A DNA stretch of 64,000 nucleotides from Flavobacteriales bacterium. Its GTDB lineage: Bacteria; Bacteroidota; Bacteroidia; Palsa-965. The translations under genes were made by a program, and so were the position numbers. The stretch spans positions 1-64,000 of the forward strand of contig JBEIPA010000009.1 of NCBI GenBank assembly GCA_040377305.1, read 5' to 3'. This document shows positions 1 to 64,000 of the stretch, one piece after another. Under the pieces are notes generated by a model. It searched no databases, had not been told where the DNA came from, and worked only from the letters and a program-made list of their open reading frames with translations. The stretch's first letter is position 1. Every line of letters begins with the position of its first letter.

Positions 1-72
1 CATTTTAAATACATGCGCTTCATTCCCATAATACAGATTGCGTTTTTTGCTTGTATTTGATCTAGTTTCCAT
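1..72 (-). CDS. possible 5' end of a gene running off the window (METRSNTSKKRNLYYGNEAHVFKM...)
   Basis: ATG at 72 on the minus strand, frame open to base 1, AT-rich upstream region; too short to identify. Confidence 0.3.
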   Translation of the reverse strand, partial: METRSNTSKKRNLYYGNEAHVFKM

Positions 73-260
73 TTGCGAACTTATTTTTTTGTGCCCCGTT
101 TTTTTTTTTTTCCGCATTGATTAAAAAACAAAAGCCGGGTGCCGATGTGCCAATTCCCGATATGCCGGTTGTGTCTGTTGTTAGCAGCGGGTACAAACTA
201 AAATACAGGTTCAAAAAATTTTTCCCCCGTAGGGGGAACGCACGCGATTCAAAAAAAATA

Positions 261-293
261 TTTGCACGTTCGAAAATTCCGGATTTATATTTG
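261..293 (+). promoter_or_regulatory. Bacteroidota housekeeping promoter (-33 TTTG / -7 TATATTTG)
   Basis: TTTG at 261-264 and TATATTTG at 286-293, upstream of the 327 ORF. Confidence 0.6.
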
Positions 294-326
294 CCGCCGA
301 ATTTGATGTTTAACGTTTAATATTTT

Positions 327-857
327 GTGTTTATGTTTTTTGAGGATGATGAAAATGATTTCGCGAGAGGATTCAATGAATGGTGGGCTAATCTTTCTGA
401 CGAAGAGAAAGCAGAAATGGATCGTGAAGAAAAAGAAAACCGGAATAAGATGACCAATCACCCACTTTACAAAAAATCGCACGAGATTCTCCAGATTGTG
501 GAGGCGATTATTGAATCGTTGCCGGAAGAGGAGCAGCGTATGCATTCACCCATGTTGGAATCTGCCATGATGCTTGCGCCAAAATTTGCAGGAGCGTACA
601 ATTGCGATATGTGGATCCTCGTTATGCAGAACGCTGCAATAATGCGTTATCATGCAGAGTATCTCACAACAGGAACGAATGGTTTTGAATTGTTTGGGGA
701 TGGGGCTGTAGACAAACGCTATGTGAAGCTGTTGCGTACGGAGATGAAAAACTTCAGGAAACTCTTTACGGAGTGGATGGGGGAAGTGCACGCATTGCCG
801 AAAGATTTCGAGATGGATCAGGATGATTGGGGTGTGTTCGTGAGACCTAAATCGTAG
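327..857 (+). CDS. hypothetical protein, acidic N-terminus, predicted all-helical (possible four-helix bundle)
   Basis: 176-aa ORF behind a consensus promoter; amphipathic helical pattern. Confidence 0.75.
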   Translation: MFMFFEDDENDFARGFNEWWANLSDEEKAEMDREEKENRNKMTNHPLYKKSHEILQIVEAIIESLPEEEQRMHSPMLESAMMLAPKFAGAYNCDMWILVMQNAAIMRYHAEYLTTGTNGFELFGDGAVDKRYVKLLRTEMKNFRKLFTEWMGEVHALPKDFEMDQDDWGVFVRPKS

Positions 858-867
858 GCTCACGGAA

Positions 868-1051
868 AATTCAACCCCTTCGGGGTTGTGGCGCGTTTTC
901 ATGAGACGGGTGTTACCGTAATTGGAGCCCTTCAGGCTCGTATGGACTCCCACATTATTCTCTTTAGCAAAAAAACATACGAGCCTGAAGGGCTCCAATT
1001 ACGGTAGCTTAGAATAAGCGCCGTTCACGTCAACCCTGAAGGGGTTGAATT
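868..1051. repeat. nested REP-like inverted repeats upstream of the Y1 transposase
   Basis: Outer IR 868-888/1031-1051 (21 bp, 1 mismatch) and inner perfect 31-bp IR 914-944/976-1006; each arm is itself a hairpin with a TTC/GAA triloop. Confidence 0.85.
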
Positions 1052-1063
1052 AAAATCACGACG

Positions 1064-1510
1064 ATGTCAACGTACACACGTATTACATATCAAATTGTTT
1101 TTGCAACCCGAAATCGTGTTGCAGCATTAGAAAAGAAGAATCGAGACGAATTGTTCATGCATATCGCGGGAATATTGAAAAACAAAAAATGCCACAACCT
1201 CGCTGTCAATGGTGTTGCGGATCACATCCACATATTGTGTGAACTACACCCTACGATTGCTCTTGCAAATCTTGTCAAGGACATCAAGTTGGGAACAACG
1301 GACATGATCAAACGAAATAGATTTTTCCCGGCATTTCCCGGATGGCAAGAAGGTTATGGTGCATTTACTTACTCGAGGAATGATCGGGAGAAGCTGATTC
1401 AGTACGTGCGGAATCAGGAGGCGCATCATCAAACCGAAGATTTCATTAAGGAATATTTACGCATGCTTGATGAGGCTGAAATTGATTACGACACGCAATA
1501 CGTTCCATAA
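1064..1510 (+). mobile_element. tnpA: IS200/IS605-family Y1 HUH transposase (REP-associated tyrosine transposase-like)
   Basis: HUH motif DHIHIL, WQEGYGAF, catalytic YVRNQEAHH; adjacent REP hairpins; no TnpB. Confidence 0.9.
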
Positions 1511-1516
1511 CAACAC

Positions 1517-1551
1517 AAAAAATCCCGGTAGCACGCGCTCCGGGATTTTTT
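1517..1551. terminator. bidirectional intrinsic terminator
   Basis: AAAAAATCCCGG...CCGGGATTTTTT between convergent genes. Confidence 0.8.
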
Positions 1552-1570
1552 AATTTTTTATTACGCTGGG

Positions 1571-2212
1571 TTAAAACTTCGCTACAACTCCGAAGTTGAC
1601 CATTGGTAAACCGCTGCCGTAACCACCTTCTACGAATGCACCAATGTTATCCGTGAAGTAAAGGTTTGCACCAGCGTGAATTGCCCAGCAGAAACCACTC
1701 TTCAACGGTTCCTGAACATAGTTAAATCCAACACCAGTGGGAGTGGCTTTTACTTTATTCAGTCCAAAAGGAATTCCAACGTACGGATCAAGCTTTTTCA
1801 TTCCAAGTGGAACGTGAAATGCAGGACGCACACAGATCTGAGTGTACTTGTGCTTATAACCGTAGATGTTGTCAGGCGCCGTTACATCCGTAATTGTGAT
1901 TTCGTCTTTATACATTCCAACGTAAACACCGATTCCGAGAAATTCAGTTGCGCCGAACTCAGCACGGAATCCGAATGGAAAGCCACCTTTGGTCTCTGTT
2001 TCGCCGTAAATAGAATAATCAGATTTTGAGTAATTCTCTTTCACAAGAAATCCAGCACCAAGACCAACATCCATCTGTCCGGCTTTGAATGCTACAACCT
2101 TGCCTCTTTTCTTTTTCTTCTTGCGGCGTTTCTTTTTCATTTCTTCCGCGCTGAGATCTCCCGCAGCAAATAGTGCACACAACACAAGAAGGAATATCGC
2201 TTTAAGCTTCAT
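1571..2212 (-). CDS. outer-membrane beta-barrel protein
   Basis: Signal peptide, alternating beta-strand pattern, C-terminal Phe (VVAKF). Confidence 0.8.
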   Translation of the reverse strand: MKLKAIFLLVLCALFAAGDLSAEEMKKKRRKKKKKRGKVVAFKAGQMDVGLGAGFLVKENYSKSDYSIYGETETKGGFPFGFRAEFGATEFLGIGVYVGMYKDEITITDVTAPDNIYGYKHKYTQICVRPAFHVPLGMKKLDPYVGIPFGLNKVKATPTGVGFNYVQEPLKSGFCWAIHAGANLYFTDNIGAFVEGGYGSGLPMVNFGVVAKF

Positions 2213-2284
2213 ACGATGAAACGAATTTGTTGATACAATAAATGAGAGTGTAAAAAAAGTCCCCGCATTTGCGAGGACTACTTT

Positions 2285-3064
2285 TTAGTACTTGTTCGAG
2301 TTGATAATATCTGTTGGCTCACCAGTTGCCGGATCCATTTTGTAGATCACGCATACAACGTGGCAGTTTGCAGGAACACGTGTTTCAGAAGGCAAAGTAA
2401 CGGTGTAGTTACCATCAACTTTAGTGCCTTTTGCAGGGTTAACTGCAATGTTGGTACCGAAAGCGTTTCCGCCAGCACAAGCACGAAGAATGTCATTGAA
2501 CTCCACATCGCCGGTCTGCCCGCTCTGGTCGTTCATGATTTTGTCTTCAGTAACATAAACGCCGAGGTGATAAGTACCTGTCAACGCCTCGAAGAACACA
2601 GTCTTCGTAGTAATTGTCATTGTGTTGCCGGAAAGTGTGTATGCCATTCCGACACCTGCTGTTGCAGTAGGATGAGCAGCAAGAGCCTGATCAATTTTCG
2701 GCTTCAGGTACGTAGGGTAAGCTTCTACCAGGTTAGCACCAGCACTTGGTGTACCACTCATTCCAAAGAATGCGGTGATATCATCCTGTCCTTCCGGCTC
2801 GTTATCAACGATATCATCACTTGGGTGCATGAATATACCCACGGCCTTACGCTGGATATTTCCATAATTGTTCATCATAGAATGCATCGTGTCATACCCG
2901 TATACACCGCATGGGTTACACCATGTTGCTGAGTATTCCCAAACTACACACTTGTAAACTGAAGAAACAGAAATTACATCTGTTGATGCAACATCGTCCT
3001 TCTTACATCCTGCAAAAGTGAATGCTAGTGCAGCAGCAGGGATTAGAGCGAGAAATTTTTTCAT
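2285..3064 (-). CDS. Omp28-related thioredoxin-like lipoprotein
   Basis: Lipobox FAGC, SATWCNPC (CxxC), YHLGVYVTED Omp28-like C-terminal region. Confidence 0.8.
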   Translation of the reverse strand: MKKFLALIPAAALAFTFAGCKKDDVASTDVISVSSVYKCVVWEYSATWCNPCGVYGYDTMHSMMNNYGNIQRKAVGIFMHPSDDIVDNEPEGQDDITAFFGMSGTPSAGANLVEAYPTYLKPKIDQALAAHPTATAGVGMAYTLSGNTMTITTKTVFFEALTGTYHLGVYVTEDKIMNDQSGQTGDVEFNDILRACAGGNAFGTNIAVNPAKGTKVDGNYTVTLPSETRVPANCHVVCVIYKMDPATGEPTDIINSNKY

Positions 3065-3221
3065 TTGATTTCTATTTGATTGTTGATGAGCTTCTTATTG
3101 AGTGTTGCCTGAAACATAAAATTACTGAAATCCGGCACTTTTCAAAAGGAAATACGTAAAAATTACCTGTGGGGTTGTGGCTTTTTTGTTTCTTTGCCAC
3201 CCCTCAAATGGAAGTTAGCTC

Positions 3222-4439
3222 ATGTTGCTCAAACACAAAAACATCGATTTTTCGAATATTTTCCACTATCTCGGTGGATTTTTTCTTCTCATGACTGCTT
3301 TTGTCATGGCGTCGATGAGGGAAAGCGAACCTGTATCAGCGGTCACGGCAGTCAATATAGAACAAGAAAAAGCCGATTCTACGTCAACAATCACAGTGGG
3401 TTTTGTGGGTGATTTGATGTGTCACGTGCCTCAAATGAACGCCGCGAAGCTTCCAGATGGTACTTATGACTTCACTCCGGCCTTCCGCGAAGTGAAAGAT
3501 GCGTTGAGTAATCCCGACATCATGATCGGAAATCTGGAGCTGACTTTCGCAGGACCAAAGAAACCTTACCTCGGGTATCCGGCTTTCAACGCGCCGGATG
3601 AATATCTAACCGCGCTTATTAATTCAGGTTTCGATTTTCTGGTGACGTCGAACAATCACTCAATGGACACAGGTGAAGAAGGACTACAGCGCACACTGAA
3701 AAAAATCCGTGAGTCGGGAATGGGAAGCACAGGAACACATGATTCTCCCCGTGATCGTGACTCTGTACGCGTGGTTGCGAAGAATGGAATTTCAATGGCG
3801 ATTCTGAATTATACATACGGAACGAACGGAGCTTATCCTTCGAAAGATCATTCGTACATGCTGAATGTTGCCGATAGCGCGTTAGTGCGCAAAGACATTG
3901 ATCGTGCTCGTGCACTGAATCCGGATATTGTTTGTGTGATTTACCATTGGGGAAATGAGAATGTTGCAGAGCCAACGAAGAAACAAGACACCATGTTTCA
4001 TTGGGCTGCCGATCACGGAGCAGATTTAGTAATTGGTGCGCATCCGCACGTGGTTGGTCCGGTGGATTATTTCAAGACCAGCAAAAATGCATCACTTGAT
4101 TCGGGCGTTGTTGCCTGGTCGCTCGGAAATTTTGTTTCGAATCAATACTGGCCCTATACCGATGCAGGAATGATTTTCAACGTGACCATTGAGAAAAATC
4201 ACACAACCGGGAAAAAGACGCTCAAGAAAACGGATTACATTCCTACGTGGGTGTATCGTGGTTACGATCAGTCGGAGAAAAGATATTTTGTGGTGCCAGC
4301 AACCTGGTGTGGAAACGATTCACTTCCGCAATGGATGAATGCAGAATCGAAAACGAGAATGTGTGAGGCGTTTGCTGACTCGAAAGCGATGATGGGGAAG
4401 TACTCCGATAAAGTCGAAGTTAAGCCGAGTTCGCGCTAA
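3222..4439 (+). CDS. CapA/PGA_cap family metallophosphoesterase
   Basis: GDLM, GNLE, NNHSMD, YHWG, GAHPHV and SLGNF motifs. Confidence 0.9.
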   Translation: MLLKHKNIDFSNIFHYLGGFFLLMTAFVMASMRESEPVSAVTAVNIEQEKADSTSTITVGFVGDLMCHVPQMNAAKLPDGTYDFTPAFREVKDALSNPDIMIGNLELTFAGPKKPYLGYPAFNAPDEYLTALINSGFDFLVTSNNHSMDTGEEGLQRTLKKIRESGMGSTGTHDSPRDRDSVRVVAKNGISMAILNYTYGTNGAYPSKDHSYMLNVADSALVRKDIDRARALNPDIVCVIYHWGNENVAEPTKKQDTMFHWAADHGADLVIGAHPHVVGPVDYFKTSKNASLDSGVVAWSLGNFVSNQYWPYTDAGMIFNVTIEKNHTTGKKTLKKTDYIPTWVYRGYDQSEKRYFVVPATWCGNDSLPQWMNAESKTRMCEAFADSKAMMGKYSDKVEVKPSSR

Positions 4440-5062
4440 TTCAGATTGAGCTTCTTTTTAGTCACATGCTCAATGGTTCGATTTGAAAAAATCAGCGCCT
4501 GCAACAGTAGTCCGATCACAATCAGCATGACGATTTCAAACTGAGAACTGCTCATTGAGCTCGAGTAAATTTTTTCAGAATCGTTTTTCAGTTTTGCACC
4601 TTCGCTCACTTGAATTTCTGATAACACAGCGAGTCTGTTGAGCGCTTCGTCGGCAGTGGATTTGCAACCATCAAAATTTCCGGAAACTGCACAGGAAGTA
4701 ACAGCCGATGCTTGTTGTGTGAATGCAGTAAACTCAATCTCTTCCTGAGGAGTGAGTTCGGTTTCTTTATACAATGCAATAGTATTATTCATTTCGAGAA
4801 CTACAGGCGCGAGCAAAACACGCACGGCAGTCGGATTATTTCTGAACTCATCTGAAAGCTGATTCACTTCGTGGAGATTTCCGTACATACCCAGAATGTA
4901 ACTCTCTGCAAGCAACCGGTCTTCGTACATGGAAGAAAACGCATCGTTGAGATCATCAGAGTTTTTCTGCTCGGTGAGATTATTCAGCAATACAACTCCG
5001 ATTACTACTGCGAGTAAAAAGGCAGCCGCGAGTTTATGCTTGATGGAGAATGTCCATTTCAT
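4436..5062 (-). CDS. stand-alone MCP four-helix-bundle sensor domain protein
   Basis: Two TM helices flanking an SSMYEDRL periplasmic helical domain; no cytoplasmic output domain. Confidence 0.75.
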   Translation of the reverse strand: MKWTFSIKHKLAAAFLLAVVIGVVLLNNLTEQKNSDDLNDAFSSMYEDRLLAESYILGMYGNLHEVNQLSDEFRNNPTAVRVLLAPVVLEMNNTIALYKETELTPQEEIEFTAFTQQASAVTSCAVSGNFDGCKSTADEALNRLAVLSEIQVSEGAKLKNDSEKIYSSSMSSSQFEIVMLIVIGLLLQALIFSNRTIEHVTKKKLNLN

Positions 5063-5183
5063 AATTGAAAGATTGAAACTATAAGGTACGAAGAAAGAGG
5101 CGATTTATATAGGCAAATCAGTCTCTTAACAGGATTAATTGACGAAGTGAAAATTAGAATTCGGGATTGGCACAGAGCAGGGG

Positions 5184-5933
5184 TCAGATTTTCTCCCGAA
5201 CCTTCTTCCCGGTACCATCTTCAATTTCTTCCTCGCCTTTGCCCCAACCAATGTGCCATGCAACACTGGCCTGGACTTCGTAACGCGTGCCTGCGAAAGG
5301 ACTGTTTACATTCGGCTCTTCCACGAAAGGATAAAGGAACGGAATTACAACGCGCGCATCGACATAGAGACGGTCGTGGAGGAAAGCAAATTGCCAACCG
5401 ATATGTGTTGCTGCGCCGAGCGCGTTAAAGCGGCGACCTTGATCATAAGTCCAGCGATCCTCGCCAGCTCTTGATTTGAAAACCACAGTTTGCATTTCTG
5501 TAACACGCATGTAACTCGCATCTAATCCTGCGTGGGGACCAGTGAAGGGATGTCGTCCAAGGGTATCGTTGCGACGCAGAAAACACGTGAAGCCCAAACG
5601 CGCTTGCGGACCGGTATAATATGAATCTACGCGCTCGAGGTATGAATTAGTTGGTCTTGGATTTGGGTCAATCACAGCGCTGGAGCTTATTTCTCCTTCG
5701 AGTTGATTATTGCCAAGCTGATCTGCGGGAAGAAACTGATGCTCGCTTCCATTCGCATAACCATAACTGAAATTGTACATCACGCGGCGATATCCGATGG
5801 AATACCCGCCCATGTACATGCTTTTCTGTTTTGCAGTGGCGTAATGTGCGTAGAGAAAATGAAAAACTTTGTCTTGAGAGTACCCTTCAGTTACAAAGAG
5901 AAAAGCAAAAAAAGCGAGTAAGAACTTTTTCAT
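5184..5933 (-). CDS. exported hypothetical protein, probable beta-barrel
   Basis: MKKFLL signal peptide (ATG 5933; ORF track starts at 5948). Confidence 0.7.
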   Translation of the reverse strand: MKKFLLAFFAFLFVTEGYSQDKVFHFLYAHYATAKQKSMYMGGYSIGYRRVMYNFSYGYANGSEHQFLPADQLGNNQLEGEISSSAVIDPNPRPTNSYLERVDSYYTGPQARLGFTCFLRRNDTLGRHPFTGPHAGLDASYMRVTEMQTVVFKSRAGEDRWTYDQGRRFNALGAATHIGWQFAFLHDRLYVDARVVIPFLYPFVEEPNVNSPFAGTRYEVQASVAWHIGWGKGEEEIEDGTGKKVREKI

Positions 5934-6034
5934 TCCTGGGTTGTTCAAAGAGTTGATACGTTGATTAGATGATTCTAAAATTTAATTGATCAATCGCCTC
6001 AACACAACTATCCGAAATTACGAAACCGGAGCAA

Positions 6035-7513
6035 TTACAGTTTCTTAAGCTTGATTTTGTCGCCAACGTGCAATACCACTTTCGCGCCGTAACCGTTCAA
6101 ACGTTTCAACTCATCAACTGTGGTTCCGTTAGCTTGCGCAATGCTCCACAGTGAATCACCTTTTTTTACGGTGTAGTATTTATAGGTTGCGGTTCCGGAT
6201 CCTGTTGTATTGGTATTCGTTTCGGCCTTCGGCGGATCTTTCACCACTGTCGCTTGCGGAGTGGTTCCCGCAGTTGGAGAAGCTACAGGCACAGGTTGCC
6301 AGATCGTAAGTTTCTGTCCGGTCCTCAGTGTATTACTCGCGAGATTATTCCACTTACGAATTTCGTCGACAGAGACTTTATACTTCTTGGCAATGGTGTT
6401 GATGTGCTCTCCCTTCTTGACGGTGTGGTACTTTTGAATTTGCTGCACAGTCATAGCGGCAAGAACAGAATCTACTTTCACTGCGTTGTAAATTTTGTCT
6501 TCGTTCATCACGAAATTTCCAACCTGATCGTTCGGCAGAATCAAATGATACGGCTCAGTAACTCCAACCGGAATTACACCAAGCTTGTACATTGGATTAA
6601 GGAAAGTCAATTGATCATTGGGAACTCCGAGAATCGCCTCGACTTGCGCAAAGTTCAATTCGGCTTTAACGTTCACGGAATCTACATCGTAGAAAGTTGC
6701 ACGCGGAGCAATTGCATATAAGTTGTGCTCCTGGTGATATGTCATAATGTATGCTGCTGCAATAAATGCAGGAACGTACGCCTGTGTCTCCCTTGGAAGG
6801 AAAGGACGAATTTCCCAATACGTTTTCTTTCCGCCACCTGCACGACGAATTGCTTTGTTGATGTTGCCCGGTCCTGCGTTATAAGCTGCGAGACAAATTT
6901 GCCAGTCGCCGTAAATGCTGTAGAGATGTTGCAGAAACTGACAAGCAGCTTCGGTCGATTTGTAAGGGTCGCAACGTTCATCTACGTACGAGGTAATTTG
7001 CAGATCGTACATCTTTCCTGTTGCGTACATGAATTGCCACAAGCCACGCGCTCCTGCACGTGAAGTTGCTGTTGGATTCAATGCCGACTCAATCACCGCA
7101 AGATGTTTAAGTTCAAGCGGAAGATTGTACTGATCCAATTTCTCTTCGAAGATGGGATAGTACAACTGGGAGAGTCCGAGCATACGCTCAACTAATCCAC
7201 GACGCTTGTATGCATACAAATCAATGTACGGCTGAACTTCTTCGATGTATCCGAGATCGAAAGGAGATTGTGCGTCGAGCATATTTAGACGCTGCTGTAT
7301 TATTCCAACACTTGGGCGCGGAACTGAATCGGGTGCGAAACCATAAATGTTGCCCCGGTTTTGCGGAACTTTTGGAATGCGGTTGATGTAGTTGTTGTGC
7401 GCAAGGCTATCAAGCATGGCCACGATCGGATCGTCGGCATAGAGTGAATCAGCAACACCGGCTTTAAGTCCGCCGGAAATCAACACACAAACAATGATCA
7501 GTTTCTTCAACAT
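6035..7513 (-). CDS. mltD: lytic murein transglycosylase with two LysM domains
   Basis: SLT motifs IESALNP, GLWQFM, LAAYNAG, ETQAYV; LysM repeats HTVKKGE and YTVKKGDSL. Confidence 0.9.
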   Translation of the reverse strand: MLKKLIIVCVLISGGLKAGVADSLYADDPIVAMLDSLAHNNYINRIPKVPQNRGNIYGFAPDSVPRPSVGIIQQRLNMLDAQSPFDLGYIEEVQPYIDLYAYKRRGLVERMLGLSQLYYPIFEEKLDQYNLPLELKHLAVIESALNPTATSRAGARGLWQFMYATGKMYDLQITSYVDERCDPYKSTEAACQFLQHLYSIYGDWQICLAAYNAGPGNINKAIRRAGGGKKTYWEIRPFLPRETQAYVPAFIAAAYIMTYHQEHNLYAIAPRATFYDVDSVNVKAELNFAQVEAILGVPNDQLTFLNPMYKLGVIPVGVTEPYHLILPNDQVGNFVMNEDKIYNAVKVDSVLAAMTVQQIQKYHTVKKGEHINTIAKKYKVSVDEIRKWNNLASNTLRTGQKLTIWQPVPVASPTAGTTPQATVVKDPPKAETNTNTTGSGTATYKYYTVKKGDSLWSIAQANGTTVDELKRLNGYGAKVVLHVGDKIKLKKL

Positions 7514-7678
7514 TGGCTTTCCCTTCGTGATTGTTTACTTCATTATACGGGCGATTCTCATAAAAAGTATGCCCTTTTGACAAAGATGGTCGCCAATATA
7601 CCAAGTATGTGACGGTCAATGGTCAAAGTATGAGCGGAGTGATGTTAAAAACGTCGAAATCAGGCAATAGAGCCGATT

Positions 7679-9103
7679 TTAGCCCATTTTCTGAATGTAG
7701 TCCGCAAAAGCCATTACCCCCGATTCATCGAAATTTCGACCCATTACCTGAACGCCAAAAGGCAGACCGGTTTTTGATTTTCCGGCAGGAACGGAAATGG
7801 CTGGAATTCCGGTGAGATTCGCCTGAACCGTGAAGATGTCTTCGAGATACATCTTGATCGGATCGGCAGAATTCGCTCCGAACTCAAATGCTGTTCCCGG
7901 TGTGGAAGGACACAAAATATAATCGAAGTCGTTGAGAATTTCCTCGGTCTTATTGCGCAAAAGCCGACGCACTTTTTGTCCTTTGGAATAGTACGCGTCG
8001 TAATAACCAGCACTCAGTACAAATGTGCCGAGCATGATGCGCCGCGTGACTTCAGGACCAAAACCTTCGCTGCGTGATTTCTTATAAGTCGATTCGAGAT
8101 CTGTTGCATTCTTGCTGCGATAACCATAACGGATTCCATCGTAGCGCGCGAGATTCGAAGATGCTTCTGCAGTGGTGAGAATGTAATACGTCGGCACCAT
8201 GAAATCGAGATACGGAAACTCAGCTGGTTCAACAGTGTGACCGTCGTTTCTCAATTGCGTGATGATGGTATTCATGCGCTCTTTGATTTCCGGATCAAGA
8301 CCCGGACTCTCGAGACATTCTTTCAGGTATGCAATGCGTTTCTTACCGTCAACAGCAAGCTTCTTGGAATATTCTTCAGTTGATTTTGTGGATGCTGTGC
8401 TATCGTAACCATCAACACCGGCAATCACTTCCATGATGAGAGCAGCATCTTCAACCGTATGAGTCAAGGGCCCAACCTGATCGAAAGATGACGCATAAGC
8501 AATAATTCCCCAACGGGAAACGCGGCCGTACGTTGGTTTTAATCCAACCACTCCGCAGAAAGAAGCAGGCTGACGAATTGATCCGCCCGTGTCTGTCCCC
8601 AATGCAGCGAGACACAAATCAGCAGCAACTGCAGCGGCAGAACCGCCCGATGATCCACCCGGAACACGTTTGGGATCGTGAGGATTTAAAACATTTCCCA
8701 GGGAAGAATTCTCATTGGAGGAGCCCATTGCAAATTCATCGCAGTTGGTACGACCAATGATGATTGCATCTTCGGCCAGCAAACGTTCCACAACGGTTGA
8801 GCTATACGGAGAAATAAATCCGCCGAGAATCTGCGATGATGCAGATACTTTGTGGTCTTTGTAGCAGATGTTGTCCTTGAGCGCGATCACCATTCCGGCC
8901 AGTTTTCCGGCAGTTTTCGCAGCGATTTTTTGGTCGACTTCGGCAGCTTTTGCTTTAGCCGATTCCGGGAAAGCTTCGAGAAAAGCGTTCAGACTTTTCG
9001 TCTCTTCAATGCGCTGTAAATACTGATCAACTAACTCAGAACAAGTGATTGAACCTGAGTTTAGATCGGTGCGGATTTCAGAAAGCGAATGGTAGCGTTT
9101 CAC
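7679..9103 (-). CDS. gatA: Asp/Glu-tRNA amidotransferase subunit A
   Basis: Amidase signature GGSSGGSAAAV, GTDTGGSIRQP, SSNLARYDGIRYG, RRIMLGTFVLS. Confidence 0.95.
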   Translation of the reverse strand: MKRYHSLSEIRTDLNSGSITCSELVDQYLQRIEETKSLNAFLEAFPESAKAKAAEVDQKIAAKTAGKLAGMVIALKDNICYKDHKVSASSQILGGFISPYSSTVVERLLAEDAIIIGRTNCDEFAMGSSNENSSLGNVLNPHDPKRVPGGSSGGSAAAVAADLCLAALGTDTGGSIRQPASFCGVVGLKPTYGRVSRWGIIAYASSFDQVGPLTHTVEDAALIMEVIAGVDGYDSTASTKSTEEYSKKLAVDGKKRIAYLKECLESPGLDPEIKERMNTIITQLRNDGHTVEPAEFPYLDFMVPTYYILTTAEASSNLARYDGIRYGYRSKNATDLESTYKKSRSEGFGPEVTRRIMLGTFVLSAGYYDAYYSKGQKVRRLLRNKTEEILNDFDYILCPSTPGTAFEFGANSADPIKMYLEDIFTVQANLTGIPAISVPAGKSKTGLPFGVQVMGRNFDESGVMAFADYIQKMG

Positions 9104-9171
9104 GAATTATTGGAAATAAAAATGTTGAATGAAGAACGAATCTGCACTCAACATATATGTGAAAAGTTGAA

Positions 9172-9360
9172 TTATTCTTTTTTCTCCGGAGCGCCTGAAC
9201 CTTCACCTTTGGAAGCGTCTTTGAACTCCTTAATTCCTTTTCCGAGACCTTTCATGAATTCAGGGATTTTGCGTCCGCCGAAAAGCAATAGAACCACCAC
9301 GAGGATAACGATAAGCTCCGTAGTTCCAAGTCCGAAAATAAGGCTGATTAATGTATTCAT
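9172..9360 (-). CDS. tatA: twin-arginine translocase TatA/E subunit
   Basis: [33 protein letters not shown]; ATG 9360 downstream of TATCTTTG (9381-9388). Confidence 0.95.
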
Positions 9361-9474
9361 GATCTTGTTGTTGTGAGGTGCAAAGATAAGGCTTTTAGTC
9401 AATGGGAAATAGGAAATTGGGGATAGTTTAGCCACATGTTCCTCAAGAAACCGGAAGATGAAAGTCGGGAAATC

Positions 9475-10413
9475 CTATTGGAGCTCATCAAACAGCCACT
9501 TCGTGATAGCTGTGCTTCCTGAATTGTTCATGTGGTCGTGGTCTGACCAGTTATTGCGGTTTTCAAGAATGTCGGTTGGAGGAATAAGAACGTTTCCAAA
9601 TTGCTGGTAAAACCCAAGTTCACGCGGCGGACAATCCGAGCAACCGTACTGCGGTAAAAAGAGAAAAATCAATTCAACGTTTCGTGCTTTGCAGTTGTTC
9701 GACAATCTTTCAATCCACGCTTTGTTGTATCCAAGCTGAAATTCTTCCCAGGCACCGGGAGGACTCCAGTGTTTTCGCTTCGCACAATATGCTGCAGCAT
9801 CGTCCATGTCTTTTTGATCGGCGATGAAATCAGTGTGCAGGCAACCAAAATATTTGCCGGAGGTTCTGGTGGGTTGTTGAGTCGATAACCATTCACCACG
9901 CAGATAATCGAAACGCAAGAGTGTACCGGAATAAATATTGGAGAAGTAGGATTGGTTGACGAATGATTCGGGATACAGCAAATCTTTTGTGCCGGCGAGT
10001 GTCCAATAAATCGGGTGATTGCCGGAACCTTCGCGTTCGTTGACTTCGAACACGAGTGTTTTCATTCCGGTTTGTGTGCTCAAAACGTCTTCCGCGATAA
10101 GCGTAAACAGATCACGGCCAAAGCGACAAAAGCCTGCATTGAGAATTTTCAGATCGGCACCTGATGAATCGTAATAATGTTGCAGCAAGGAATCGTCAAC
10201 TGCGCGCATGGTGCGTGAAGCTCCGACGAAAACAATGTCTGCCGGTCGATCCTGCAAGTACATCCTTGAATACAACCATTGTCCGGCGCCTTCGCATTCG
10301 TCTTTAATGTAGTTGTAAGAAAATTCTTTCGACACGCTCACATTAAGCACGAGCACCCACACAGCAACGAGCGGCAAACAGAAAAGAAAAAGCTGTGAGA
10401 GAAATTTTTTCAT
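9475..10413 (-). CDS. membrane-anchored SGNH-like (DltD/AlgJ-type) acyltransferase partner
   Basis: N-terminal TM, VFVGASRT (Ser nucleophile block), C-terminal DHDH (DxxH); starts 1 nt after the MBOAT stop. Confidence 0.7.
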   Translation of the reverse strand: MKKFLSQLFLFCLPLVAVWVLVLNVSVSKEFSYNYIKDECEGAGQWLYSRMYLQDRPADIVFVGASRTMRAVDDSLLQHYYDSSGADLKILNAGFCRFGRDLFTLIAEDVLSTQTGMKTLVFEVNEREGSGNHPIYWTLAGTKDLLYPESFVNQSYFSNIYSGTLLRFDYLRGEWLSTQQPTRTSGKYFGCLHTDFIADQKDMDDAAAYCAKRKHWSPPGAWEEFQLGYNKAWIERLSNNCKARNVELIFLFLPQYGCSDCPPRELGFYQQFGNVLIPPTDILENRNNWSDHDHMNNSGSTAITKWLFDELQ

Positions 10414-10414
10414 G

Positions 10415-11845
10415 TCAGAATTGGAAATAGACAAATGCCGGAGCGTTCATACTTACACCTAAGAATGCAATCAGAAAAATCAACGCATAATATCCAAGCC
10501 AGCGCACTGCTTTGGGTTTGCTGGAAAGTGATGGAATAATTTTGTGTGAATACGCATCGCCCACCAGAAACACCATCAGCGCAACGAAGAACACCAGCGC
10601 GAACTGAGTTGACACGAAAACATCGCTGAGCGCACTTCCGATTTTAATTCCTCCACTCCAGTTCGCGAAAATGGTGTGTTGAATTCTCCATGCACGTTCA
10701 ATTGAATCTGATTTGAACCAGATGAGACAGTACATGATGAGTAAATTGACAATCACCACGGACACAGCGGAACCGGGTTTCGATTTCTTTGGTAATGCTT
10801 GTTCACCGCAAATCAGCAAGCCCATGAGGAATCCCCAAATTATAAAAGTCCAGTTTGCTCCATGCCACAATCCGATAGTTGTGAACGTAATAACGATCGA
10901 GAAATACAAACCGAAAGATCCCCAGTTGCGAGTTTCAATGGTGAGTGGAGAAAACACGTACTGATTGAACCAGGTTGAAACCGAAATGTGCCATTGTCTC
11001 CAATATTTTCTCAACGAGGTGGCATAGAATGGACGATTGAAGTTGTCGATGATGTTGATGCCAAACAACTTGGCAACCCCTCTCGCGATATCCGAGTACC
11101 CAGAGAAGTCGGCGTAGAGCTGAATGTGAAATAGCAGTATTCCTATAGCGAGCGCACTTCCACTATACGAATCGGAGTGACTGAAAACAGGGTCAACAAC
11201 CTGCGCTAGACGATCGGCGATCACTACCTTTTTGAAGTAGCCCCAGAGAATGATGCGCAATGCAATTGATGTTTCTGGGTTACTGAATGTTCTTTTCTCC
11301 CGGAGTTGAGGGAGCATATTGCCTGCACGCTCAACGGGTCCGGAAAGCATATACGGGAAGAAAAGAATGAACGTGAAATAGTTTACCGGCGAAGTTTCGG
11401 GTTTCTGTTGTCGGCGCCACACATCGAGAATGTAACCGAATTTCAGGAATGTGTAAAACGAGATTCCGAGTGGCAGGATCAATGTTTCGGTTACAAATCC
11501 CGATTGCATTCCCAACAAGGACATCAAATCAGAGAAGGACTCTGCGAAGAAGTTGAGATACTTGAAATAGACGAGAACGCCGATGTTGATCAGTAGCGAA
11601 AGCAGCATCCACCATCGCTTTGGTTTCGCGGCAGAGGATTTTTCAATTTGTTGAGCGATGAAAAAATCAGCTGCTCCACTCGCAATGAGCAAACCGAGAA
11701 AGCGGACGTCCCACACTCCGTAGAACCAGCAACCGGCAACCAGGAGCACGATGTTCTGTACGCGGGCCGTTTTGCGCGACATCATCCAGTACACTGCATA
11801 AATCAGCACCAGGAAAACGACGAACGCAGCAGAGTTAAAAATCAT
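10415..11845 (-). CDS. MBOAT family O-acyltransferase (AlgI/DltB-like)
   Basis: LPLGISFYTF, GYFKKVVIAD, DFSGYSDIA, WRQWHIS, GLWHGANWTF. Confidence 0.95.
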   Translation of the reverse strand: MIFNSAAFVVFLVLIYAVYWMMSRKTARVQNIVLLVAGCWFYGVWDVRFLGLLIASGAADFFIAQQIEKSSAAKPKRWWMLLSLLINIGVLVYFKYLNFFAESFSDLMSLLGMQSGFVTETLILPLGISFYTFLKFGYILDVWRRQQKPETSPVNYFTFILFFPYMLSGPVERAGNMLPQLREKRTFSNPETSIALRIILWGYFKKVVIADRLAQVVDPVFSHSDSYSGSALAIGILLFHIQLYADFSGYSDIARGVAKLFGINIIDNFNRPFYATSLRKYWRQWHISVSTWFNQYVFSPLTIETRNWGSFGLYFSIVITFTTIGLWHGANWTFIIWGFLMGLLICGEQALPKKSKPGSAVSVVIVNLLIMYCLIWFKSDSIERAWRIQHTIFANWSGGIKIGSALSDVFVSTQFALVFFVALMVFLVGDAYSHKIIPSLSSKPKAVRWLGYYALIFLIAFLGVSMNAPAFVYFQF

Positions 11846-11916
11846 GCGTGTCAAATATCAGATTTTATTGCATCCGGATGTAAACCCGAACGGTTACATT
11901 TACATTCCATTTGCCA

Positions 11917-13623
11917 ATGAGCCTCGACTTTACATCACTCAAAAAAAATCTGAAGAAAGACACTGCTGCTTTCCCGAAAGTCCGCGTGGCTGTACTTGGA
12001 GATTTTTCGACACAGCTTTTCGTGCAGGCCTTGCGTGGCTGGGGAATTGAACGCGGATTTGACTTTCAGGTTTACGAAGCTGATATCGGGCAGATTGATA
12101 TGCAAGTGATGGACGGCGGATCTGAGTTGTATGAATTCGATCCGGAATATGTGCTCCTGTTACCATCGCCGTATAACCTGAATAAGCGATTCGTAGCGGG
12201 AAGTTTACCTGAGCGCGCCAGATTTGCAACTGATCATCTTTTATGGATTGAGGAAGTGTATCGCACGTTGATTTCCTCGTGTAAGGCAAAAGTTATATTT
12301 CCCAATTTGCCTTTGTTGGACGATGGTGTTTTCGGCAGCTATGGAAATAAAGTCACACAAAGCTGGATTCATCAGTCGCGTTTAATTAACACGCACATCA
12401 TGCGGTTCGCTGCCGAAGCCGAAGGTTTTTTCGTTGCTGACTTCGATTTACTACGCGCAGTAAATGTATTTGACATCCGCATGAAGGTGAATGCGGATAT
12501 GGATTACAGCCTGGATTTTATTCCGCTTGCTGCACGTTGCGTGTCGGATATTATTTTGGCAGCGAAAGGAATCGTGAAAAAATGTGTGATCGTTGATCTC
12601 GATAACACGATGTGGGGCGGAGTGATAGGCGACGACGGTATTGAGCGAATTCAAATCGGTGAGTTGGGCATCGGTAAAGCTTTCAGCAATCTGCAACGGT
12701 GGTTAAAGCAACTGAAAGAACGGGGAATAATTTTGTGCGTGTGCAGCAAGAATACGGAAGAGATTGCACTCGAGCCCTTCGTCAAACATCCCGACATGAT
12801 TTTGCGTCGTGAAGATATTGCAGTGTTTGTTGCGAACTGGGAATCGAAGGTGAACAACATTCGGCATATTCAGAAAGTGTTGAATATTGGATTTGATTCG
12901 ATGGTCTTTCTCGATGATAATCCGGCAGAGCGAGCAGTGGTGAGAGAAAACATCGATGGAATTACAGTCCCTGAATTACCAGAGGATCCGGCAGCGTATT
13001 GGCCATATTTGTGTGCACTGAATTTATTTGAAACTGCATCGTATAGTGAAGAAGACGCAGTTCGCACTAAACATTATCAGGAAGAAGCTGGAAGAACAGA
13101 GTTTCAGAAATCGTTTCAGAATGAAGAAGGATTTCTCGCAAGCCTGCAGATGAAGTGCGTCGCCAAACCTTTCGATGCGTTTTCGATTCCCAGAATTGCA
13201 CAGCTTTCCCAGCGTTCGAATCAATTCAACCTGCGAACTGTTCGTTATACAGAATCGGATTTAACGAAGATGGCAAATGATCCGAAATACTTCACCTGTT
13301 CTTTCTCGATGGGGGATAAGTTTGGTGATTATGGATTAATTGCTGCGGTTATTCTCGAAGCACGAGGCAAAGAACTTTTTATTGACACGTGGATCATGAG
13401 CTGTCGTGTGCTGAAGCGAGGCATGGAAAATTTCACAATGAATAAGCTCATGTCGGTGGCCCGAGAACAGGAATTTGAAAAGATTCTGGGCGAATACTTA
13501 CCAACACCGAAGAACGGGATCGTCGCGAACCTGTTGAGTGATCTGGGATTCTCCGGAAACGGAATTGTTTCATGTGATGTTGCGTCGTTCAAGGCGCGTC
13601 CGACTTTAATTGCAGCTGAATAA
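11917..13623 (+). CDS. FkbH-like HAD-IIIC glyceryl-ACP synthase
   Basis: DLDNTMWGG, CSKN, FLDDNPAE, RSNQFNL, DKFGDYG, MSCRV. Confidence 0.92.
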   Translation: MSLDFTSLKKNLKKDTAAFPKVRVAVLGDFSTQLFVQALRGWGIERGFDFQVYEADIGQIDMQVMDGGSELYEFDPEYVLLLPSPYNLNKRFVAGSLPERARFATDHLLWIEEVYRTLISSCKAKVIFPNLPLLDDGVFGSYGNKVTQSWIHQSRLINTHIMRFAAEAEGFFVADFDLLRAVNVFDIRMKVNADMDYSLDFIPLAARCVSDIILAAKGIVKKCVIVDLDNTMWGGVIGDDGIERIQIGELGIGKAFSNLQRWLKQLKERGIILCVCSKNTEEIALEPFVKHPDMILRREDIAVFVANWESKVNNIRHIQKVLNIGFDSMVFLDDNPAERAVVRENIDGITVPELPEDPAAYWPYLCALNLFETASYSEEDAVRTKHYQEEAGRTEFQKSFQNEEGFLASLQMKCVAKPFDAFSIPRIAQLSQRSNQFNLRTVRYTESDLTKMANDPKYFTCSFSMGDKFGDYGLIAAVILEARGKELFIDTWIMSCRVLKRGMENFTMNKLMSVAREQEFEKILGEYLPTPKNGIVANLLSDLGFSGNGIVSCDVASFKARPTLIAAE

Positions 13624-14534
13624 TGGAAATATCGTTCGAAGAATTCATTGTTCAGCGGATTACGGAAAGGAATCCGTTGCATTCGAAAAAGATCAGGAAG
13701 AATCTGAAGCGCATGAAGGGCGATCGTGATTTCGAAACGCTTTCCAAAACTTTCTACGACAAGTATGATGCGTATTTGCAGAGAAGTGCGAAGTCCCGGG
13801 AATTCGCAGTTGATAGTTATCTGAAAATGATTGACGACTTCACCGTGGAAACTGTGCGATTCGGAGAAACAGGAAAATATAGCAGCACATCGTTTGCCGA
13901 AGTCAACGCACGTGTATATGCGCGCCCGGAGGTGATGGAGTATTATATGCACGGGCTATTGCTCACTCAATTTATCTGGGTGCATCATTTCGAGCTATTG
14001 AAGTTTTATTCAGCCGAATTGACGCGCGTTCCCGGTGGAAACAAAAAATACCTGGAGATCGGTGGTGGACATGGATTATACGTGAATCTAGCACAGGAGA
14101 TTCTGAGTGGGAACTGGAGTTTTACCGTTCTCGATATCAGCGAAACGTCGCTATTGATGGCGAAGAATTTTGTGCAGGGGAGCGGAGTGAAATTTGTCCA
14201 CGCAGATGTGTTCACTCTCCCCGAATCGGAGAAGGCGGATTTGATTGTGATGGGAGAAGTACTTGAGCATGTGGAGAATCCGAAGGAACTACTTGTTAAG
14301 CTTGGCTCTATGCTTAGCAATGACGGAAGGTTATTCATTACAACTCCAACCAATGCTCCTGCCATAGATCACATTTATCTTTTCCGGAATACACAGGAAA
14401 TCCGAATGCTGATTGCCGAAGCCGGATTGATTGTTGAAACTGAAGGAGTGTTCAGTTCGGAAGACTGCGCAGTGGAATTGGCCGACGAGAAAGGAATTTC
14501 TGTGTTGTATAGTGCATTTCTGCGAAAGGAATAA
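13623..14534 (+). CDS. class I SAM-dependent methyltransferase
   Basis: YLEIGGGHG, GEVLEHVENP; TAATG overlap with the FkbH stop. Confidence 0.9.
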   Translation: MEISFEEFIVQRITERNPLHSKKIRKNLKRMKGDRDFETLSKTFYDKYDAYLQRSAKSREFAVDSYLKMIDDFTVETVRFGETGKYSSTSFAEVNARVYARPEVMEYYMHGLLLTQFIWVHHFELLKFYSAELTRVPGGNKKYLEIGGGHGLYVNLAQEILSGNWSFTVLDISETSLLMAKNFVQGSGVKFVHADVFTLPESEKADLIVMGEVLEHVENPKELLVKLGSMLSNDGRLFITTPTNAPAIDHIYLFRNTQEIRMLIAEAGLIVETEGVFSSEDCAVELADEKGISVLYSAFLRKE

Positions 14535-14553
14535 AAACAGTACACTTGTTAGT

Positions 14554-14796
14554 ATGAACAGAGAAGAAATACTTGGTGCGATTAATATGTTGTGTGGGGA
14601 TGTGTTTGACAACAATGCAGTGAACATTACCGAGAACACAACGGCATTGGACATCGAAGAATGGGATTCGCTCACACATATTCAACTGATCGTAGCCATC
14701 GAAAAGCATTTTAAGATCAAGTTTACATCGTCGGAGATCACTGGATTCAAAACAGTTGGCGAGATGTGTAGCTGTGTAAAAACGAAACTCGGTTAA
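14554..14796 (+). CDS. acyl carrier protein
   Basis: 80 aa, acidic, WDSLTHIQLIVAIE phosphopantetheine motif. Confidence 0.92.
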   Translation: MNREEILGAINMLCGDVFDNNAVNITENTTALDIEEWDSLTHIQLIVAIEKHFKIKFTSSEITGFKTVGEMCSCVKTKLG

Positions 14797-15182
14797 TGAC
14801 ACCGCATCACATAGGTTGTGTTGTTGCAGACATTGACGTGGCAATTGCGGAACATCGCGGCATTCACCAAGGAAGTGTGACTGAAAAAATATTGGTGTCC
14901 AGTCAGAATGTATGGGTGTGTTTTGCAGAGTTACACCCGGGGTTTTATATCGAGTTTATACAGTCGGCAGGAGAAGGATCGGCAGTAGAGCGCTTGCAAA
15001 AGAAGGGAATTACTTATTACCACCTCGGTTACAAAACACCTGGAATTTCGGAATCGATTGCTGTGCTGGAATCACAAGGCTTCAAGCTGATGAATACATT
15101 TTCATCGGAAGCATTTGACGGGAAGCAGTGCGCTTTTCTTTTCGGAAGCGACGGAAGATTAATCGAGCTGATTGAAGAGTAA
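14796..15182 (+). CDS. VOC/glyoxalase-family protein (methylmalonyl-CoA epimerase-like)
   Basis: HHIG...IEF...YHLG...LIELIE metal ligands; TAATG overlap with ACP. Confidence 0.85.
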   Translation: MTPHHIGCVVADIDVAIAEHRGIHQGSVTEKILVSSQNVWVCFAELHPGFYIEFIQSAGEGSAVERLQKKGITYYHLGYKTPGISESIAVLESQGFKLMNTFSSEAFDGKQCAFLFGSDGRLIELIEE

Positions 15183-15184
15183 CT

Positions 15185-16000
15185 CTACTTCAGGAAAAGC
15201 TCGTTCACCTTATCCCAGTTCACTACGTTCCACCAATCGTTGATGTAAGTAGCGCGCATATTCTGATGCTTCAGATAATAGGCGTGTTCCCAGACATCAA
15301 GACCGAGTAAAGGCTTTCCCTGAACATCCGTTATATCCATCAGTGGATTATCCTGATTCGGAGTTGAGGTAACCACAAGTTCTCCGTTATAGTTTACTAA
15401 CCAAGCCCACCCCGAACCGAAACGGTCCTTTGCTGCCATGGCAAACGTGTTCTTGAAATCAGCGAAACTTCCGAACGATTTTGTGATCATGTCCCTCAGT
15501 TCACCTGTAGGTTCATTGAGAGTTGGATTTTCTTTAGCTGGACGCATGATGCTCCAGAAGAAACTGTGGTTCCAATGGCCACCGGCGTTATTACGAACAG
15601 CAACGTCTTCTTGCGCAATATTTTTCAGTAATGTTTCAAGTTCTGTTCTACCAGCGAGACTATCGTCGACGTTATCTGCACTCACCACAGGTGCAGTTTC
15701 TACGCCAACGGAAATTTCAGTGACTTGCTCTGCATTTTTTTTCGCGAGCGCTTTATTCAGATTATCGACGTATCCCTGATGATGTTTTGAGTAATGGATT
15801 TCCATCGTACGTTTGTCGATCCATGGTTCCAGTGCGTCGAAGCCGTACGGAAGTTTCGGCAAAGAGAATTGAATTGCATCCCCGGCAGCATTCACTTGCA
15901 GCTGAGAATTATTCCCCGCAGTAAGAACTGATTTCCCCAGAACGCTGATTCCGATTCCGGCCAACAAACTTTTCTGTATAAATTCTCTTCTTGACGTCAT
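15185..16000 (-). CDS. sodA: Fe/Mn superoxide dismutase (Mn-type signature) with Tat signal
   Basis: SRREFI Tat motif; HYSKHH, NNAGGHWNH, NQDNP, DVWEHAYY. Confidence 0.9.
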   Translation of the reverse strand: MTSRREFIQKSLLAGIGISVLGKSVLTAGNNSQLQVNAAGDAIQFSLPKLPYGFDALEPWIDKRTMEIHYSKHHQGYVDNLNKALAKKNAEQVTEISVGVETAPVVSADNVDDSLAGRTELETLLKNIAQEDVAVRNNAGGHWNHSFFWSIMRPAKENPTLNEPTGELRDMITKSFGSFADFKNTFAMAAKDRFGSGWAWLVNYNGELVVTSTPNQDNPLMDITDVQGKPLLGLDVWEHAYYLKHQNMRATYINDWWNVVNWDKVNELFLK

Positions 16001-16008
16001 AGCTTAAA

Positions 16009-16530
16009 TTATTCAAATAGCACCAATACCTGATTCTTCTCCACTGCAGTACCTTTTTTCGCGATGATTTTTTTAATCACCACATCAGCAGGAGATTTCA
16101 GGATGTTTTCCATTTTCATTGCTTCGAGCACAATAAGCGGCTCACCTTTGGCAACTGTTTGTCCTTCTGTAACACGAACATCAAGAACCAAGCCAGGCAT
16201 CGGAGCTTTCATCTCGTTCACTTTCGAACTTGCTGCTTTGTCCATCCCAAGCGACTTCAGCAACTCGTCGTAACGATCTGTAAGCGCAACTTCGTAATCG
16301 CGACCATTCACTTTCACACTCATCGTCTTCGCTTCAAGATCGACGTTGAGAATTTCGACATTATATGATTTGTTGTCGCGTAAAACATGAAAGCGGTTTC
16401 CCCCGTCTTCATGCAAATCGATTACAGCACTATCTCCGTTGATTGTTCCGCCGGTGTTACCAGCATCATTCAGCACAATCGTGTATTCCGATTCGCCGTT
16501 GACTTTTGCTTTAAATTCCTTGTTCATCAT
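16009..16530 (-). CDS. biotin carboxyl carrier protein
   Basis: APMPG and EAMKM biotinylation motif. Confidence 0.9.
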   Translation of the reverse strand: MMNKEFKAKVNGESEYTIVLNDAGNTGGTINGDSAVIDLHEDGGNRFHVLRDNKSYNVEILNVDLEAKTMSVKVNGRDYEVALTDRYDELLKSLGMDKAASSKVNEMKAPMPGLVLDVRVTEGQTVAKGEPLIVLEAMKMENILKSPADVVIKKIIAKKGTAVEKNQVLVLFE

Positions 16531-16568
16531 AAATTGAGGTGTAAAAATACGTGTTCGAACCGACAATC

Positions 16569-16582
16569 CCGATAGCTATCGG
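16569..16582. repeat. CCGATAGCTATCGG palindromic REP-like unit (second, imperfect copy at 41946-41964)
   Basis: Perfect 14-bp palindrome in an intergenic region; near-identical copy upstream of typA. Confidence 0.6.
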
Positions 16583-16680
16583 CAGCCAATAGCCCGCATA
16601 TTCGGTTAAGAGGCTACTCCTAGTGATGGATGGAGAGGCAAAAGCAGGGAATTTGCTGATATTTGGTCGGACTCTTCACT

Positions 16681-19320
16681 ATGAAAAATAAGCACCTCTT
16701 AATCCCGGTTTTAGCAATTGCAATTATCGCGGCGTGCAAAACACAGCAGTCGGTAAGCGGCAATGCAAGTACACAACAGTCGCAGTTCGCGAGCATCAGC
16801 GCATATTCGCGCCCCGACTATCATCCAACGGCAAATCGTTTGATAGACATCACGCATATCAAGCTTGATGTAACTCCGGACTGGAAGAAGCGGTATTTGT
16901 ATGGCAAAGCTGAGATTACGGCAACACCCTATTTCTATCCGACAAAAACGATAGAGCTTGACGCCCGCGGAATGGACATCAAGAATGTGATCTTTCTCGA
17001 CTCCGCGATGAAGGTTCAAACCAGGGACGGAGCAATCATCACGGACTGGAAATACGAGAATAATGTAATACGGATTACACTTCCGAGAGAGTACGCGCGC
17101 AAGGAAAAATTGTATATCGAAATCGATTACACGGCGAAACCTAACGAGCTAAAAGAAGGAGGAAGTGCTGCAATCTCGAGCGACAAAGGATTGTACTTTA
17201 TCGATCCGGATGATACTGATCCAACTATTCCACGCCAGTTCTGGACTCAGGGGGAAACACAGGCAAGCAGCGCATGGTTTCCGTGCATTGATCGTCCGAA
17301 CGAAAAAATGACAACTGAAATTTACATGCACGTTGAACCGAATCTGGTTACATTGTCGAATGGACTTTTGGTTGACAGCAAGTTGGACGAAGACGGCTTG
17401 AAAGTGGACCACTGGAAAATGAATCAGCCTCACGCGACTTATCTCGTGATGATGGCAGCAGGAGATTTCAAAGTGGTGAAAGATACCTGGCGCGGAAAGG
17501 AAGTGAGCTACTACGTAGAGCCCGAGTTTGAAAAATATGGTCGAAGCGTTTTCGGAAAGACGCCTAAGATGCTGGAGTTTTTCTCAACGATTCTGGGCGT
17601 TGAATATCCATGGGATAAGTATTCGCAGATTTGCGGACGCGAATATGTTTCCGGAGCAATGGAAAACACAACTGCAACATTGCACAGCGATTTTCTTCAG
17701 ATGGATGATCGTGAATTGCTTGATGGTTCATTCGAAGAATATATTTCGCACGAACTTTTTCACCAATGGTTCGGCGATTATGTAACGGCAGAGTCGTGGT
17801 CTAATCTTCCGCTGAATGAATCGTTCGCAACGTACGGCGAGTATTTGTGGATTGAACACGAGTACGGTCGCGAGTGGGCAGACCAACATCATTACGAATC
17901 GTTGCAGGGGTATTTGTACGAAGCAGGAGTTCCTCACACTAATCCAGATGAGCCTGGAAAGATGGAGCCGCTGATTCGCTTCAACTATGAAGCACAGGAA
18001 GACATGTTCGATTCGCATTCGTACAACAAAGGCGGACAAGTGCTGCACATGCTGCGCCTTGAGGTTGGAGATGAAGCATTCTTTGCATCACTGAAATATT
18101 TTCTTGAAACGAATAAATTTCAGGCAGTAGAAATTCACAACTTACGTCTCGCGTTCGAAACAGTAACCGGCCGCGATCTGAATTGGTTCTTTAATCAGTG
18201 GTTCATGTCGCCTGGACATCCTGAGCTTGAAATGACTTACAAGTGGGATGCGGCGATGAAGCGACAAGTCGTGATCATCGAGCAGTTTCAGGATCTTTCG
18301 AAAGGTGCTCCAATTTTCCGATTGCCGATGAATGTAGACGTATATGTAAACGGAAAAGTGAAGCGGGAGCAGATCGTGTGTGATTCGAAACGCGATACTT
18401 TTTATTTTGATACTGATGCGAAACCCGATCTCGTAAACGTGGATCCTAATCGCCCGACATTGTGCTGGAGAATTGACAATCATACTGATGCCGAGTGGGC
18501 TTACATGTATCGTCATGCAAAAGGATATTCCGATCGTGTGCAGGCGATAGAAGCGATTGCGCCGCGTGGAGCTGAAACAACAGTTGCAAAGCAGGTTATC
18601 ACCGAAGCGATTCACGATCACCATTACTACATCCGCATACAGGCGTTGTGGAGAACATTTGCGATGGCCGATTCAATTTCCGATCAGTTGAAGCAACTTG
18701 CATTGAAGGATTCTTCCGCAAATGTTCGTGAGACGGCATTGTACATGCTAACTGAAGCCGGAGATTCTGTTGCTGCACTTGAAGTAGCGCGACAAACAAT
18801 CAACGATCAGTCGTATGCCGTGTTTAGCCAGTCGCTGTACGCAATTACGAAATACAGTCGTGAAGAAGGAATGAAACTCAGTGCGAAGTATGAGAATGAA
18901 CAGCATCGTCAGATCAAATTGGCGCTCGCACGGAATTATGGCGATCACGGATCGGATGAACAGCAGGCGTGGTTTGAGAAAACGATGTTCACCCTCTCTG
19001 GTCGTTCACAGATCAGCTTCCTGTATTCGTATTCAGAATTTCTGATGCATTGCAAAACATCGACAGTGGAGAAATCCATTGCAGGGCTGGAGCGATTACA
19101 TGCAACGTCTTTCTCAACCACCACAAAATACTTCTCGACATTTGTGATGCGCCGCTTGCAGTTGCACTATACGAATCTTGCAACTGCGAATGGAGAAAAG
19201 ATCGAGCAGCTCGGCGGACCGAAGAAAAGCAATCCGAGAATTGACCGGTTGAAAGAAGAGCAGGCGGAAGCGTTGCGTATGGCAGGAATTTTAGAGACGA
19301 GACGAAAAGCACTTAAATAG
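16681..19320 (+). CDS. M1 family aminopeptidase lipoprotein with HEAT-like C-terminus
   Basis: Lipobox IAAC, GAMEN, HELFH-x18-E. Confidence 0.92.
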   Translation: MKNKHLLIPVLAIAIIAACKTQQSVSGNASTQQSQFASISAYSRPDYHPTANRLIDITHIKLDVTPDWKKRYLYGKAEITATPYFYPTKTIELDARGMDIKNVIFLDSAMKVQTRDGAIITDWKYENNVIRITLPREYARKEKLYIEIDYTAKPNELKEGGSAAISSDKGLYFIDPDDTDPTIPRQFWTQGETQASSAWFPCIDRPNEKMTTEIYMHVEPNLVTLSNGLLVDSKLDEDGLKVDHWKMNQPHATYLVMMAAGDFKVVKDTWRGKEVSYYVEPEFEKYGRSVFGKTPKMLEFFSTILGVEYPWDKYSQICGREYVSGAMENTTATLHSDFLQMDDRELLDGSFEEYISHELFHQWFGDYVTAESWSNLPLNESFATYGEYLWIEHEYGREWADQHHYESLQGYLYEAGVPHTNPDEPGKMEPLIRFNYEAQEDMFDSHSYNKGGQVLHMLRLEVGDEAFFASLKYFLETNKFQAVEIHNLRLAFETVTGRDLNWFFNQWFMSPGHPELEMTYKWDAAMKRQVVIIEQFQDLSKGAPIFRLPMNVDVYVNGKVKREQIVCDSKRDTFYFDTDAKPDLVNVDPNRPTLCWRIDNHTDAEWAYMYRHAKGYSDRVQAIEAIAPRGAETTVAKQVITEAIHDHHYYIRIQALWRTFAMADSISDQLKQLALKDSSANVRETALYMLTEAGDSVAALEVARQTINDQSYAVFSQSLYAITKYSREEGMKLSAKYENEQHRQIKLALARNYGDHGSDEQQAWFEKTMFTLSGRSQISFLYSYSEFLMHCKTSTVEKSIAGLERLHATSFSTTTKYFSTFVMRRLQLHYTNLATANGEKIEQLGGPKKSNPRIDRLKEEQAEALRMAGILETRRKALK

Positions 19321-19392
19321 TTCCAGGTTCTATGTTCTAAGTTCAAGGCAATTGGCGCGCGACTCGAACACATAGAATCTGGAACATAGAAC
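19320..19392. repeat. inverted pair of degenerate heptamer arrays (GTTCYAN x4 / NTRGAAC x4)
   Basis: gttccag gttctat gttctaa gttcaag ... ctcgaac atagaat ctggaac atagaac, between convergent genes. Confidence 0.7.
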
Positions 19393-19394
19393 GA

Positions 19395-19853
19395 TTAATC
19401 GGGGTTGTAACCAACGTCTTCTTGCAGGTCTTTTCCAAGTGCAGCGGTGACAGCAAGCACGTCGCATCTTTCATTGAAGGGATTATCGGCGTGACCTTTT
19501 ACCCAAACCATTTTTAGTTTGTGCTTTGGATAGATGTCGAGAAAGCGTTCCCACAAATCCTGATTCTTTTTGCCTTTGAAATTTTTCTTCTCCCAGCCCC
19601 AAACCCATTTTTGGTTGATGCTTTCCACAACGTATTTCGAATCGGAGTATATGGTGACGTGATGTCCTTCGCCTTTCAATGTTTCCAGCGCAACACACAC
19701 ACCCATAAGTTCCATGCGGTTATTCGTTGTGTGGCGAAATCCCTCCGATAATTCTTTCATCTTGTTCCCCATCAGAAAAACAATTCCGTATCCTCCCGGA
19801 CCTGGATTTCCTCGTGCTGAACCGTCTGTGTAAATGGTAATGTGGTGCGACAT
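19395..19853 (-). CDS. rnhA: ribonuclease HI
   Basis: YTDGSARGNPGPGG, TNNRMEL, SDSKYV, WVKGH, NERCD. Confidence 0.96.
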   Translation of the reverse strand: MSHHITIYTDGSARGNPGPGGYGIVFLMGNKMKELSEGFRHTTNNRMELMGVCVALETLKGEGHHVTIYSDSKYVVESINQKWVWGWEKKNFKGKKNQDLWERFLDIYPKHKLKMVWVKGHADNPFNERCDVLAVTAALGKDLQEDVGYNPD

Positions 19854-19881
19854 TGTTACGCGAAGGTAACAGTCCTTCGAA

Positions 19882-20265
19882 TTAAAACTTCACCGATCCG
19901 TCTTCTGATTTTTCTCCAACATTAATGTCGAATCCGCCGCTCATCGTAAATCCGCGACGAGTACCGGCTGTGTTGCCACCCCCATGACTCTTCCGCGCCG
20001 AATTCCGCTGACGATTTTTGATACGTTTCTTTTGGCGGTTGCGTGCATTTACTTCGTTAGGTGATTTGTATCCACCACGATTTCCCTTGCGTGCAGAGCG
20101 GGAGTTATTCGCAGAGCCCGTTCCGTTATTTAGTCCGGCGCAGAGTTTTTCTCCTTCACAGGAAGTAAAAAGCACCATCAGCGGGAGCATTACGAATACG
20201 GAAAGTTTGAGAAATCGACGGAGCAGCATGAAGGGTTCAAGATACATCAAATCCTGTTTTTTCAA
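19882..20265 (-). CDS. small, highly basic putative lipoprotein
   Basis: Hydrophobic leader ending FTSC, then an Arg/Lys-rich low-complexity body. Confidence 0.55.
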   Translation of the reverse strand: MKKQDLMYLEPFMLLRRFLKLSVFVMLPLMVLFTSCEGEKLCAGLNNGTGSANNSRSARKGNRGGYKSPNEVNARNRQKKRIKNRQRNSARKSHGGGNTAGTRRGFTMSGGFDINVGEKSEDGSVKF

Positions 20266-20525
20266 AATAAATCCAAGGAACTTTCATTAATGGTCGGGTG
20301 TTAATAAGCCCTTTCACAGACGGTATTTATTGGCTGAAACTCAACGACGCCTATTGGATTCCGGCAGTAATTGGTCTAATTTGCGGTTGACAAATCACCC
20401 ACCTTTGGATGAAGCACGTTTACAGGATTTTATTCCTCGCGACCACTCTTTGTGTATCAGCTCCGGTGACATTTACGCGATATGAGCGGAAATAGATCAA
20501 CCCAAATAATTACGATCGCACATAA

Positions 20526-21371
20526 ATGAGTACAATTGTTCTTGAGGGCGGTCCTTTTTGGCTTTTTTTACTTGCGAGTCTCATTCAACTTGGCGTTGTA
20601 ATTCTGTTTACCGTTCTCTGGTGTAATAGTATGGAACGCGCATTGCGTGCCTGTGATCCTTCAAGCCGTAAAATGCAAATGGGACAATCGTGGATTATTT
20701 TTGTTCCACTCTTCGGATTCATCTGGCAGTTTGTTGCAGTGAACAGAGTCAGTGAATCACTTGCAACAGAGTATCATTTGCGCGGATGGAAGTCAGACGA
20801 AGGTCGCCCGGGAATCGAAACCGGATTAATTGCGTGTGTGGTGATTCTCGTTGTGTTTCTGCTTCGCGTATTGATTGTTCTGCATCCGGGAATTTCAGTA
20901 TTCATGTCGCTGGGCGTTTGCCTCTGTATGTATATGCATCGCGAGCGTCTGAATGCATTTACAGAACGGCTTGAAATGGAGAACAGGAAAGCGCAACAAT
21001 CATTCGACTTTAGCAGCGGACCCAATCCGTTCACGCAACAACCAGTCACACAACAATCATTCACTCCGCAGTCGTTTATCCAACCAAACTTCAACCAACC
21101 ACAATACGTTTCGCCGAACTTCAATCCCCAATATCCTCCGCAAGCAGTTCCGCAGTACAATCCACCAGCGAATCAACATCCGTATCAACCGCAGAATCCG
21201 TTTCAACCTCAGCAGCATATTCCGCCGGTACAGCAGTTCGCGCCTCCGCAGCAACAGAAGCAACAAGAAGAACAACGTCCTGCGGGAGGATGGGATGGCA
21301 TCACTACGTGGGAAGCTCCGGAAGGATGGAAGCATCCTGATCTTACGGACCCTCGCGCATATTTTAGCTGA
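20526..21371 (+). CDS. membrane protein (DUF4328-like) with Pro/Gln-rich tail, paralogue 1
   Basis: WIIFVPLFGFIWQF motif, about 4 TMs, long PQ-rich C-terminus. Confidence 0.8.
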   Translation: MSTIVLEGGPFWLFLLASLIQLGVVILFTVLWCNSMERALRACDPSSRKMQMGQSWIIFVPLFGFIWQFVAVNRVSESLATEYHLRGWKSDEGRPGIETGLIACVVILVVFLLRVLIVLHPGISVFMSLGVCLCMYMHRERLNAFTERLEMENRKAQQSFDFSSGPNPFTQQPVTQQSFTPQSFIQPNFNQPQYVSPNFNPQYPPQAVPQYNPPANQHPYQPQNPFQPQQHIPPVQQFAPPQQQKQQEEQRPAGGWDGITTWEAPEGWKHPDLTDPRAYFS

Positions 21372-21390
21372 TAGAAATTAACTTTGAAGT

Positions 21391-21993
21391 ATGGATGATT
21401 ATCAGGAGCCCACTGGAATTTCTGATTTCGCGATGTATGTAATTCTCATCATCGTCACAATTGTGGTGTTATGCGTGCTGGCGAACATGATTGCAAATCT
21501 CATTGACAGAGTTTCGGTAGATCTGCGCACAATCAATTCGGGACAAGCCTGGCTTTCCATCATTCCTATTTTCGGAAGCTTCTGGTTATTCTACGTTGTA
21601 CAGCAAACGGCGAATATGGTTGGCGAAGAATTCCGCCGAAGAAAAATTGTTGAGTTTGAAACTTCTCCCGGACTTGCGATCGGCTGGGGCTTCAGTTTCA
21701 TATTGCTGTGTGCACAACTCACGCTGATGTTTGAGTCGACTTTTTTCACTGCAATTCTATATCTCGGAGCCATCGCAACATTTATTATTTATTGCGTAAA
21801 GCTCGCAGGGCAAAAGGCAAAGTTCGACAACGATCTCATGCGACAGAACTTGCAGCAATTTCAACAACCTTACATGCAACATCCAATGCATCCGTTTCCG
21901 GAGCAAGCTCCTTACAATCCGCCACATCAGGATTTTCCACCACCACCACTCACACCTACTCCTGAAGAGTGGGAAAAGTGGAAACCTAAGTAA
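21391..21993 (+). CDS. membrane protein (DUF4328-like) with Pro/Gln-rich tail, paralogue 2
   Basis: WLSIIPIFGSFWLF motif. Confidence 0.8.
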   Translation: MDDYQEPTGISDFAMYVILIIVTIVVLCVLANMIANLIDRVSVDLRTINSGQAWLSIIPIFGSFWLFYVVQQTANMVGEEFRRRKIVEFETSPGLAIGWGFSFILLCAQLTLMFESTFFTAILYLGAIATFIIYCVKLAGQKAKFDNDLMRQNLQQFQQPYMQHPMHPFPEQAPYNPPHQDFPPPPLTPTPEEWEKWKPK

Positions 21994-22063
21994 TTCACGT
22001 TTTTTAAGTCTTGAATCGCGTAGCACACGGGGCAACGAGTAATTGCGTTTCGTAGATTTGGAT

Positions 22064-22747
22064 ATGGGATTCATGCAGCTCGTTGATTATATCTGGGTTT
22101 TCTTCCTCGTCTGTGGAATTCCCATCATGATCATTTGGATGGTGGTGATGAACAAAGCCCTCGATCAGGTGTCGCACGACTTGCGTCGCATGGAACCGAA
22201 TGCAGTGTGGTTGTGTTTAATTCCTCTATTCGGATTTGTGTGGCAATTTCTTGTTGCAGGTGCAGTGAGTGAAGGACTCGCGAAAGAATTACTTGCACGT
22301 AATATGTTTCCGAAGGAAGAAAAGCCAGCGTATGGTTACGGATTGAGTGGGTCTATTCTCATTTGCTGTTGCATCATTCCTTATGTTGGCGTGTGCATCG
22401 CAATCATAGGACTTATTTTGCTTGTTGTGCACCTGATTAAAATTGCGGAGTATAATTCCGTGCTCAAAGAATCAGGTCGTTGGGAAACACGTTACAACGC
22501 AAGAATGGAAGCGATACGAGCGCAGATGGGACAGTCGTGGCAGCAGAACAATCCGTATCCGAGTTACCAAACACCACCAATGTATAATCAGCAGTTGCCG
22601 TATCAGAATATTGCACCGCAACAGTCGGGATACATGCCGCCACCGCCAACATATACATCACCACCACCGGGCTATCCTCAGTTCACTCCGCCGGCGGATC
22701 CACCGAAGTACAAAGGGAAGGACAAGCCGGAGAACCCATTTGGGTGA
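22064..22747 (+). CDS. membrane protein (DUF4328-like) with Pro/Gln-rich tail, paralogue 3
   Basis: WLCLIPLFGFVWQF motif; ATG 22064 (track start 22043). Confidence 0.8.
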   Translation: MGFMQLVDYIWVFFLVCGIPIMIIWMVVMNKALDQVSHDLRRMEPNAVWLCLIPLFGFVWQFLVAGAVSEGLAKELLARNMFPKEEKPAYGYGLSGSILICCCIIPYVGVCIAIIGLILLVVHLIKIAEYNSVLKESGRWETRYNARMEAIRAQMGQSWQQNNPYPSYQTPPMYNQQLPYQNIAPQQSGYMPPPPTYTSPPPGYPQFTPPADPPKYKGKDKPENPFG

Positions 22748-22843
22748 CCACATAGGATCATAGCCCGTTGTTTTCTCGATGTGCAGAAGAACGATGATCG
22801 CGCAGCGCCTTAGCAAGTTTCGCAAACTATGATCCTATGTGGT
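22747..22843. repeat. miniature inverted-repeat element, ACCACATAGGATCATAG family (copy 1)
   Basis: Perfect 17-bp terminal IR 22747-22763/22827-22843. Confidence 0.8.
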
Positions 22844-22845
22844 GA

Positions 22846-23793
22846 TTATCCAGTAATGCCAATGTGGATGAGCGCATCTCCCTGATTAACCACGGGCTGA
22901 TTATTGATTCCAACAATGTATCCGGTGTGCGGCGCGAGAATGTGGTGTTCAACTTCACCGTAAGGATCACAGATCATACCGAGAACATCACCTTTCGCAA
23001 CATTTTGTCCGTAGTGTTTTGTTGTGTGAAACAATCCGGAACTCTTTGCGCGTATCCATGAAGTTTTCGGAAGGAACACCGGCTTGTGATCAGGAACGTC
23101 TGCATCAATCATTTTGAAATGATTTAACATGCGGATGCAACCATTTAATCCCTCCTTTACGCTCGGGCGGTCGAAACGGTGTGATTCTCCTCCTTCGAAT
23201 ACAAGAATCTGCTTTCCGCTTTTCGCGGCTTCCTTGCGCAGCGTACTATCGCGGAACGGAGAATTGAGTACGAGAGGAGGTGCAAATATTTTGGCGAGCT
23301 CCAGATTTTTCTTGTCGTCGAACACACAGCGGATTTGCGGATAGTTCGTAATCTTCGAACCTCCTGTGTGAAAGTCAATCCCAAAATCGATCTGCGGTAT
23401 AATTGTGTCGAGTAAATCGTGCGCGATGCGACTGCCGAGCGATCCGGTTTTATTTCCGGGAAAGCAGCGGTTCAGATCGCGCCCGTCCGGAAGATCACGT
23501 GAGCCTGCGAGAAATGAAATGATGTTGATAACCGGAATGGCTACAACACAACCTCGTTTCAGTTTGCGAATGTCTTTACGCATGATGAGCTGGCGGACAA
23601 TTTCTATTCCGTTGATTTCATCGCCATGCATTCCGGCAAGAAAAAGTATCGTCGGTCCGGGCTTCGCACCGTTGAAAACGAACACGGGTATTTCAATGAC
23701 AGTGTGTGTAGGTAGCTTGTACGAATTCAGCACCACCTGCGCGTGATCGCCTGCAGAGATTGTTTCGCCTTGTATCTTGAATGGTTTGCCCAT
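22846..23793 (-). CDS. succinylglutamate desuccinylase/aspartoacylase family (M14-like) protein
   Basis: HGDEING, DLNRCFPG, IDFHTG, FEGGE. Confidence 0.9.
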   Translation of the reverse strand: MGKPFKIQGETISAGDHAQVVLNSYKLPTHTVIEIPVFVFNGAKPGPTILFLAGMHGDEINGIEIVRQLIMRKDIRKLKRGCVVAIPVINIISFLAGSRDLPDGRDLNRCFPGNKTGSLGSRIAHDLLDTIIPQIDFGIDFHTGGSKITNYPQIRCVFDDKKNLELAKIFAPPLVLNSPFRDSTLRKEAAKSGKQILVFEGGESHRFDRPSVKEGLNGCIRMLNHFKMIDADVPDHKPVFLPKTSWIRAKSSGLFHTTKHYGQNVAKGDVLGMICDPYGEVEHHILAPHTGYIVGINNQPVVNQGDALIHIGITG

Positions 23794-23816
23794 AAATATT
23801 TCTTCCTTGTCCGCCT

Positions 23817-23880
23817 TCGACTCCGCTCAGTCTGACAATTAATCGTGATGGAACCCGTTTGTCAGACCGAGCGGAGTCGA
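23817..23880. repeat. REP doublet TGTCAGACYGAGCGGAGTCGA
   Basis: 22-bp IR with 1 mismatch, 23817-23838/23859-23880, inside the rimK operon spacer. Confidence 0.75.
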
Positions 23881-23890
23881 TGGTTGACGA

Positions 23891-24781
23891 TCAAACCGTA
23901 TGCTGATGAAATTCGTTTCGTTCCACGTATTCAATAATTTTTCCGGCGATATCAACCTTTGTTGCACCTTCAATTCCTTCAAGACCGGGTGAAGAATTTA
24001 CTTCCATCACCAATGGTCCGCGAGAAGACTGAAGCATGTCAACACCGGCAATTACCAGCCCAAGTTTTTTCACAGCTTTGATCGCGGTGAGTTTTTCTTC
24101 CGGAGAAAGCTCAAGCAGTGAAGCTGTTCCTCCGCGGTGTAAGTTCGAACGGAAATCTCCTTCGGCACCCTGTCTGCGCATCGCACCCACAATTTGTCCG
24201 TCTACAATGAAAGCACGGATATCGGCCCCGCCCGCTTCTTTGATGAATTCCTGAACGAGGATGTTTACCTCTACATCGAGAAACGCTTCGATAACAGATT
24301 TCGCAGAGTTGCGTGTCTCCGCGAGAATTACTCCGATGCCTTGTGTTCCTTCGAGAAGTTTGATCACGACCGGAGCGCCACCAACCTGATTCAGTACGTC
24401 GTCAATATTTTTCGGGCTCGACGCGAAAGCTGTTTTCGGCATTCCCAATCCGGCTTTCGCAAGCAACTGAAGGCTACGCAGCTTATCACGTGAACGTACG
24501 AGTGCCTGTGACTCGAGTGTTGAAAATGTGTGCATCTGCTCGAACTGACGAACAACTGCCGCACCATAGAATGTAACACTCGCTCCGATACGCGGAATGA
24601 TTGCATCAAATTTCGGAAGCTCTTCTCCGCGATAGATTATACGCGGCTTGTTCGATTCAATGACGAGTACACATTTCTGGTGATCGATTACGTGTACTTC
24701 ATGTCCACGCAATTGCGCTGCTTCAACAATTCGTGCAGTGGAGTAGAGGTGTGCATTACGCGATAAAATTCCTATGCGCAT
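23891..24781 (-). CDS. rimK: RimK alpha-L-glutamate ligase (ATP-grasp)
   Basis: [56 protein letters not shown]. Confidence 0.95.
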
Positions 24782-24814
24782 ATTATTTAGGATTAGCTAT
24801 GTACAATTTGTGAT

Positions 24815-25267
24815 TCAGATCGCGGTGTTTGGTAATCGAGAAACCTCGTTGAGTTTCGATACATCAACAAGAAAACGATTCTTGAGTAATCGTCTTCCGA
24901 ATAGTACCGGGTATTTCATATTTGCACGATCTGTTAACGAAACGATTCCACGAAGCGTTCGGGTTCCAATTGAAATCCGCGTACGAATGATGTAACGCAG
25001 TTCTGATTCACCCATGGAACTCTTAATCGTTTTCTGTTCGAACTTTTCGAAGCGATGCTCTGTGTCCTGATATTCGGGATGGGATTCGTCGAGCAAACGG
25101 AAACACAAAACACCGTCTTCAATGCGAACGTGGTGACAGTGCAGCGCAGTTGTGTTTGCGCCCGTGTCAATTTTGGCAACGAGTCCAAACAATCCCAAAT
25201 CAGGAAAGTCGACGATCTCGCGACGACCGACGGTGAGAATAGGCTTTATTTTCTTCTTCTTGACCAC
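24815..25267 (-). CDS. RimK-associated retropepsin-like protease (RimB/ATP-dependent Zn protease family)
   Basis: AKIDTGA, SLTDRANMKYPVLFGR; directly upstream of rimK. Confidence 0.88.
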   Translation of the reverse strand: MVKKKKIKPILTVGRREIVDFPDLGLFGLVAKIDTGANTTALHCHHVRIEDGVLCFRLLDESHPEYQDTEHRFEKFEQKTIKSSMGESELRYIIRTRISIGTRTLRGIVSLTDRANMKYPVLFGRRLLKNRFLVDVSKLNEVSRLPNTAI

Positions 25268-25335
25268 TCTGAATCTGTCGAAACAATAAACGGCAGAGTA
25301 GTAAGCTCTGCCGTTCTATGAAAATAGTGGTTTAA

Positions 25336-26262
25336 TTACTTCTTCGGCTTCAAATCCATATTCGAGATCGCCATCATCTCTTTCATTGTCTTTTGCATGC
25401 CTTCGGTTGAACCGTCGAGGAAGATTACGTTTCCTTCTCCGTGTTCAGCAAAGTTCTTCACGGCTTCTGTCCACATAGAGAATAGAATAAGTGATGCATC
25501 GAGATCAGAATCCTGCATCATTTTCGCTGCATGACTCATACCCTTAGCCACCTCTTCGCGGAAGAGAGCCACACCTTGTCCACGCAACTGAGCAGCTTCT
25601 TTTTCTGCCTGAGCCGCAATTTTGATCGCGTTACCTTCTGCTTCTGCAGCTTTTGTTTTCGTGATGAGGAGCGCTTGCCCTTCGTTTTCAGCAGCAGCTT
25701 TCAAGTTGTTTGATGCTACGACTTTCGCCATTGAACGCATTACTTCTTCATCGAAGGTGATATCGTTCAACTGAAGATCGATGAGGTGATAACCCCATGA
25801 CTCCAACGTTTGGTCAAGCTGGTCTTTTACGGTGTTCACTGTTTCGTGACGAAGCAAGAGAATTTCAGATTGCTTTTTCGTAGCAACGAATGCACGTACC
25901 GAACCTTCAACAGAACGAATAAGTGCAGCCATGAAGTTCTGATCGTTTACGAATTTGAAGGCAACGTTCTTCACGTTTACTTCATCGCTGTTCAACACAG
26001 AATACAGCAACATTGCAGTGAAGTTTACGTTCGCCTGGTCAATTGTTACCGCCTGGAAACCGAGCTCCACCGAACGGTTCTGAACAGAAATTCTTTTGAA
26101 TACGCGCTCAATAAATGGAATCTTGAAATTCAATCCCGGATAAAGTGTGCGACTGTATTTTCCGAAAATTGTGGTGACGCCGGCTGTACCCTGTTGAATG
26201 GTTACAAACGACAACAATAAAACGAGGAATAAAAATCCTCCTAAAACAGCGTAGAAAATCAT
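25336..26262 (-). CDS. SPFH/band 7 domain protein
   Basis: N-terminal TM, FGKYSRTLYPGLNFKIPF, coiled AENE/AEAE region. Confidence 0.9.
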   Translation of the reverse strand: MIFYAVLGGFLFLVLLLSFVTIQQGTAGVTTIFGKYSRTLYPGLNFKIPFIERVFKRISVQNRSVELGFQAVTIDQANVNFTAMLLYSVLNSDEVNVKNVAFKFVNDQNFMAALIRSVEGSVRAFVATKKQSEILLLRHETVNTVKDQLDQTLESWGYHLIDLQLNDITFDEEVMRSMAKVVASNNLKAAAENEGQALLITKTKAAEAEGNAIKIAAQAEKEAAQLRGQGVALFREEVAKGMSHAAKMMQDSDLDASLILFSMWTEAVKNFAEHGEGNVIFLDGSTEGMQKTMKEMMAISNMDLKPKK

Positions 26263-26304
26263 GGTTTATTTGGGTTGTTGTTGAAGGCGAAAAGTACGAA
26301 AAAA

Positions 26305-26422
26305 GGGAATGGGGGATGGGTAATACGGGATGCGGAATGCGGAAAAAAGCAACTGATTGTATTTATTAATTCCTTTTCCCGCGCCCCGTATTCCCTATTC
26401 CGCTTCCCTCATTCCTCATACC
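26305..26422. repeat. inverted pair of degenerate heptamer arrays (SGGAATG x6 / NYATTCC x7)
   Basis: gggaatg ggggatg ggtaata cgggatg cggaatg cggaaaa ... ttttccc gcgcccc gtattcc ctattcc gcttccc tcattcc tcatacc, between divergent genes. Confidence 0.7.
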
Positions 26423-26430
26423 TTTACCAG

Positions 26431-27492
26431 GTGAAGGTTGACTATCTCATTGTTGGACAGGGCATCGCCGGAAGTGTGATGGCATTGACGCTGGAGAGGA
26501 TGGAGAAATCGGTGGCCATTCTTAGTAAGCCCGAACTTTCTTCATCTTCCATTATTGCAGCCGGCGTTTACAATCCGTTCAATTTCCGTCGGACTATGCC
26601 CGTGTGGAAGGCGCGCGAAGCCACGGGTGCGGCCCGCGATTTTTATCCGTGGTTCGAGCAATTATCGGGATCACGATTTCATTTCGGCAGGCGCATTAAA
26701 CGTCTTTTTCTTTCCGAAGACGAGCGAAAACAATGGGACGACTACATCACTGCAAACACAACCGGGGAGTTTGTCATGCCGCGAGCCCTGATGGGAGGAG
26801 GTGAAGAATATATTCACGCGCCTTTCGGTTATGGATGGATTGAGAAAGGCGGCATTGTCGACACAAAAAAATTCCTCCTCACCGTAAGGGATCATTTTAG
26901 TAATCGCGGTTACTATCTGGAGGAGAAGTGTAAGCACGCAGGGTTTTTCTCTTCTGAAAATGGTGTTGTTTACGACTCACGCGTGGAAGCGAACCATGTT
27001 ATTTTCTGTGAAGGACATCTCGCCAATAGCAACCCGTTTTTTGATTCTAAAGTAATAGCGCCAACAAAAGGAGAACTGTTGCATGTGGACATTCCCGGCT
27101 TCAACGTTCCCGGTGTAGTAAACGGTCAGGTATACGTGGCTTCACTTGATGACAACTTCAGTCAATATGCGTGCGGAGCCACATTCAATCCCGGAAAATC
27201 TGATGAAGAGATTACTGATACCGGCAAAGAACAACTCATCGAAAAATTGAAAACGATTACTGACTTGCCATTTGAAGTGATCGGTCACTATGCCGGGGTT
27301 CGTCCTGCCGGGCGCGATCGCAAACCTGTTTTGGGAAGAAGCCGAAACAATCGAAATTTCTCAATTTTTAACGGTTTTGGGAGTAAAGCAGTTCTATACG
27401 CACCATTTTTAGCGCAAATGCTTGCAAATCACCTCGAAAACGGGGCTGAATTGGCGCCCGAAATCAACGTCGCGCGATTTAAAGTCTACTAA
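26431..27492 (+). CDS. FAD-dependent oxidoreductase (DAO family)
   Basis: GTG start then DYLIVGQGIAG Rossmann motif; AGVRP, NGFGSK. Confidence 0.88.
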   Translation: MKVDYLIVGQGIAGSVMALTLERMEKSVAILSKPELSSSSIIAAGVYNPFNFRRTMPVWKAREATGAARDFYPWFEQLSGSRFHFGRRIKRLFLSEDERKQWDDYITANTTGEFVMPRALMGGGEEYIHAPFGYGWIEKGGIVDTKKFLLTVRDHFSNRGYYLEEKCKHAGFFSSENGVVYDSRVEANHVIFCEGHLANSNPFFDSKVIAPTKGELLHVDIPGFNVPGVVNGQVYVASLDDNFSQYACGATFNPGKSDEEITDTGKEQLIEKLKTITDLPFEVIGHYAGVRPAGRDRKPVLGRSRNNRNFSIFNGFGSKAVLYAPFLAQMLANHLENGAELAPEINVARFKVY

Positions 27493-27573
27493 TACACGAT
27501 TCTAAACGCTTATAGTGACCGATTCACTGTGGATTTTCGGTCTAAATTGCATCGTTACTGAAATTCAGAACTC

Positions 27574-30500
27574 ATGTCTACTACCAAATCCGGCCGTTTA
27601 GCCCGCCTGCTCGCTTTTTCAACGCTTGCAATTACGGCCCTCATATTTTTAACCATCAACAGAAGTCCGGTTGCCGTTGCCGAGCCATCTGTTTACCTCA
27701 TCAAAGGAAATTCCTACGAGAAAGAATGGACGCGTGTCGATTCACTCGAAGGACAGGGGCTATATAAATCTGCACTCGAGCTTACGAATCAGATTTACGA
27801 CAAAGCGAAAAAGGAAAACAATTCTCCGCAAGTTGTGAAAGCAATCTTGCATCGATTAAAATTTGAAGAACGCTTTGTAGAAGGAAGTGCCGATCGTGCA
27901 ATCTATTCCATTCGCGATGAACTGAAAACAGCGAAGTATCCACTCAAGCCGGTCTTGCATCACATACTCGGAAACCTTTATTGGCAATATTATCAGAACA
28001 ACCGATGGACGATCATGAATCGCTCGAAGACTGTGAACTTCGAAAATGATTCGGTGAGCACCTGGGATCTCACGAAACTTGTCGACCATACAATTAAGCA
28101 ATATCAGCTGTCGATTGAGATGAAAGACAGTCTTCAGAAAACGGACGCGCATCATTATCTCGATGTGATCACAGAAGGTGATGCAGAAAAACAATTGCGC
28201 CCAACGCTTTACGACTTCCTTGTTCACCCTGCGATTGACATGTTCGCCGCGTATGAACCGGGAATAACACGTCCAGCAGATGCATTTGTAATTGATGATC
28301 CCGCGTATTTTCAGCAGTGGGACAAATTTGTTGCTATCAAACTTGAAACCAGCGATACGATGTCGCTCAAGTTTTATGCGCTAAAGAATTTACAAGACCT
28401 CGTGCGCTTTCACAGTGGCGACAAAGAGCGCGACGCATTCATGATGGCTGATCTGAAACGCTTCATGTTCGTGAGAGACAATTCGGTTGTTGCAGATAAA
28501 GATTCATTGTACGAAGATGGACTTCGTCAGCTTGCAGCAAATAATCCGGATAACAAATTCACAGGAGAAGTGATTTACCAGATCGCGCTCTATCATTCAC
28601 AACAAGCATACAAGTACAATCCTGAACAAGGAGACAAGTATCGTTATGAAAAACAGAGAGCGACCGAACTGGCGGATGAAGTAGTGAAAAGATATCCGGG
28701 AACGTTGGCTGCCACGAAGTGTCAAGACCTCGCAGAAGAAATGCGCGCGAAAGACATGAAGATCATCACGGAAGAAACTGTGATTCCCAATCAACCTTCC
28801 CGCGCTTTGTTTGAATGGACGAACCTGGCAAAAGTGAACTTCCGTATTGTGAAGCTGGATGAAGAATTGGAGAGCCGTTACGACTATAGCTCATGGGATG
28901 ATCAGGTGAAAGAATATTTGCGCAAACCAATCATAGAGAAGTGGTCGCACACTTTACCCATGACGAACGATATGCAACGTCATACTGCGGAGATCAAGAT
29001 TCCTGCGTTGCCTCCCGGACATTATGCAATACTCTCGTCGGATCGTGATTCATTTGAAATGGACAGAAACGGGATTGCGGTTGCAGAATTCTGGTCGTCA
29101 GAAATATCTTACTTACAACGTCGCATGGAAGACGGCACCTACGAAGTATTCTGTTACAACAGAAATACAGGAGTTGCTCTTCCCTCTGTGAATATCAATA
29201 TGTGGGAGGAAAAGTACAGCTACGTTTCCCGCGAATATGAAATGAAGAAGACGGGCTCCTTCGTGAGCGATAAGAACGGAAAACTTGTAATTCCTGCACC
29301 AACAAATTACCGCACGTTCATTCTCGAGTTTCAAACGAACAAGAACCATTTGTATTCTGATTACACGTATCAGTACAAAGCATACCGGGAACCGAAAAAG
29401 AAAACTCCTACAACGTATTTCTTTCTCGATCGTGCAATTTATCGGCCGGGACAAACGGTGTACTTCAAAGGTATTATGGTCAATGGCGACGGAGACAGCC
29501 ACGAAATCATGAAGGGCAAAGCGACCACGGTCAAGTTTTACGATGCGAACTATCAGGAAGTATCGAAGCTTGACCTGACTACGAATGAATATGGTTCAAT
29601 CAGTGGATCCTTCATTGCACCTGCAGCGGGACTCACCGGGCAAATGCATTTACAAAGTGAATCGGGGTCTGCTTACTTCTCAGTAGAAGAGTACAAGCGC
29701 CCGCACTTTGAAGTGATTGTAGATCCGGTGAAAGAAACTTTCCGTGTGAATGACAGCGTGAATGTGATTGGTCACGCAAGATCTTTCTCAGGCGCGGCAG
29801 TTGATGGAGCACAAGTTCGTTATCGTGTGGTTCGTAGCGCCCGCTTCCCATGGTGGTGGTGGTGCTGGTACGGATATTATCCGCAGTCGAGTACCATTGA
29901 AATTACAAACGGAGTTGCGATGACAGACGACACTGGTGGATTTGTAATTCCATTCAAAGCAATTCCGGACAAATCAGTTCCGAAGGCAAGCTCACCGATT
30001 TTCACGTACACGATATATACCGACATCACCGACATCACCGGCGAAACACATAGCGGTAATGGCTGGGCGAACGTTGGTTACAACACGGTTGAAGTGAGCA
30101 CCTACTTGCCTGAAATGGTGGAGAAGACCAGCAAAGACTCCATTGCTGTGACGGTTAACAATCTGAACGGACAACCTGTGCCTTCTGATGTAGCAATCAC
30201 CATTCACAAACTGAATGAACCGGATGTGGTTTTCCGAAACCGAGAATGGAGTCGTCCCGATCAATTCATTTATACAAAAGCAGAGTGGAACAAATGGTTT
30301 CCGGAAGATCCGTATGATAACGAGAACGATTACCTCACCTGGGGAAAAGGCAAACAGGTTTATTCAGGAACTGTGAATTCCGGTAAACCAGGAAAGTTTG
30401 CTGTCGATAAAACTTCCTGGGAATCCGGGCGATATGTCATGGAGCTGAACACAACAGATAAGTTCGGTCAGCCCGCAAAGGACATTCGCTACTTCACATT

Positions 30501-33500
30501 GTATGGAGCTAAGGAGAAAACTCCGTACTCGCATATTCCATTTGAATTCCAGTCCGTGGATACCGATGTACAGCCGGGAGAGAAAGCACAGATCATGGTT
30601 TCAACTGCGCTGAAGGATGTTTCTCTGGTCTATGAAGTGGAGCACAAGAACAAGATTGTGTCCCGGGAAATAATTAAGATGAACAACGAGATGCGTCTCA
30701 TAGAGATTCCGGTGGAAGAAAAGCACCGCGGTAATTTTTCCGTCCATTTCTCATTCATACACAACAACCGCTCGTACACAACCGATCAGAGCATTTATGT
30801 TCCGTTCGAGAACACCAATCTGGAAATGGAATTCACCACTTTCCGTGATAAGCTTGTTCCGGGATCGAAGGAAGAATGGAAGATCAAGCTCAAAGGTCCG
30901 AAAGGAGAAAAAGTGGCCGCTGAAATGGTAGCCGCGATGTACGACGCATCACTCGATGAATTCCGAAGCAACTATTTTTCGTTCTACCTGTATCGTTCTT
31001 ACTACAGCAATACGTATTGGACAAATCAGATTTCAGGGATTGTGAATTCTCAGTTGTGGCAGGATGATTGGAATCCATACACATCATGGAGCGAACGGGT
31101 ATACGATCAGCTCAATTGGTTCGGATATAGTCTCGGCTCCAATTACTACGGATATTATGGCGGCGCATATACGTATCGCTGGAATGATGGCGACGACGAA
31201 ACTGTAGCCACAAAATCAGCGGAAGCGGTGTCGGGAAATTACGCAGTAACGGTATCCGATTCAAATGGCGCTACCGAAGTATCGGGACGTTCGCAAGACG
31301 GGAAGAAGGATAAAAGTTCTCCGGCCGCACCACCGGCAGGAGGAAGTGGAGCATTAAGAGAAGAGCAGGGTGCACCGGAACAACAGGATCAACGTAGTGC
31401 GGTCAGCGGAGAGGGAAAAAATCTTGGTGAGATAAAAGCGCGCAGTAACCTGAACGAAACGGTGTTCTTCTATCCGCATCTGGAAACAGATTCCAGCGGA
31501 AGCGTAACGATTAGTTTCACCATGAACGAAGCACTTACCAAGTGGAAGTTCATGGCGTTCGCGCACACGAAAGATCTCAAGTACGGATTCATCCAGAAGG
31601 AAGTGGTTACTCAAAAAGATCTCATGGTGGTTCCGAATGCTCCACGCTTCCTGCGCGAAGGCGACGAGATTACGGTGACTGCAAAAGTGACTAACCTTTC
31701 AACGGAAGATCAATCCGGAAATGCGCAGTTGTTTCTGTACGATGCACTCACGATGAAAGACATCACGGCGGAGCTCGCAGGTAAAACAGGAACCATTACG
31801 AAATTCTCTGCGAAGAAGGGACAAAGCGCCCCACTCGCCTGGACATTGAACATACCGCAAGGTTATGGCGCGGTTCAATACAAGGTTGTTGCGTCTGCCG
31901 GGAACTTTACAGACGGAGAAGAGAATGCAGTTCCGGTGTTAAGCAACAGAATACTTGTAACAGAAACACTTCCACTGCCAATTCGTGGCGGACAAACCAA
32001 AGAATTCAAGTTTGAAAAGTTGCTTAACCAGTCGAATGGTTCAACGACTCTGCAAAACCACCGATTGACTCTGGAGTTCACGTCGAATCCTGCGTGGTAT
32101 GCTGTTCAGGCTCTTCCGTACATGATGGAATATCCGTACGAGTGTGCTGAGCAAACATTCACCCGTTACTACTCGAACACAATCGCGGCGCACATTGCGA
32201 ATTCTTCTCCGAAGATGAAAGCGGTTTTCGATTCGTGGAAAAATCAATCGCCCGATGCGTTCTTATCTAACCTCGAGAAGAATCAGGAATTGAAGAATGC
32301 GCTGCTCGAAGAAACACCTTGGGTGCTCGATGCGAAAGACGAATCGGAACGTAAGAAACGTGTGGGACTGCTCTTTGACATGAACAAAATGTCGCAGGAG
32401 CAAGACCGCACCCTGCGCAAACTTCGTCAGATGCAAGTGAGCAATGGCGGATGGCCGTGGTTCGAAGGAATGCCTGATGATCGTTACATTACACAGCACA
32501 TCATTGCAGGATTTGGTCACCTCGATCATCTTGGAATTACAGCAGTGCGTTCCGACAATCGCAATTGGTCGATGGTACAAAACGGTGTCCGTTACATGGA
32601 TGCGCGAATTGTAGAAGACTATCAGGATATTTTGAAATATTCTGCGGACACAAGCGAGGATCATCTTGGTTACCTCGCCATGCACTATATGTATGCGCGC
32701 AGTTACTTCATGGACATTGAGATGAACAGCCAGACGAAACAAGCATTCAAATATTTCCAACATCAGGCCGCAGTATACTGGACGAAGAAGTCGCGGTACA
32801 TGCAGGGAATGATTGCGCTCGAAGCTCATCGTTACAAAGTGCCAACGATTTCGACTGCGATTGTGAAGTCTCTTCGCGAAACAGCAACAACTACCGACGA
32901 AATGGGCATGTACTGGAAAGACATGGCCGCGGGTGGATGGTATTGGTATCAGGCTCCCGTTGAATTTGAAGCGTTGATGGTCGAAGTGTTCCATGAAGTT
33001 GCAAACGATCAGAAAGCGGTTGATGATATTCGTGTATGGTTGTTGAAGAACAAACAAACTACCGATTGGAAAACCACGAAAGCAACAACCGAAGCGTGCT
33101 ATGCATTGCTGATGGACGGAACAGATTGGCTCGCGACAGAATCCGACGTTTCAATTGTTGTGGGAACACAAACAATCGATCCGAAAGCTGCGGGCGTATC
33201 AGTCGAACCGGGAACGGGTTACTTCAAAATGTCGTGGAGCGGAAAAGACATTGCGGCGAACATGGGCAAGATCACCGTGACGAAAGCGGGCCCGGGAGTT
33301 TCATGGGGCGCGATGTACTGGCAGTATTTCGAAGACATGGACAAAGTGACTTCTGCAAATACCAATCTGAAAATTGTGAAGAAGCTGTTTGTTACGCGCA
33401 ATACAAAATCAGGCCCGGTGATTGAACCGGTAACTGATCAGACCGTGCTCAAACCGGGCGACAAAATCAGAGTGCGAATCGAACTACGTAACGATCGCGA

Positions 33501-33786
33501 CATGGAATATGTACACATGAAAGATATGCGCGCATCCGGATTCGAACCGATCAATGTGATTTCATCGTACAAATACCAGGACGGACTTGGATACTATGAA
33601 AGCACACACGACGCATCTACCAACTTCTTCTTCTCGTACCTGCCGAAAGGAACACACGTGTTTGAATATCCGCTTTATGTTGTGCACGAAGGAAACTTCT
33701 CGAACGGATTGACAACAGTTCAGTGCATGTACGCTCCGGAGTTTTCAGCGCATAGCGAGGGGTCGCGGGTGAAGGTGGGGAAATAG
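27574..33786 (+). CDS. bacterial alpha-2-macroglobulin
   Basis: DRAIYRPGQTV (MG2), EEYKRP, PRFLREGD, thioester motif YPYECAEQ, GGWPWF, C-terminal MYAPEF. Confidence 0.95.
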   Translation: MSTTKSGRLARLLAFSTLAITALIFLTINRSPVAVAEPSVYLIKGNSYEKEWTRVDSLEGQGLYKSALELTNQIYDKAKKENNSPQVVKAILHRLKFEERFVEGSADRAIYSIRDELKTAKYPLKPVLHHILGNLYWQYYQNNRWTIMNRSKTVNFENDSVSTWDLTKLVDHTIKQYQLSIEMKDSLQKTDAHHYLDVITEGDAEKQLRPTLYDFLVHPAIDMFAAYEPGITRPADAFVIDDPAYFQQWDKFVAIKLETSDTMSLKFYALKNLQDLVRFHSGDKERDAFMMADLKRFMFVRDNSVVADKDSLYEDGLRQLAANNPDNKFTGEVIYQIALYHSQQAYKYNPEQGDKYRYEKQRATELADEVVKRYPGTLAATKCQDLAEEMRAKDMKIITEETVIPNQPSRALFEWTNLAKVNFRIVKLDEELESRYDYSSWDDQVKEYLRKPIIEKWSHTLPMTNDMQRHTAEIKIPALPPGHYAILSSDRDSFEMDRNGIAVAEFWSSEISYLQRRMEDGTYEVFCYNRNTGVALPSVNINMWEEKYSYVSREYEMKKTGSFVSDKNGKLVIPAPTNYRTFILEFQTNKNHLYSDYTYQYKAYREPKKKTPTTYFFLDRAIYRPGQTVYFKGIMVNGDGDSHEIMKGKATTVKFYDANYQEVSKLDLTTNEYGSISGSFIAPAAGLTGQMHLQSESGSAYFSVEEYKRPHFEVIVDPVKETFRVNDSVNVIGHARSFSGAAVDGAQVRYRVVRSARFPWWWWCWYGYYPQSSTIEITNGVAMTDDTGGFVIPFKAIPDKSVPKASSPIFTYTIYTDITDITGETHSGNGWANVGYNTVEVSTYLPEMVEKTSKDSIAVTVNNLNGQPVPSDVAITIHKLNEPDVVFRNREWSRPDQFIYTKAEWNKWFPEDPYDNENDYLTWGKGKQVYSGTVNSGKPGKFAVDKTSWESGRYVMELNTTDKFGQPAKDIRYFTLYGAKEKTPYSHIPFEFQSVDTDVQPGEKAQIMVSTALKDVSLVYEVEHKNKIVSREIIKMNNEMRLIEIPVEEKHRGNFSVHFSFIHNNRSYTTDQSIYVPFENTNLEMEFTTFRDKLVPGSKEEWKIKLKGPKGEKVAAEMVAAMYDASLDEFRSNYFSFYLYRSYYSNTYWTNQISGIVNSQLWQDDWNPYTSWSERVYDQLNWFGYSLGSNYYGYYGGAYTYRWNDGDDETVATKSAEAVSGNYAVTVSDSNGATEVSGRSQDGKKDKSSPAAPPAGGSGALREEQGAPEQQDQRSAVSGEGKNLGEIKARSNLNETVFFYPHLETDSSGSVTISFTMNEALTKWKFMAFAHTKDLKYGFIQKEVVTQKDLMVVPNAPRFLREGDEITVTAKVTNLSTEDQSGNAQLFLYDALTMKDITAELAGKTGTITKFSAKKGQSAPLAWTLNIPQGYGAVQYKVVASAGNFTDGEENAVPVLSNRILVTETLPLPIRGGQTKEFKFEKLLNQSNGSTTLQNHRLTLEFTSNPAWYAVQALPYMMEYPYECAEQTFTRYYSNTIAAHIANSSPKMKAVFDSWKNQSPDAFLSNLEKNQELKNALLEETPWVLDAKDESERKKRVGLLFDMNKMSQEQDRTLRKLRQMQVSNGGWPWFEGMPDDRYITQHIIAGFGHLDHLGITAVRSDNRNWSMVQNGVRYMDARIVEDYQDILKYSADTSEDHLGYLAMHYMYARSYFMDIEMNSQTKQAFKYFQHQAAVYWTKKSRYMQGMIALEAHRYKVPTISTAIVKSLRETATTTDEMGMYWKDMAAGGWYWYQAPVEFEALMVEVFHEVANDQKAVDDIRVWLLKNKQTTDWKTTKATTEACYALLMDGTDWLATESDVSIVVGTQTIDPKAAGVSVEPGTGYFKMSWSGKDIAANMGKITVTKAGPGVSWGAMYWQYFEDMDKVTSANTNLKIVKKLFVTRNTKSGPVIEPVTDQTVLKPGDKIRVRIELRNDRDMEYVHMKDMRASGFEPINVISSYKYQDGLGYYESTHDASTNFFFSYLPKGTHVFEYPLYVVHEGNFSNGLTTVQCMYAPEFSAHSEGSRVKVGK

Positions 33787-33790
33787 AATC

Positions 33791-33865
33791 GGCATTAGGG
33801 CATTGGGGCATTAGGGGAATTGGGCTAAACTTGTAACAGCCCAAGTGCCCTATTGCCCCAATGCC
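33791..33865. repeat. inverted pair of degenerate octamer arrays (GGCATTRG x4 / CYAWTGCC x3)
   Basis: ggcattag ggcattgg ggcattag gggaattg ... caagtgcc ctattgcc ccaatgcc. Confidence 0.7.
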
Positions 33866-33881
33866 TTTACAACTAGTCGTC

Positions 33882-34274
33882 ATGAAGAAGCTACTACTCG
33901 CAATTCCCATTCTGTTTTGTTTAAGCTTGAACGCTCAGCAAATCTCAACCGACACAATCAAGTCACCGACACCCGACAAGAACTTCGTGAAGACTTTGCA
34001 CCACGATTCATTATCGAGCAGCTTTCTGATCATTATTCCCAAGGAAGTGAAATCGCATTATCACGCGGAACACACAGAACAGGTAGTCATTCTCTCCGGG
34101 GAAGCGGATATGATATTGGGCGAGCAAAAGCTTCACATCAAAGCCGGAGATGTGATCATCATTCCGAAAGGCACGAAACATTCTGTGATTGTAACTTCAA
34201 CAGAACCGTTGAAGATAATTTCCGTGCAGGCTCCCTACTTTGATGGGACTGATCGAATCATGCTGGATAAGTAG
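33882..34274 (+). CDS. exported cupin-domain protein
   Basis: Signal peptide, HYHAEHTE and GDVIIIPKGTKH cupin motifs. Confidence 0.88.
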   Translation: MKKLLLAIPILFCLSLNAQQISTDTIKSPTPDKNFVKTLHHDSLSSSFLIIIPKEVKSHYHAEHTEQVVILSGEADMILGEQKLHIKAGDVIIIPKGTKHSVIVTSTEPLKIISVQAPYFDGTDRIMLDK

Positions 34275-34288
34275 AGCGTCCCCTTTTC

Positions 34289-34969
34289 TTAACCCGCAAC
34301 CTGCTGCTGCGGCTTCTCATACAATCCCAACTTCACTCCGCTATACATCACGATAAGACTAGCGATAATCAGACAATGGGAAATGTCGTTGTAGTTGAAC
34401 CATTTATCGCTAATGGAAAATTTCAATCCGTGTACCAGCGCGGTTAAGGATGAAATTCCGATTCCGGTTGCAACCAGCATTTCGGCGCGTTTGCCTTTTG
34501 TCGCTACGTATATATAGTAGAACATGATAGGCAAAAGTCCAAGTGCAAGATGCCATTTCGCGATGGCGAACGTTCCTATTAGATATGAGCCCAGTGCAAA
34601 TGCTCCAAATTGAAGCGTAACGATAGAAATAACCAGCATTTTGTACTTTGAAAGCACGTTGGAAGCGAAGCCGAATTGCGCGAGTGTAACTCCCGCCCCC
34701 TGAATTGCACCCATGGCCCACCAGATTTTGAAATGCATATCGTCCGTGGTGTAGAATGAGAATCCGTGGACTACAACTCCAACGAGTGAAGAAATTCCGA
34801 GTAACAGAAAAAAGTAGATCCAGTTTTTGTTTGGGAAGTCCAGCTTTTGTTTGCGAAGTCGCAGATAACAAACAAGTCCGGTTGCAAAAATTCCGATGTT
34901 GGTTAGTGCAGTGACAGGATCACGAACTATTACACCTGCGATATCAATTTCCTCGTGGTAGTGAATCAT
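34289..34969 (-). CDS. polytopic membrane protein (about 7 TM, His-containing)
   Basis: Hydrophobic helices; DPVTALTN, VVHGF, FNYNDISH. Confidence 0.75.
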   Translation of the reverse strand: MIHYHEEIDIAGVIVRDPVTALTNIGIFATGLVCYLRLRKQKLDFPNKNWIYFFLLLGISSLVGVVVHGFSFYTTDDMHFKIWWAMGAIQGAGVTLAQFGFASNVLSKYKMLVISIVTLQFGAFALGSYLIGTFAIAKWHLALGLLPIMFYYIYVATKGKRAEMLVATGIGISSLTALVHGLKFSISDKWFNYNDISHCLIIASLIVMYSGVKLGLYEKPQQQVAG

Positions 34970-36356
34970 GCCATTTGTTTCCCTTTGGCAAAATTACACA
35001 AATAAGAACGTAGAATAGGAGTGCTGCCACAAGTCCATAGAGAACGGGTGGAGTTGACTCTTCTGTTTCAAACCAGCGAAAAATGAACCACACACCCGAT
35101 CCGCCAATCATGGAAACAATTGCGGCGATTTCGTTTTTGTTTTTGAAGAATAATCCTGCACACAACGGAACGAATAATCCAACGAGACTAATCACCGACG
35201 CCTCACTAACCAATTCATAGATGTCTTGACGCACCAAAGCCATCGTGAGTGAAATGCATCCAACAATAATTACACTCCATCGCATTAAGCGCAAGCGAGC
35301 TTTGTCGCCCGGATCTTTTTTCAATCGCGGGAGAATCAGGTTCTCGGAAAGAATTACGGACGGAGCCAGCAAAGCACCAGATGCGGCATTCAAAACGGCT
35401 GAGAGCAAAGCACCGAAGAACAATATCTGTATCCACACGCCCGTATGTTGCAGAATTAAATCGGGAAGCAACATTTGCGAATCGCCCGACGGAGTTACAA
35501 CGAGTACTTTCGCACACAAAGTGAGTAAAAGCGGAATGAAAGCAATCGTTAAGTACATTAATGCGCCGAGATAGGACGATCGCACCGCAATTTTTTCTGT
35601 CTTCGATGCCATCACACGTTGATAAACGTCCTGTTGTGGAATTGATCCGAGTCCGATTGTGATCCATGCCGCAATGTGGATCAACCAACCATTCAGGCTT
35701 CGATCCGGATGAAATGCAAAGAATCCTTCCGGTTGCGCATTGATGATGTTCTCGAATCCACCGGCCTGAGGCACGAGCACCGCAACACATGCGATCAATC
35801 CGATGATAATAATGATCACGTGAAAGAAATCGGTGATCGACACAGACCAGAGTCCACCGGTTGCAGTGCATCCAAACACAACGAGAGCAGACACAACAAT
35901 TCCGATCTCAACACTCACACCAGGCATTACCGCATGAATGATGATTCCGCAGGCAACCATTTGTGCGGCGACCCATCCGAGATAAGAAAGGATGAGGAAG
36001 ATGGCCGAAACAAATTCTGCGCGACGACCGAATGTTACTTTATAGAAATCGCCAAATGTTAAAAGGTTGAGTCGATAAAGCGGACGTGCGAAGAACATTG
36101 CAACCAGCACAAGACACAACGAAGCTCCGAATGGATCTTCAACAACACCTTTCATTCCGTTTTCCGCGAACTCAGACGAAGCCCCTAAAACGGTTTCTGA
36201 TCCGAACCAGGTCCCAAAAACAGTTGTTGTGGCGAGAATGAGCGGAAGATTTCGTCCGGCCGACACAAAGTCGTTTTCATTTTTGACACGTCGTGCGGCC
36301 CACAGTCCGATTGCGAGACTGATCACGAGATATGCTATGACCGAGAATGCCAACAT
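34944..36356 (-). CDS. sodium:solute symporter family protein
   Basis: DFVSAGRNLP, TWFGSETVLG, GSIPQQDVYQR; ATG 36356 directly after TACATTTG (track start 36452 runs into a repeat). Confidence 0.92.
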   Translation of the reverse strand: MLAFSVIAYLVISLAIGLWAARRVKNENDFVSAGRNLPLILATTTVFGTWFGSETVLGASSEFAENGMKGVVEDPFGASLCLVLVAMFFARPLYRLNLLTFGDFYKVTFGRRAEFVSAIFLILSYLGWVAAQMVACGIIIHAVMPGVSVEIGIVVSALVVFGCTATGGLWSVSITDFFHVIIIIIGLIACVAVLVPQAGGFENIINAQPEGFFAFHPDRSLNGWLIHIAAWITIGLGSIPQQDVYQRVMASKTEKIAVRSSYLGALMYLTIAFIPLLLTLCAKVLVVTPSGDSQMLLPDLILQHTGVWIQILFFGALLSAVLNAASGALLAPSVILSENLILPRLKKDPGDKARLRLMRWSVIIVGCISLTMALVRQDIYELVSEASVISLVGLFVPLCAGLFFKNKNEIAAIVSMIGGSGVWFIFRWFETEESTPPVLYGLVAALLFYVLICVILPKGNKWHDSLPRGN

Positions 36357-36389
36357 GTCCTCAAATGTAACGCATGTACTCAAAATACT

Positions 36390-36556
36390 TAACCACATAG
36401 GATCATAGAAAGAAAAACCGGCGTTTGTTGAAGTTCTCCGCAAGCGGATCATACATAGAACGCAGGAGCAATATCGCGTGTCGCGATATTCTCGTGTGAA
36501 CTATGTAATTCTTGAGAACCAACAAGCAAGCAACGGGCTATGATTCTATGTGGTTA
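36390..36556. repeat. miniature inverted-repeat element, ACCACATAG family (copy 2)
   Basis: 19-bp terminal IR with 1 mismatch, 36390-36408/36538-36556; internal palindrome AATATCGCG-TGT-CGCGATATT. Confidence 0.8.
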
Positions 36557-36572
36557 TGACTACTTTTGAGGT

Positions 36573-37778
36573 ATGGGTCCAGGCAAACGAAAAGATGCAG
36601 TCACGAAATTGTTGTTTGATGCGTTATCGCGTCTCATGCAGGGTAACGATCGCGCAGATTTAATCCTTAGCAATCTCTTTCGCGTAAATAAAGTAACTGA
36701 TGAAGCCGTGCGCGCAGAAGCTGCGCGCGTTTTATACGGTCTGATTCGTTTCTGGCGACCGATTACATCTGCTGTGCGCATGGGTGAAGTGCTGTTTGAA
36801 GCAGACGCGTGGCGCTTGTACGAAGCATTTGAGGTCTGGATCGACATGTACAACGGCAAGCCGATCAAAGACAATCAGAATCTGGTAGAGAAGTTCGGCA
36901 AGTACATGCGCGTTCGAAAAATTCGCGAGTCGATTACCGACTGGATGGATGAAACCGGCGTGAAAGAGCTTGGTGAATCAACCTGGGAAGGTATTGCGTA
37001 CTTCATGAACACAGAACCGCGGGTGTTTCTTCGTGTAAACACTGCGCGCACCACAACGGAAGAACTCGTTCGCGTACTGGAATCAGAAAATGTACCGGTT
37101 GAAGTGGTGGCGGATGTTCCCGGAGCACTCTTATTAAAGGAACACCGGAATGTTTTCGGATTGAAGTCGTTTCAGGATGGACTTTTCGAAGTTCAGGATC
37201 GTTCATCACAGATCACCGGACTGTTTTGTAAAGTAAAACCTGGAATGGTTGTGATTGACGCATGTGCGGGAGCAGGAGGGAAAACACTTCAGCTTGCTGC
37301 AATCATGAATAACCACGGGAAGTTGTATGCAATGGATACCGTTGCAGGTAAGCTGAAGACATTACGCGATCGTTGCTCCAAAGCGAAGACAGATATAGTA
37401 GAGACGAAGGAGATCACATCACCAGAAGATGTGAAATCATTCGCAGGCAAAGCAGATATTGTATTGCTCGACGTACCGTGCACCGGGACAGGAGTACTCA
37501 GAAGAAACCCGGATGCGAAGTGGAGAATGGAAGAAGAAGACTTGTTGCGTTTGCAGAAATTGCAAAAATCAATTCTTGAAGATTACGCAACGATGGTGAA
37601 GCAAGGAGGAACGTTAGTTTACTCAACATGCAGTGTGCTTCCATCCGAAGGAGAGACGCAAGCAGCAGCTTTTACATCAAAGCATGGTGATGAGTGGACT
37701 TTTGAAGAAGAAAAAAGAACAGGGTGTGATGAAAATTTTGGCGATGGCTTTTACATGGCGCGCTGGAAAAGAAAATGA
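36573..37778 (+). CDS. RsmB/NOP family RNA m5C methyltransferase
   Basis: FEVQDRSSQ, DACAGAGGKT, DVPCTGTG, YSTCS, DGFYMA. Confidence 0.92.
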   Translation: MGPGKRKDAVTKLLFDALSRLMQGNDRADLILSNLFRVNKVTDEAVRAEAARVLYGLIRFWRPITSAVRMGEVLFEADAWRLYEAFEVWIDMYNGKPIKDNQNLVEKFGKYMRVRKIRESITDWMDETGVKELGESTWEGIAYFMNTEPRVFLRVNTARTTTEELVRVLESENVPVEVVADVPGALLLKEHRNVFGLKSFQDGLFEVQDRSSQITGLFCKVKPGMVVIDACAGAGGKTLQLAAIMNNHGKLYAMDTVAGKLKTLRDRCSKAKTDIVETKEITSPEDVKSFAGKADIVLLDVPCTGTGVLRRNPDAKWRMEEEDLLRLQKLQKSILEDYATMVKQGGTLVYSTCSVLPSEGETQAAAFTSKHGDEWTFEEEKRTGCDENFGDGFYMARWKRK

Positions 37779-38039
37779 TGTGAAGTGAATTCATTTTGTG
37801 ATGACACACATTGCGTGGAACGCTTATGAATAAAGGGATGCAGCGTGTTGCGCGGAATAATTTCTGATGATGATTCATCGCTCACATCAAACACAAAACA
37901 CGTGATGAATGTGCATGAAAGCGGAACATAATCATCCTTTTCAACAAAACCATGTTGATAAGTAGAATGTTGAAAATTTTTTTCGTGTACAAAAATTTTC
38001 TTACTTCGTCGCAAATAAGTTTTCAAAACTATAAAAACC

Positions 38040-38165
38040 ATGGCAAAGAAAGCAACAAAGAAAGCAGCTAAGCCTGCTAAGAAAAAAGCAGCTAAGAAAG
38101 CTGGAAAGAAAAAAGCAGCTAAAAAAGGCGGCAAAAAGAAAGCAGCTAAGAAGAAGAAGAAGTAA
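38040..38165 (+). CDS. 41-aa Lys/Ala-rich histone H1-like protein (not in ORF track)
   Basis: MAKKATKKAAKPAKKKAAKKAGKKKAAKKGGKKKAAKKKKK*; A-rich leader; terminator CCCAGTGA-GCAA-TCACTGGG-TTTTT immediately after. Confidence 0.85.
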   Translation: MAKKATKKAAKPAKKKAAKKAGKKKAAKKGGKKKAAKKKKK

Positions 38166-38312
38166 TTCTTTTTCTCTTAAGAGAAAAGGCCCAGTGAGCA
38201 ATCACTGGGTTTTTGTTTTTTATGGCTCGATCAACGCCCTTAAAATTATGGATGGATGATGGAATTATGGAATGATTGGATGGAATGTGGAATTTAAGTT
38301 AAGTCCGAACCT

Positions 38313-38396
38313 CATCCTATCATCCTATCATCCTATCATCCTATCATCCTATCATCCTATCATCCTATCATCCTATCATCCTATCATCCTATCATC
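38313..38396. repeat. perfect tandem repeat (CATCCTAT) x10.5
   Basis: Ten exact 8-mers at 38313-38392 plus CATC; degenerate complementary GGATG/GGAAT tract at about 38249-38293. Confidence 0.95.
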
Positions 38397-38522
38397 ACTC
38401 GCGTCTCCTGCCTGTCGTCTCCCGCCTTTTTCTATATTTGATCTTCAAACACGAGCAAGAGACGGAACCGTTCTGACTTTCACTGTCAAGATTCTCAAAT
38501 ACGAAACTCAAAAACAAAAACC

Positions 38523-39086
38523 ATGCGCAAAAAGCTACTCATGATCGCGGCCATCGTACTTCCACTAATGTGGACAGCATGCGGACCGGAAACACCTGTT
38601 GAAACTGAAGACGTAATTCCAGCTGGGATGCGCGCGGTTGACATTTCAAAGGATAGCATGGGCTATCCGGTAAAAATCAATGCACCCGATTCAACGAACG
38701 GTATGCTGATGACCATGTCGACACCAAACGGATATCAGGTTCGTGTTGGAAACAACTTCGATCTTTTGGTGAACCAAGGTGGAACTGAAGAGGCTGATCT
38801 TGCTGCCGTAAAAGCATTGAACATTGCAACCGATGCCGGAACCAGCACCTTTACAGTTGAAGATGCAACTACATTAGTTTGGGAAACCAAGTTTGGAGAC
38901 GGGGAAGGCGCACTTTCTGTGTATCACTTCTACATGCTCGTTAAAGTTGGTGAAGACCAATACTACATTCGCGACAACAGCTTTGAGCCGAACAACCAGT
39001 TCAAGAAAGAACACATCGACAAGATGCTGGAGTCTGCAAAATCTTTGCGTGCGGCTAAAGCGCCAGCGACTGAACCGGAAGCTTAA
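38523..39086 (+). CDS. hypothetical lipoprotein
   Basis: Lipobox WTAC; TATATTTG promoter at 38433-38440. Confidence 0.8.
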   Translation: MRKKLLMIAAIVLPLMWTACGPETPVETEDVIPAGMRAVDISKDSMGYPVKINAPDSTNGMLMTMSTPNGYQVRVGNNFDLLVNQGGTEEADLAAVKALNIATDAGTSTFTVEDATTLVWETKFGDGEGALSVYHFYMLVKVGEDQYYIRDNSFEPNNQFKKEHIDKMLESAKSLRAAKAPATEPEA

Positions 39087-39158
39087 AGTATTACTTCAAG
39101 TAAAAAGTAAAGGGCTGATCAATGTGATCAGCCCTCTTCTTTTTGTACGTAGCCACGA

Positions 39159-39995
39159 TTACTTGGCAATTACGAATTGTCGACCAGGCAATATTGTTTC
39201 ACCGGACTCCAGATTATATGAATACGTACCGTTTGCAAGATCTTGTCCCGACAACATCAAGCTCGTGAAAGCACTCGTCACGGCATATCGCTTTACCTCT
39301 CGTCCGGCAAAATCATAGATGACGATTGTGCCACTTGAAACTCCATCAGGAAGTGTGTATGGAATAGTGGTCGTACTATTTGTTGGGTTCGGATACGGAC
39401 TTGGCAATTGTTGGGGGGTGTCAGTCGTTCCGTTAACGGGCTGGATGCCACTAATAACTCCTTGATCACACATAGTACAAGGCATCATTCCAGGCAATGA
39501 GTAAACCGAAGTTTTGAAAGTGAACTGATTAATCAACATGAGCTTCGATCCAGCAACTGTATGTACCACTTCCGGTAAGCGCTCACCGTCCAGCGGAAAG
39601 TGTGAACTTAACTCGAATGAATCGCGACTTAATAGTACATTCCCAAGTTCATCATAGACGCTAACGTTCCTCAGATTTGTTATTGTCGAACTATAAGTCA
39701 ACACGTATTCAAAATCGGCTGGGTTAGTATTAAATAGTTCATCAGAGAGCCAGTCTACTCGAAAACTAGTACAACCAGGCAAGGACGGCAGCGGAATAGT
39801 TCGGAACACAGAATGATTGAGGTTGTATAAAACAATCTGAGTTGCATCCGTTAAAAGGTATTTATAACCGTTAGTAGTAAAGTGCACCAGCTTCAGCTGA
39901 CGCATGTAAATGGTGTTGGGGTAATCCTGCTCAAGGGTAATCTGTGCAGAGGCAAAGTTGCTCACCAGCAAGAGTGCAAACAGAAGACGTTTCAT
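39159..39995 (-). CDS. T9SS type A sorting domain-containing secreted protein
   Basis: Signal peptide; PYPNP...IYDFAGREV...LANGTYSY C-terminal domain. Confidence 0.85.
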   Translation of the reverse strand: MKRLLFALLLVSNFASAQITLEQDYPNTIYMRQLKLVHFTTNGYKYLLTDATQIVLYNLNHSVFRTIPLPSLPGCTSFRVDWLSDELFNTNPADFEYVLTYSSTITNLRNVSVYDELGNVLLSRDSFELSSHFPLDGERLPEVVHTVAGSKLMLINQFTFKTSVYSLPGMMPCTMCDQGVISGIQPVNGTTDTPQQLPSPYPNPTNSTTTIPYTLPDGVSSGTIVIYDFAGREVKRYAVTSAFTSLMLSGQDLANGTYSYNLESGETILPGRQFVIAK

Positions 39996-40092
39996 GGTAT
40001 AATAGTTTGATTCAAGTTACAACAACCGGATCAAAACAAAAAATCCCGGCGATTAACCCAGGATTTCTGTAATATATAAATTGGCGTTATTA

Positions 40093-41904
40093 TTAATCAG
40101 CCGCCATCTTCTTCTTCACACGTTCACGCTCATTCGGATCCAGTTGGATCTTGCGTAAACGAATTGAAAGAGGAGTTACTTCTACATATTCGTCGCCCTG
40201 GATGTATTCCATTGCTTCTTCGAGTGAATGTTTGATTGCCGGTGCAATCGCAACTTTCACATCGCTTCCTGATGCACGCATGTTGGTAAGCTTCTTCTCG
40301 ACAACCAGGTTTACAACCAGATCATCCGGACGAATGTGTTCGCCGATTACCTGTCCGTTGTAAATATCATCTCCAGGAGATACGAAGAACGATCCACGAT
40401 CCTGAAGCTTGTCGATTGCATAAGCAACTGCAGTTCCTTTGTCTTTCGCAACAAGTACTCCCGCGTTACGTCCAGGAATAGGACCTTTCCACGGCTCATA
40501 CGCTTTGAAACGGTGCGCCATGATAGCTTCACCTGCTGTTGCTGTAAGAACGTTGTTACGCAAGCCGATCAATCCACGCGCAGGAATATCAAATTCCATG
40601 TGAATGAGATCGCCTTTTGGTTCCATGATCAGCATATCACCTTTTCTCTGGCTCACAAGCTCGATTACTTTTCCGGAAGTTTCTTCCGGAACATCAACGC
40701 TCAGAACTTCGATCGGCTCATGCTTCACACCATCAATTTCTTTGATGATAACCTGCGGCTGTCCAACCTGCAACTCATATCCTTCGCGACGCATGGTCTC
40801 GATCAGAATTGACAAGTGAAGAATTCCACGGCCGTAAACGAGGTATGAATCCGGAGATTCAGTTTCTTCTACGCGAAGTGCAAGATTCTTTTCAAGCTCT
40901 CTCCACAAACGATCGCGCAAGTGACGCGACGTTACATACTTTCCTTCTTTTCCGAAGAATGGAGAGTTGTTGATCGTGAATAGCATGCTCATTGTTGGTT
41001 CGTCGATCGAAATCGCCGGCAATCCTTCCGGATTTTCAAAATCAGCAATTGTATCGCCGATATCGAATCCTTCAATTCCGGTTAACGCAGCAATATCACC
41101 TGCTTCAACGCTTTCAACTTTTTTCTTACCGAGTCCATCGAACACGAAAAGTTCTTTGGTACGCATTTTCTTGATCGAACCGTCGCGCTTAACGAGCGAT
41201 ACCGGCATATTCTCTTTCACTGTGCCGCGATACACACGACCTACTGCGATACGACCAACGAATGACGAGTAATCAAGCGATGTGATCTGCATCTGCAGTG
41301 TGCCTTCGTGCATTGGTGCGTTCGGGAAATAATCAATGATCGTTTCAAGCAGATAAGAAATATCTGTAGTTGGTGTTTTCCAATCAGGACCCATCCAACC
41401 GTGTTTCGATGAACCGTAAACAGTACGGAAGCCAAGCTGGTCTTCTGTTGCCTCAAGGTTGAAGAACAAATCGAATACGTTGTCGTGAACTTCATCAGGA
41501 CGGCAATTCGGTTTGTCAACTTTGTTGATCACGAGAATTGCCTTCTTGCCTTGCGCGAGCGCTTTCTGAAGAACGAAACGTGTTTGCGGCATCGGACCTT
41601 CGAATGCATCAACGAGCAACAACACACCATCGGCCATGTTGAGTACACGTTCTACTTCACCACCGAAGTCGGCGTGACCCGGTGTGTCGATGATGTTGAT
41701 CTTAGTCCCCTTGTAAACTACGGAAACGTTCTTCGCGAGAATGGTAATTCCGCGTTCACGCTCGAGGTCGTTATTGTCGAGAATAAGGTCGCCTGTTTCC
41801 TGGTTTTCACGAAACAATTTGCCCTGCAACAGCATCTTATCCACCAAAGTAGTTTTACCGTGGTCAACGTGAGCAATGATTGCGATATTTCTGATCTGAT
41901 TCAT
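40093..41904 (-). CDS. typA: translational GTPase TypA/BipA
   Basis: [45 protein letters not shown]; TATCTTTG promoter at 41923-41930. Confidence 0.97.
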
Positions 41905-42010
41905 GGTATTTTTATGAAGGCGCAAAGATACGCATTTCAGAAGGCTTCCCGATAGCTATTGGAACAGTCGTGTATCAGAAGGTCGTAAAACCGGAGTTCG
42001 GAATGGAATT

Positions 42011-42979
42011 CTAAAGCGTATCGCCCGTCATAAAAAACTCTTCGCGGGTCAGAACACGAATATTCCCTGCAGAAGTGTCGATTTTCACCGTATCTGAAGT
42101 TCTCGTATTCGGATTCGCATAGGTTGGTTTAACCAATACTACTGGTTCCCTCTGAATCGAGAAAAAGCGTTCTTTCGTCGAAAAGCCGCCTAAAACGCGC
42201 CCATCCGGAACTTTTATAGCTCCATTCCACGTCATTCCGGTGTAAACTTTCACCATGTACGATCCGTTCGGCAAATCTTTCATGTGGAAGAACGTTTCAG
42301 CGTGAATGAACTCGTTGCGAATTGTCCGATGAGGTGGCTCACTTTGCACAAGGCACACCACGGCATCAGTAAACGGATTAATAACGACAAGTTGATTCGG
42401 AGATAACCATGTTGATATGCCGGGACCAAATACACTGTCGTATGGAGAGTCCATGTTGTGGATTACATCAGTCGTATTGATACTGTCGCGTTTTTCTTTT
42501 TGTGCAGTGGCGACTGTTGTATTAAGATCGTTCTCGTGTATATACGATTCAAAAACTGCAGTGGCGATGAGATACAACACAAAGGTGACGATCATTCCGC
42601 GCAGTAGTTTTTTCCGGCGCTGAATCTGTTTCACAATGCGCGTTCTGTTGCGCTGACGCATCATCTCAATATACTCCGGCGGATATTCTTTGCGCGGCGC
42701 TTCGCGCTTTTTCTCGGCGGGCGTTGCGTTGTGTGGCGGAGCAGTGTATGCACCTGTAAATGATGAGCCGAGCTTGCGCTTACGATCGTATTGTGCGCGC
42801 AATTCGTCATCCGAAAGAATGGTGTACGCGTCAAGAATTTCTTTGAACTTTTCTTCCGACTGCCTGCTGCCGGGATTCAGATCGGGGTGATACAACTTCG
42901 CCAAACGACGATAAGCCGACTTGATATCGGCCATCGTTGCATTATCGGGAATGCCTAATATGCGGTAGAAATCTCTCAA
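42011..42979 (-). CDS. J-domain protein with central TM and extracytoplasmic C-terminal domain
   Basis: DFYRILG...[12 protein letters not shown]; [16 protein letters not shown]. Confidence 0.8.
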
Positions 42980-42995
42980 GGTTTCGTTCCTCGCT

Positions 42996-43028
42996 AAACC
43001 TTGAAGGTTTTTGAAACCTTTAAGGTTT
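42996..43028. repeat. tandem palindrome AAACCTTNAAGGTTT x2 (REP-like)
   Basis: Two 15-bp palindromes at 42996-43010 and 43014-43028. Confidence 0.6.
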
Positions 43029-43046
43029 TGTGTGCGCGTGCACGTA

Positions 43047-44741
43047 TTAGAACTTCGCTCTCGCTTTCGTTTTATAACGACGCGTACTCACTTGTTTCGA
43101 CTTTGGATATTTCACCGTGTAAGTCAACACAACACGCTGTTGTTCGCCCGGAGGAATATTCATCCGCCACGTCACAAAACCGGTAGCTGGATCAAGAACA
43201 CCTTTCGTGAGTTCGGTTGCCTCAACAACAATTTCCGCATCCTGCGAAACCGGAATCTGATCCATGAGCTCAACTTCAACCGATGTCTTGCGCGTATTCT
43301 TCACAACGATTTCGTACGAGAACGTTTCTTTTTTCGATGTTCCAACGGTCTTCTCGTTGTTGAATTCTTTAACCTTCGTGCGTGTCACAACAAGTTTCTT
43401 ATCACGCCCCAACGAAAGATCGAGCGTGTCGTCAACACTGCGTGTATAGATATAAGATTGTCCAACATACGTTCCACCGAAATACACGTTCGCCGGACCT
43501 TCAACAAGATCAAGATCTTCCCAGCCCGTGATTCGCGCAAGAAGAAACGCTTCTTTCTCCATTTTCGGAATGCAACTATATCGATACGTTGCCGGCAGAT
43601 TGTACGATGTTACATCAACAATATAAGGCTGACCATTCGCCGGAATATCATAAGTCTGTTTGATATCGAATTCTGCGGCAAGCTCAGAAACCTGTATCTG
43701 TTCATACTGCACAGGTTGCTGAGGCGAATCACCTTTTCCATCGCCATCGTTGTCTTTGCCAGATGTGTTGTAAACGTTCTGACTCGACAAGGCCACAGGT
43801 GCGTTCGAATTGTCGTACGTCTGCTGCTGCTGCTGATTATAATTCCAGCCGGTGGTATTACCGCGATCATATCCGTTGTCGAAATTTAATGTCCACTTTT
43901 CCATTACAGGAGCAGCGGCACTTTGCATCGGATCGGCGGTGGAAAGTTTCATCTTGATGTCTTTCCAATCTACATCTGTGCTATTGAAAACTTTCGCACG
44001 ATACTTCAGATCGATTGGCTTGCCCACATCTTCGGCAATCAAATCGTAAGCAGGCGCCCAACCGCAATCGCTTACTACGTAATGCAATTCCGTTTCCGAA
44101 ATTACTTTCGCAGCAGTTGGATTGTTCACGAGAATAGTAATCTCTGCCATCGGAGGATTGTCGCGCTGATTCAGTTCGCCGTATTGCAAAGTTAACCGGT
44201 CAAGTAGTTCCTGTTGATTCGTTGCTTTCCGATTCAGTTTTACAACCTCTGAATTAATTTCCATCAAACGCGCAACGTAGAAATCGGAAGTGGCTTTCAG
44301 CTCAGCTGCAGTTACTCCATCAGCACCACCATCAATCACACGATTCATCTCGAGCATATTTTTCTCCCGATTATATGCGTCGATGTTTCCACGTGTAATC
44401 GCAATTGCATCTTCCATCATGATCATGGAGTCTTGTACCTGCTTGATACGTATGTCGCTTTTCTTTTGTCCGTACAAATAGTCAATGCGACTGCTGATAG
44501 CGAGCAAAGCAAAATCTCCGGTGCCTGTAAACTGAATGCTCTTCGGAATAAGATGCGCTGACAATCCAACGAAGACGAGCTCGTTTCTGCCCGGAGCGAG
44601 TGTTACTTGTTTCTTATGCGCAATTTCTCCGCCTGTCAGATAAACGATCACCGAAGAAATCGGGGCTTCAATTTTTTGTTCATTCTCCCCGGCGAAAAGA
44701 AGAGATGGAATTGCAGCAAGAACAATCAGCAGTTTCTTCAT
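43047..44741 (-). CDS. DUF4140/DUF4139 (MuiA-like) protein
   Basis: [36 protein letters not shown]. Confidence 0.88.
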
Positions 44742-44832
44742 GAATGAGTAATTATAATGTGAGTTATATACAGATTAAAAATCCTGTTGCAATTGCTCAC
44801 AACAGGACTTAAATATTTTTTAACGAAGAAAA

Positions 44833-46680
44833 CTACGCCAGCTTTCTGCGCAGAATAAAATTCGTTGCAGAGTGTTTCTCGTCTTTCTTCGTGCTATCAG
44901 CACCTGCCGGAGCAGTTTGTTCTTTCAGGTACACCTGCGAAAAATCGAAGTAACGCATAGGGTTCGCCCAGAAGTTGCGCACGCGCGATTGGGCAAGACG
45001 GTAATTTTCATCGTACCACAAAATCATCGCAGGTGCATCAGCCATCATTACCTGTTCAGCTTCTTTGTAAAGACGATTTGCTTCTTCAATTGTTCTCGCT
45101 TCACGCGCAAGAACGTATAAGCTATCGAACTTTGCACTCTTATAACGTGTCGTGTTTGGGAATGAAGGCTGTGATAAAGAGTCCGGCACATCAGCTCCAT
45201 AGAACAACGAGAGGAACGTTTCCGCAGTTGGATAATCTGCTACCCACGCTGAACGGAAAATATCTGAGCGCGCATATTTCGCATCTGCCATTTTCTGCTG
45301 AAGAGAAACGTTTGCAATTTCTACGTTGATGTTGAGATACTCGCGCAGTTGACTTGCGATAGCTTCTGCAACGCGAGTGTTACGTGAACCACCGCTATTA
45401 AGTACAAGCTTCACAACCGGAAAATCTTTTCCGTCGGGGAATCCCGCTTCGGCCAAAAGCTTCTTCGCTTTTTCACGCTCAGCAGCTTTGTTTGCTTTTG
45501 TTTCAGCTTCGTCAGCACCAATTTTTTCGTACCCGATGATTTCGCTCGCCTTGTATCCTGGCAATGCAGGCGGACAAATTCCATTAATCCCGGGACCATA
45601 CGCCTCGCCAGCAAGAACTTCATTCACGATGTGATTACGATCTACCGCATAACAAAAAGCCTGACGAACGCGCACATCATTAAAAGGAGGACGCGTCGTG
45701 TTGAACTCGTACATCTGCGTTACCAATTCAGATGAATGGTAAAGAACATACTTCGGCGGCTTCGCAGTGAAATCCTGTATCACTTGCGGAACGAATGTTT
45801 TCACAGCATCAGCATTCAGTCCCCAAACGAAATCGAGTTTGCCTTCCTGGAAAAGATCCAACTCAGCAACTTTATTATCGATGTAGGAAATTTTGATGGT
45901 GTCCAGGAACGGAAGTTGGTTACCCAATGAATCTTTCCCGTAATAATTTTCATTACGGACAAGGATCAGCTGCGTAGTATCGGCAGCAATAGAAGAGAAA
46001 ATAAATGGACCTGTTCCAACGTGAATTGCGTCCTGGTATTTCTCTACAGCTTCCTGAGGGAGAATGCTTGCAGCAGTATTCGCAAGGATATACAGGAACG
46101 AATTGTTTGGAGCAATCAAAGAAATTTTTACGTTCCGATCGTCAACAGCAACAACACCGGCGAGTCCACCCGATTTTGCAGATGCTCCCATCGCGAAATA
46201 TTCATCAGCACCAACAACGCGGTGACTAAAAGAAGAAGTGAAGTTTTCGTTTTTGCCATTGTCGGTACACAGGCGCTCGAATGAATAAACAACATCTTTC
46301 GCTGTTACCGCGCGACCTTTTCCGTCAGTGAAACAAGGATCGTCGTGAAATTTCACATCACTACGCAATTTGAAAGTATAGGTTGTTCCTGCTTCATCAA
46401 CCGTCCAGCTTTCTGCAATTCCCGGCATGATGTCGAGTGTACGCGGATCAAATTTTACAAGCCCTTCATAAATCTGCGTTGCCACGTGGTTTGAAATCGC
46501 ATCCGTGATCTGAACGGGGTTCAGCGTTTGCAGTTTATCCGTTTCGTTGTAACGAAGCGTGCCACCATAAACCGGCTGATAATCGCCTTTACCGACTGCA
46601 ACACGGTCACTTCCAGTCGATTCCGGGCCACAAGAAACGGCCAATATCGCAACAGGAATAAGGAGGAGGTATTTTTTCAT
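44833..46680 (-). CDS. ABC transporter substrate-binding lipoprotein (family 5), orphan
   Basis: Lipobox AVSC, IYEGLVKFD, YTFKLRSDVKFHD, GTGPF, DVRVRQAF. Confidence 0.92.
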   Translation of the reverse strand: MKKYLLLIPVAILAVSCGPESTGSDRVAVGKGDYQPVYGGTLRYNETDKLQTLNPVQITDAISNHVATQIYEGLVKFDPRTLDIMPGIAESWTVDEAGTTYTFKLRSDVKFHDDPCFTDGKGRAVTAKDVVYSFERLCTDNGKNENFTSSFSHRVVGADEYFAMGASAKSGGLAGVVAVDDRNVKISLIAPNNSFLYILANTAASILPQEAVEKYQDAIHVGTGPFIFSSIAADTTQLILVRNENYYGKDSLGNQLPFLDTIKISYIDNKVAELDLFQEGKLDFVWGLNADAVKTFVPQVIQDFTAKPPKYVLYHSSELVTQMYEFNTTRPPFNDVRVRQAFCYAVDRNHIVNEVLAGEAYGPGINGICPPALPGYKASEIIGYEKIGADEAETKANKAAEREKAKKLLAEAGFPDGKDFPVVKLVLNSGGSRNTRVAEAIASQLREYLNINVEIANVSLQQKMADAKYARSDIFRSAWVADYPTAETFLSLFYGADVPDSLSQPSFPNTTRYKSAKFDSLYVLAREARTIEEANRLYKEAEQVMMADAPAMILWYDENYRLAQSRVRNFWANPMRYFDFSQVYLKEQTAPAGADSTKKDEKHSATNFILRRKLA

Positions 46681-46970
46681 ATAAAGGGCTGACAGAACGA
46701 TTAATAGAGGAGGGTTACACTACCCAAATTATAACCTGCAAGATTAGGTTTTTTATGCTAAAAGCGCAAGTTTCTGGAGGGCTGGAATGTCACGAAACGC
46801 TATGTCATTGCATTGCAGGCACTTGCTGCTTTAATACGGGCAATTATTGCACTTGGCTAAGGGGAATGGCGTTTTATCGAAAATAATCGGCATTATATTT
46901 GGTTTTTGTTCAGCATCCTGTTAATATTGCCGCGCAATATCGGAGGACCCCCTGCACAGAAAGCAATACG

Positions 46971-47771
46971 ATGAAAAAGAACCTCTTCGCACTTTTGATT
47001 CTCTCCTTGATCCTCAGCATCAATGGATTCGCGCAATCCATGATCCTGCTGGAAGGGACATATCAGGGTAAAAATGTGTACGTGCAGAACCCATTTAATA
47101 GCAACGGAGTTGGTTTCTGTGTGTACGAAGTTCGCGTAAACGACCAGATTACAACAGACGAAATCGGGTCAAGTGCTTTTGAAATTGACCTTCGCAACTT
47201 CCAATTGAAGGTTGGTGATGCTGTAACAATCAAGATTTTCCACAAAGAGGACTGCACACCTAAAGTTCTCAATCCAGAAGTATTAAAACCAAAGTCAACA
47301 TTCGTTACAAGTACGATTACAGTTGACTGCAATGCAAACCTGCTTAAGTGGACAACTACAGGCGAGCAAGGTAAACTCACATTTGTTATTGAGCAGTTCC
47401 GCTGGAACAAATGGGTTAAGATCGGCGAAGTTGAAGGTCTTGGCACTGCAGGTCCTAATAATTACAGCTTTGCGGTAGTTGCACACTCCGGTGAAAACCA
47501 ATTCCGTGTTAAGCAGGTTGATTACTCTGGACAGGCACGAACTAGCCCTGTTGCAAAATGCACTTCAACAAAAGCTGAAATCAAATTCTTCCCGGTAAAA
47601 GCAAAAGACAAAATCACTTTCGAAGGCGGTGAAACTATGTACGAGATCTATGATCAGTACGGTAACATCGTGAAGAAAGGATTCGGAGCAACGATTGACG
47701 TAACAGGACTCGCGAAAGGCGGGTACTTCCTCAACTACGACAACAAGACTGCGGAATTCTTTAAACAATAA
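46971..47771 (+). CDS. secreted hypothetical protein
   Basis: MKKNLF signal peptide; C-terminal region resembles a degenerate T9SS CTD. Confidence 0.75.
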   Translation: MKKNLFALLILSLILSINGFAQSMILLEGTYQGKNVYVQNPFNSNGVGFCVYEVRVNDQITTDEIGSSAFEIDLRNFQLKVGDAVTIKIFHKEDCTPKVLNPEVLKPKSTFVTSTITVDCNANLLKWTTTGEQGKLTFVIEQFRWNKWVKIGEVEGLGTAGPNNYSFAVVAHSGENQFRVKQVDYSGQARTSPVAKCTSTKAEIKFFPVKAKDKITFEGGETMYEIYDQYGNIVKKGFGATIDVTGLAKGGYFLNYDNKTAEFFKQ

Positions 47772-47899
47772 TTGCACACCAGACACCTAACTTGAAACCC
47801 TGACGCCCGTTGGGGTTTTTTGTTTTTATGCTTCGATACAACTTTTTATTGAGGGAAGTCGGAGTGCTCAGCATAACAAACCAGCCATAGGATTGCAGG

Positions 47900-48301
47900 A
47901 TGAAAAAGATTGAACACATCGGCATTGCAGTGAAGAGCATCGAGGAATCTAACAAACTCTTCACAAAACTTTTCGGCGCTGCGCCGTACAAACAGGAAGC
48001 GGTAGAGAGTGAAGGTGTGACGACTTCTTTCTTCCTGAACGGTCCGAACAAAATCGAATTGCTGGAAGCAACTAATCCTGATTCTCCGATTGCGAAATTC
48101 ATTGAGAAGAAAGGGGAAGGTATTCATCATATCGCATTTGATGTTGAAGATATTGTTGCGGAAATGGCGCGCCTGAAAGCAGAAGGATTTCAATTGCTCA
48201 GCGATGTACCGAAGAAAGGCGCCGACAACAAGCTCATTTGTTTTCTGCATCCGAAAGGAACGAATGGCGTGCTCATTGAGTTGTGCCAGGAGATTCGTTG
48301 A
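47900..48301 (+). CDS. mce: methylmalonyl-CoA epimerase
   Basis: IEHIGIAV, KIELLE, GEGIHHIAF, FLHPKGTNGVLIELCQ. Confidence 0.93.
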   Translation: MKKIEHIGIAVKSIEESNKLFTKLFGAAPYKQEAVESEGVTTSFFLNGPNKIELLEATNPDSPIAKFIEKKGEGIHHIAFDVEDIVAEMARLKAEGFQLLSDVPKKGADNKLICFLHPKGTNGVLIELCQEIR

Positions 48302-48369
48302 AGTTATTCTCACAACAGAAAAGCCCGGACCATTCGCGATCCGGGCTTTTAATTTTATTCCGTCAATTG

Positions 48370-50028
48370 TTAGTGCTGAACGATGCAGCGTGTTGTTGCG
48401 ATGGTGTTGTTACTTACAACTTCAATAATATACATTCCACTGCTCCATCCGCTAACGTTGAATTGCTCGCTGTTCACCGCGCTGCTACGTGATTCTACAA
48501 GCGCTCCGGTTGACGTGTAAACATTCACGATCGCCTCACCGGTATTGATAAAACTCACGTTCACGATTTCAGAAGAAGGGCTCGGGTAAACAGAAATTAC
48601 GTTCCCTCCGCGAGGACCTGCACTGTTATTGATTCCTGCAACAACGTATTCCGCATCAAACATTGAAACTCCACGGCCCAGAACTCCTTCTGCATTCCAC
48701 GCATGCGCGGCTTGAGTAACAAGCGGGTTGATCTCCACGCGTGGATAAGGTGCTTTGAGGTTTGTTGTTACATCGTTGTACTGTCCTGTTATCGTAACCC
48801 AGGAATTGGGAGTTGAAAGGTTATAACCATTAACGATATACGGAAGTTTACCATTAGTGGAATCATAGTACACTCCAAGGAAATTGTTGTATCCCGGGTC
48901 GTAGGTAATGTCTGCCTGCATATCATTCTCGCTTGTGTTTACTATGTCTAAGCGATTCCAGAAGTTGGTGAAGTGCGCACGCTTGTTATAGAAACCCAGC
49001 ATATCGTAGTCGCTTCCATCACCCAGGTAATCGCGGTCGACAAGTACAATTGCTGTCACAGCTCCACTATCGTTGTCAGTGTTATTGTACTGTACAGCAA
49101 TCTGCGGGTTGCGGCAGAGATTTATCATTGTAGAGGACACCGAATCAAGATTCTGTTTCGAAATCCACGGCCCATCTACGGTAGTTTGATTGCGTGATGT
49201 GTAAATGTGCCCTGTCCGTGCAGTGGAGGTACCGATCTGTTCCCATGCGGCAAAATATCGACCGTTAGAGGCAGACGCGCTGCGTCCATATGCAAGAGAT
49301 ACTTTGCGGTTGAATGAACCGGTTGTTGCCACGGGCTCACGTACCGACCATGAAGTACCCCCATCTACCGAAGCCAGGAACACGATTGAATCGTACATCG
49401 ACGAGTAGGTTGAATATAACAAACCTACGCTGTACGGGCTGGCACCTACTGCAGGGAACAGATAATCCGTGGCAAGAGCTACATCGTACACCGGACGTGT
49501 ACCATTCTGGAGGCTGTAGTTGCTGCCGTTAAATGCACCGGTTCTGCCGTTGTAGCGGTCAACAAACAATACATAGTTGCCGGAAGAGATCGTGTGATTT
49601 ACGCCAACGAGATAAACGACGAGATTGTTGGTGTCTGTGCCGCATACCACAATGTCGTGAGTAGGATATCTTACACCCGTAACGCTGTAATTGTCTATCG
49701 TTGTCCATGATTGACCGTTATCGCGTGACATTCTTATTGTAATTCCACCTTTATCGAGCGCTGAGTCGACAGTGTTGAAGGCGGTGTACAACCAGCCGTT
49801 AAATGCAACGGTAAGTTTTACGTTACGTTGATCGATTGAAGGCGAACTTTCAATGGTTACGTCATTATAATAAAGTGGTGTCGGGTATACGATACCTGCA
49901 GGATTGTGCATTTCGCTTGCGCTTGCCGGAGTTGGAGTGGGTTCCGGATAAGGCTTGAGATTAAGTTCCTGAGCGCTCAGCATCGATGCGCTGAATGCCA
50001 GAATTAATGCGGGTAAAACTGTTTTCAT
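48370..50028 (-). CDS. T9SS-secreted protein with BNR/Asp-box repeats
   Basis: SRDNGQSW, SVDGGTSW; C-terminal VYPSP...SSGMYII CTD. Confidence 0.8.
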   Translation of the reverse strand: MKTVLPALILAFSASMLSAQELNLKPYPEPTPTPASASEMHNPAGIVYPTPLYYNDVTIESSPSIDQRNVKLTVAFNGWLYTAFNTVDSALDKGGITIRMSRDNGQSWTTIDNYSVTGVRYPTHDIVVCGTDTNNLVVYLVGVNHTISSGNYVLFVDRYNGRTGAFNGSNYSLQNGTRPVYDVALATDYLFPAVGASPYSVGLLYSTYSSMYDSIVFLASVDGGTSWSVREPVATTGSFNRKVSLAYGRSASASNGRYFAAWEQIGTSTARTGHIYTSRNQTTVDGPWISKQNLDSVSSTMINLCRNPQIAVQYNNTDNDSGAVTAIVLVDRDYLGDGSDYDMLGFYNKRAHFTNFWNRLDIVNTSENDMQADITYDPGYNNFLGVYYDSTNGKLPYIVNGYNLSTPNSWVTITGQYNDVTTNLKAPYPRVEINPLVTQAAHAWNAEGVLGRGVSMFDAEYVVAGINNSAGPRGGNVISVYPSPSSEIVNVSFINTGEAIVNVYTSTGALVESRSSAVNSEQFNVSGWSSGMYIIEVVSNNTIATTRCIVQH

Positions 50029-50147
50029 GTCTGAATGTTTTTTGGTTGAGCCAAAAATAGGATTGTGAACCGACCTCAGGAATGACCCTAGTCACGTTAT
50101 AGTTTGATATTAGTCAACTGGAATTCTTGCGGATATTTCCACTCAGC

Positions 50148-50780
50148 TCATCGCAATAGGCCGTGCTCATCCAGTAAAAGCCTTAGTGACGACGTGTCTG
50201 CCAACTGCAGTGCCTTGATTCCACAGGCTGCAGCACCGCGAATGTGTTGAATACTGTCGTCAATGAAAAGTGTTTCTTCTGCGATCAGCTTATTTTCATT
50301 CAGCACGAATTCAAAAATTTCAGCATCGGGTTTGCGCATTCCGATGTTGCAGGAGTAATACCATCTTTCGAAGTAAGGTGAGAAATCAGGAGTGCCATGT
50401 ACGCGTTGCAATTCCGCAGAGAAATTTTTGACGTGAATTACATTCGTATTTGAAAGCAGGAACAGGCGATATTTCGTTTTCAGTTTCGTAAGTAAATCGA
50501 GCTTTTCTTTCGGCACATCTAGAAGCATTGCGTCCCACGCAGCATCAATTTCTACGTCGCTTACAGGATGCGGAATATGTTTGCGAAGTTCGGTGCGAAA
50601 TTCCGCAGGCGCGATTTTCCCTTTATCAAATCCATCAAAAACTCCGGACTGATTCGCCTGCGAATAAATAGCGTCAAAGTCCTGCACACCCAACTCAATG
50701 AAAGCCTTGCGCGTTGCTTCCATATCCAGGTTGATGATCACACCACCGAGATCGAAAATGATATTCTTTATTTCCTGCAC
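50148..50780 (-). CDS. HAD family phosphatase (YihX-like)
   Basis: IFDLGGV, LLSNTN, RKPD, FIDD. Confidence 0.92.
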   Translation of the reverse strand: MQEIKNIIFDLGGVIINLDMEATRKAFIELGVQDFDAIYSQANQSGVFDGFDKGKIAPAEFRTELRKHIPHPVSDVEIDAAWDAMLLDVPKEKLDLLTKLKTKYRLFLLSNTNVIHVKNFSAELQRVHGTPDFSPYFERWYYSCNIGMRKPDAEIFEFVLNENKLIAEETLFIDDSIQHIRGAAACGIKALQLADTSSLRLLLDEHGLLR

Positions 50781-50832
50781 GGGACGAAAATAGGGGTAAA
50801 TCCAACTGAAACAGAAAATCGTATATTTAACC

Positions 50833-51819
50833 GTGTCATCGAATAAACCCCTCTACACTTACCTCTGTATTTTTTTCACACTGGTTGGCGCCGGACTTTT
50901 CTTTGCACTGAACAGACCCGACTTCGCTGCGTGCAGCTTCATGCTCGGCTATCTGCTGGGGATGAAAGACTTTTCGAAGTTCACAGGTCCGCTGCAATCA
51001 ATCACAGAAGGACTTGCTGCAGGACTTACCGGCGTTGCACTCGATTGGCCGATTGAGGGCTTTCCCTTCTTCACCGCGATGATGCTCGTCATGTTCTTTT
51101 CAAATTTCGGACGCATCATGTTCTTCCGGTATTTCGCTTACACCGGGATGTCTTGGATGGAACCAACGTTTGCAATCATTGCGCTCGGATTGCATTTCTC
51201 CGGGAATTTTCTGTCGCACAGCAACTGGGCAACATGGGGTGTTCCGGTTCCGGGATTCTTCTTCGCTTTCGTCATTGCGTGGGGAATTATCAAAGACAAA
51301 AAGCAGTTGAGCGTTCACAAGATCAAAGGATATAAAATTGCAATTGGTGCTTATGCGCCTCCGTTTGAGCTCCCGAATGAAGCGGGTGAACTCGTGAAGC
51401 TTTCTGATTTCATCGGGCAGCGTCATCTGCTTTTGATTTTTGTGCGTGGCGACTGGTGTCCGGGTTGTCACATGATGTTGCGTACTTACCAGAAAGAAAA
51501 AGAGCGTTTCGCCAGGAAGAACGTTTTCGTAATGTCAATTGGTCCGGATCCGGTTGGCGTGAACAAAGAAATGGTAGAACGACTCGGACTGGACTTCAGT
51601 GTACTTGCCGATGAAAAGCAGAAAACCGCAATGACATACGGTGTACAGCTCGAAGAATACGACAACCAGTTCGCAGAGCAATATGATGAAGGGATTCCAC
51701 TTCCCGCATCATTTCTCATTGACAAACAAGGAATCGTGCGCTACATTTCACGTCCCGATAAAGTGGGTGAATTCCTGAATCCATCATTGATCTTCCCGAT
51801 TGTTGAACAACTCGACTAA
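50833..51819 (+). CDS. multi-TM protein fused to AhpC/TSA-like redoxin
   Basis: About 5-6 N-terminal TMs, then APPFEL, RGDWCPGC, PASFLIDKQGIVRY. Confidence 0.85.
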   Translation: MSSNKPLYTYLCIFFTLVGAGLFFALNRPDFAACSFMLGYLLGMKDFSKFTGPLQSITEGLAAGLTGVALDWPIEGFPFFTAMMLVMFFSNFGRIMFFRYFAYTGMSWMEPTFAIIALGLHFSGNFLSHSNWATWGVPVPGFFFAFVIAWGIIKDKKQLSVHKIKGYKIAIGAYAPPFELPNEAGELVKLSDFIGQRHLLLIFVRGDWCPGCHMMLRTYQKEKERFARKNVFVMSIGPDPVGVNKEMVERLGLDFSVLADEKQKTAMTYGVQLEEYDNQFAEQYDEGIPLPASFLIDKQGIVRYISRPDKVGEFLNPSLIFPIVEQLD

Positions 51820-51825
51820 AGCATC

Positions 51826-53148
51826 ATGATCATCACAATTGTTTGTGGAGTTTTATTTCTCGGTGCGGCTATCGCTGCATTTTATTTTTTCAACGAGGCG
51901 AAAAAAATAAAGGCATCGGGCGGAAAAACCGAAAAGGACATCGAAAATTACCGCAGCATTATTGACCAGGCGAATGATGCGTTGATCGTTATCGATATTG
52001 TCGATGGAAGAATTCACCAGACGAATCCTTCTGCAGCGGAAATGCTGGGTTACACACAGGAGGAAATTCTGAAGAAAAAACTATTTGATCTTCATCCGAA
52101 GAACATGCTGGAGCGTTCATCCAGTGTTGTTGCTGATGTATGGGAGAAAAAAGGATTGATCTACAGAGACATTCCATTCGTGAAGAAGAACGGCGAAATT
52201 ATCCCGGTTGAATGCTCAGCGAAAGTTGCACCATTTGCAGGCCGACCGGCAATTGTGATTTACGCACGCGATATCACGGAGCGATTGAGACTTGAGAACG
52301 AGGTTGCAGAACAGTCGCACATCATCGAACAAAAGAACAAGGATATTACGGATAGCATCAACTACGCCAAGCGCATTCAGGAAGCAATTCTTCCTACGGA
52401 GGAAGAGATGAAGGAAGTGTTCGAAGATTACTTTGTGTACTACCGTCCGAAGGATATTGTGAGTGGAGATTTGTATTGGGCCAGCACGGTGCAGACAACT
52501 CCGAAGGAAGGAAAGGGCAAACAGATTTCACTTATTGCGGCGATTGATTGCACAGGACATGGTGTGCCGGGGGCATTCATGAGTATTGTTGGCCACACCA
52601 TTCTGGAGCAAACGCTGACCGACCCTAAGATTAATAATCCGGGTGCTGCGCTTGATTATCTTACACAGGGAGTCATTCGCACGCTGAAACAAAAGGCAGG
52701 CGACGATTTCTCGATCAAAGATGGAATGGACATAGCATTGTGTGCTCTCGACAGAGAAACGAATACACTGGAATTCGCAGGAGCAAACAATCCGTTGTAC
52801 GTAGTTCGTAACGGGGTGCTTTCGGAATACAAAGGGGATAAGCAGCCGATTGGTGCGTACATCAAGGATCAAAAACCGTTTACGAATACGCGCCTTGAGT
52901 TATCAAAGGGCGATTGTGTTTACATCTTCACCGACGGATTTGCGGATCAGTTTGGCGGACCGAGAGGAAAAAAATTCAAGTACAAGCAGTTGCAACAATT
53001 GCTCATCGATAATCACGAATTATCGATGGTGGAACAACGTGCTGCATTTGAGAAAGCGATCATGGACTGGATGAATTATTCATCTGATCAGGGAAACGGT
53101 TACGAGCAGACGGACGATGTGTTGCTGATTGGATTCAGGGTGACTTGA
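51826..53148 (+). CDS. membrane-anchored PAS-PP2C (SpoIIE-like) phosphatase
   Basis: TM, PAS ending RDITE, PKDIVSGD, DCTGHGVPG, DGMD, TDGFADQFGG, DD. Confidence 0.92.
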   Translation: MIITIVCGVLFLGAAIAAFYFFNEAKKIKASGGKTEKDIENYRSIIDQANDALIVIDIVDGRIHQTNPSAAEMLGYTQEEILKKKLFDLHPKNMLERSSSVVADVWEKKGLIYRDIPFVKKNGEIIPVECSAKVAPFAGRPAIVIYARDITERLRLENEVAEQSHIIEQKNKDITDSINYAKRIQEAILPTEEEMKEVFEDYFVYYRPKDIVSGDLYWASTVQTTPKEGKGKQISLIAAIDCTGHGVPGAFMSIVGHTILEQTLTDPKINNPGAALDYLTQGVIRTLKQKAGDDFSIKDGMDIALCALDRETNTLEFAGANNPLYVVRNGVLSEYKGDKQPIGAYIKDQKPFTNTRLELSKGDCVYIFTDGFADQFGGPRGKKFKYKQLQQLLIDNHELSMVEQRAAFEKAIMDWMNYSSDQGNGYEQTDDVLLIGFRVT

Positions 53149-53201
53149 TAGCTGAAAATTAATAGCTGACGACTGCTCAGCTATCAGTTATTGGTGGTCA
53201 G

Positions 53202-54479
53202 CTATGCAACCTTACGTTTGAGTGTAATCACAGTTACCTCAGGCCATATTCCAACCCGCCCGGGGAATCCTAAGAATCCGAAGCCACGATTAACGTACAA
53301 GTGACGTTTGCCTTCGTTGTATAATCCCGCCCAACGCGAGTAACGGAATTGCACCGGACTCCATTTGAGCCATGGTATTTCAACTCCGAATTGCGCACCG
53401 TGCGTGTGTCCGGACATCGTGAGATGAATATCCGTTTCGTGTTTGCTTACGATCTGATCGAAGTGTGACGGATCGTGCGACATCAGTACTTTAAATCCAT
53501 CTTTCGGAATGTTCGCAAGTGCTTTCTCCAGATCGCCTTTTTGTTTGAATCCGCCAGCGCCCCAGTTTTCAACTCCGACGAGATAAATTTTTTGTCCGTC
53601 TTTTTCGAGCGCCACATGTTCATCGCGCATAAGCCTGAATCCGACATCTGCATGCGTCTGATACAGATCGTTCATGTTCTGATCTTTTGCTTGCGGAGAA
53701 TCCCAACTGATGTAATCGCCATAATCGTGGTTACCGAGAACAGAGTATTGTCCGAACGGTGAACGAATCGCGGCGAACTCTTTTTTCCATGGAAGCATTT
53801 CGGTCGCCATGTTGTTCACGAGATCGCCGGTAAACACAAACAAGTCTGATTTCTGATCTTGCGCGAGTCGAATTCCACTGCGAACTTCTTCCAGGTGGTC
53901 ATTCGCATCAAAGCTGCCTGCATGAATATCGCTCAGTTGCGTGATTGTAAATCCGTCAAACGCCTGTGGCAAATCATCGTAGTAAATTGTTTCGCGACGT
54001 ACGCGGTATCTCCATCGACCTGCAATCATTCCATGCGCCACTCCAATGAAAGGAATCAAAGCAATTACACCTGCAGCGCGACTAATGAACTGACGTCGTG
54101 TAATTCCTACCGACATTCCACCCTCTTCACTAATGCTGTTGTATCCCAACGCATAGAGTGCACGTATTCCACGACCGACATCTTCCGCACCCAGAATCAA
54201 CACAATTACCAGTTTCGGAATGAAGAACATAGCCCAAACACCAATGAAAGTCATGATTCCTTTTGGAACAACCTTTTCTTGTGTTCCAAAAAGGGTGAAA
54301 TAACCGAACCACACAAACAGGGAGATATTGATCAACCAATATGCCCAGTGAATGTACTTTCTGGTGCGTGCTTCCATTCCCACCGTCATTGTTTTGACAG
54401 CCGAAAACACGTAAAGATCAATCAGGAGCAATAGTCCTAACATGATCAGCATACCCGTAATACCCGGACCTCTTCGCAT
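53202..54479 (-). CDS. membrane metallophosphoesterase (YkuE-like)
   Basis: SDIH, TGDLVN, GNHD, SHDP, GHTH; TAACTTTG promoter at 54487-54494. Confidence 0.92.
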   Translation of the reverse strand: MRRGPGITGMLIMLGLLLLIDLYVFSAVKTMTVGMEARTRKYIHWAYWLINISLFVWFGYFTLFGTQEKVVPKGIMTFIGVWAMFFIPKLVIVLILGAEDVGRGIRALYALGYNSISEEGGMSVGITRRQFISRAAGVIALIPFIGVAHGMIAGRWRYRVRRETIYYDDLPQAFDGFTITQLSDIHAGSFDANDHLEEVRSGIRLAQDQKSDLFVFTGDLVNNMATEMLPWKKEFAAIRSPFGQYSVLGNHDYGDYISWDSPQAKDQNMNDLYQTHADVGFRLMRDEHVALEKDGQKIYLVGVENWGAGGFKQKGDLEKALANIPKDGFKVLMSHDPSHFDQIVSKHETDIHLTMSGHTHGAQFGVEIPWLKWSPVQFRYSRWAGLYNEGKRHLYVNRGFGFLGFPGRVGIWPEVTVITLKRKVA

Positions 54480-54743
54480 AAGCGCACAAAGTTACATTCG
54501 GGTGGTCGTTTTAACCGCCGGTTTATTTTAATTCGATATGCTTTTGTACATTTTTGACACTATCTGAAGTGGTGAAACGGCTGTTTGTCGGGCTTCTGTC
54601 AGTGGGGTGTGTTTAGCGCTTCAGTAAGATTAAGTATACCATTGCAATAATGTTCGAAGTAGATCATCTTGCTATTAAGACACAAAGTGAGCAGGCAAGA
54701 AGTCAAAGCGTATTTTCCGCCAGAAATCCCCGTCCCGATTTCT

Positions 54744-54751
54744 TACATTTG
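54744..54751 (+). promoter_or_regulatory. Bacteroidota -7 promoter element for the tRNA locus
   Basis: TACATTTG 17 nt upstream of the tRNA 5' fragment. Confidence 0.65.
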
Positions 54752-54768
54752 CCCTCCAAAGTAAATTC

Positions 54769-54814
54769 GCGCCTATAGCTCAGGGGTTAGAGCTCCGGAC
54801 TCATAATCCGTTGG
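54769..54814 (+). pseudogene. 5' fragment of a tRNA-CAT (Ile2-type), lacking the T-arm; candidate attL
   Basis: GCGCCTA-TA-GCTC-AGGGGTTA-GAGC-T-CCGGA-CTCATAA-TCCGT-TGG; no GTTCRA T-loop follows. Confidence 0.8.
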
Positions 54815-54922
54815 AAGAGGAAAAAATAACGGGGATTCCGCATAAAAGGCGCGAAATGTTGAAATGACGGAGAAGAAGTGCTTTGAAGGAGTGCTTCACT
54901 AGAAAAGTGAAAGAATAAAATA

Positions 54923-54996
54923 GGGCCCATAGCTCATTCGGTTAGAGCAGCAGACTCATAATCTGTTGGTGGTCGGTTCGATTCCGACTGGGCCCA
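54923..54996 (+). tRNA. tRNA-Ile2 (anticodon CAT; elongator Met not fully excluded)
   Basis: Complete cloverleaf: acceptor GGGCCCA/TGGGCCC, D-arm, CAT at 54957-54959, GTCGG-TTCGATT-CCGAC, A73; C4-G69 and C5-G68 TilS determinants. Confidence 0.92.
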
Positions 54997-55000
54997 CATT

Positions 55001-55042
55001 AAGGAGAATTCGTTGCAATAGATGCAGCAGGTTCTCCTTTTT
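55001..55042 (+). terminator. intrinsic terminator after the tRNA
   Basis: AAGGAGAA...TTCTCCTT followed by a T-tract. Confidence 0.6.
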
Positions 55043-55175
55043 CATTGGCAGGTTTACCATGGACGAACTTTCCCTGAAAACAATTTTAGAGCTCGGTCTT
55101 GGCTAAAATATTTAGTCCTTTCCGCATGCCACATGGTTTCGATTTACCTTGCATTGTAATCAACCTATATTAAAT

Positions 55176-56135
55176 ATGGCAGGTAGAACAAAAATTCCGC
55201 GCGCGACTGAGAATCAAGTCATGTTTAAGTCCATGGGTTATTGCTACTGCAGGAAACCCGGGGTTCACATTCATCACATTGATTTGGAGAAAACGAATCA
55301 CGACTTCGACAATTTGGTTATGATTTGCTTCGAGCATCACGATGACGCATCTGTAAAAGGTGGATTGAAACGTAGACCAAATGCAACGCAGATTAAAATG
55401 ATGAGAGATCAGTTATACTTAGACAATGACGAAAAGCGTAAGCTTGAACTTGAGCACTATAACAAACAACTCAAAACAGTAAGTCCAAAAAATCTGCGCC
55501 AAGCGGCGATGGATGCGAATATTATTATGAAATGGATTGATTTGCGGGAGGGCTTTTTTGATGAACCCGATTGGGGAAAACGAGGGGAACGATTGTATAA
55601 ATTCCAACGCTATTCAGAATACTCCAGTCTTTACACGAAGCAATATGCTATCAATTTTGCAGTGGAATTATCGAGCTGGACGCGAAATGATATGCCGTGG
55701 GGATTTGCGTATGGAATTGAGTCTCTAATTCTGGATTATTTTCCTTTTTCCGAGGAAGAAGATGATCGTCCGAAGGTTATTGAACTGTGTAAAAAATGTG
55801 CACATGCTGCCGCGAATATCGTGTATGACGCCTCCCTTTATTTAAATGATTTATCCGTGGCGAGTGTTGGATTAGAAATTTTGAAATACGTTTATAGACA
55901 GGGAGTTGAATTAGGGATACGCGAAGTTTCCGATGCTGTGCTAGAAGAATATGTTGATTTAAAACAACACCTTGACCGACCTGAGCGAAATGATCTGACG
56001 GACTCGAAGCGTTTACTGCAAGTGTTCAAAGATGATCTGGATAAACGAGGCTTAGGATTTCCGAACAATATTGATCGTGATTTATGGGAAAAAATATGCG
56101 TTCAGAGAGACGAAAAGAAGATCAAGAGTGTATAG
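55176..56135 (+). CDS. N-terminal HNH endonuclease domain protein
   Basis: CYC...HIHHID...NLVMICFEHH Zn-HNH pattern, then about 240 aa of unknown helical domain; ATG 55176. Confidence 0.75.
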   Translation: MAGRTKIPRATENQVMFKSMGYCYCRKPGVHIHHIDLEKTNHDFDNLVMICFEHHDDASVKGGLKRRPNATQIKMMRDQLYLDNDEKRKLELEHYNKQLKTVSPKNLRQAAMDANIIMKWIDLREGFFDEPDWGKRGERLYKFQRYSEYSSLYTKQYAINFAVELSSWTRNDMPWGFAYGIESLILDYFPFSEEEDDRPKVIELCKKCAHAAANIVYDASLYLNDLSVASVGLEILKYVYRQGVELGIREVSDAVLEEYVDLKQHLDRPERNDLTDSKRLLQVFKDDLDKRGLGFPNNIDRDLWEKICVQRDEKKIKSV

Positions 56136-56144
56136 TGCTACATC

Positions 56145-56852
56145 TTATGGCCTCTTATATATTTCAATTAGCAGCTTAATCAAGGGCACGTAAATATCTT
56201 CTATATCTCGGTCAATGCTTCCGATGGTTCTTCCCTGAAGAAATACGTGTGCATCTACGTTGCGACGCATCAGTTTTAGAACCTCCAGGGAACTAGCAAG
56301 CTCCTCTTGTTCCGTTACACTGATTTTACCAGCTGTTACTAGTTTTGGTATTTCTGTTGAATATATTTTGTGCAGCGTGGGTGTATTTATTTCTAAAGGG
56401 TGTACTATGCCGACACTAAGGAACTGCGACTGCAGCCAAGGATTGTTGTCGCATTTAATATTGAGATTGTTTACGTGAGCGTAGACCTTTTGATATTTGT
56501 TCAGCGTATAGCTTTTGTTGTATGCTTTTGCTTCTTGATACGTATTAAACTGGGTTCGCCTTGGTGGTGGTTTCTTTTTCTTATCATCAAAATCACTGCG
56601 TCGAGAAATTGAAAGTACGCGATGTTTTAATAAAACAGCCTTGGACAGTGTTTCAACGCCTACACCAAATCCGATCCAAAAGAGGTGCGCTTCAACTAGG
56701 TTGTTCATTAGCTCGCCTTGTTTTTTTCGATAGTCGTTGGAAAACGAAATGAGGTCGCTAGAATCAAATTCAAAAATTCCTTTGTACCCGATCAACATTT
56801 TGGCATAGTTAAAGAGGGATTGATCCCACCCGCTGAAATCATGATAAACCAT
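56145..56852 (-). CDS. putative HEPN-domain ribonuclease
   Basis: GVGVETLSKAVL (HEPN ExxxK helix) and RNVDAH (Rx4H); ATG 56852. Confidence 0.6.
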   Translation of the reverse strand: MVYHDFSGWDQSLFNYAKMLIGYKGIFEFDSSDLISFSNDYRKKQGELMNNLVEAHLFWIGFGVGVETLSKAVLLKHRVLSISRRSDFDDKKKKPPPRRTQFNTYQEAKAYNKSYTLNKYQKVYAHVNNLNIKCDNNPWLQSQFLSVGIVHPLEINTPTLHKIYSTEIPKLVTAGKISVTEQEELASSLEVLKLMRRNVDAHVFLQGRTIGSIDRDIEDIYVPLIKLLIEIYKRP

Positions 56853-56938
56853 ATTGTTGTAAGTTGAGATTACAGTTATCCCCTTCGTGATTTTGTTGGT
56901 CGGAGTTATGCTCTCCGGAGGCAACAAAAAAAGAATAT

Positions 56939-57169
56939 ATGGAATCAGAAAACGAAGCTCCTGAGCCAAAACGAAGTCCCCGCAAGGTACAATACATCTT
57001 TTGCAAGAGAAAAAAGAGAATTGTGGCGTTGCCATTAATTCGTCTGTCTGGATATTATCTTGCGGAGTACGGTTTCGGTATTGGAGATGAAATTAATGTC
57101 GCTTACGAAAAAGGTCGTATCACAATAACAAAGACATTGGAGTTTCATCAATGTGAAAAGCCTGGGTAA
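56939..57169 (+). CDS. symE: SymE-family type I toxin
   Basis: LPLIRLSGYYLAEYGFGIGDEINVAYEKGRITI matches the SymE AbrB-fold pattern. Confidence 0.75.
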   Translation: MESENEAPEPKRSPRKVQYIFCKRKKRIVALPLIRLSGYYLAEYGFGIGDEINVAYEKGRITITKTLEFHQCEKPG

Positions 57170-57179
57170 CCAGGCTTTT
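57156..57179. terminator. bidirectional terminator
   Basis: AAAAGCCTGG-GTAA-CCAGGCTTTT between convergent genes. Confidence 0.7.
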
Positions 57180-57237
57180 AACTATTGCTAAGCGAATTGT
57201 ATTTACAAGTCTTTTGAATTATCAATTAATAAACGTT

Positions 57238-57978
57238 TCACTTGTGCCTTGCAGCAGCAGCGGCAATATGTCCGGCAAAAGAGGATACAAATGTGCGCAA
57301 ATCGGTCATGGTTGATAGATCTGAGTAGTCTCCAGTATTGGAGGATGATTTTGAAGAGGCAATGATAGCGGCTGCAGTATATAGTTGTTCCTTCACTAGC
57401 TTTTGACACAAAAGGTCATACCTTTTAAGGTATGACGCACCTTTGAAATCTGGGAAGACTGAATAGTGTGGGGAGACATCTTTGACAATGGATCGAGAGC
57501 CAGGGGCGTCTTCTACCAACATCAGCCAGCCGACAAATGGTCGTGGTTGATCACCAAAAGCACCTTCACGATAAGCAGTCCAAAAGTCATGGGCGGTTCC
57601 TATTGCTTCTTCTGTTCGGTTGTTGAAATTATTTCCAAACGAAGGCCCAACTTGACTCTTTAATTCAATTGCAGCAATTAGCTGTTTGTCATGTATTACT
57701 AGTAAGTCCCACAATTTTGTAGGTCTGAAATAACCGGGCAATGTTAAGACGGAACGTTGCAAGTGCAGACTAGCATGCGCCATTCCATTTGCACGCACAA
57801 TATCAAGAATGAGACTAACAAAGCCATCCATGTTTTTTCCAGAGGTAACACTTCCTCGTTGTCCCCGATCGCTATTGCCAAGCTCTATTTGTTTCAATCG
57901 AGCAGTTTCACGATTACCCCAAAAAGCTTTAACAGCCTCTTTCGCTTTCTTATCATAATCAACAAGATCTAGGCTCAT
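57238..57978 (-). CDS. PaeR7I/XhoI-family type II restriction endonuclease
   Basis: [38 protein letters not shown]. Confidence 0.9.
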
Positions 57979-59684
57979 GGTTTTTTACTAATTAGAATAA
58001 AAGATTCTTCCTCAGTTAGGTGATAGAGAGCAGCGACAGCAATATTACACGACTCAATATCATGATTTTTCGCCGCTTGAATAAGAGCTTTACGAAGATT
58101 TTTTGGAACGTCATTCCATCTCGGTATTCGAATGCGACGCAGATATTGAGCTTGAAAGCGTAAATATCCTCCGCGCATTTTTGTCGAGTATGTCTCAATA
58201 AATGCGTGGGTTACACTGGACAGTAACACGGCTTGAAGCGCTCTCAGATCCCATTCCCTAGAAGTAATATAATAGAGATTATGATGTGGGTAGACTCTTC
58301 CAGAGTCATATACAACATTTGCTTCTCCCTTAATATCAGGGATTAATAGTTTAGGTGTTGTAGTTAATGCTGGATGAATTTTATCGATCGTTCGATACCA
58401 ATTTTTTGGATTCTTTTTTGCGCAATGTCTACCGGCAATCATTTCTTTTCGCTGATGCAGATATTGCTTTAATTTCTTGAACTTTTTTAAATCAACTAAT
58501 TCCCCATTTTGATCAAATGGATTGATAACCCCAAGTCCTTGCCACTTGACCTTCCCTGAAATGATATCCTTGGTTGTCCCAAGCGGCAATTTTCGAGAGG
58601 GCTCTACTCTCAATTTATCGAAGTATCCAATAAAAGCCTTGTCGGCCCCAGTTGCAACCCCAATACCAACTTTGCATCCTGTTTCTTCAAGTAATGGCAA
58701 AGATTGCTCAAGGCGACGTATGATGTCAATTTTTGCATGAGAATGCATCAGCCAAGGTTCTACACCATTAGCTACGTTAGAAAGTTCCTTGATGGAACTT
58801 GAAGCTCCTAATTTCTTTGCTAGTAATTCCTTGGCTAGTAAGGAAAGTTCAGCTTTATTGATTCGCGGGCGAAATACGATTCGAGTATATTTTGACTTTG
58901 TGCGAGCAATAATAGTGATTGCGGGGTATGCAATAACATCACTCTCAAATGCACGCGTATCCATCATATCAATATACACTTTCAAATGAAAATCTTTTGA
59001 AACGAAAGCACGTAAAGGACCACCATATCGATTTTTCATCCATCGATCCGCGCAGATGAAACCAAGCTCACCCTTCTGCGTTAGAAGCGATAATGAACGC
59101 TCAATAAAAGGTATGTATAGGTCGGCTCGATCGTATATTGTAGGATATAGTTTTCGATACTTAGCCATCAACTTAGGAGCAATCGATTCTTGGCGAACAT
59201 ATGGAGGATTGCCAACAACGAAATCAAACCTGCCGCCTACACTAGTGAGCAGAAAGTCGTCGTTTATCAGCCAGCGTTGCGTTAACACTTGCGCCGAGCT
59301 CGCACTCACCCCTTTGTTTTGCAATAACTTTGAGATCTTCCTACGGGTTGTTAGAAAAGTTTCGTTATCCAATTCTACTGCGCAAATAGAATCTCCTAAA
59401 TCCGTTACAATATTTTCACTTGTACGATGTTTATCCCAGGAATTAATGAGTCGCTCGATGATCGGAATCAAGAATGCACCTTCACCAAATGACGGTTCTA
59501 ATATTCGCTTAGTAAAGAGTGGTTGATCTTCAGTATAGCCGACTAGATCAAGAATAAATGTAACAACTTCGTGACGCGTAAATATCGCACCACGATCCAC
59601 AGTGCTTTTGAGGTACGCGGTCGGGAGAGAAGCAGTTTCCAAAATTGTGAGTCGAGTTTGGGCTTTTAGATCAATAAGTGGCAT
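57975..59684 (-). CDS. gamma-class N6-adenine DNA methyltransferase (M.PaeR7I/TaqI-like)
   Basis: Motif [11 protein letters not shown] precedes motif IV GNPPY; [16 protein letters not shown]; ATGA overlap with the REase. Confidence 0.92.
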
Positions 59685-59779
59685 AAAGGTAAATAGTATT
59701 ATACCCTTGACTGCTAGGGAATCAAAATTTCAAGTAACATTTCGTAAGCGTCCTAATGCTTCGGACTGCCTCTCCACAT

Positions 59780-60604
59780 TTACATTGGGAAATTGGCTGT
59801 AAGGACTTCAATCTTTCTCCTATTGTTTTTCGACGCGCCGGGCACCGATAAACTCATTTCGATAGTTTTGGTCTTCCATTTCCCCTTTCGAGAATATTTC
59901 TCCAGTAAGTCCGAAGGATAGCTGGAAAGAATAAATTTTCCTTTGATTTTAGACAATACAACCAGGAGGTGTTCAAAGTCAGCACGTGTATAACCGCCAT
60001 AATGCCCCATAGCGGAGTTAAAATAAGGAGGGTCGAGGTAGAAGAAGGCTTTAGGGTTGTCGCGCGTTAAAACGACCTCGAGCGCGTCACGACATTCGAT
60101 CTGTACGCGTTCGAGGCGGTCGGCATACGTTTTGGCGAACGATATTTTTTTGGAGTGGAACTTGCGCTCAGAGGTACTATCCTGTACTCCACAAGACCAG
60201 GTGCTGTCTAGGATAGAACTGTATGATTGCATCGCCATGACATATACTGCCCAAGCGCGTTCGATGTTGGTGAAGAGATGCGGATTTGAATAGATGAAGC
60301 GAGCTTTAAAGTGTAACCCTCGGCTATGCAACGTTGCGCCGATCTCCTTTTTCAATTTGGGAAATTCTGTTTTCACCGTTCGGTAGAAATTTATTACTTC
60401 CCCGTTCAGATCATTTACGACTTCAATCTTCGATGGTGGCTTGGCGAATAGAATTGCACCGCCGCCAAAGAACGGTTCACAGTACAATTCATGCTTCGGA
60501 ATAAGTGGCAGTATGGTCGGCACTAATTTCTGTTTGCCGCCGTAGTAGGTAAGAAGGGCTTTCACGACTTTAGAGATCGCGACCGCATTCGCGATCCTGA
60601 TCAT
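59780..60604 (-). CDS. D12-class (Dam-like) DNA adenine methylase
   Basis: YYGGKQKL, EPFFGGGA, NDLN, YLDPPY; true start may be GTG 60565. Confidence 0.92.
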   Translation of the reverse strand: MIRIANAVAISKVVKALLTYYGGKQKLVPTILPLIPKHELYCEPFFGGGAILFAKPPSKIEVVNDLNGEVINFYRTVKTEFPKLKKEIGATLHSRGLHFKARFIYSNPHLFTNIERAWAVYVMAMQSYSSILDSTWSCGVQDSTSERKFHSKKISFAKTYADRLERVQIECRDALEVVLTRDNPKAFFYLDPPYFNSAMGHYGGYTRADFEHLLVVLSKIKGKFILSSYPSDLLEKYSRKGKWKTKTIEMSLSVPGASKNNRRKIEVLTANFPM

Positions 60605-60782
60605 AAAGACTTGTAATTGTCAGACCATCCTCCATTGCCATTTTGACGATTGAGGTATACAGAAGTTGTTCTTTAGCGTGCTTGAACACGCGATGTATTT
60701 CTTCAGCTGAAAAATCCTTGATTTTATTTTTGCGCATGAGGTTGAATGCACTTTGCTTCATGCGCTCATAAGGTGTTGGCAT
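60570..60782 (-). CDS. small hypothetical protein
   Basis: 70-aa ORF packed in the island operon. Confidence 0.55.
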   Translation of the reverse strand: MPTPYERMKQSAFNLMRKNKIKDFSAEEIHRVFKHAKEQLLYTSIVKMAMEDGLTITSLYDQDRECGRDL

Positions 60783-60829
60783 TGATGTGGTTTGATTGCC
60801 CTTTTAAGGGCCTTATTTTTTGTAAGAAT

Positions 60830-61276
60830 TTATTTTGTAGGAGTTTCTTTTGTTATGCGCATTTTGTGCGCAAGTTGAGCGCAGAGTTTGCCGAACTCAG
60901 GAGAAAAATCTGCGCAGGGTGTTTCGCTTTCCCCAGAGTTTTCCCCTGTGCTATCCACAGCGATGCGATAGTAGAGTCGGGTCTTCCCTTTTCGGTCATT
61001 GGGTGTGTGCAATACTCGACCATGATCATCAGCTACAAGGATGAGATTACGGTATGTAAGTGAACGGACTGCACTGCCAACAGCGCGACGAGATAATCCG
61101 GTCTTCTTATGGAATTGCGATGCGGAAATCCAGTCATACACTTTACGCTTCTCGCTCTTAGCATCTTTCCAGCCTAGGGTTTGGCGCAGGATGATTAGAT
61201 AGAGCTTCAGTTCAGCTTCTGAGAGTGACGGGATATATTCAAATACCGCATTCGGAACGGGTGTTGTTTTTATCAT
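60830..61276 (-). CDS. replication protein O-like HTH protein
   Basis: TTPVPNAVFE..LSEAELKLYLIILRQTLGW..DWISASQFHKKTGLSRRAV. Confidence 0.7.
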   Translation of the reverse strand: MIKTTPVPNAVFEYIPSLSEAELKLYLIILRQTLGWKDAKSEKRKVYDWISASQFHKKTGLSRRAVGSAVRSLTYRNLILVADDHGRVLHTPNDRKGKTRLYYRIAVDSTGENSGESETPCADFSPEFGKLCAQLAHKMRITKETPTK

Positions 61277-61312
61277 GCGAGGGTGACTTAGTGATGAAGG
61301 AATACTAAAGAA

Positions 61313-61528
61313 CTACTGAGGCAATTCTGTATTCGTGTCCGCATCGATGTCTGGGAGTTTCTCCTCCGTGTCGAAGAAGTAATACCTGACGCTTGGATTC
61401 TGATACAGGCGCATGAACATTCTTCCGGTGGCTTCATCGACATGGAGTTCACCGGTCCTGTAATACTTTCTTTTTTGCTCTCCGTCCTTTTCATAATCGG
61501 CGCGAGTCGCGATGTGAAATATTCGCAT
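61313..61528 (-). CDS. small hypothetical protein
   Basis: 71-aa ORF with AT-rich leader, co-oriented with the replication gene. Confidence 0.65.
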   Translation of the reverse strand: MRIFHIATRADYEKDGEQKRKYYRTGELHVDEATGRMFMRLYQNPSVRYYFFDTEEKLPDIDADTNTELPQ

Positions 61529-61618
61529 AGAATTATTTTATTAATACTTGATAATGCAGACGAGCGAGCAAGAAAAAGGCCTCGCTTTTAACGAGGCTTT
61601 AATCCAACATGCTATTTA

Positions 61619-61714
61619 CTAAATGAGTTCCCCTGCTTTTATCACATGCTCCACCAGCGTATACGTGTACCCCATTTCATTACGATACCACGTGAGCAAT
61701 TTCTGCTTCAACAT
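61619..61714 (-). CDS. 31-aa leaderless small ORF (MLKQKLLTWYRNEMGYTYTLVEHVIKAGELI), not in ORF track
   Basis: TGCTATAAT 6 nt upstream of the ATG; terminator GCCTCG..CGAGGC-TTTTT at 61573-61597. Confidence 0.5.
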   Translation of the reverse strand: MLKQKLLTWYRNEMGYTYTLVEHVIKAGELI

Positions 61715-61907
61715 GAATCGATTATAGCACATTGTATTAGAACCTCGCGGCTCGTCTGCGCAGTACAGAACCCACTTGTTTCCGCACTACGCACGCAAGC
61801 CGAGGAATATTGTCAATAAACTCTTGTTATTTTCTCACCAGTAGAACAAAAAAACAAGCGTGAGATTTGTTATCCCACACTTGTTTTCCTTTGGCAAATT
61901 GCCAGAT

Positions 61908-62984
61908 TTAATTTCGAACCCAGCGGCCAGTGCGAGAAGTCTTTACTGTCACCGGACGAATCTGACTTCTTACCAAACTATGAATAGGTCGCTTGTGTTC
62001 TGGAAACATTAATGCTCTTGATGGTGCTTTGTAGAGTGGATTTCCTCTCTTCTTCATCACCTGCACCCACTGTCGTTTCAATTCTTCTCCGAAGAGCATA
62101 GTGTACACCCAGGAGCTATCAAGACTTGCATGACCAAGCTGATTTGATACAGCAGAGTTGTCATGCAAAGTTTGAATTGTGTCTCGTCCGAAAGAATGCC
62201 TAATTGAGTGTGCATTGGTTACCACTGGAAAACCTGCTTTGTTAGAAAGCATGCGCATCATTTCCGCGATTCCTCGTGGGGTCATCCGCGAACCGCGAAT
62301 TGCGCTTCCCGGAGATTTTGTTATCGTAGTAAACAGTGCTTCCGAATGCTGAAATGTGAATTTCTTCTGCAGTTCGTTTTTCTTTTTCAACCAGCGCTTA
62401 ATCGCCTTTCCAGTTTCCGTAGTCCAGTAGATTTCTCTGACAGGACGGCGACCACGAGATTTTTCCGTTTTTATGAAGGCCGATCCCGATCCGTCTGACT
62501 TGAATTTTAAGTTCTCATCGTCGATCATGCACAATTCACCGCTACGCGCACCTGTATCCCAAAGGAGAAGCAAAAATGCTCGATTGCGAATGTAGTTGGG
62601 ATGATTTGTCCGAGAAGGAATCTGAGCTAGAAGTTTTCTGAAATCCTTGATATTGGACACTCGTGGAATATTGAATTCCTTTTCCCTAACTGGGATCAGT
62701 TGCTCACTAAACGCAACATTGTAACCTCTGAGATGACAGAATTCGAAGAATTTTTTGAGTGCAATTCCAACGAGATTCATGCCATTTGGCTTCCATCCGA
62801 GACGTTCAAGTTCTTTGAAGTACCAGATAATATGGGGAAGATCTACTTCCTCCAGCATCATATCCTGCATACACAGGCAAAAAATTCTAAGCGTAATCAG
62901 GTACCGCGACGCTGTTTTATGCGAACGCGGTCCCTTGGAACTCCTAAGTGATATAAATTCTTGTATTGCTTGACTTAATGACAT
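61908..62984 (-). CDS. tyrosine recombinase/integrase
   Basis: RNRAFLLLLWDTGARSGEL (R), KTEK (K), HSIRH (HxxR), LGHASLDSSWVY (H, Y); ATG 62984 preferred over 63029. Confidence 0.92.
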   Translation of the reverse strand: MSLSQAIQEFISLRSSKGPRSHKTASRYLITLRIFCLCMQDMMLEEVDLPHIIWYFKELERLGWKPNGMNLVGIALKKFFEFCHLRGYNVAFSEQLIPVREKEFNIPRVSNIKDFRKLLAQIPSRTNHPNYIRNRAFLLLLWDTGARSGELCMIDDENLKFKSDGSGSAFIKTEKSRGRRPVREIYWTTETGKAIKRWLKKKNELQKKFTFQHSEALFTTITKSPGSAIRGSRMTPRGIAEMMRMLSNKAGFPVVTNAHSIRHSFGRDTIQTLHDNSAVSNQLGHASLDSSWVYTMLFGEELKRQWVQVMKKRGNPLYKAPSRALMFPEHKRPIHSLVRSQIRPVTVKTSRTGRWVRN

Positions 62985-63210
62985 AAATGCAAAATACCGC
63001 CGGGACACGGCGGTATTTGCTTCGTTCATAGGTTGCCCTAAAAACTAGCCATTGGGATTTCCCAATGGCACGAACAGCATAGCACGCTTTTTCAGAATAT
63101 TAAAGAAAAAGTCAAACCTACTGTGCGCAATTACCGTTGTGTCCCAATTCCTCGCGGAATCGCTCCTTTCAGAGCAACGATTGTCCCTAATTGCTAATGT
63201 GCACGATGAA

Positions 63211-63239
63211 ACTTTATCACTTTATATCTCTCTTGTCAA
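63211..63239 (-). promoter_or_regulatory. canonical sigma70-type promoter upstream of the integrase
   Basis: TTGACA-17 nt-TAAAGT with TG extension on the minus strand. Confidence 0.6.
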
Positions 63240-63288
63240 GAGCCTCGGAAATTCATCTTTATTTTTTCTTGATCTCAAAAATTTAGCA

Positions 63289-63678
63289 TCACCAAATAAT
63301 TTTGTACTTCAACTTCTCTAATGTTTCGTTTACGTTGAACGACGGTAAGAGATGTCCATCTTTCAATTCAGTCACGCGATATACGCGCTCATTGGTGATT
63401 TCGTATTTCAATCCGTACACCCGTTTCGGATTGTAGTAAAGAAAAAGATAAATCTCGTTCTCCTTCATCCTGAAAGTGAGATACACGTCTATCCATTCGT
63501 ATACGCGTTCTCGATACGGAATGACATATCGATTCTCCTGACTGATCTTCCAAAGAATTCCAAAATATCCATGCTGGTCCGGAATCGCGCAGATAGCAGG
63601 AAGTATTCCAACCGCTCTATTGAAGTCACGGATCGCGCCATCCAAGTACCGCGTCAACCGCATCTCGTCCATCATCAT
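63289..63678 (-). CDS. hypothetical protein
   Basis: 129-aa ORF co-oriented with neighbours. Confidence 0.6.
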   Translation of the reverse strand: MMMDEMRLTRYLDGAIRDFNRAVGILPAICAIPDQHGYFGILWKISQENRYVIPYRERVYEWIDVYLTFRMKENEIYLFLYYNPKRVYGLKYEITNERVYRVTELKDGHLLPSFNVNETLEKLKYKIIW

Positions 63679-63706
63679 GCCGTCTATGTTTTCTCGTTGT
63701 ATTCAT

Positions 63707-64000
63707 TCAGTAGTTGTCCGATCGTCCCTTGATGATCGTTGTATAGAGATCGGCGCTTTTATCTGAAGGTGGGTGCACGAATGCCACGCCGTAAATTTCT
63801 CTTTCGAAAAGATGACTTGCAAGGTCATTACGTCGCAGTTTTCTTCCGTCTTGCAGTGTGTTGGGAATCTGTTTTTCTTCACCGAGCGTATCAAGATAAA
63901 CCGCCCAGGGGTGTAGTTCCGTATACAAATGCCCCCATACCGTTTCGTGCCTTTTCCATTCTGGAGCTATTCCTTCCATTGCGAGTTCAGCTTTTGAAGC
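63707..64000 (-). CDS. hypothetical protein, 3' part (open to the window edge)
   Basis: Frame has no stop between 63979 and 64000. Confidence 0.5.
   Translation of the reverse strand, partial: ASKAELAMEGIAPEWKRHETVWGHLYTELHPWAVYLDTLGEEKQIPNTLQDGRKLRRNDLASHLFEREIYGVAFVHPPSDKSADLYTTIIKGRSDNY

Follow-up and report, generated by a model that had tools for sequence, protein, structure and literature searches.

A mobilizable Bacteroidota island splits its host's tRNA-Ile2 gene at the anticodon loop and carries a whole, likely compensating tRNA-Ile2 gene

The window, a stretch of 64,000 nucleotides, comprises positions 1 to 64000 of contig C46 of a 5.18 Mb genome in 60 contigs that is rated 99.99% complete. 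Beginning from the left flank, it contains a host metallophosphoesterase gene (53202-54479, reverse strand, PF00149) that lies outside the island; and then, all on the forward strand, a Bacteroidota-type -7 promoter box with the sequence TACATTTG (54744-54751), presumed functional by its fit to the TAnnTTTG consensus given for this phylum in PMC9723704; the 5' half of the host tRNA-Ile2(CAT) gene (54769-54814), consisting of the acceptor 5' strand, the D and anticodon arms and the start of the variable loop; a 108 bp island-side spacer (54815-54922) with two arm-like AGTGCT repeats 13 bp apart (54877 and 54890); a complete tRNA-Ile2(CAT) gene carried by the island (54923-54997; called by ARAGORN, Rfam 70.5 bits); and a terminator-like hairpin with a T run (55001-55042). 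Half and whole gene are identical in 38 of 47 aligned columns. Against the Rfam tRNA model only the D and anticodon arms of the half match (54778-54811), at 18.3 bits, below the gathering score of 29. C27.U43 is unpaired in the host 5' half, which may point to slight decay, although relatives have mismatches at 27-43 in their intact genes too. The original prediction had described box, half, spacer and whole gene accurately by the sequence, ARAGORN and Rfam; its terminator is visible as the hairpin and T run at 55001-55042, but a terminator scan did not call it.

Genome-wide search locates the other part of the split gene. The last 19 bp of the half (54796-54814, the attL core), a direct repeat spanning the anticodon loop CTCATAA (54800-54806), recur exactly at C46:96250-96268 (the attR core), beyond the window; this copy is the best non-self BLAST match in the 5.2-Mb genome (E 0.001), and the distance between the two repeats is 41,454 bp. 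An 11-mer of the anticodon arm has three copies in the genome, in the 5' half, the whole gene and the far end. The far copy runs straight into a T arm and an acceptor strand able to pair with the 5' half, and this orphan 3' half ends at 96295. Joining the 5' half in silico with the contig from 96261 onward yields a 74-nt tRNA-CAT in ARAGORN with a fully paired acceptor stem (7/7 pairs), while ARAGORN calls no tRNA at any of attL, attR and attP. The missing 3' half that the original prediction proposed to seek is accordingly present on the same contig, at the island's right end (96250-96295).

The island occupies 54796-64000 of the window and continues on C46, in the same numbering, to 96268, with a G+C content of 43.3% against 45.8% in the 40 kb on either side. 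Its cargo includes a type II restriction-modification pair, an XhoI-family endonuclease with its methyltransferase (57238-59684, reverse strand). This is followed by a conserved left module (59780-63029, reverse strand) of a D12 adenine methylase, a replication-O-like protein and a second tyrosine recombinase (61908-63029), which has homologues in sister elements (methylase 71-74% in G016, G024 and G272; recombinase 43% and O-like protein 68% in G016). Further along the contig, again on the reverse strand, are Gabija GajA/GajB (74836-78632), a relaxase and type IV coupling protein (81037-83835) and a 470 residue tyrosine integrase (87215-88627), whose relatives are mostly Bacteroidota records and which appears to lack one residue of the family consensus immediately ahead of the invariant G-R-R motif. 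Two large exported-looking proteins at C46:64128-69790, one with a type IX secretion tail, partly resemble the N-terminal domain of the flanking OmpA-family protein. No phage structural families were found among 22 island ORFs searched against PHROGs or 39 against Pfam, a scan that covered all but a few small ORFs, and no mating-pair (type IV secretion) families among the 39, in which only the coupling protein and relaxase could be named; several ORFs neighbouring these two match no Pfam family. Judged by its gene content (integrase, relaxase and coupling protein, bounded by att repeats, without mating-pair genes), the island is a non-phage, integrative mobilizable element.

Counted inward from the anticodon loop, the AGTGCT repeats of the spacer are at 71 and 84 bp at the left end, and their counterparts (contig 96162 and 96175) at 78 and 91 bp at the right, with none within 300 bp outside either island end. 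Two such motifs per 108-bp window occur in 44 of 47,884 genome windows, and the elements in G024, G272 and G016 have the same motif 79-95 bp in from their right ends. Lambda-type integrases bind arm sites, and by analogy we read the repeats as predicted integrase arm sites; on that reading the spacer would be the element's att arm, and the whole tRNA gene would therefore lie inside the element. The choice of the 470 residue integrase over the second recombinase as the probable catalyst is based only on homology and arm motifs.

ARAGORN identifies 52 tRNA genes in the genome, three of them with a CAT anticodon. According to the discriminators tabulated in PMC1635315, G3/C70, C4-G69 and C5-G68 mark isoleucine tRNA-CAT genes, C3-G70 marks Met and fMet, and A11-T24 marks fMet. 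The island's gene at 54923 and the rejoined split gene both have G3-C70, C4-G69 and C5-G68 and are the only two of Ile2 type; there is no other intact Ile2-CAT gene among the genome's three tRNA-CAT genes, so that the ARAGORN count leaves the 54923 gene as the only intact one. It is identical in 75 of 75 bases to a stand-alone chromosomal gene of the congener G007. In this tRNA U15 and G48 replace the usual G15-C48 tertiary pair, as they also do in the chromosomal Ile2 genes of G007 and G015. The genome encodes tilS (TIGR02432, 201.5 bits), and AUA makes up 8,855 of 1,338,702 codons in 2,903 crude ORFs of at least 200 residues, at least one AUA being present in 2,457 of these ORFs; the island uses AUA at double this rate (112 of 8,749 codons).

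The reading we favour, with a probability of roughly 0.87, is that a 41,454-bp non-phage island inserted in the host tRNA-Ile2 gene, split it at the 19-bp anticodon-loop repeat, and carries the only intact Ile2-type gene, which likely compensates for the split one, its transcription probably starting at the host promoter ahead of the 5' half. The presence of the 3' half at the far end, together with the lack of another intact Ile2-CAT gene in the genome, bears out the earlier proposal that the island disrupts rather than restores tRNA-Ile2 and brings a whole substitute. The 470 residue integrase would recombine a circular form with the anticodon loop, the attP of the circle consisting of a short core and arm repeats without a tRNA 3' end. 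Transcription from the host promoter would then yield a single RNA comprising half, spacer and whole gene, which RNase P would trim in keeping with textbook tRNA processing, and TilS would add the lysidine that allows AUA to be read. Precise excision should restore the host gene, which means that the element would not be addictive in the toxin-antitoxin sense; only left-end deletions made without recombination would leave a cell lacking Ile2.

The best surviving alternative, which we regard as improbable, accepts the split and holds that the island tRNA is dispensable cargo, AUA being read by another tRNA without any compensation. It draws on a tRNA-Ile(TAT) gene, with the anticodon UAU, at C7:92434-92507 in a separate 15-gene array, and on the report that a UAU tRNA reads AUA in some bacteria (PMC3575796); the tRNA-Ile(UAU) of this genome could in principle do so, which counts against strict essentiality of the island tRNA. 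The array (C7:88552-97060) has its 15 tRNAs among two RtcB genes, a TROVE gene, a WYL regulator, an RNA ligase and an RF-1-domain gene, and resembles stress-inducible tRNA arrays, which in Anabaena are described as generally silent and stress-induced (PMC8421152). This setting speaks against the alternative, as do the presence of tilS and the fact that other genomes, too, have same-isotype genes next to split Ile2 and Met genes. The 'addiction' of the original prediction consequently holds at most for imprecise loss of the island end, weakened as it is by the rebuilding of the gene on precise excision and by the UAU tRNA of the separate array.

Another explanation takes the whole tRNA for the native gene of the host, restored by an island of the ordinary kind, and sees in the upstream half an older relic or a partial duplicate; it is very unlikely and at this locus largely refuted. 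Partial tandem 5' halves of other origin do occur in the class, interrupted by palindromes (G362, G412), and arm repeats lie downstream of the whole gene in the elements of G024, G272, G298 and G351, both as this explanation would have it; in this island, however, the arm repeats precede the whole gene. The far-end 3' half pairs with the 5' half in all seven acceptor pairs but clashes with the island's whole gene (G2.G71 and A29.C41, read off the sequence), and a genome-wide search found no 3' duplicate of the whole gene. We also compared 25 metallophosphoesterase loci of congeners. Ten have one intact tRNA-CAT gene within 350 bp upstream, in the divergent arrangement of the window, two (one of them in G012) have it reversed, and 13 lack a tRNA-CAT in 1.5 kb, three of these 13 being cut by contig ends; none of the 25 has a tRNA fragment. 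The comparison with island-free relatives suggested in the original prediction thus agrees with a split of a formerly intact gene, 10 of 25 loci having one intact gene and none the fragment. In the 8 stretches examined, no island-free genome had the metallophosphoesterase and OmpA genes directly flanking the tRNA.

The original prediction had offered, as its own alternative, that the half and spacer form a functional T-arm-less tRNA-like RNA closed by pairing at 54847-54852, a notion we find about as improbable as the preceding one. A fold of 54769-54855 that includes this pairing does reach -26.9 kcal/mol (z -1.99, with 7 of 200 shuffles doing as well), but extension to 54910 lowers the z-score to -1.25, the candidate 3' strand is 12 nt out of tRNA register and has no T-loop motif, the spacers of related elements share neither the pairing nor the sequence, and the true partner of the half sits 41 kb off. 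Since the spacer repeats match the far end, the idea is also unnecessary. A decayed 3' half inside the spacer was likewise considered and rejected, being off register and without a T loop.

A further check of the left junction used a second assembly, the Logan contigs of a possible source run, which is not independent DNA. One contig (depth 17.7) covers 54300-54969 without differences, and the next (depth 15.3) overlaps it and runs on into the cargo. The least credible explanation, an assembly chimera of two organisms at the tRNA, can point to the break of the Logan contigs inside the whole gene, tRNA genes being common assembly break points, but it is unlikely at the left junction, where the second assembly runs without differences from the host gene through half and spacer into most of the whole gene; nor would mis-joining give a single contig whose two ends carry halves that match and the arm repeats as well. 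No excision joint is listed among the Logan contigs at the left end, in a contig set that drops rare variants.

That the whole tRNA is expressed behind the same host promoter as the half is plausible, and the case for it comes from the spacer (54815-54922), where neither a TAnnTTTG box nor any of the variants tested was found and the terminator scan made no call. Co-transcription from the host promoter is what these two absences suggest. The spacers of the elements in G013, G024 and G433 have a TAnnTTTG box of their own. Most tRNA genes of the genome lack an exact TAnnTTTG within 120 bp, and the spacer may hold a weak promoter; a sigma-70 promoter scan carries no information for Bacteroidota. 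At the right end, a box at contig 96232-96239 points outward and would sit upstream of the tRNA in the circle. Such a box is expected 0.007 times per 30 bp, a figure to be read knowing that the box drew attention only in hindsight and shows no clear conservation. The hexamer GTTCTT occurs in most half-to-whole spacers (G011, G013, G024, G272, L160, L161, L165), and the window's spacer has no more than a near match, which overlaps an arm repeat; we take it to resemble the boxA antitermination motif, which would fit co-transcription.

A possible reason for carrying a whole gene lies in the acceptor stem. All 15 distinct GGG-starting Ile2-type genes that we collected, in a set from which genes not starting G-N-G were filtered out, end with C71, which would mismatch with C2 of this host's 5' half; a typical donor 3' half would thus give a mismatched hybrid tRNA. 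A whole tRNA on board would probably remove the need for a 3' half that fits the host.

Homologues of the integrase adjoin Leu, Met, Ile2, Asn, Phe and Arg tRNA genes, and judged by these neighbours the integrase family is one that targets tRNA genes. Some members restore their target, leaving the gene intact with a full 3' duplicate: those in this same genome (G000, contig C30) and in G016 at tRNA-Asn, and that in G015 at tRNA-Ile2. The C30 element (C30:56777-99574) is a second, 43-kb member of the family (integrase 27%, coupling protein 43%, relaxase 43%) that integrated classically at tRNA-Asn, with a full 3' duplicate and arm repeats of its own.

For arrangements like that of the window, 401 genomes of the class were searched for two CAT 5' halves within 260 bp, a pattern with no matches in a reversed control. 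This looser pattern was used instead of a strict tandem one that found 2 of the 401 (this genome and G362) and missed G024; a loose pattern run over five genomes gave matches mostly by chance. Ten of the 401 genomes match, among them this one and 4 of 13 others of its family, and a phylum-wide draw gave 2 of 301, one being this genome and the other G511. The pattern of half and whole gene is patchy across the phylum.

Each of the nine other class loci has one whole gene preceded by a half. Five of the nine also have an orphan 3' half that gives a tRNA when joined to the 5' half, the shared cores around the loop measuring 7-15 bp; the orphan is on the same contig in G024, G298 and G351 and on another in G272 and G433. 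In G024, G272, G298 and G433 the half forms its anticodon stem with the orphan, and the whole gene has a compensatory stem of its own; by these pairings half and orphan belong together in the four genomes, and the whole gene is separate and self-consistent. G351 is ambiguous, as either copy could be the junction. Integrases of this family are carried by G024, G298 and G351 (58%, 27% and 27%), and in the elements of G024 and G272 the sequences of both junctions part no more than a few bases from the anticodon loop. The search found no 3' half for G011 and G301, nor for G013, a locus that came to light separately, and a degenerate candidate only for G418. Neither was a related integrase found at G011 and G013, where half and whole gene remain; the arm-like repeats of G011 give way to genes of ordinary appearance, as a scar would show.

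Several other loci were noted along the way. At G418:C88:2898-3090 (reverse strand) the 5' half of an elongator tRNA-Met is followed after 78 nt by a whole tRNA-Met, arm repeats and a 27% integrase homologue. Beside another integrase homologue, locus L072 (11456-12017, reverse strand) has a tRNA-Leu(TAA) 5' half and then a whole Leu gene with an anticodon insert that resembles a group I intron. Four tRNA-Ile2 3' ends occur within 6 kb at G024:C19:80073-85750, a site of repeated insertion, with an extra tRNA-Lys(CTT) inside the element. In L165 (G301) and L167 (G412) a 500-residue ORF resembling a large serine recombinase ends on the opposite strand inside the 3' end of a tRNA-Met.

Not every match is of this kind. 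Partial tandem tRNA 5' ends broken by short palindromes were seen at L168 (G362), L167 (G412), L235 (G511), L134 and L060, the G362 copy beside a small nuclease-like ORF, and are a different source of half and whole patterns. As candidates for tRNA replacement, the loci of G362 and G412 were dropped, being probable partial duplications linked to palindromes, and left out of the 3'-half search; G511 was rejected as well, looking from the matched text alone like a palindrome-interrupted duplicate.

A quick tree of 32 integrases places this element, that of G024 and the restoring element of G016 in one clade with a support of 100. On this tree the six replacing or half-and-whole rows need four changes, three of them forced by well-supported branches, and 30 of 500 shuffles are as low, which suggests repeated origin or loss of the replacing strategy. 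With restoring and replacing members so closely related, the switch between the strategies can be studied in one family.

A more speculative proposal, which we rate at clearly less than even odds, sees the element family as a shuttle that permanently swaps tRNA-Ile2 between species. The whole tRNA behind the att site would admit hosts that misfit its 3' half; it would be expressed from the captured promoter when integrated and from the right-end box when circular; and after decay of the island the foreign tRNA would stay as the only copy, as may be the case in G011 and G013. The identity of the island's gene to that of a congener in any event points to a route by which an essential tRNA gene may move between species and become fixed. 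Programs that look for islands by an intact gene followed by a duplicated tRNA 3' end would overlook elements of this kind or place them wrongly.

Among the closest known elements are the classically restoring sisters in C30, G016 and G015, with the same integrase, coupling protein and relaxase family and a crossover in or near the anticodon loop. Classical restoring islands duplicate the whole 3' half and leave an intact gene at attL, whereas this element does neither. NBU2 is a likely non-restoring precedent from Bacteroides. In the open-licence literature we found no paper on tRNA-replacing elements in Bacteroidota. Outside the phylum, the Pasteurellaceae ICEs in tRNA-Leu, as described in PMC6028734, likewise have an anticodon-loop core at both ends and an intact tRNA copy at the element end, but they belong to another phylum and isotype and are conjugative, with the tRNA beside parA, while here the scanned ORFs hold no mating-pair genes. 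Prophages of Sinorhizobium meliloti in tRNA-Leu(UAG) share the att site in the central tRNA, the inactivated gene and a similar tRNA on the element; by the account in PMC11476347 their substitute tRNA is similar to genes from unrelated species, in contrast to the island's, which is identical to the gene of a congener. A close parallel is the tRNA-dependent lysogeny of actinobacteriophages (Guerrero-Bustamante and Hatfull 2024, PMC10865867), in which, as here, a tyrosine integrase uses an attB in a single-copy tRNA gene, among them tRNA-Ile2-CAT as the target of the Gordonia phages OneUp and Mollymur. As set out there, the phage cores are of 8-17 bp (19 bp here), no tRNA is present at attL or attR in either system, and the phages carry the cognate tRNA, on which their integrants depend for survival, as the island carries one of the split gene's kind (CAT, G3-C70, C4-G69, C5-G68). 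Both groups have close relatives that restore the tRNA, the phage ones in that account carrying none. The island differs from these phages in its non-phage content (relaxase, coupling protein, defence cargo) and Bacteroidota host, and in the placement of its tRNA 108 bp inside attL, co-oriented with the host promoter, whereas that of Fionnbharth is described as lying on the opposite strand over gene 37 with its own promoter (PMC10865867). The island is a well-supported case of tRNA replacement, a principle known from phages and conjugative elements; what is new is the Bacteroidota host group and the element family, by which this mode of integration is extended to mobilizable, defence-carrying islands.
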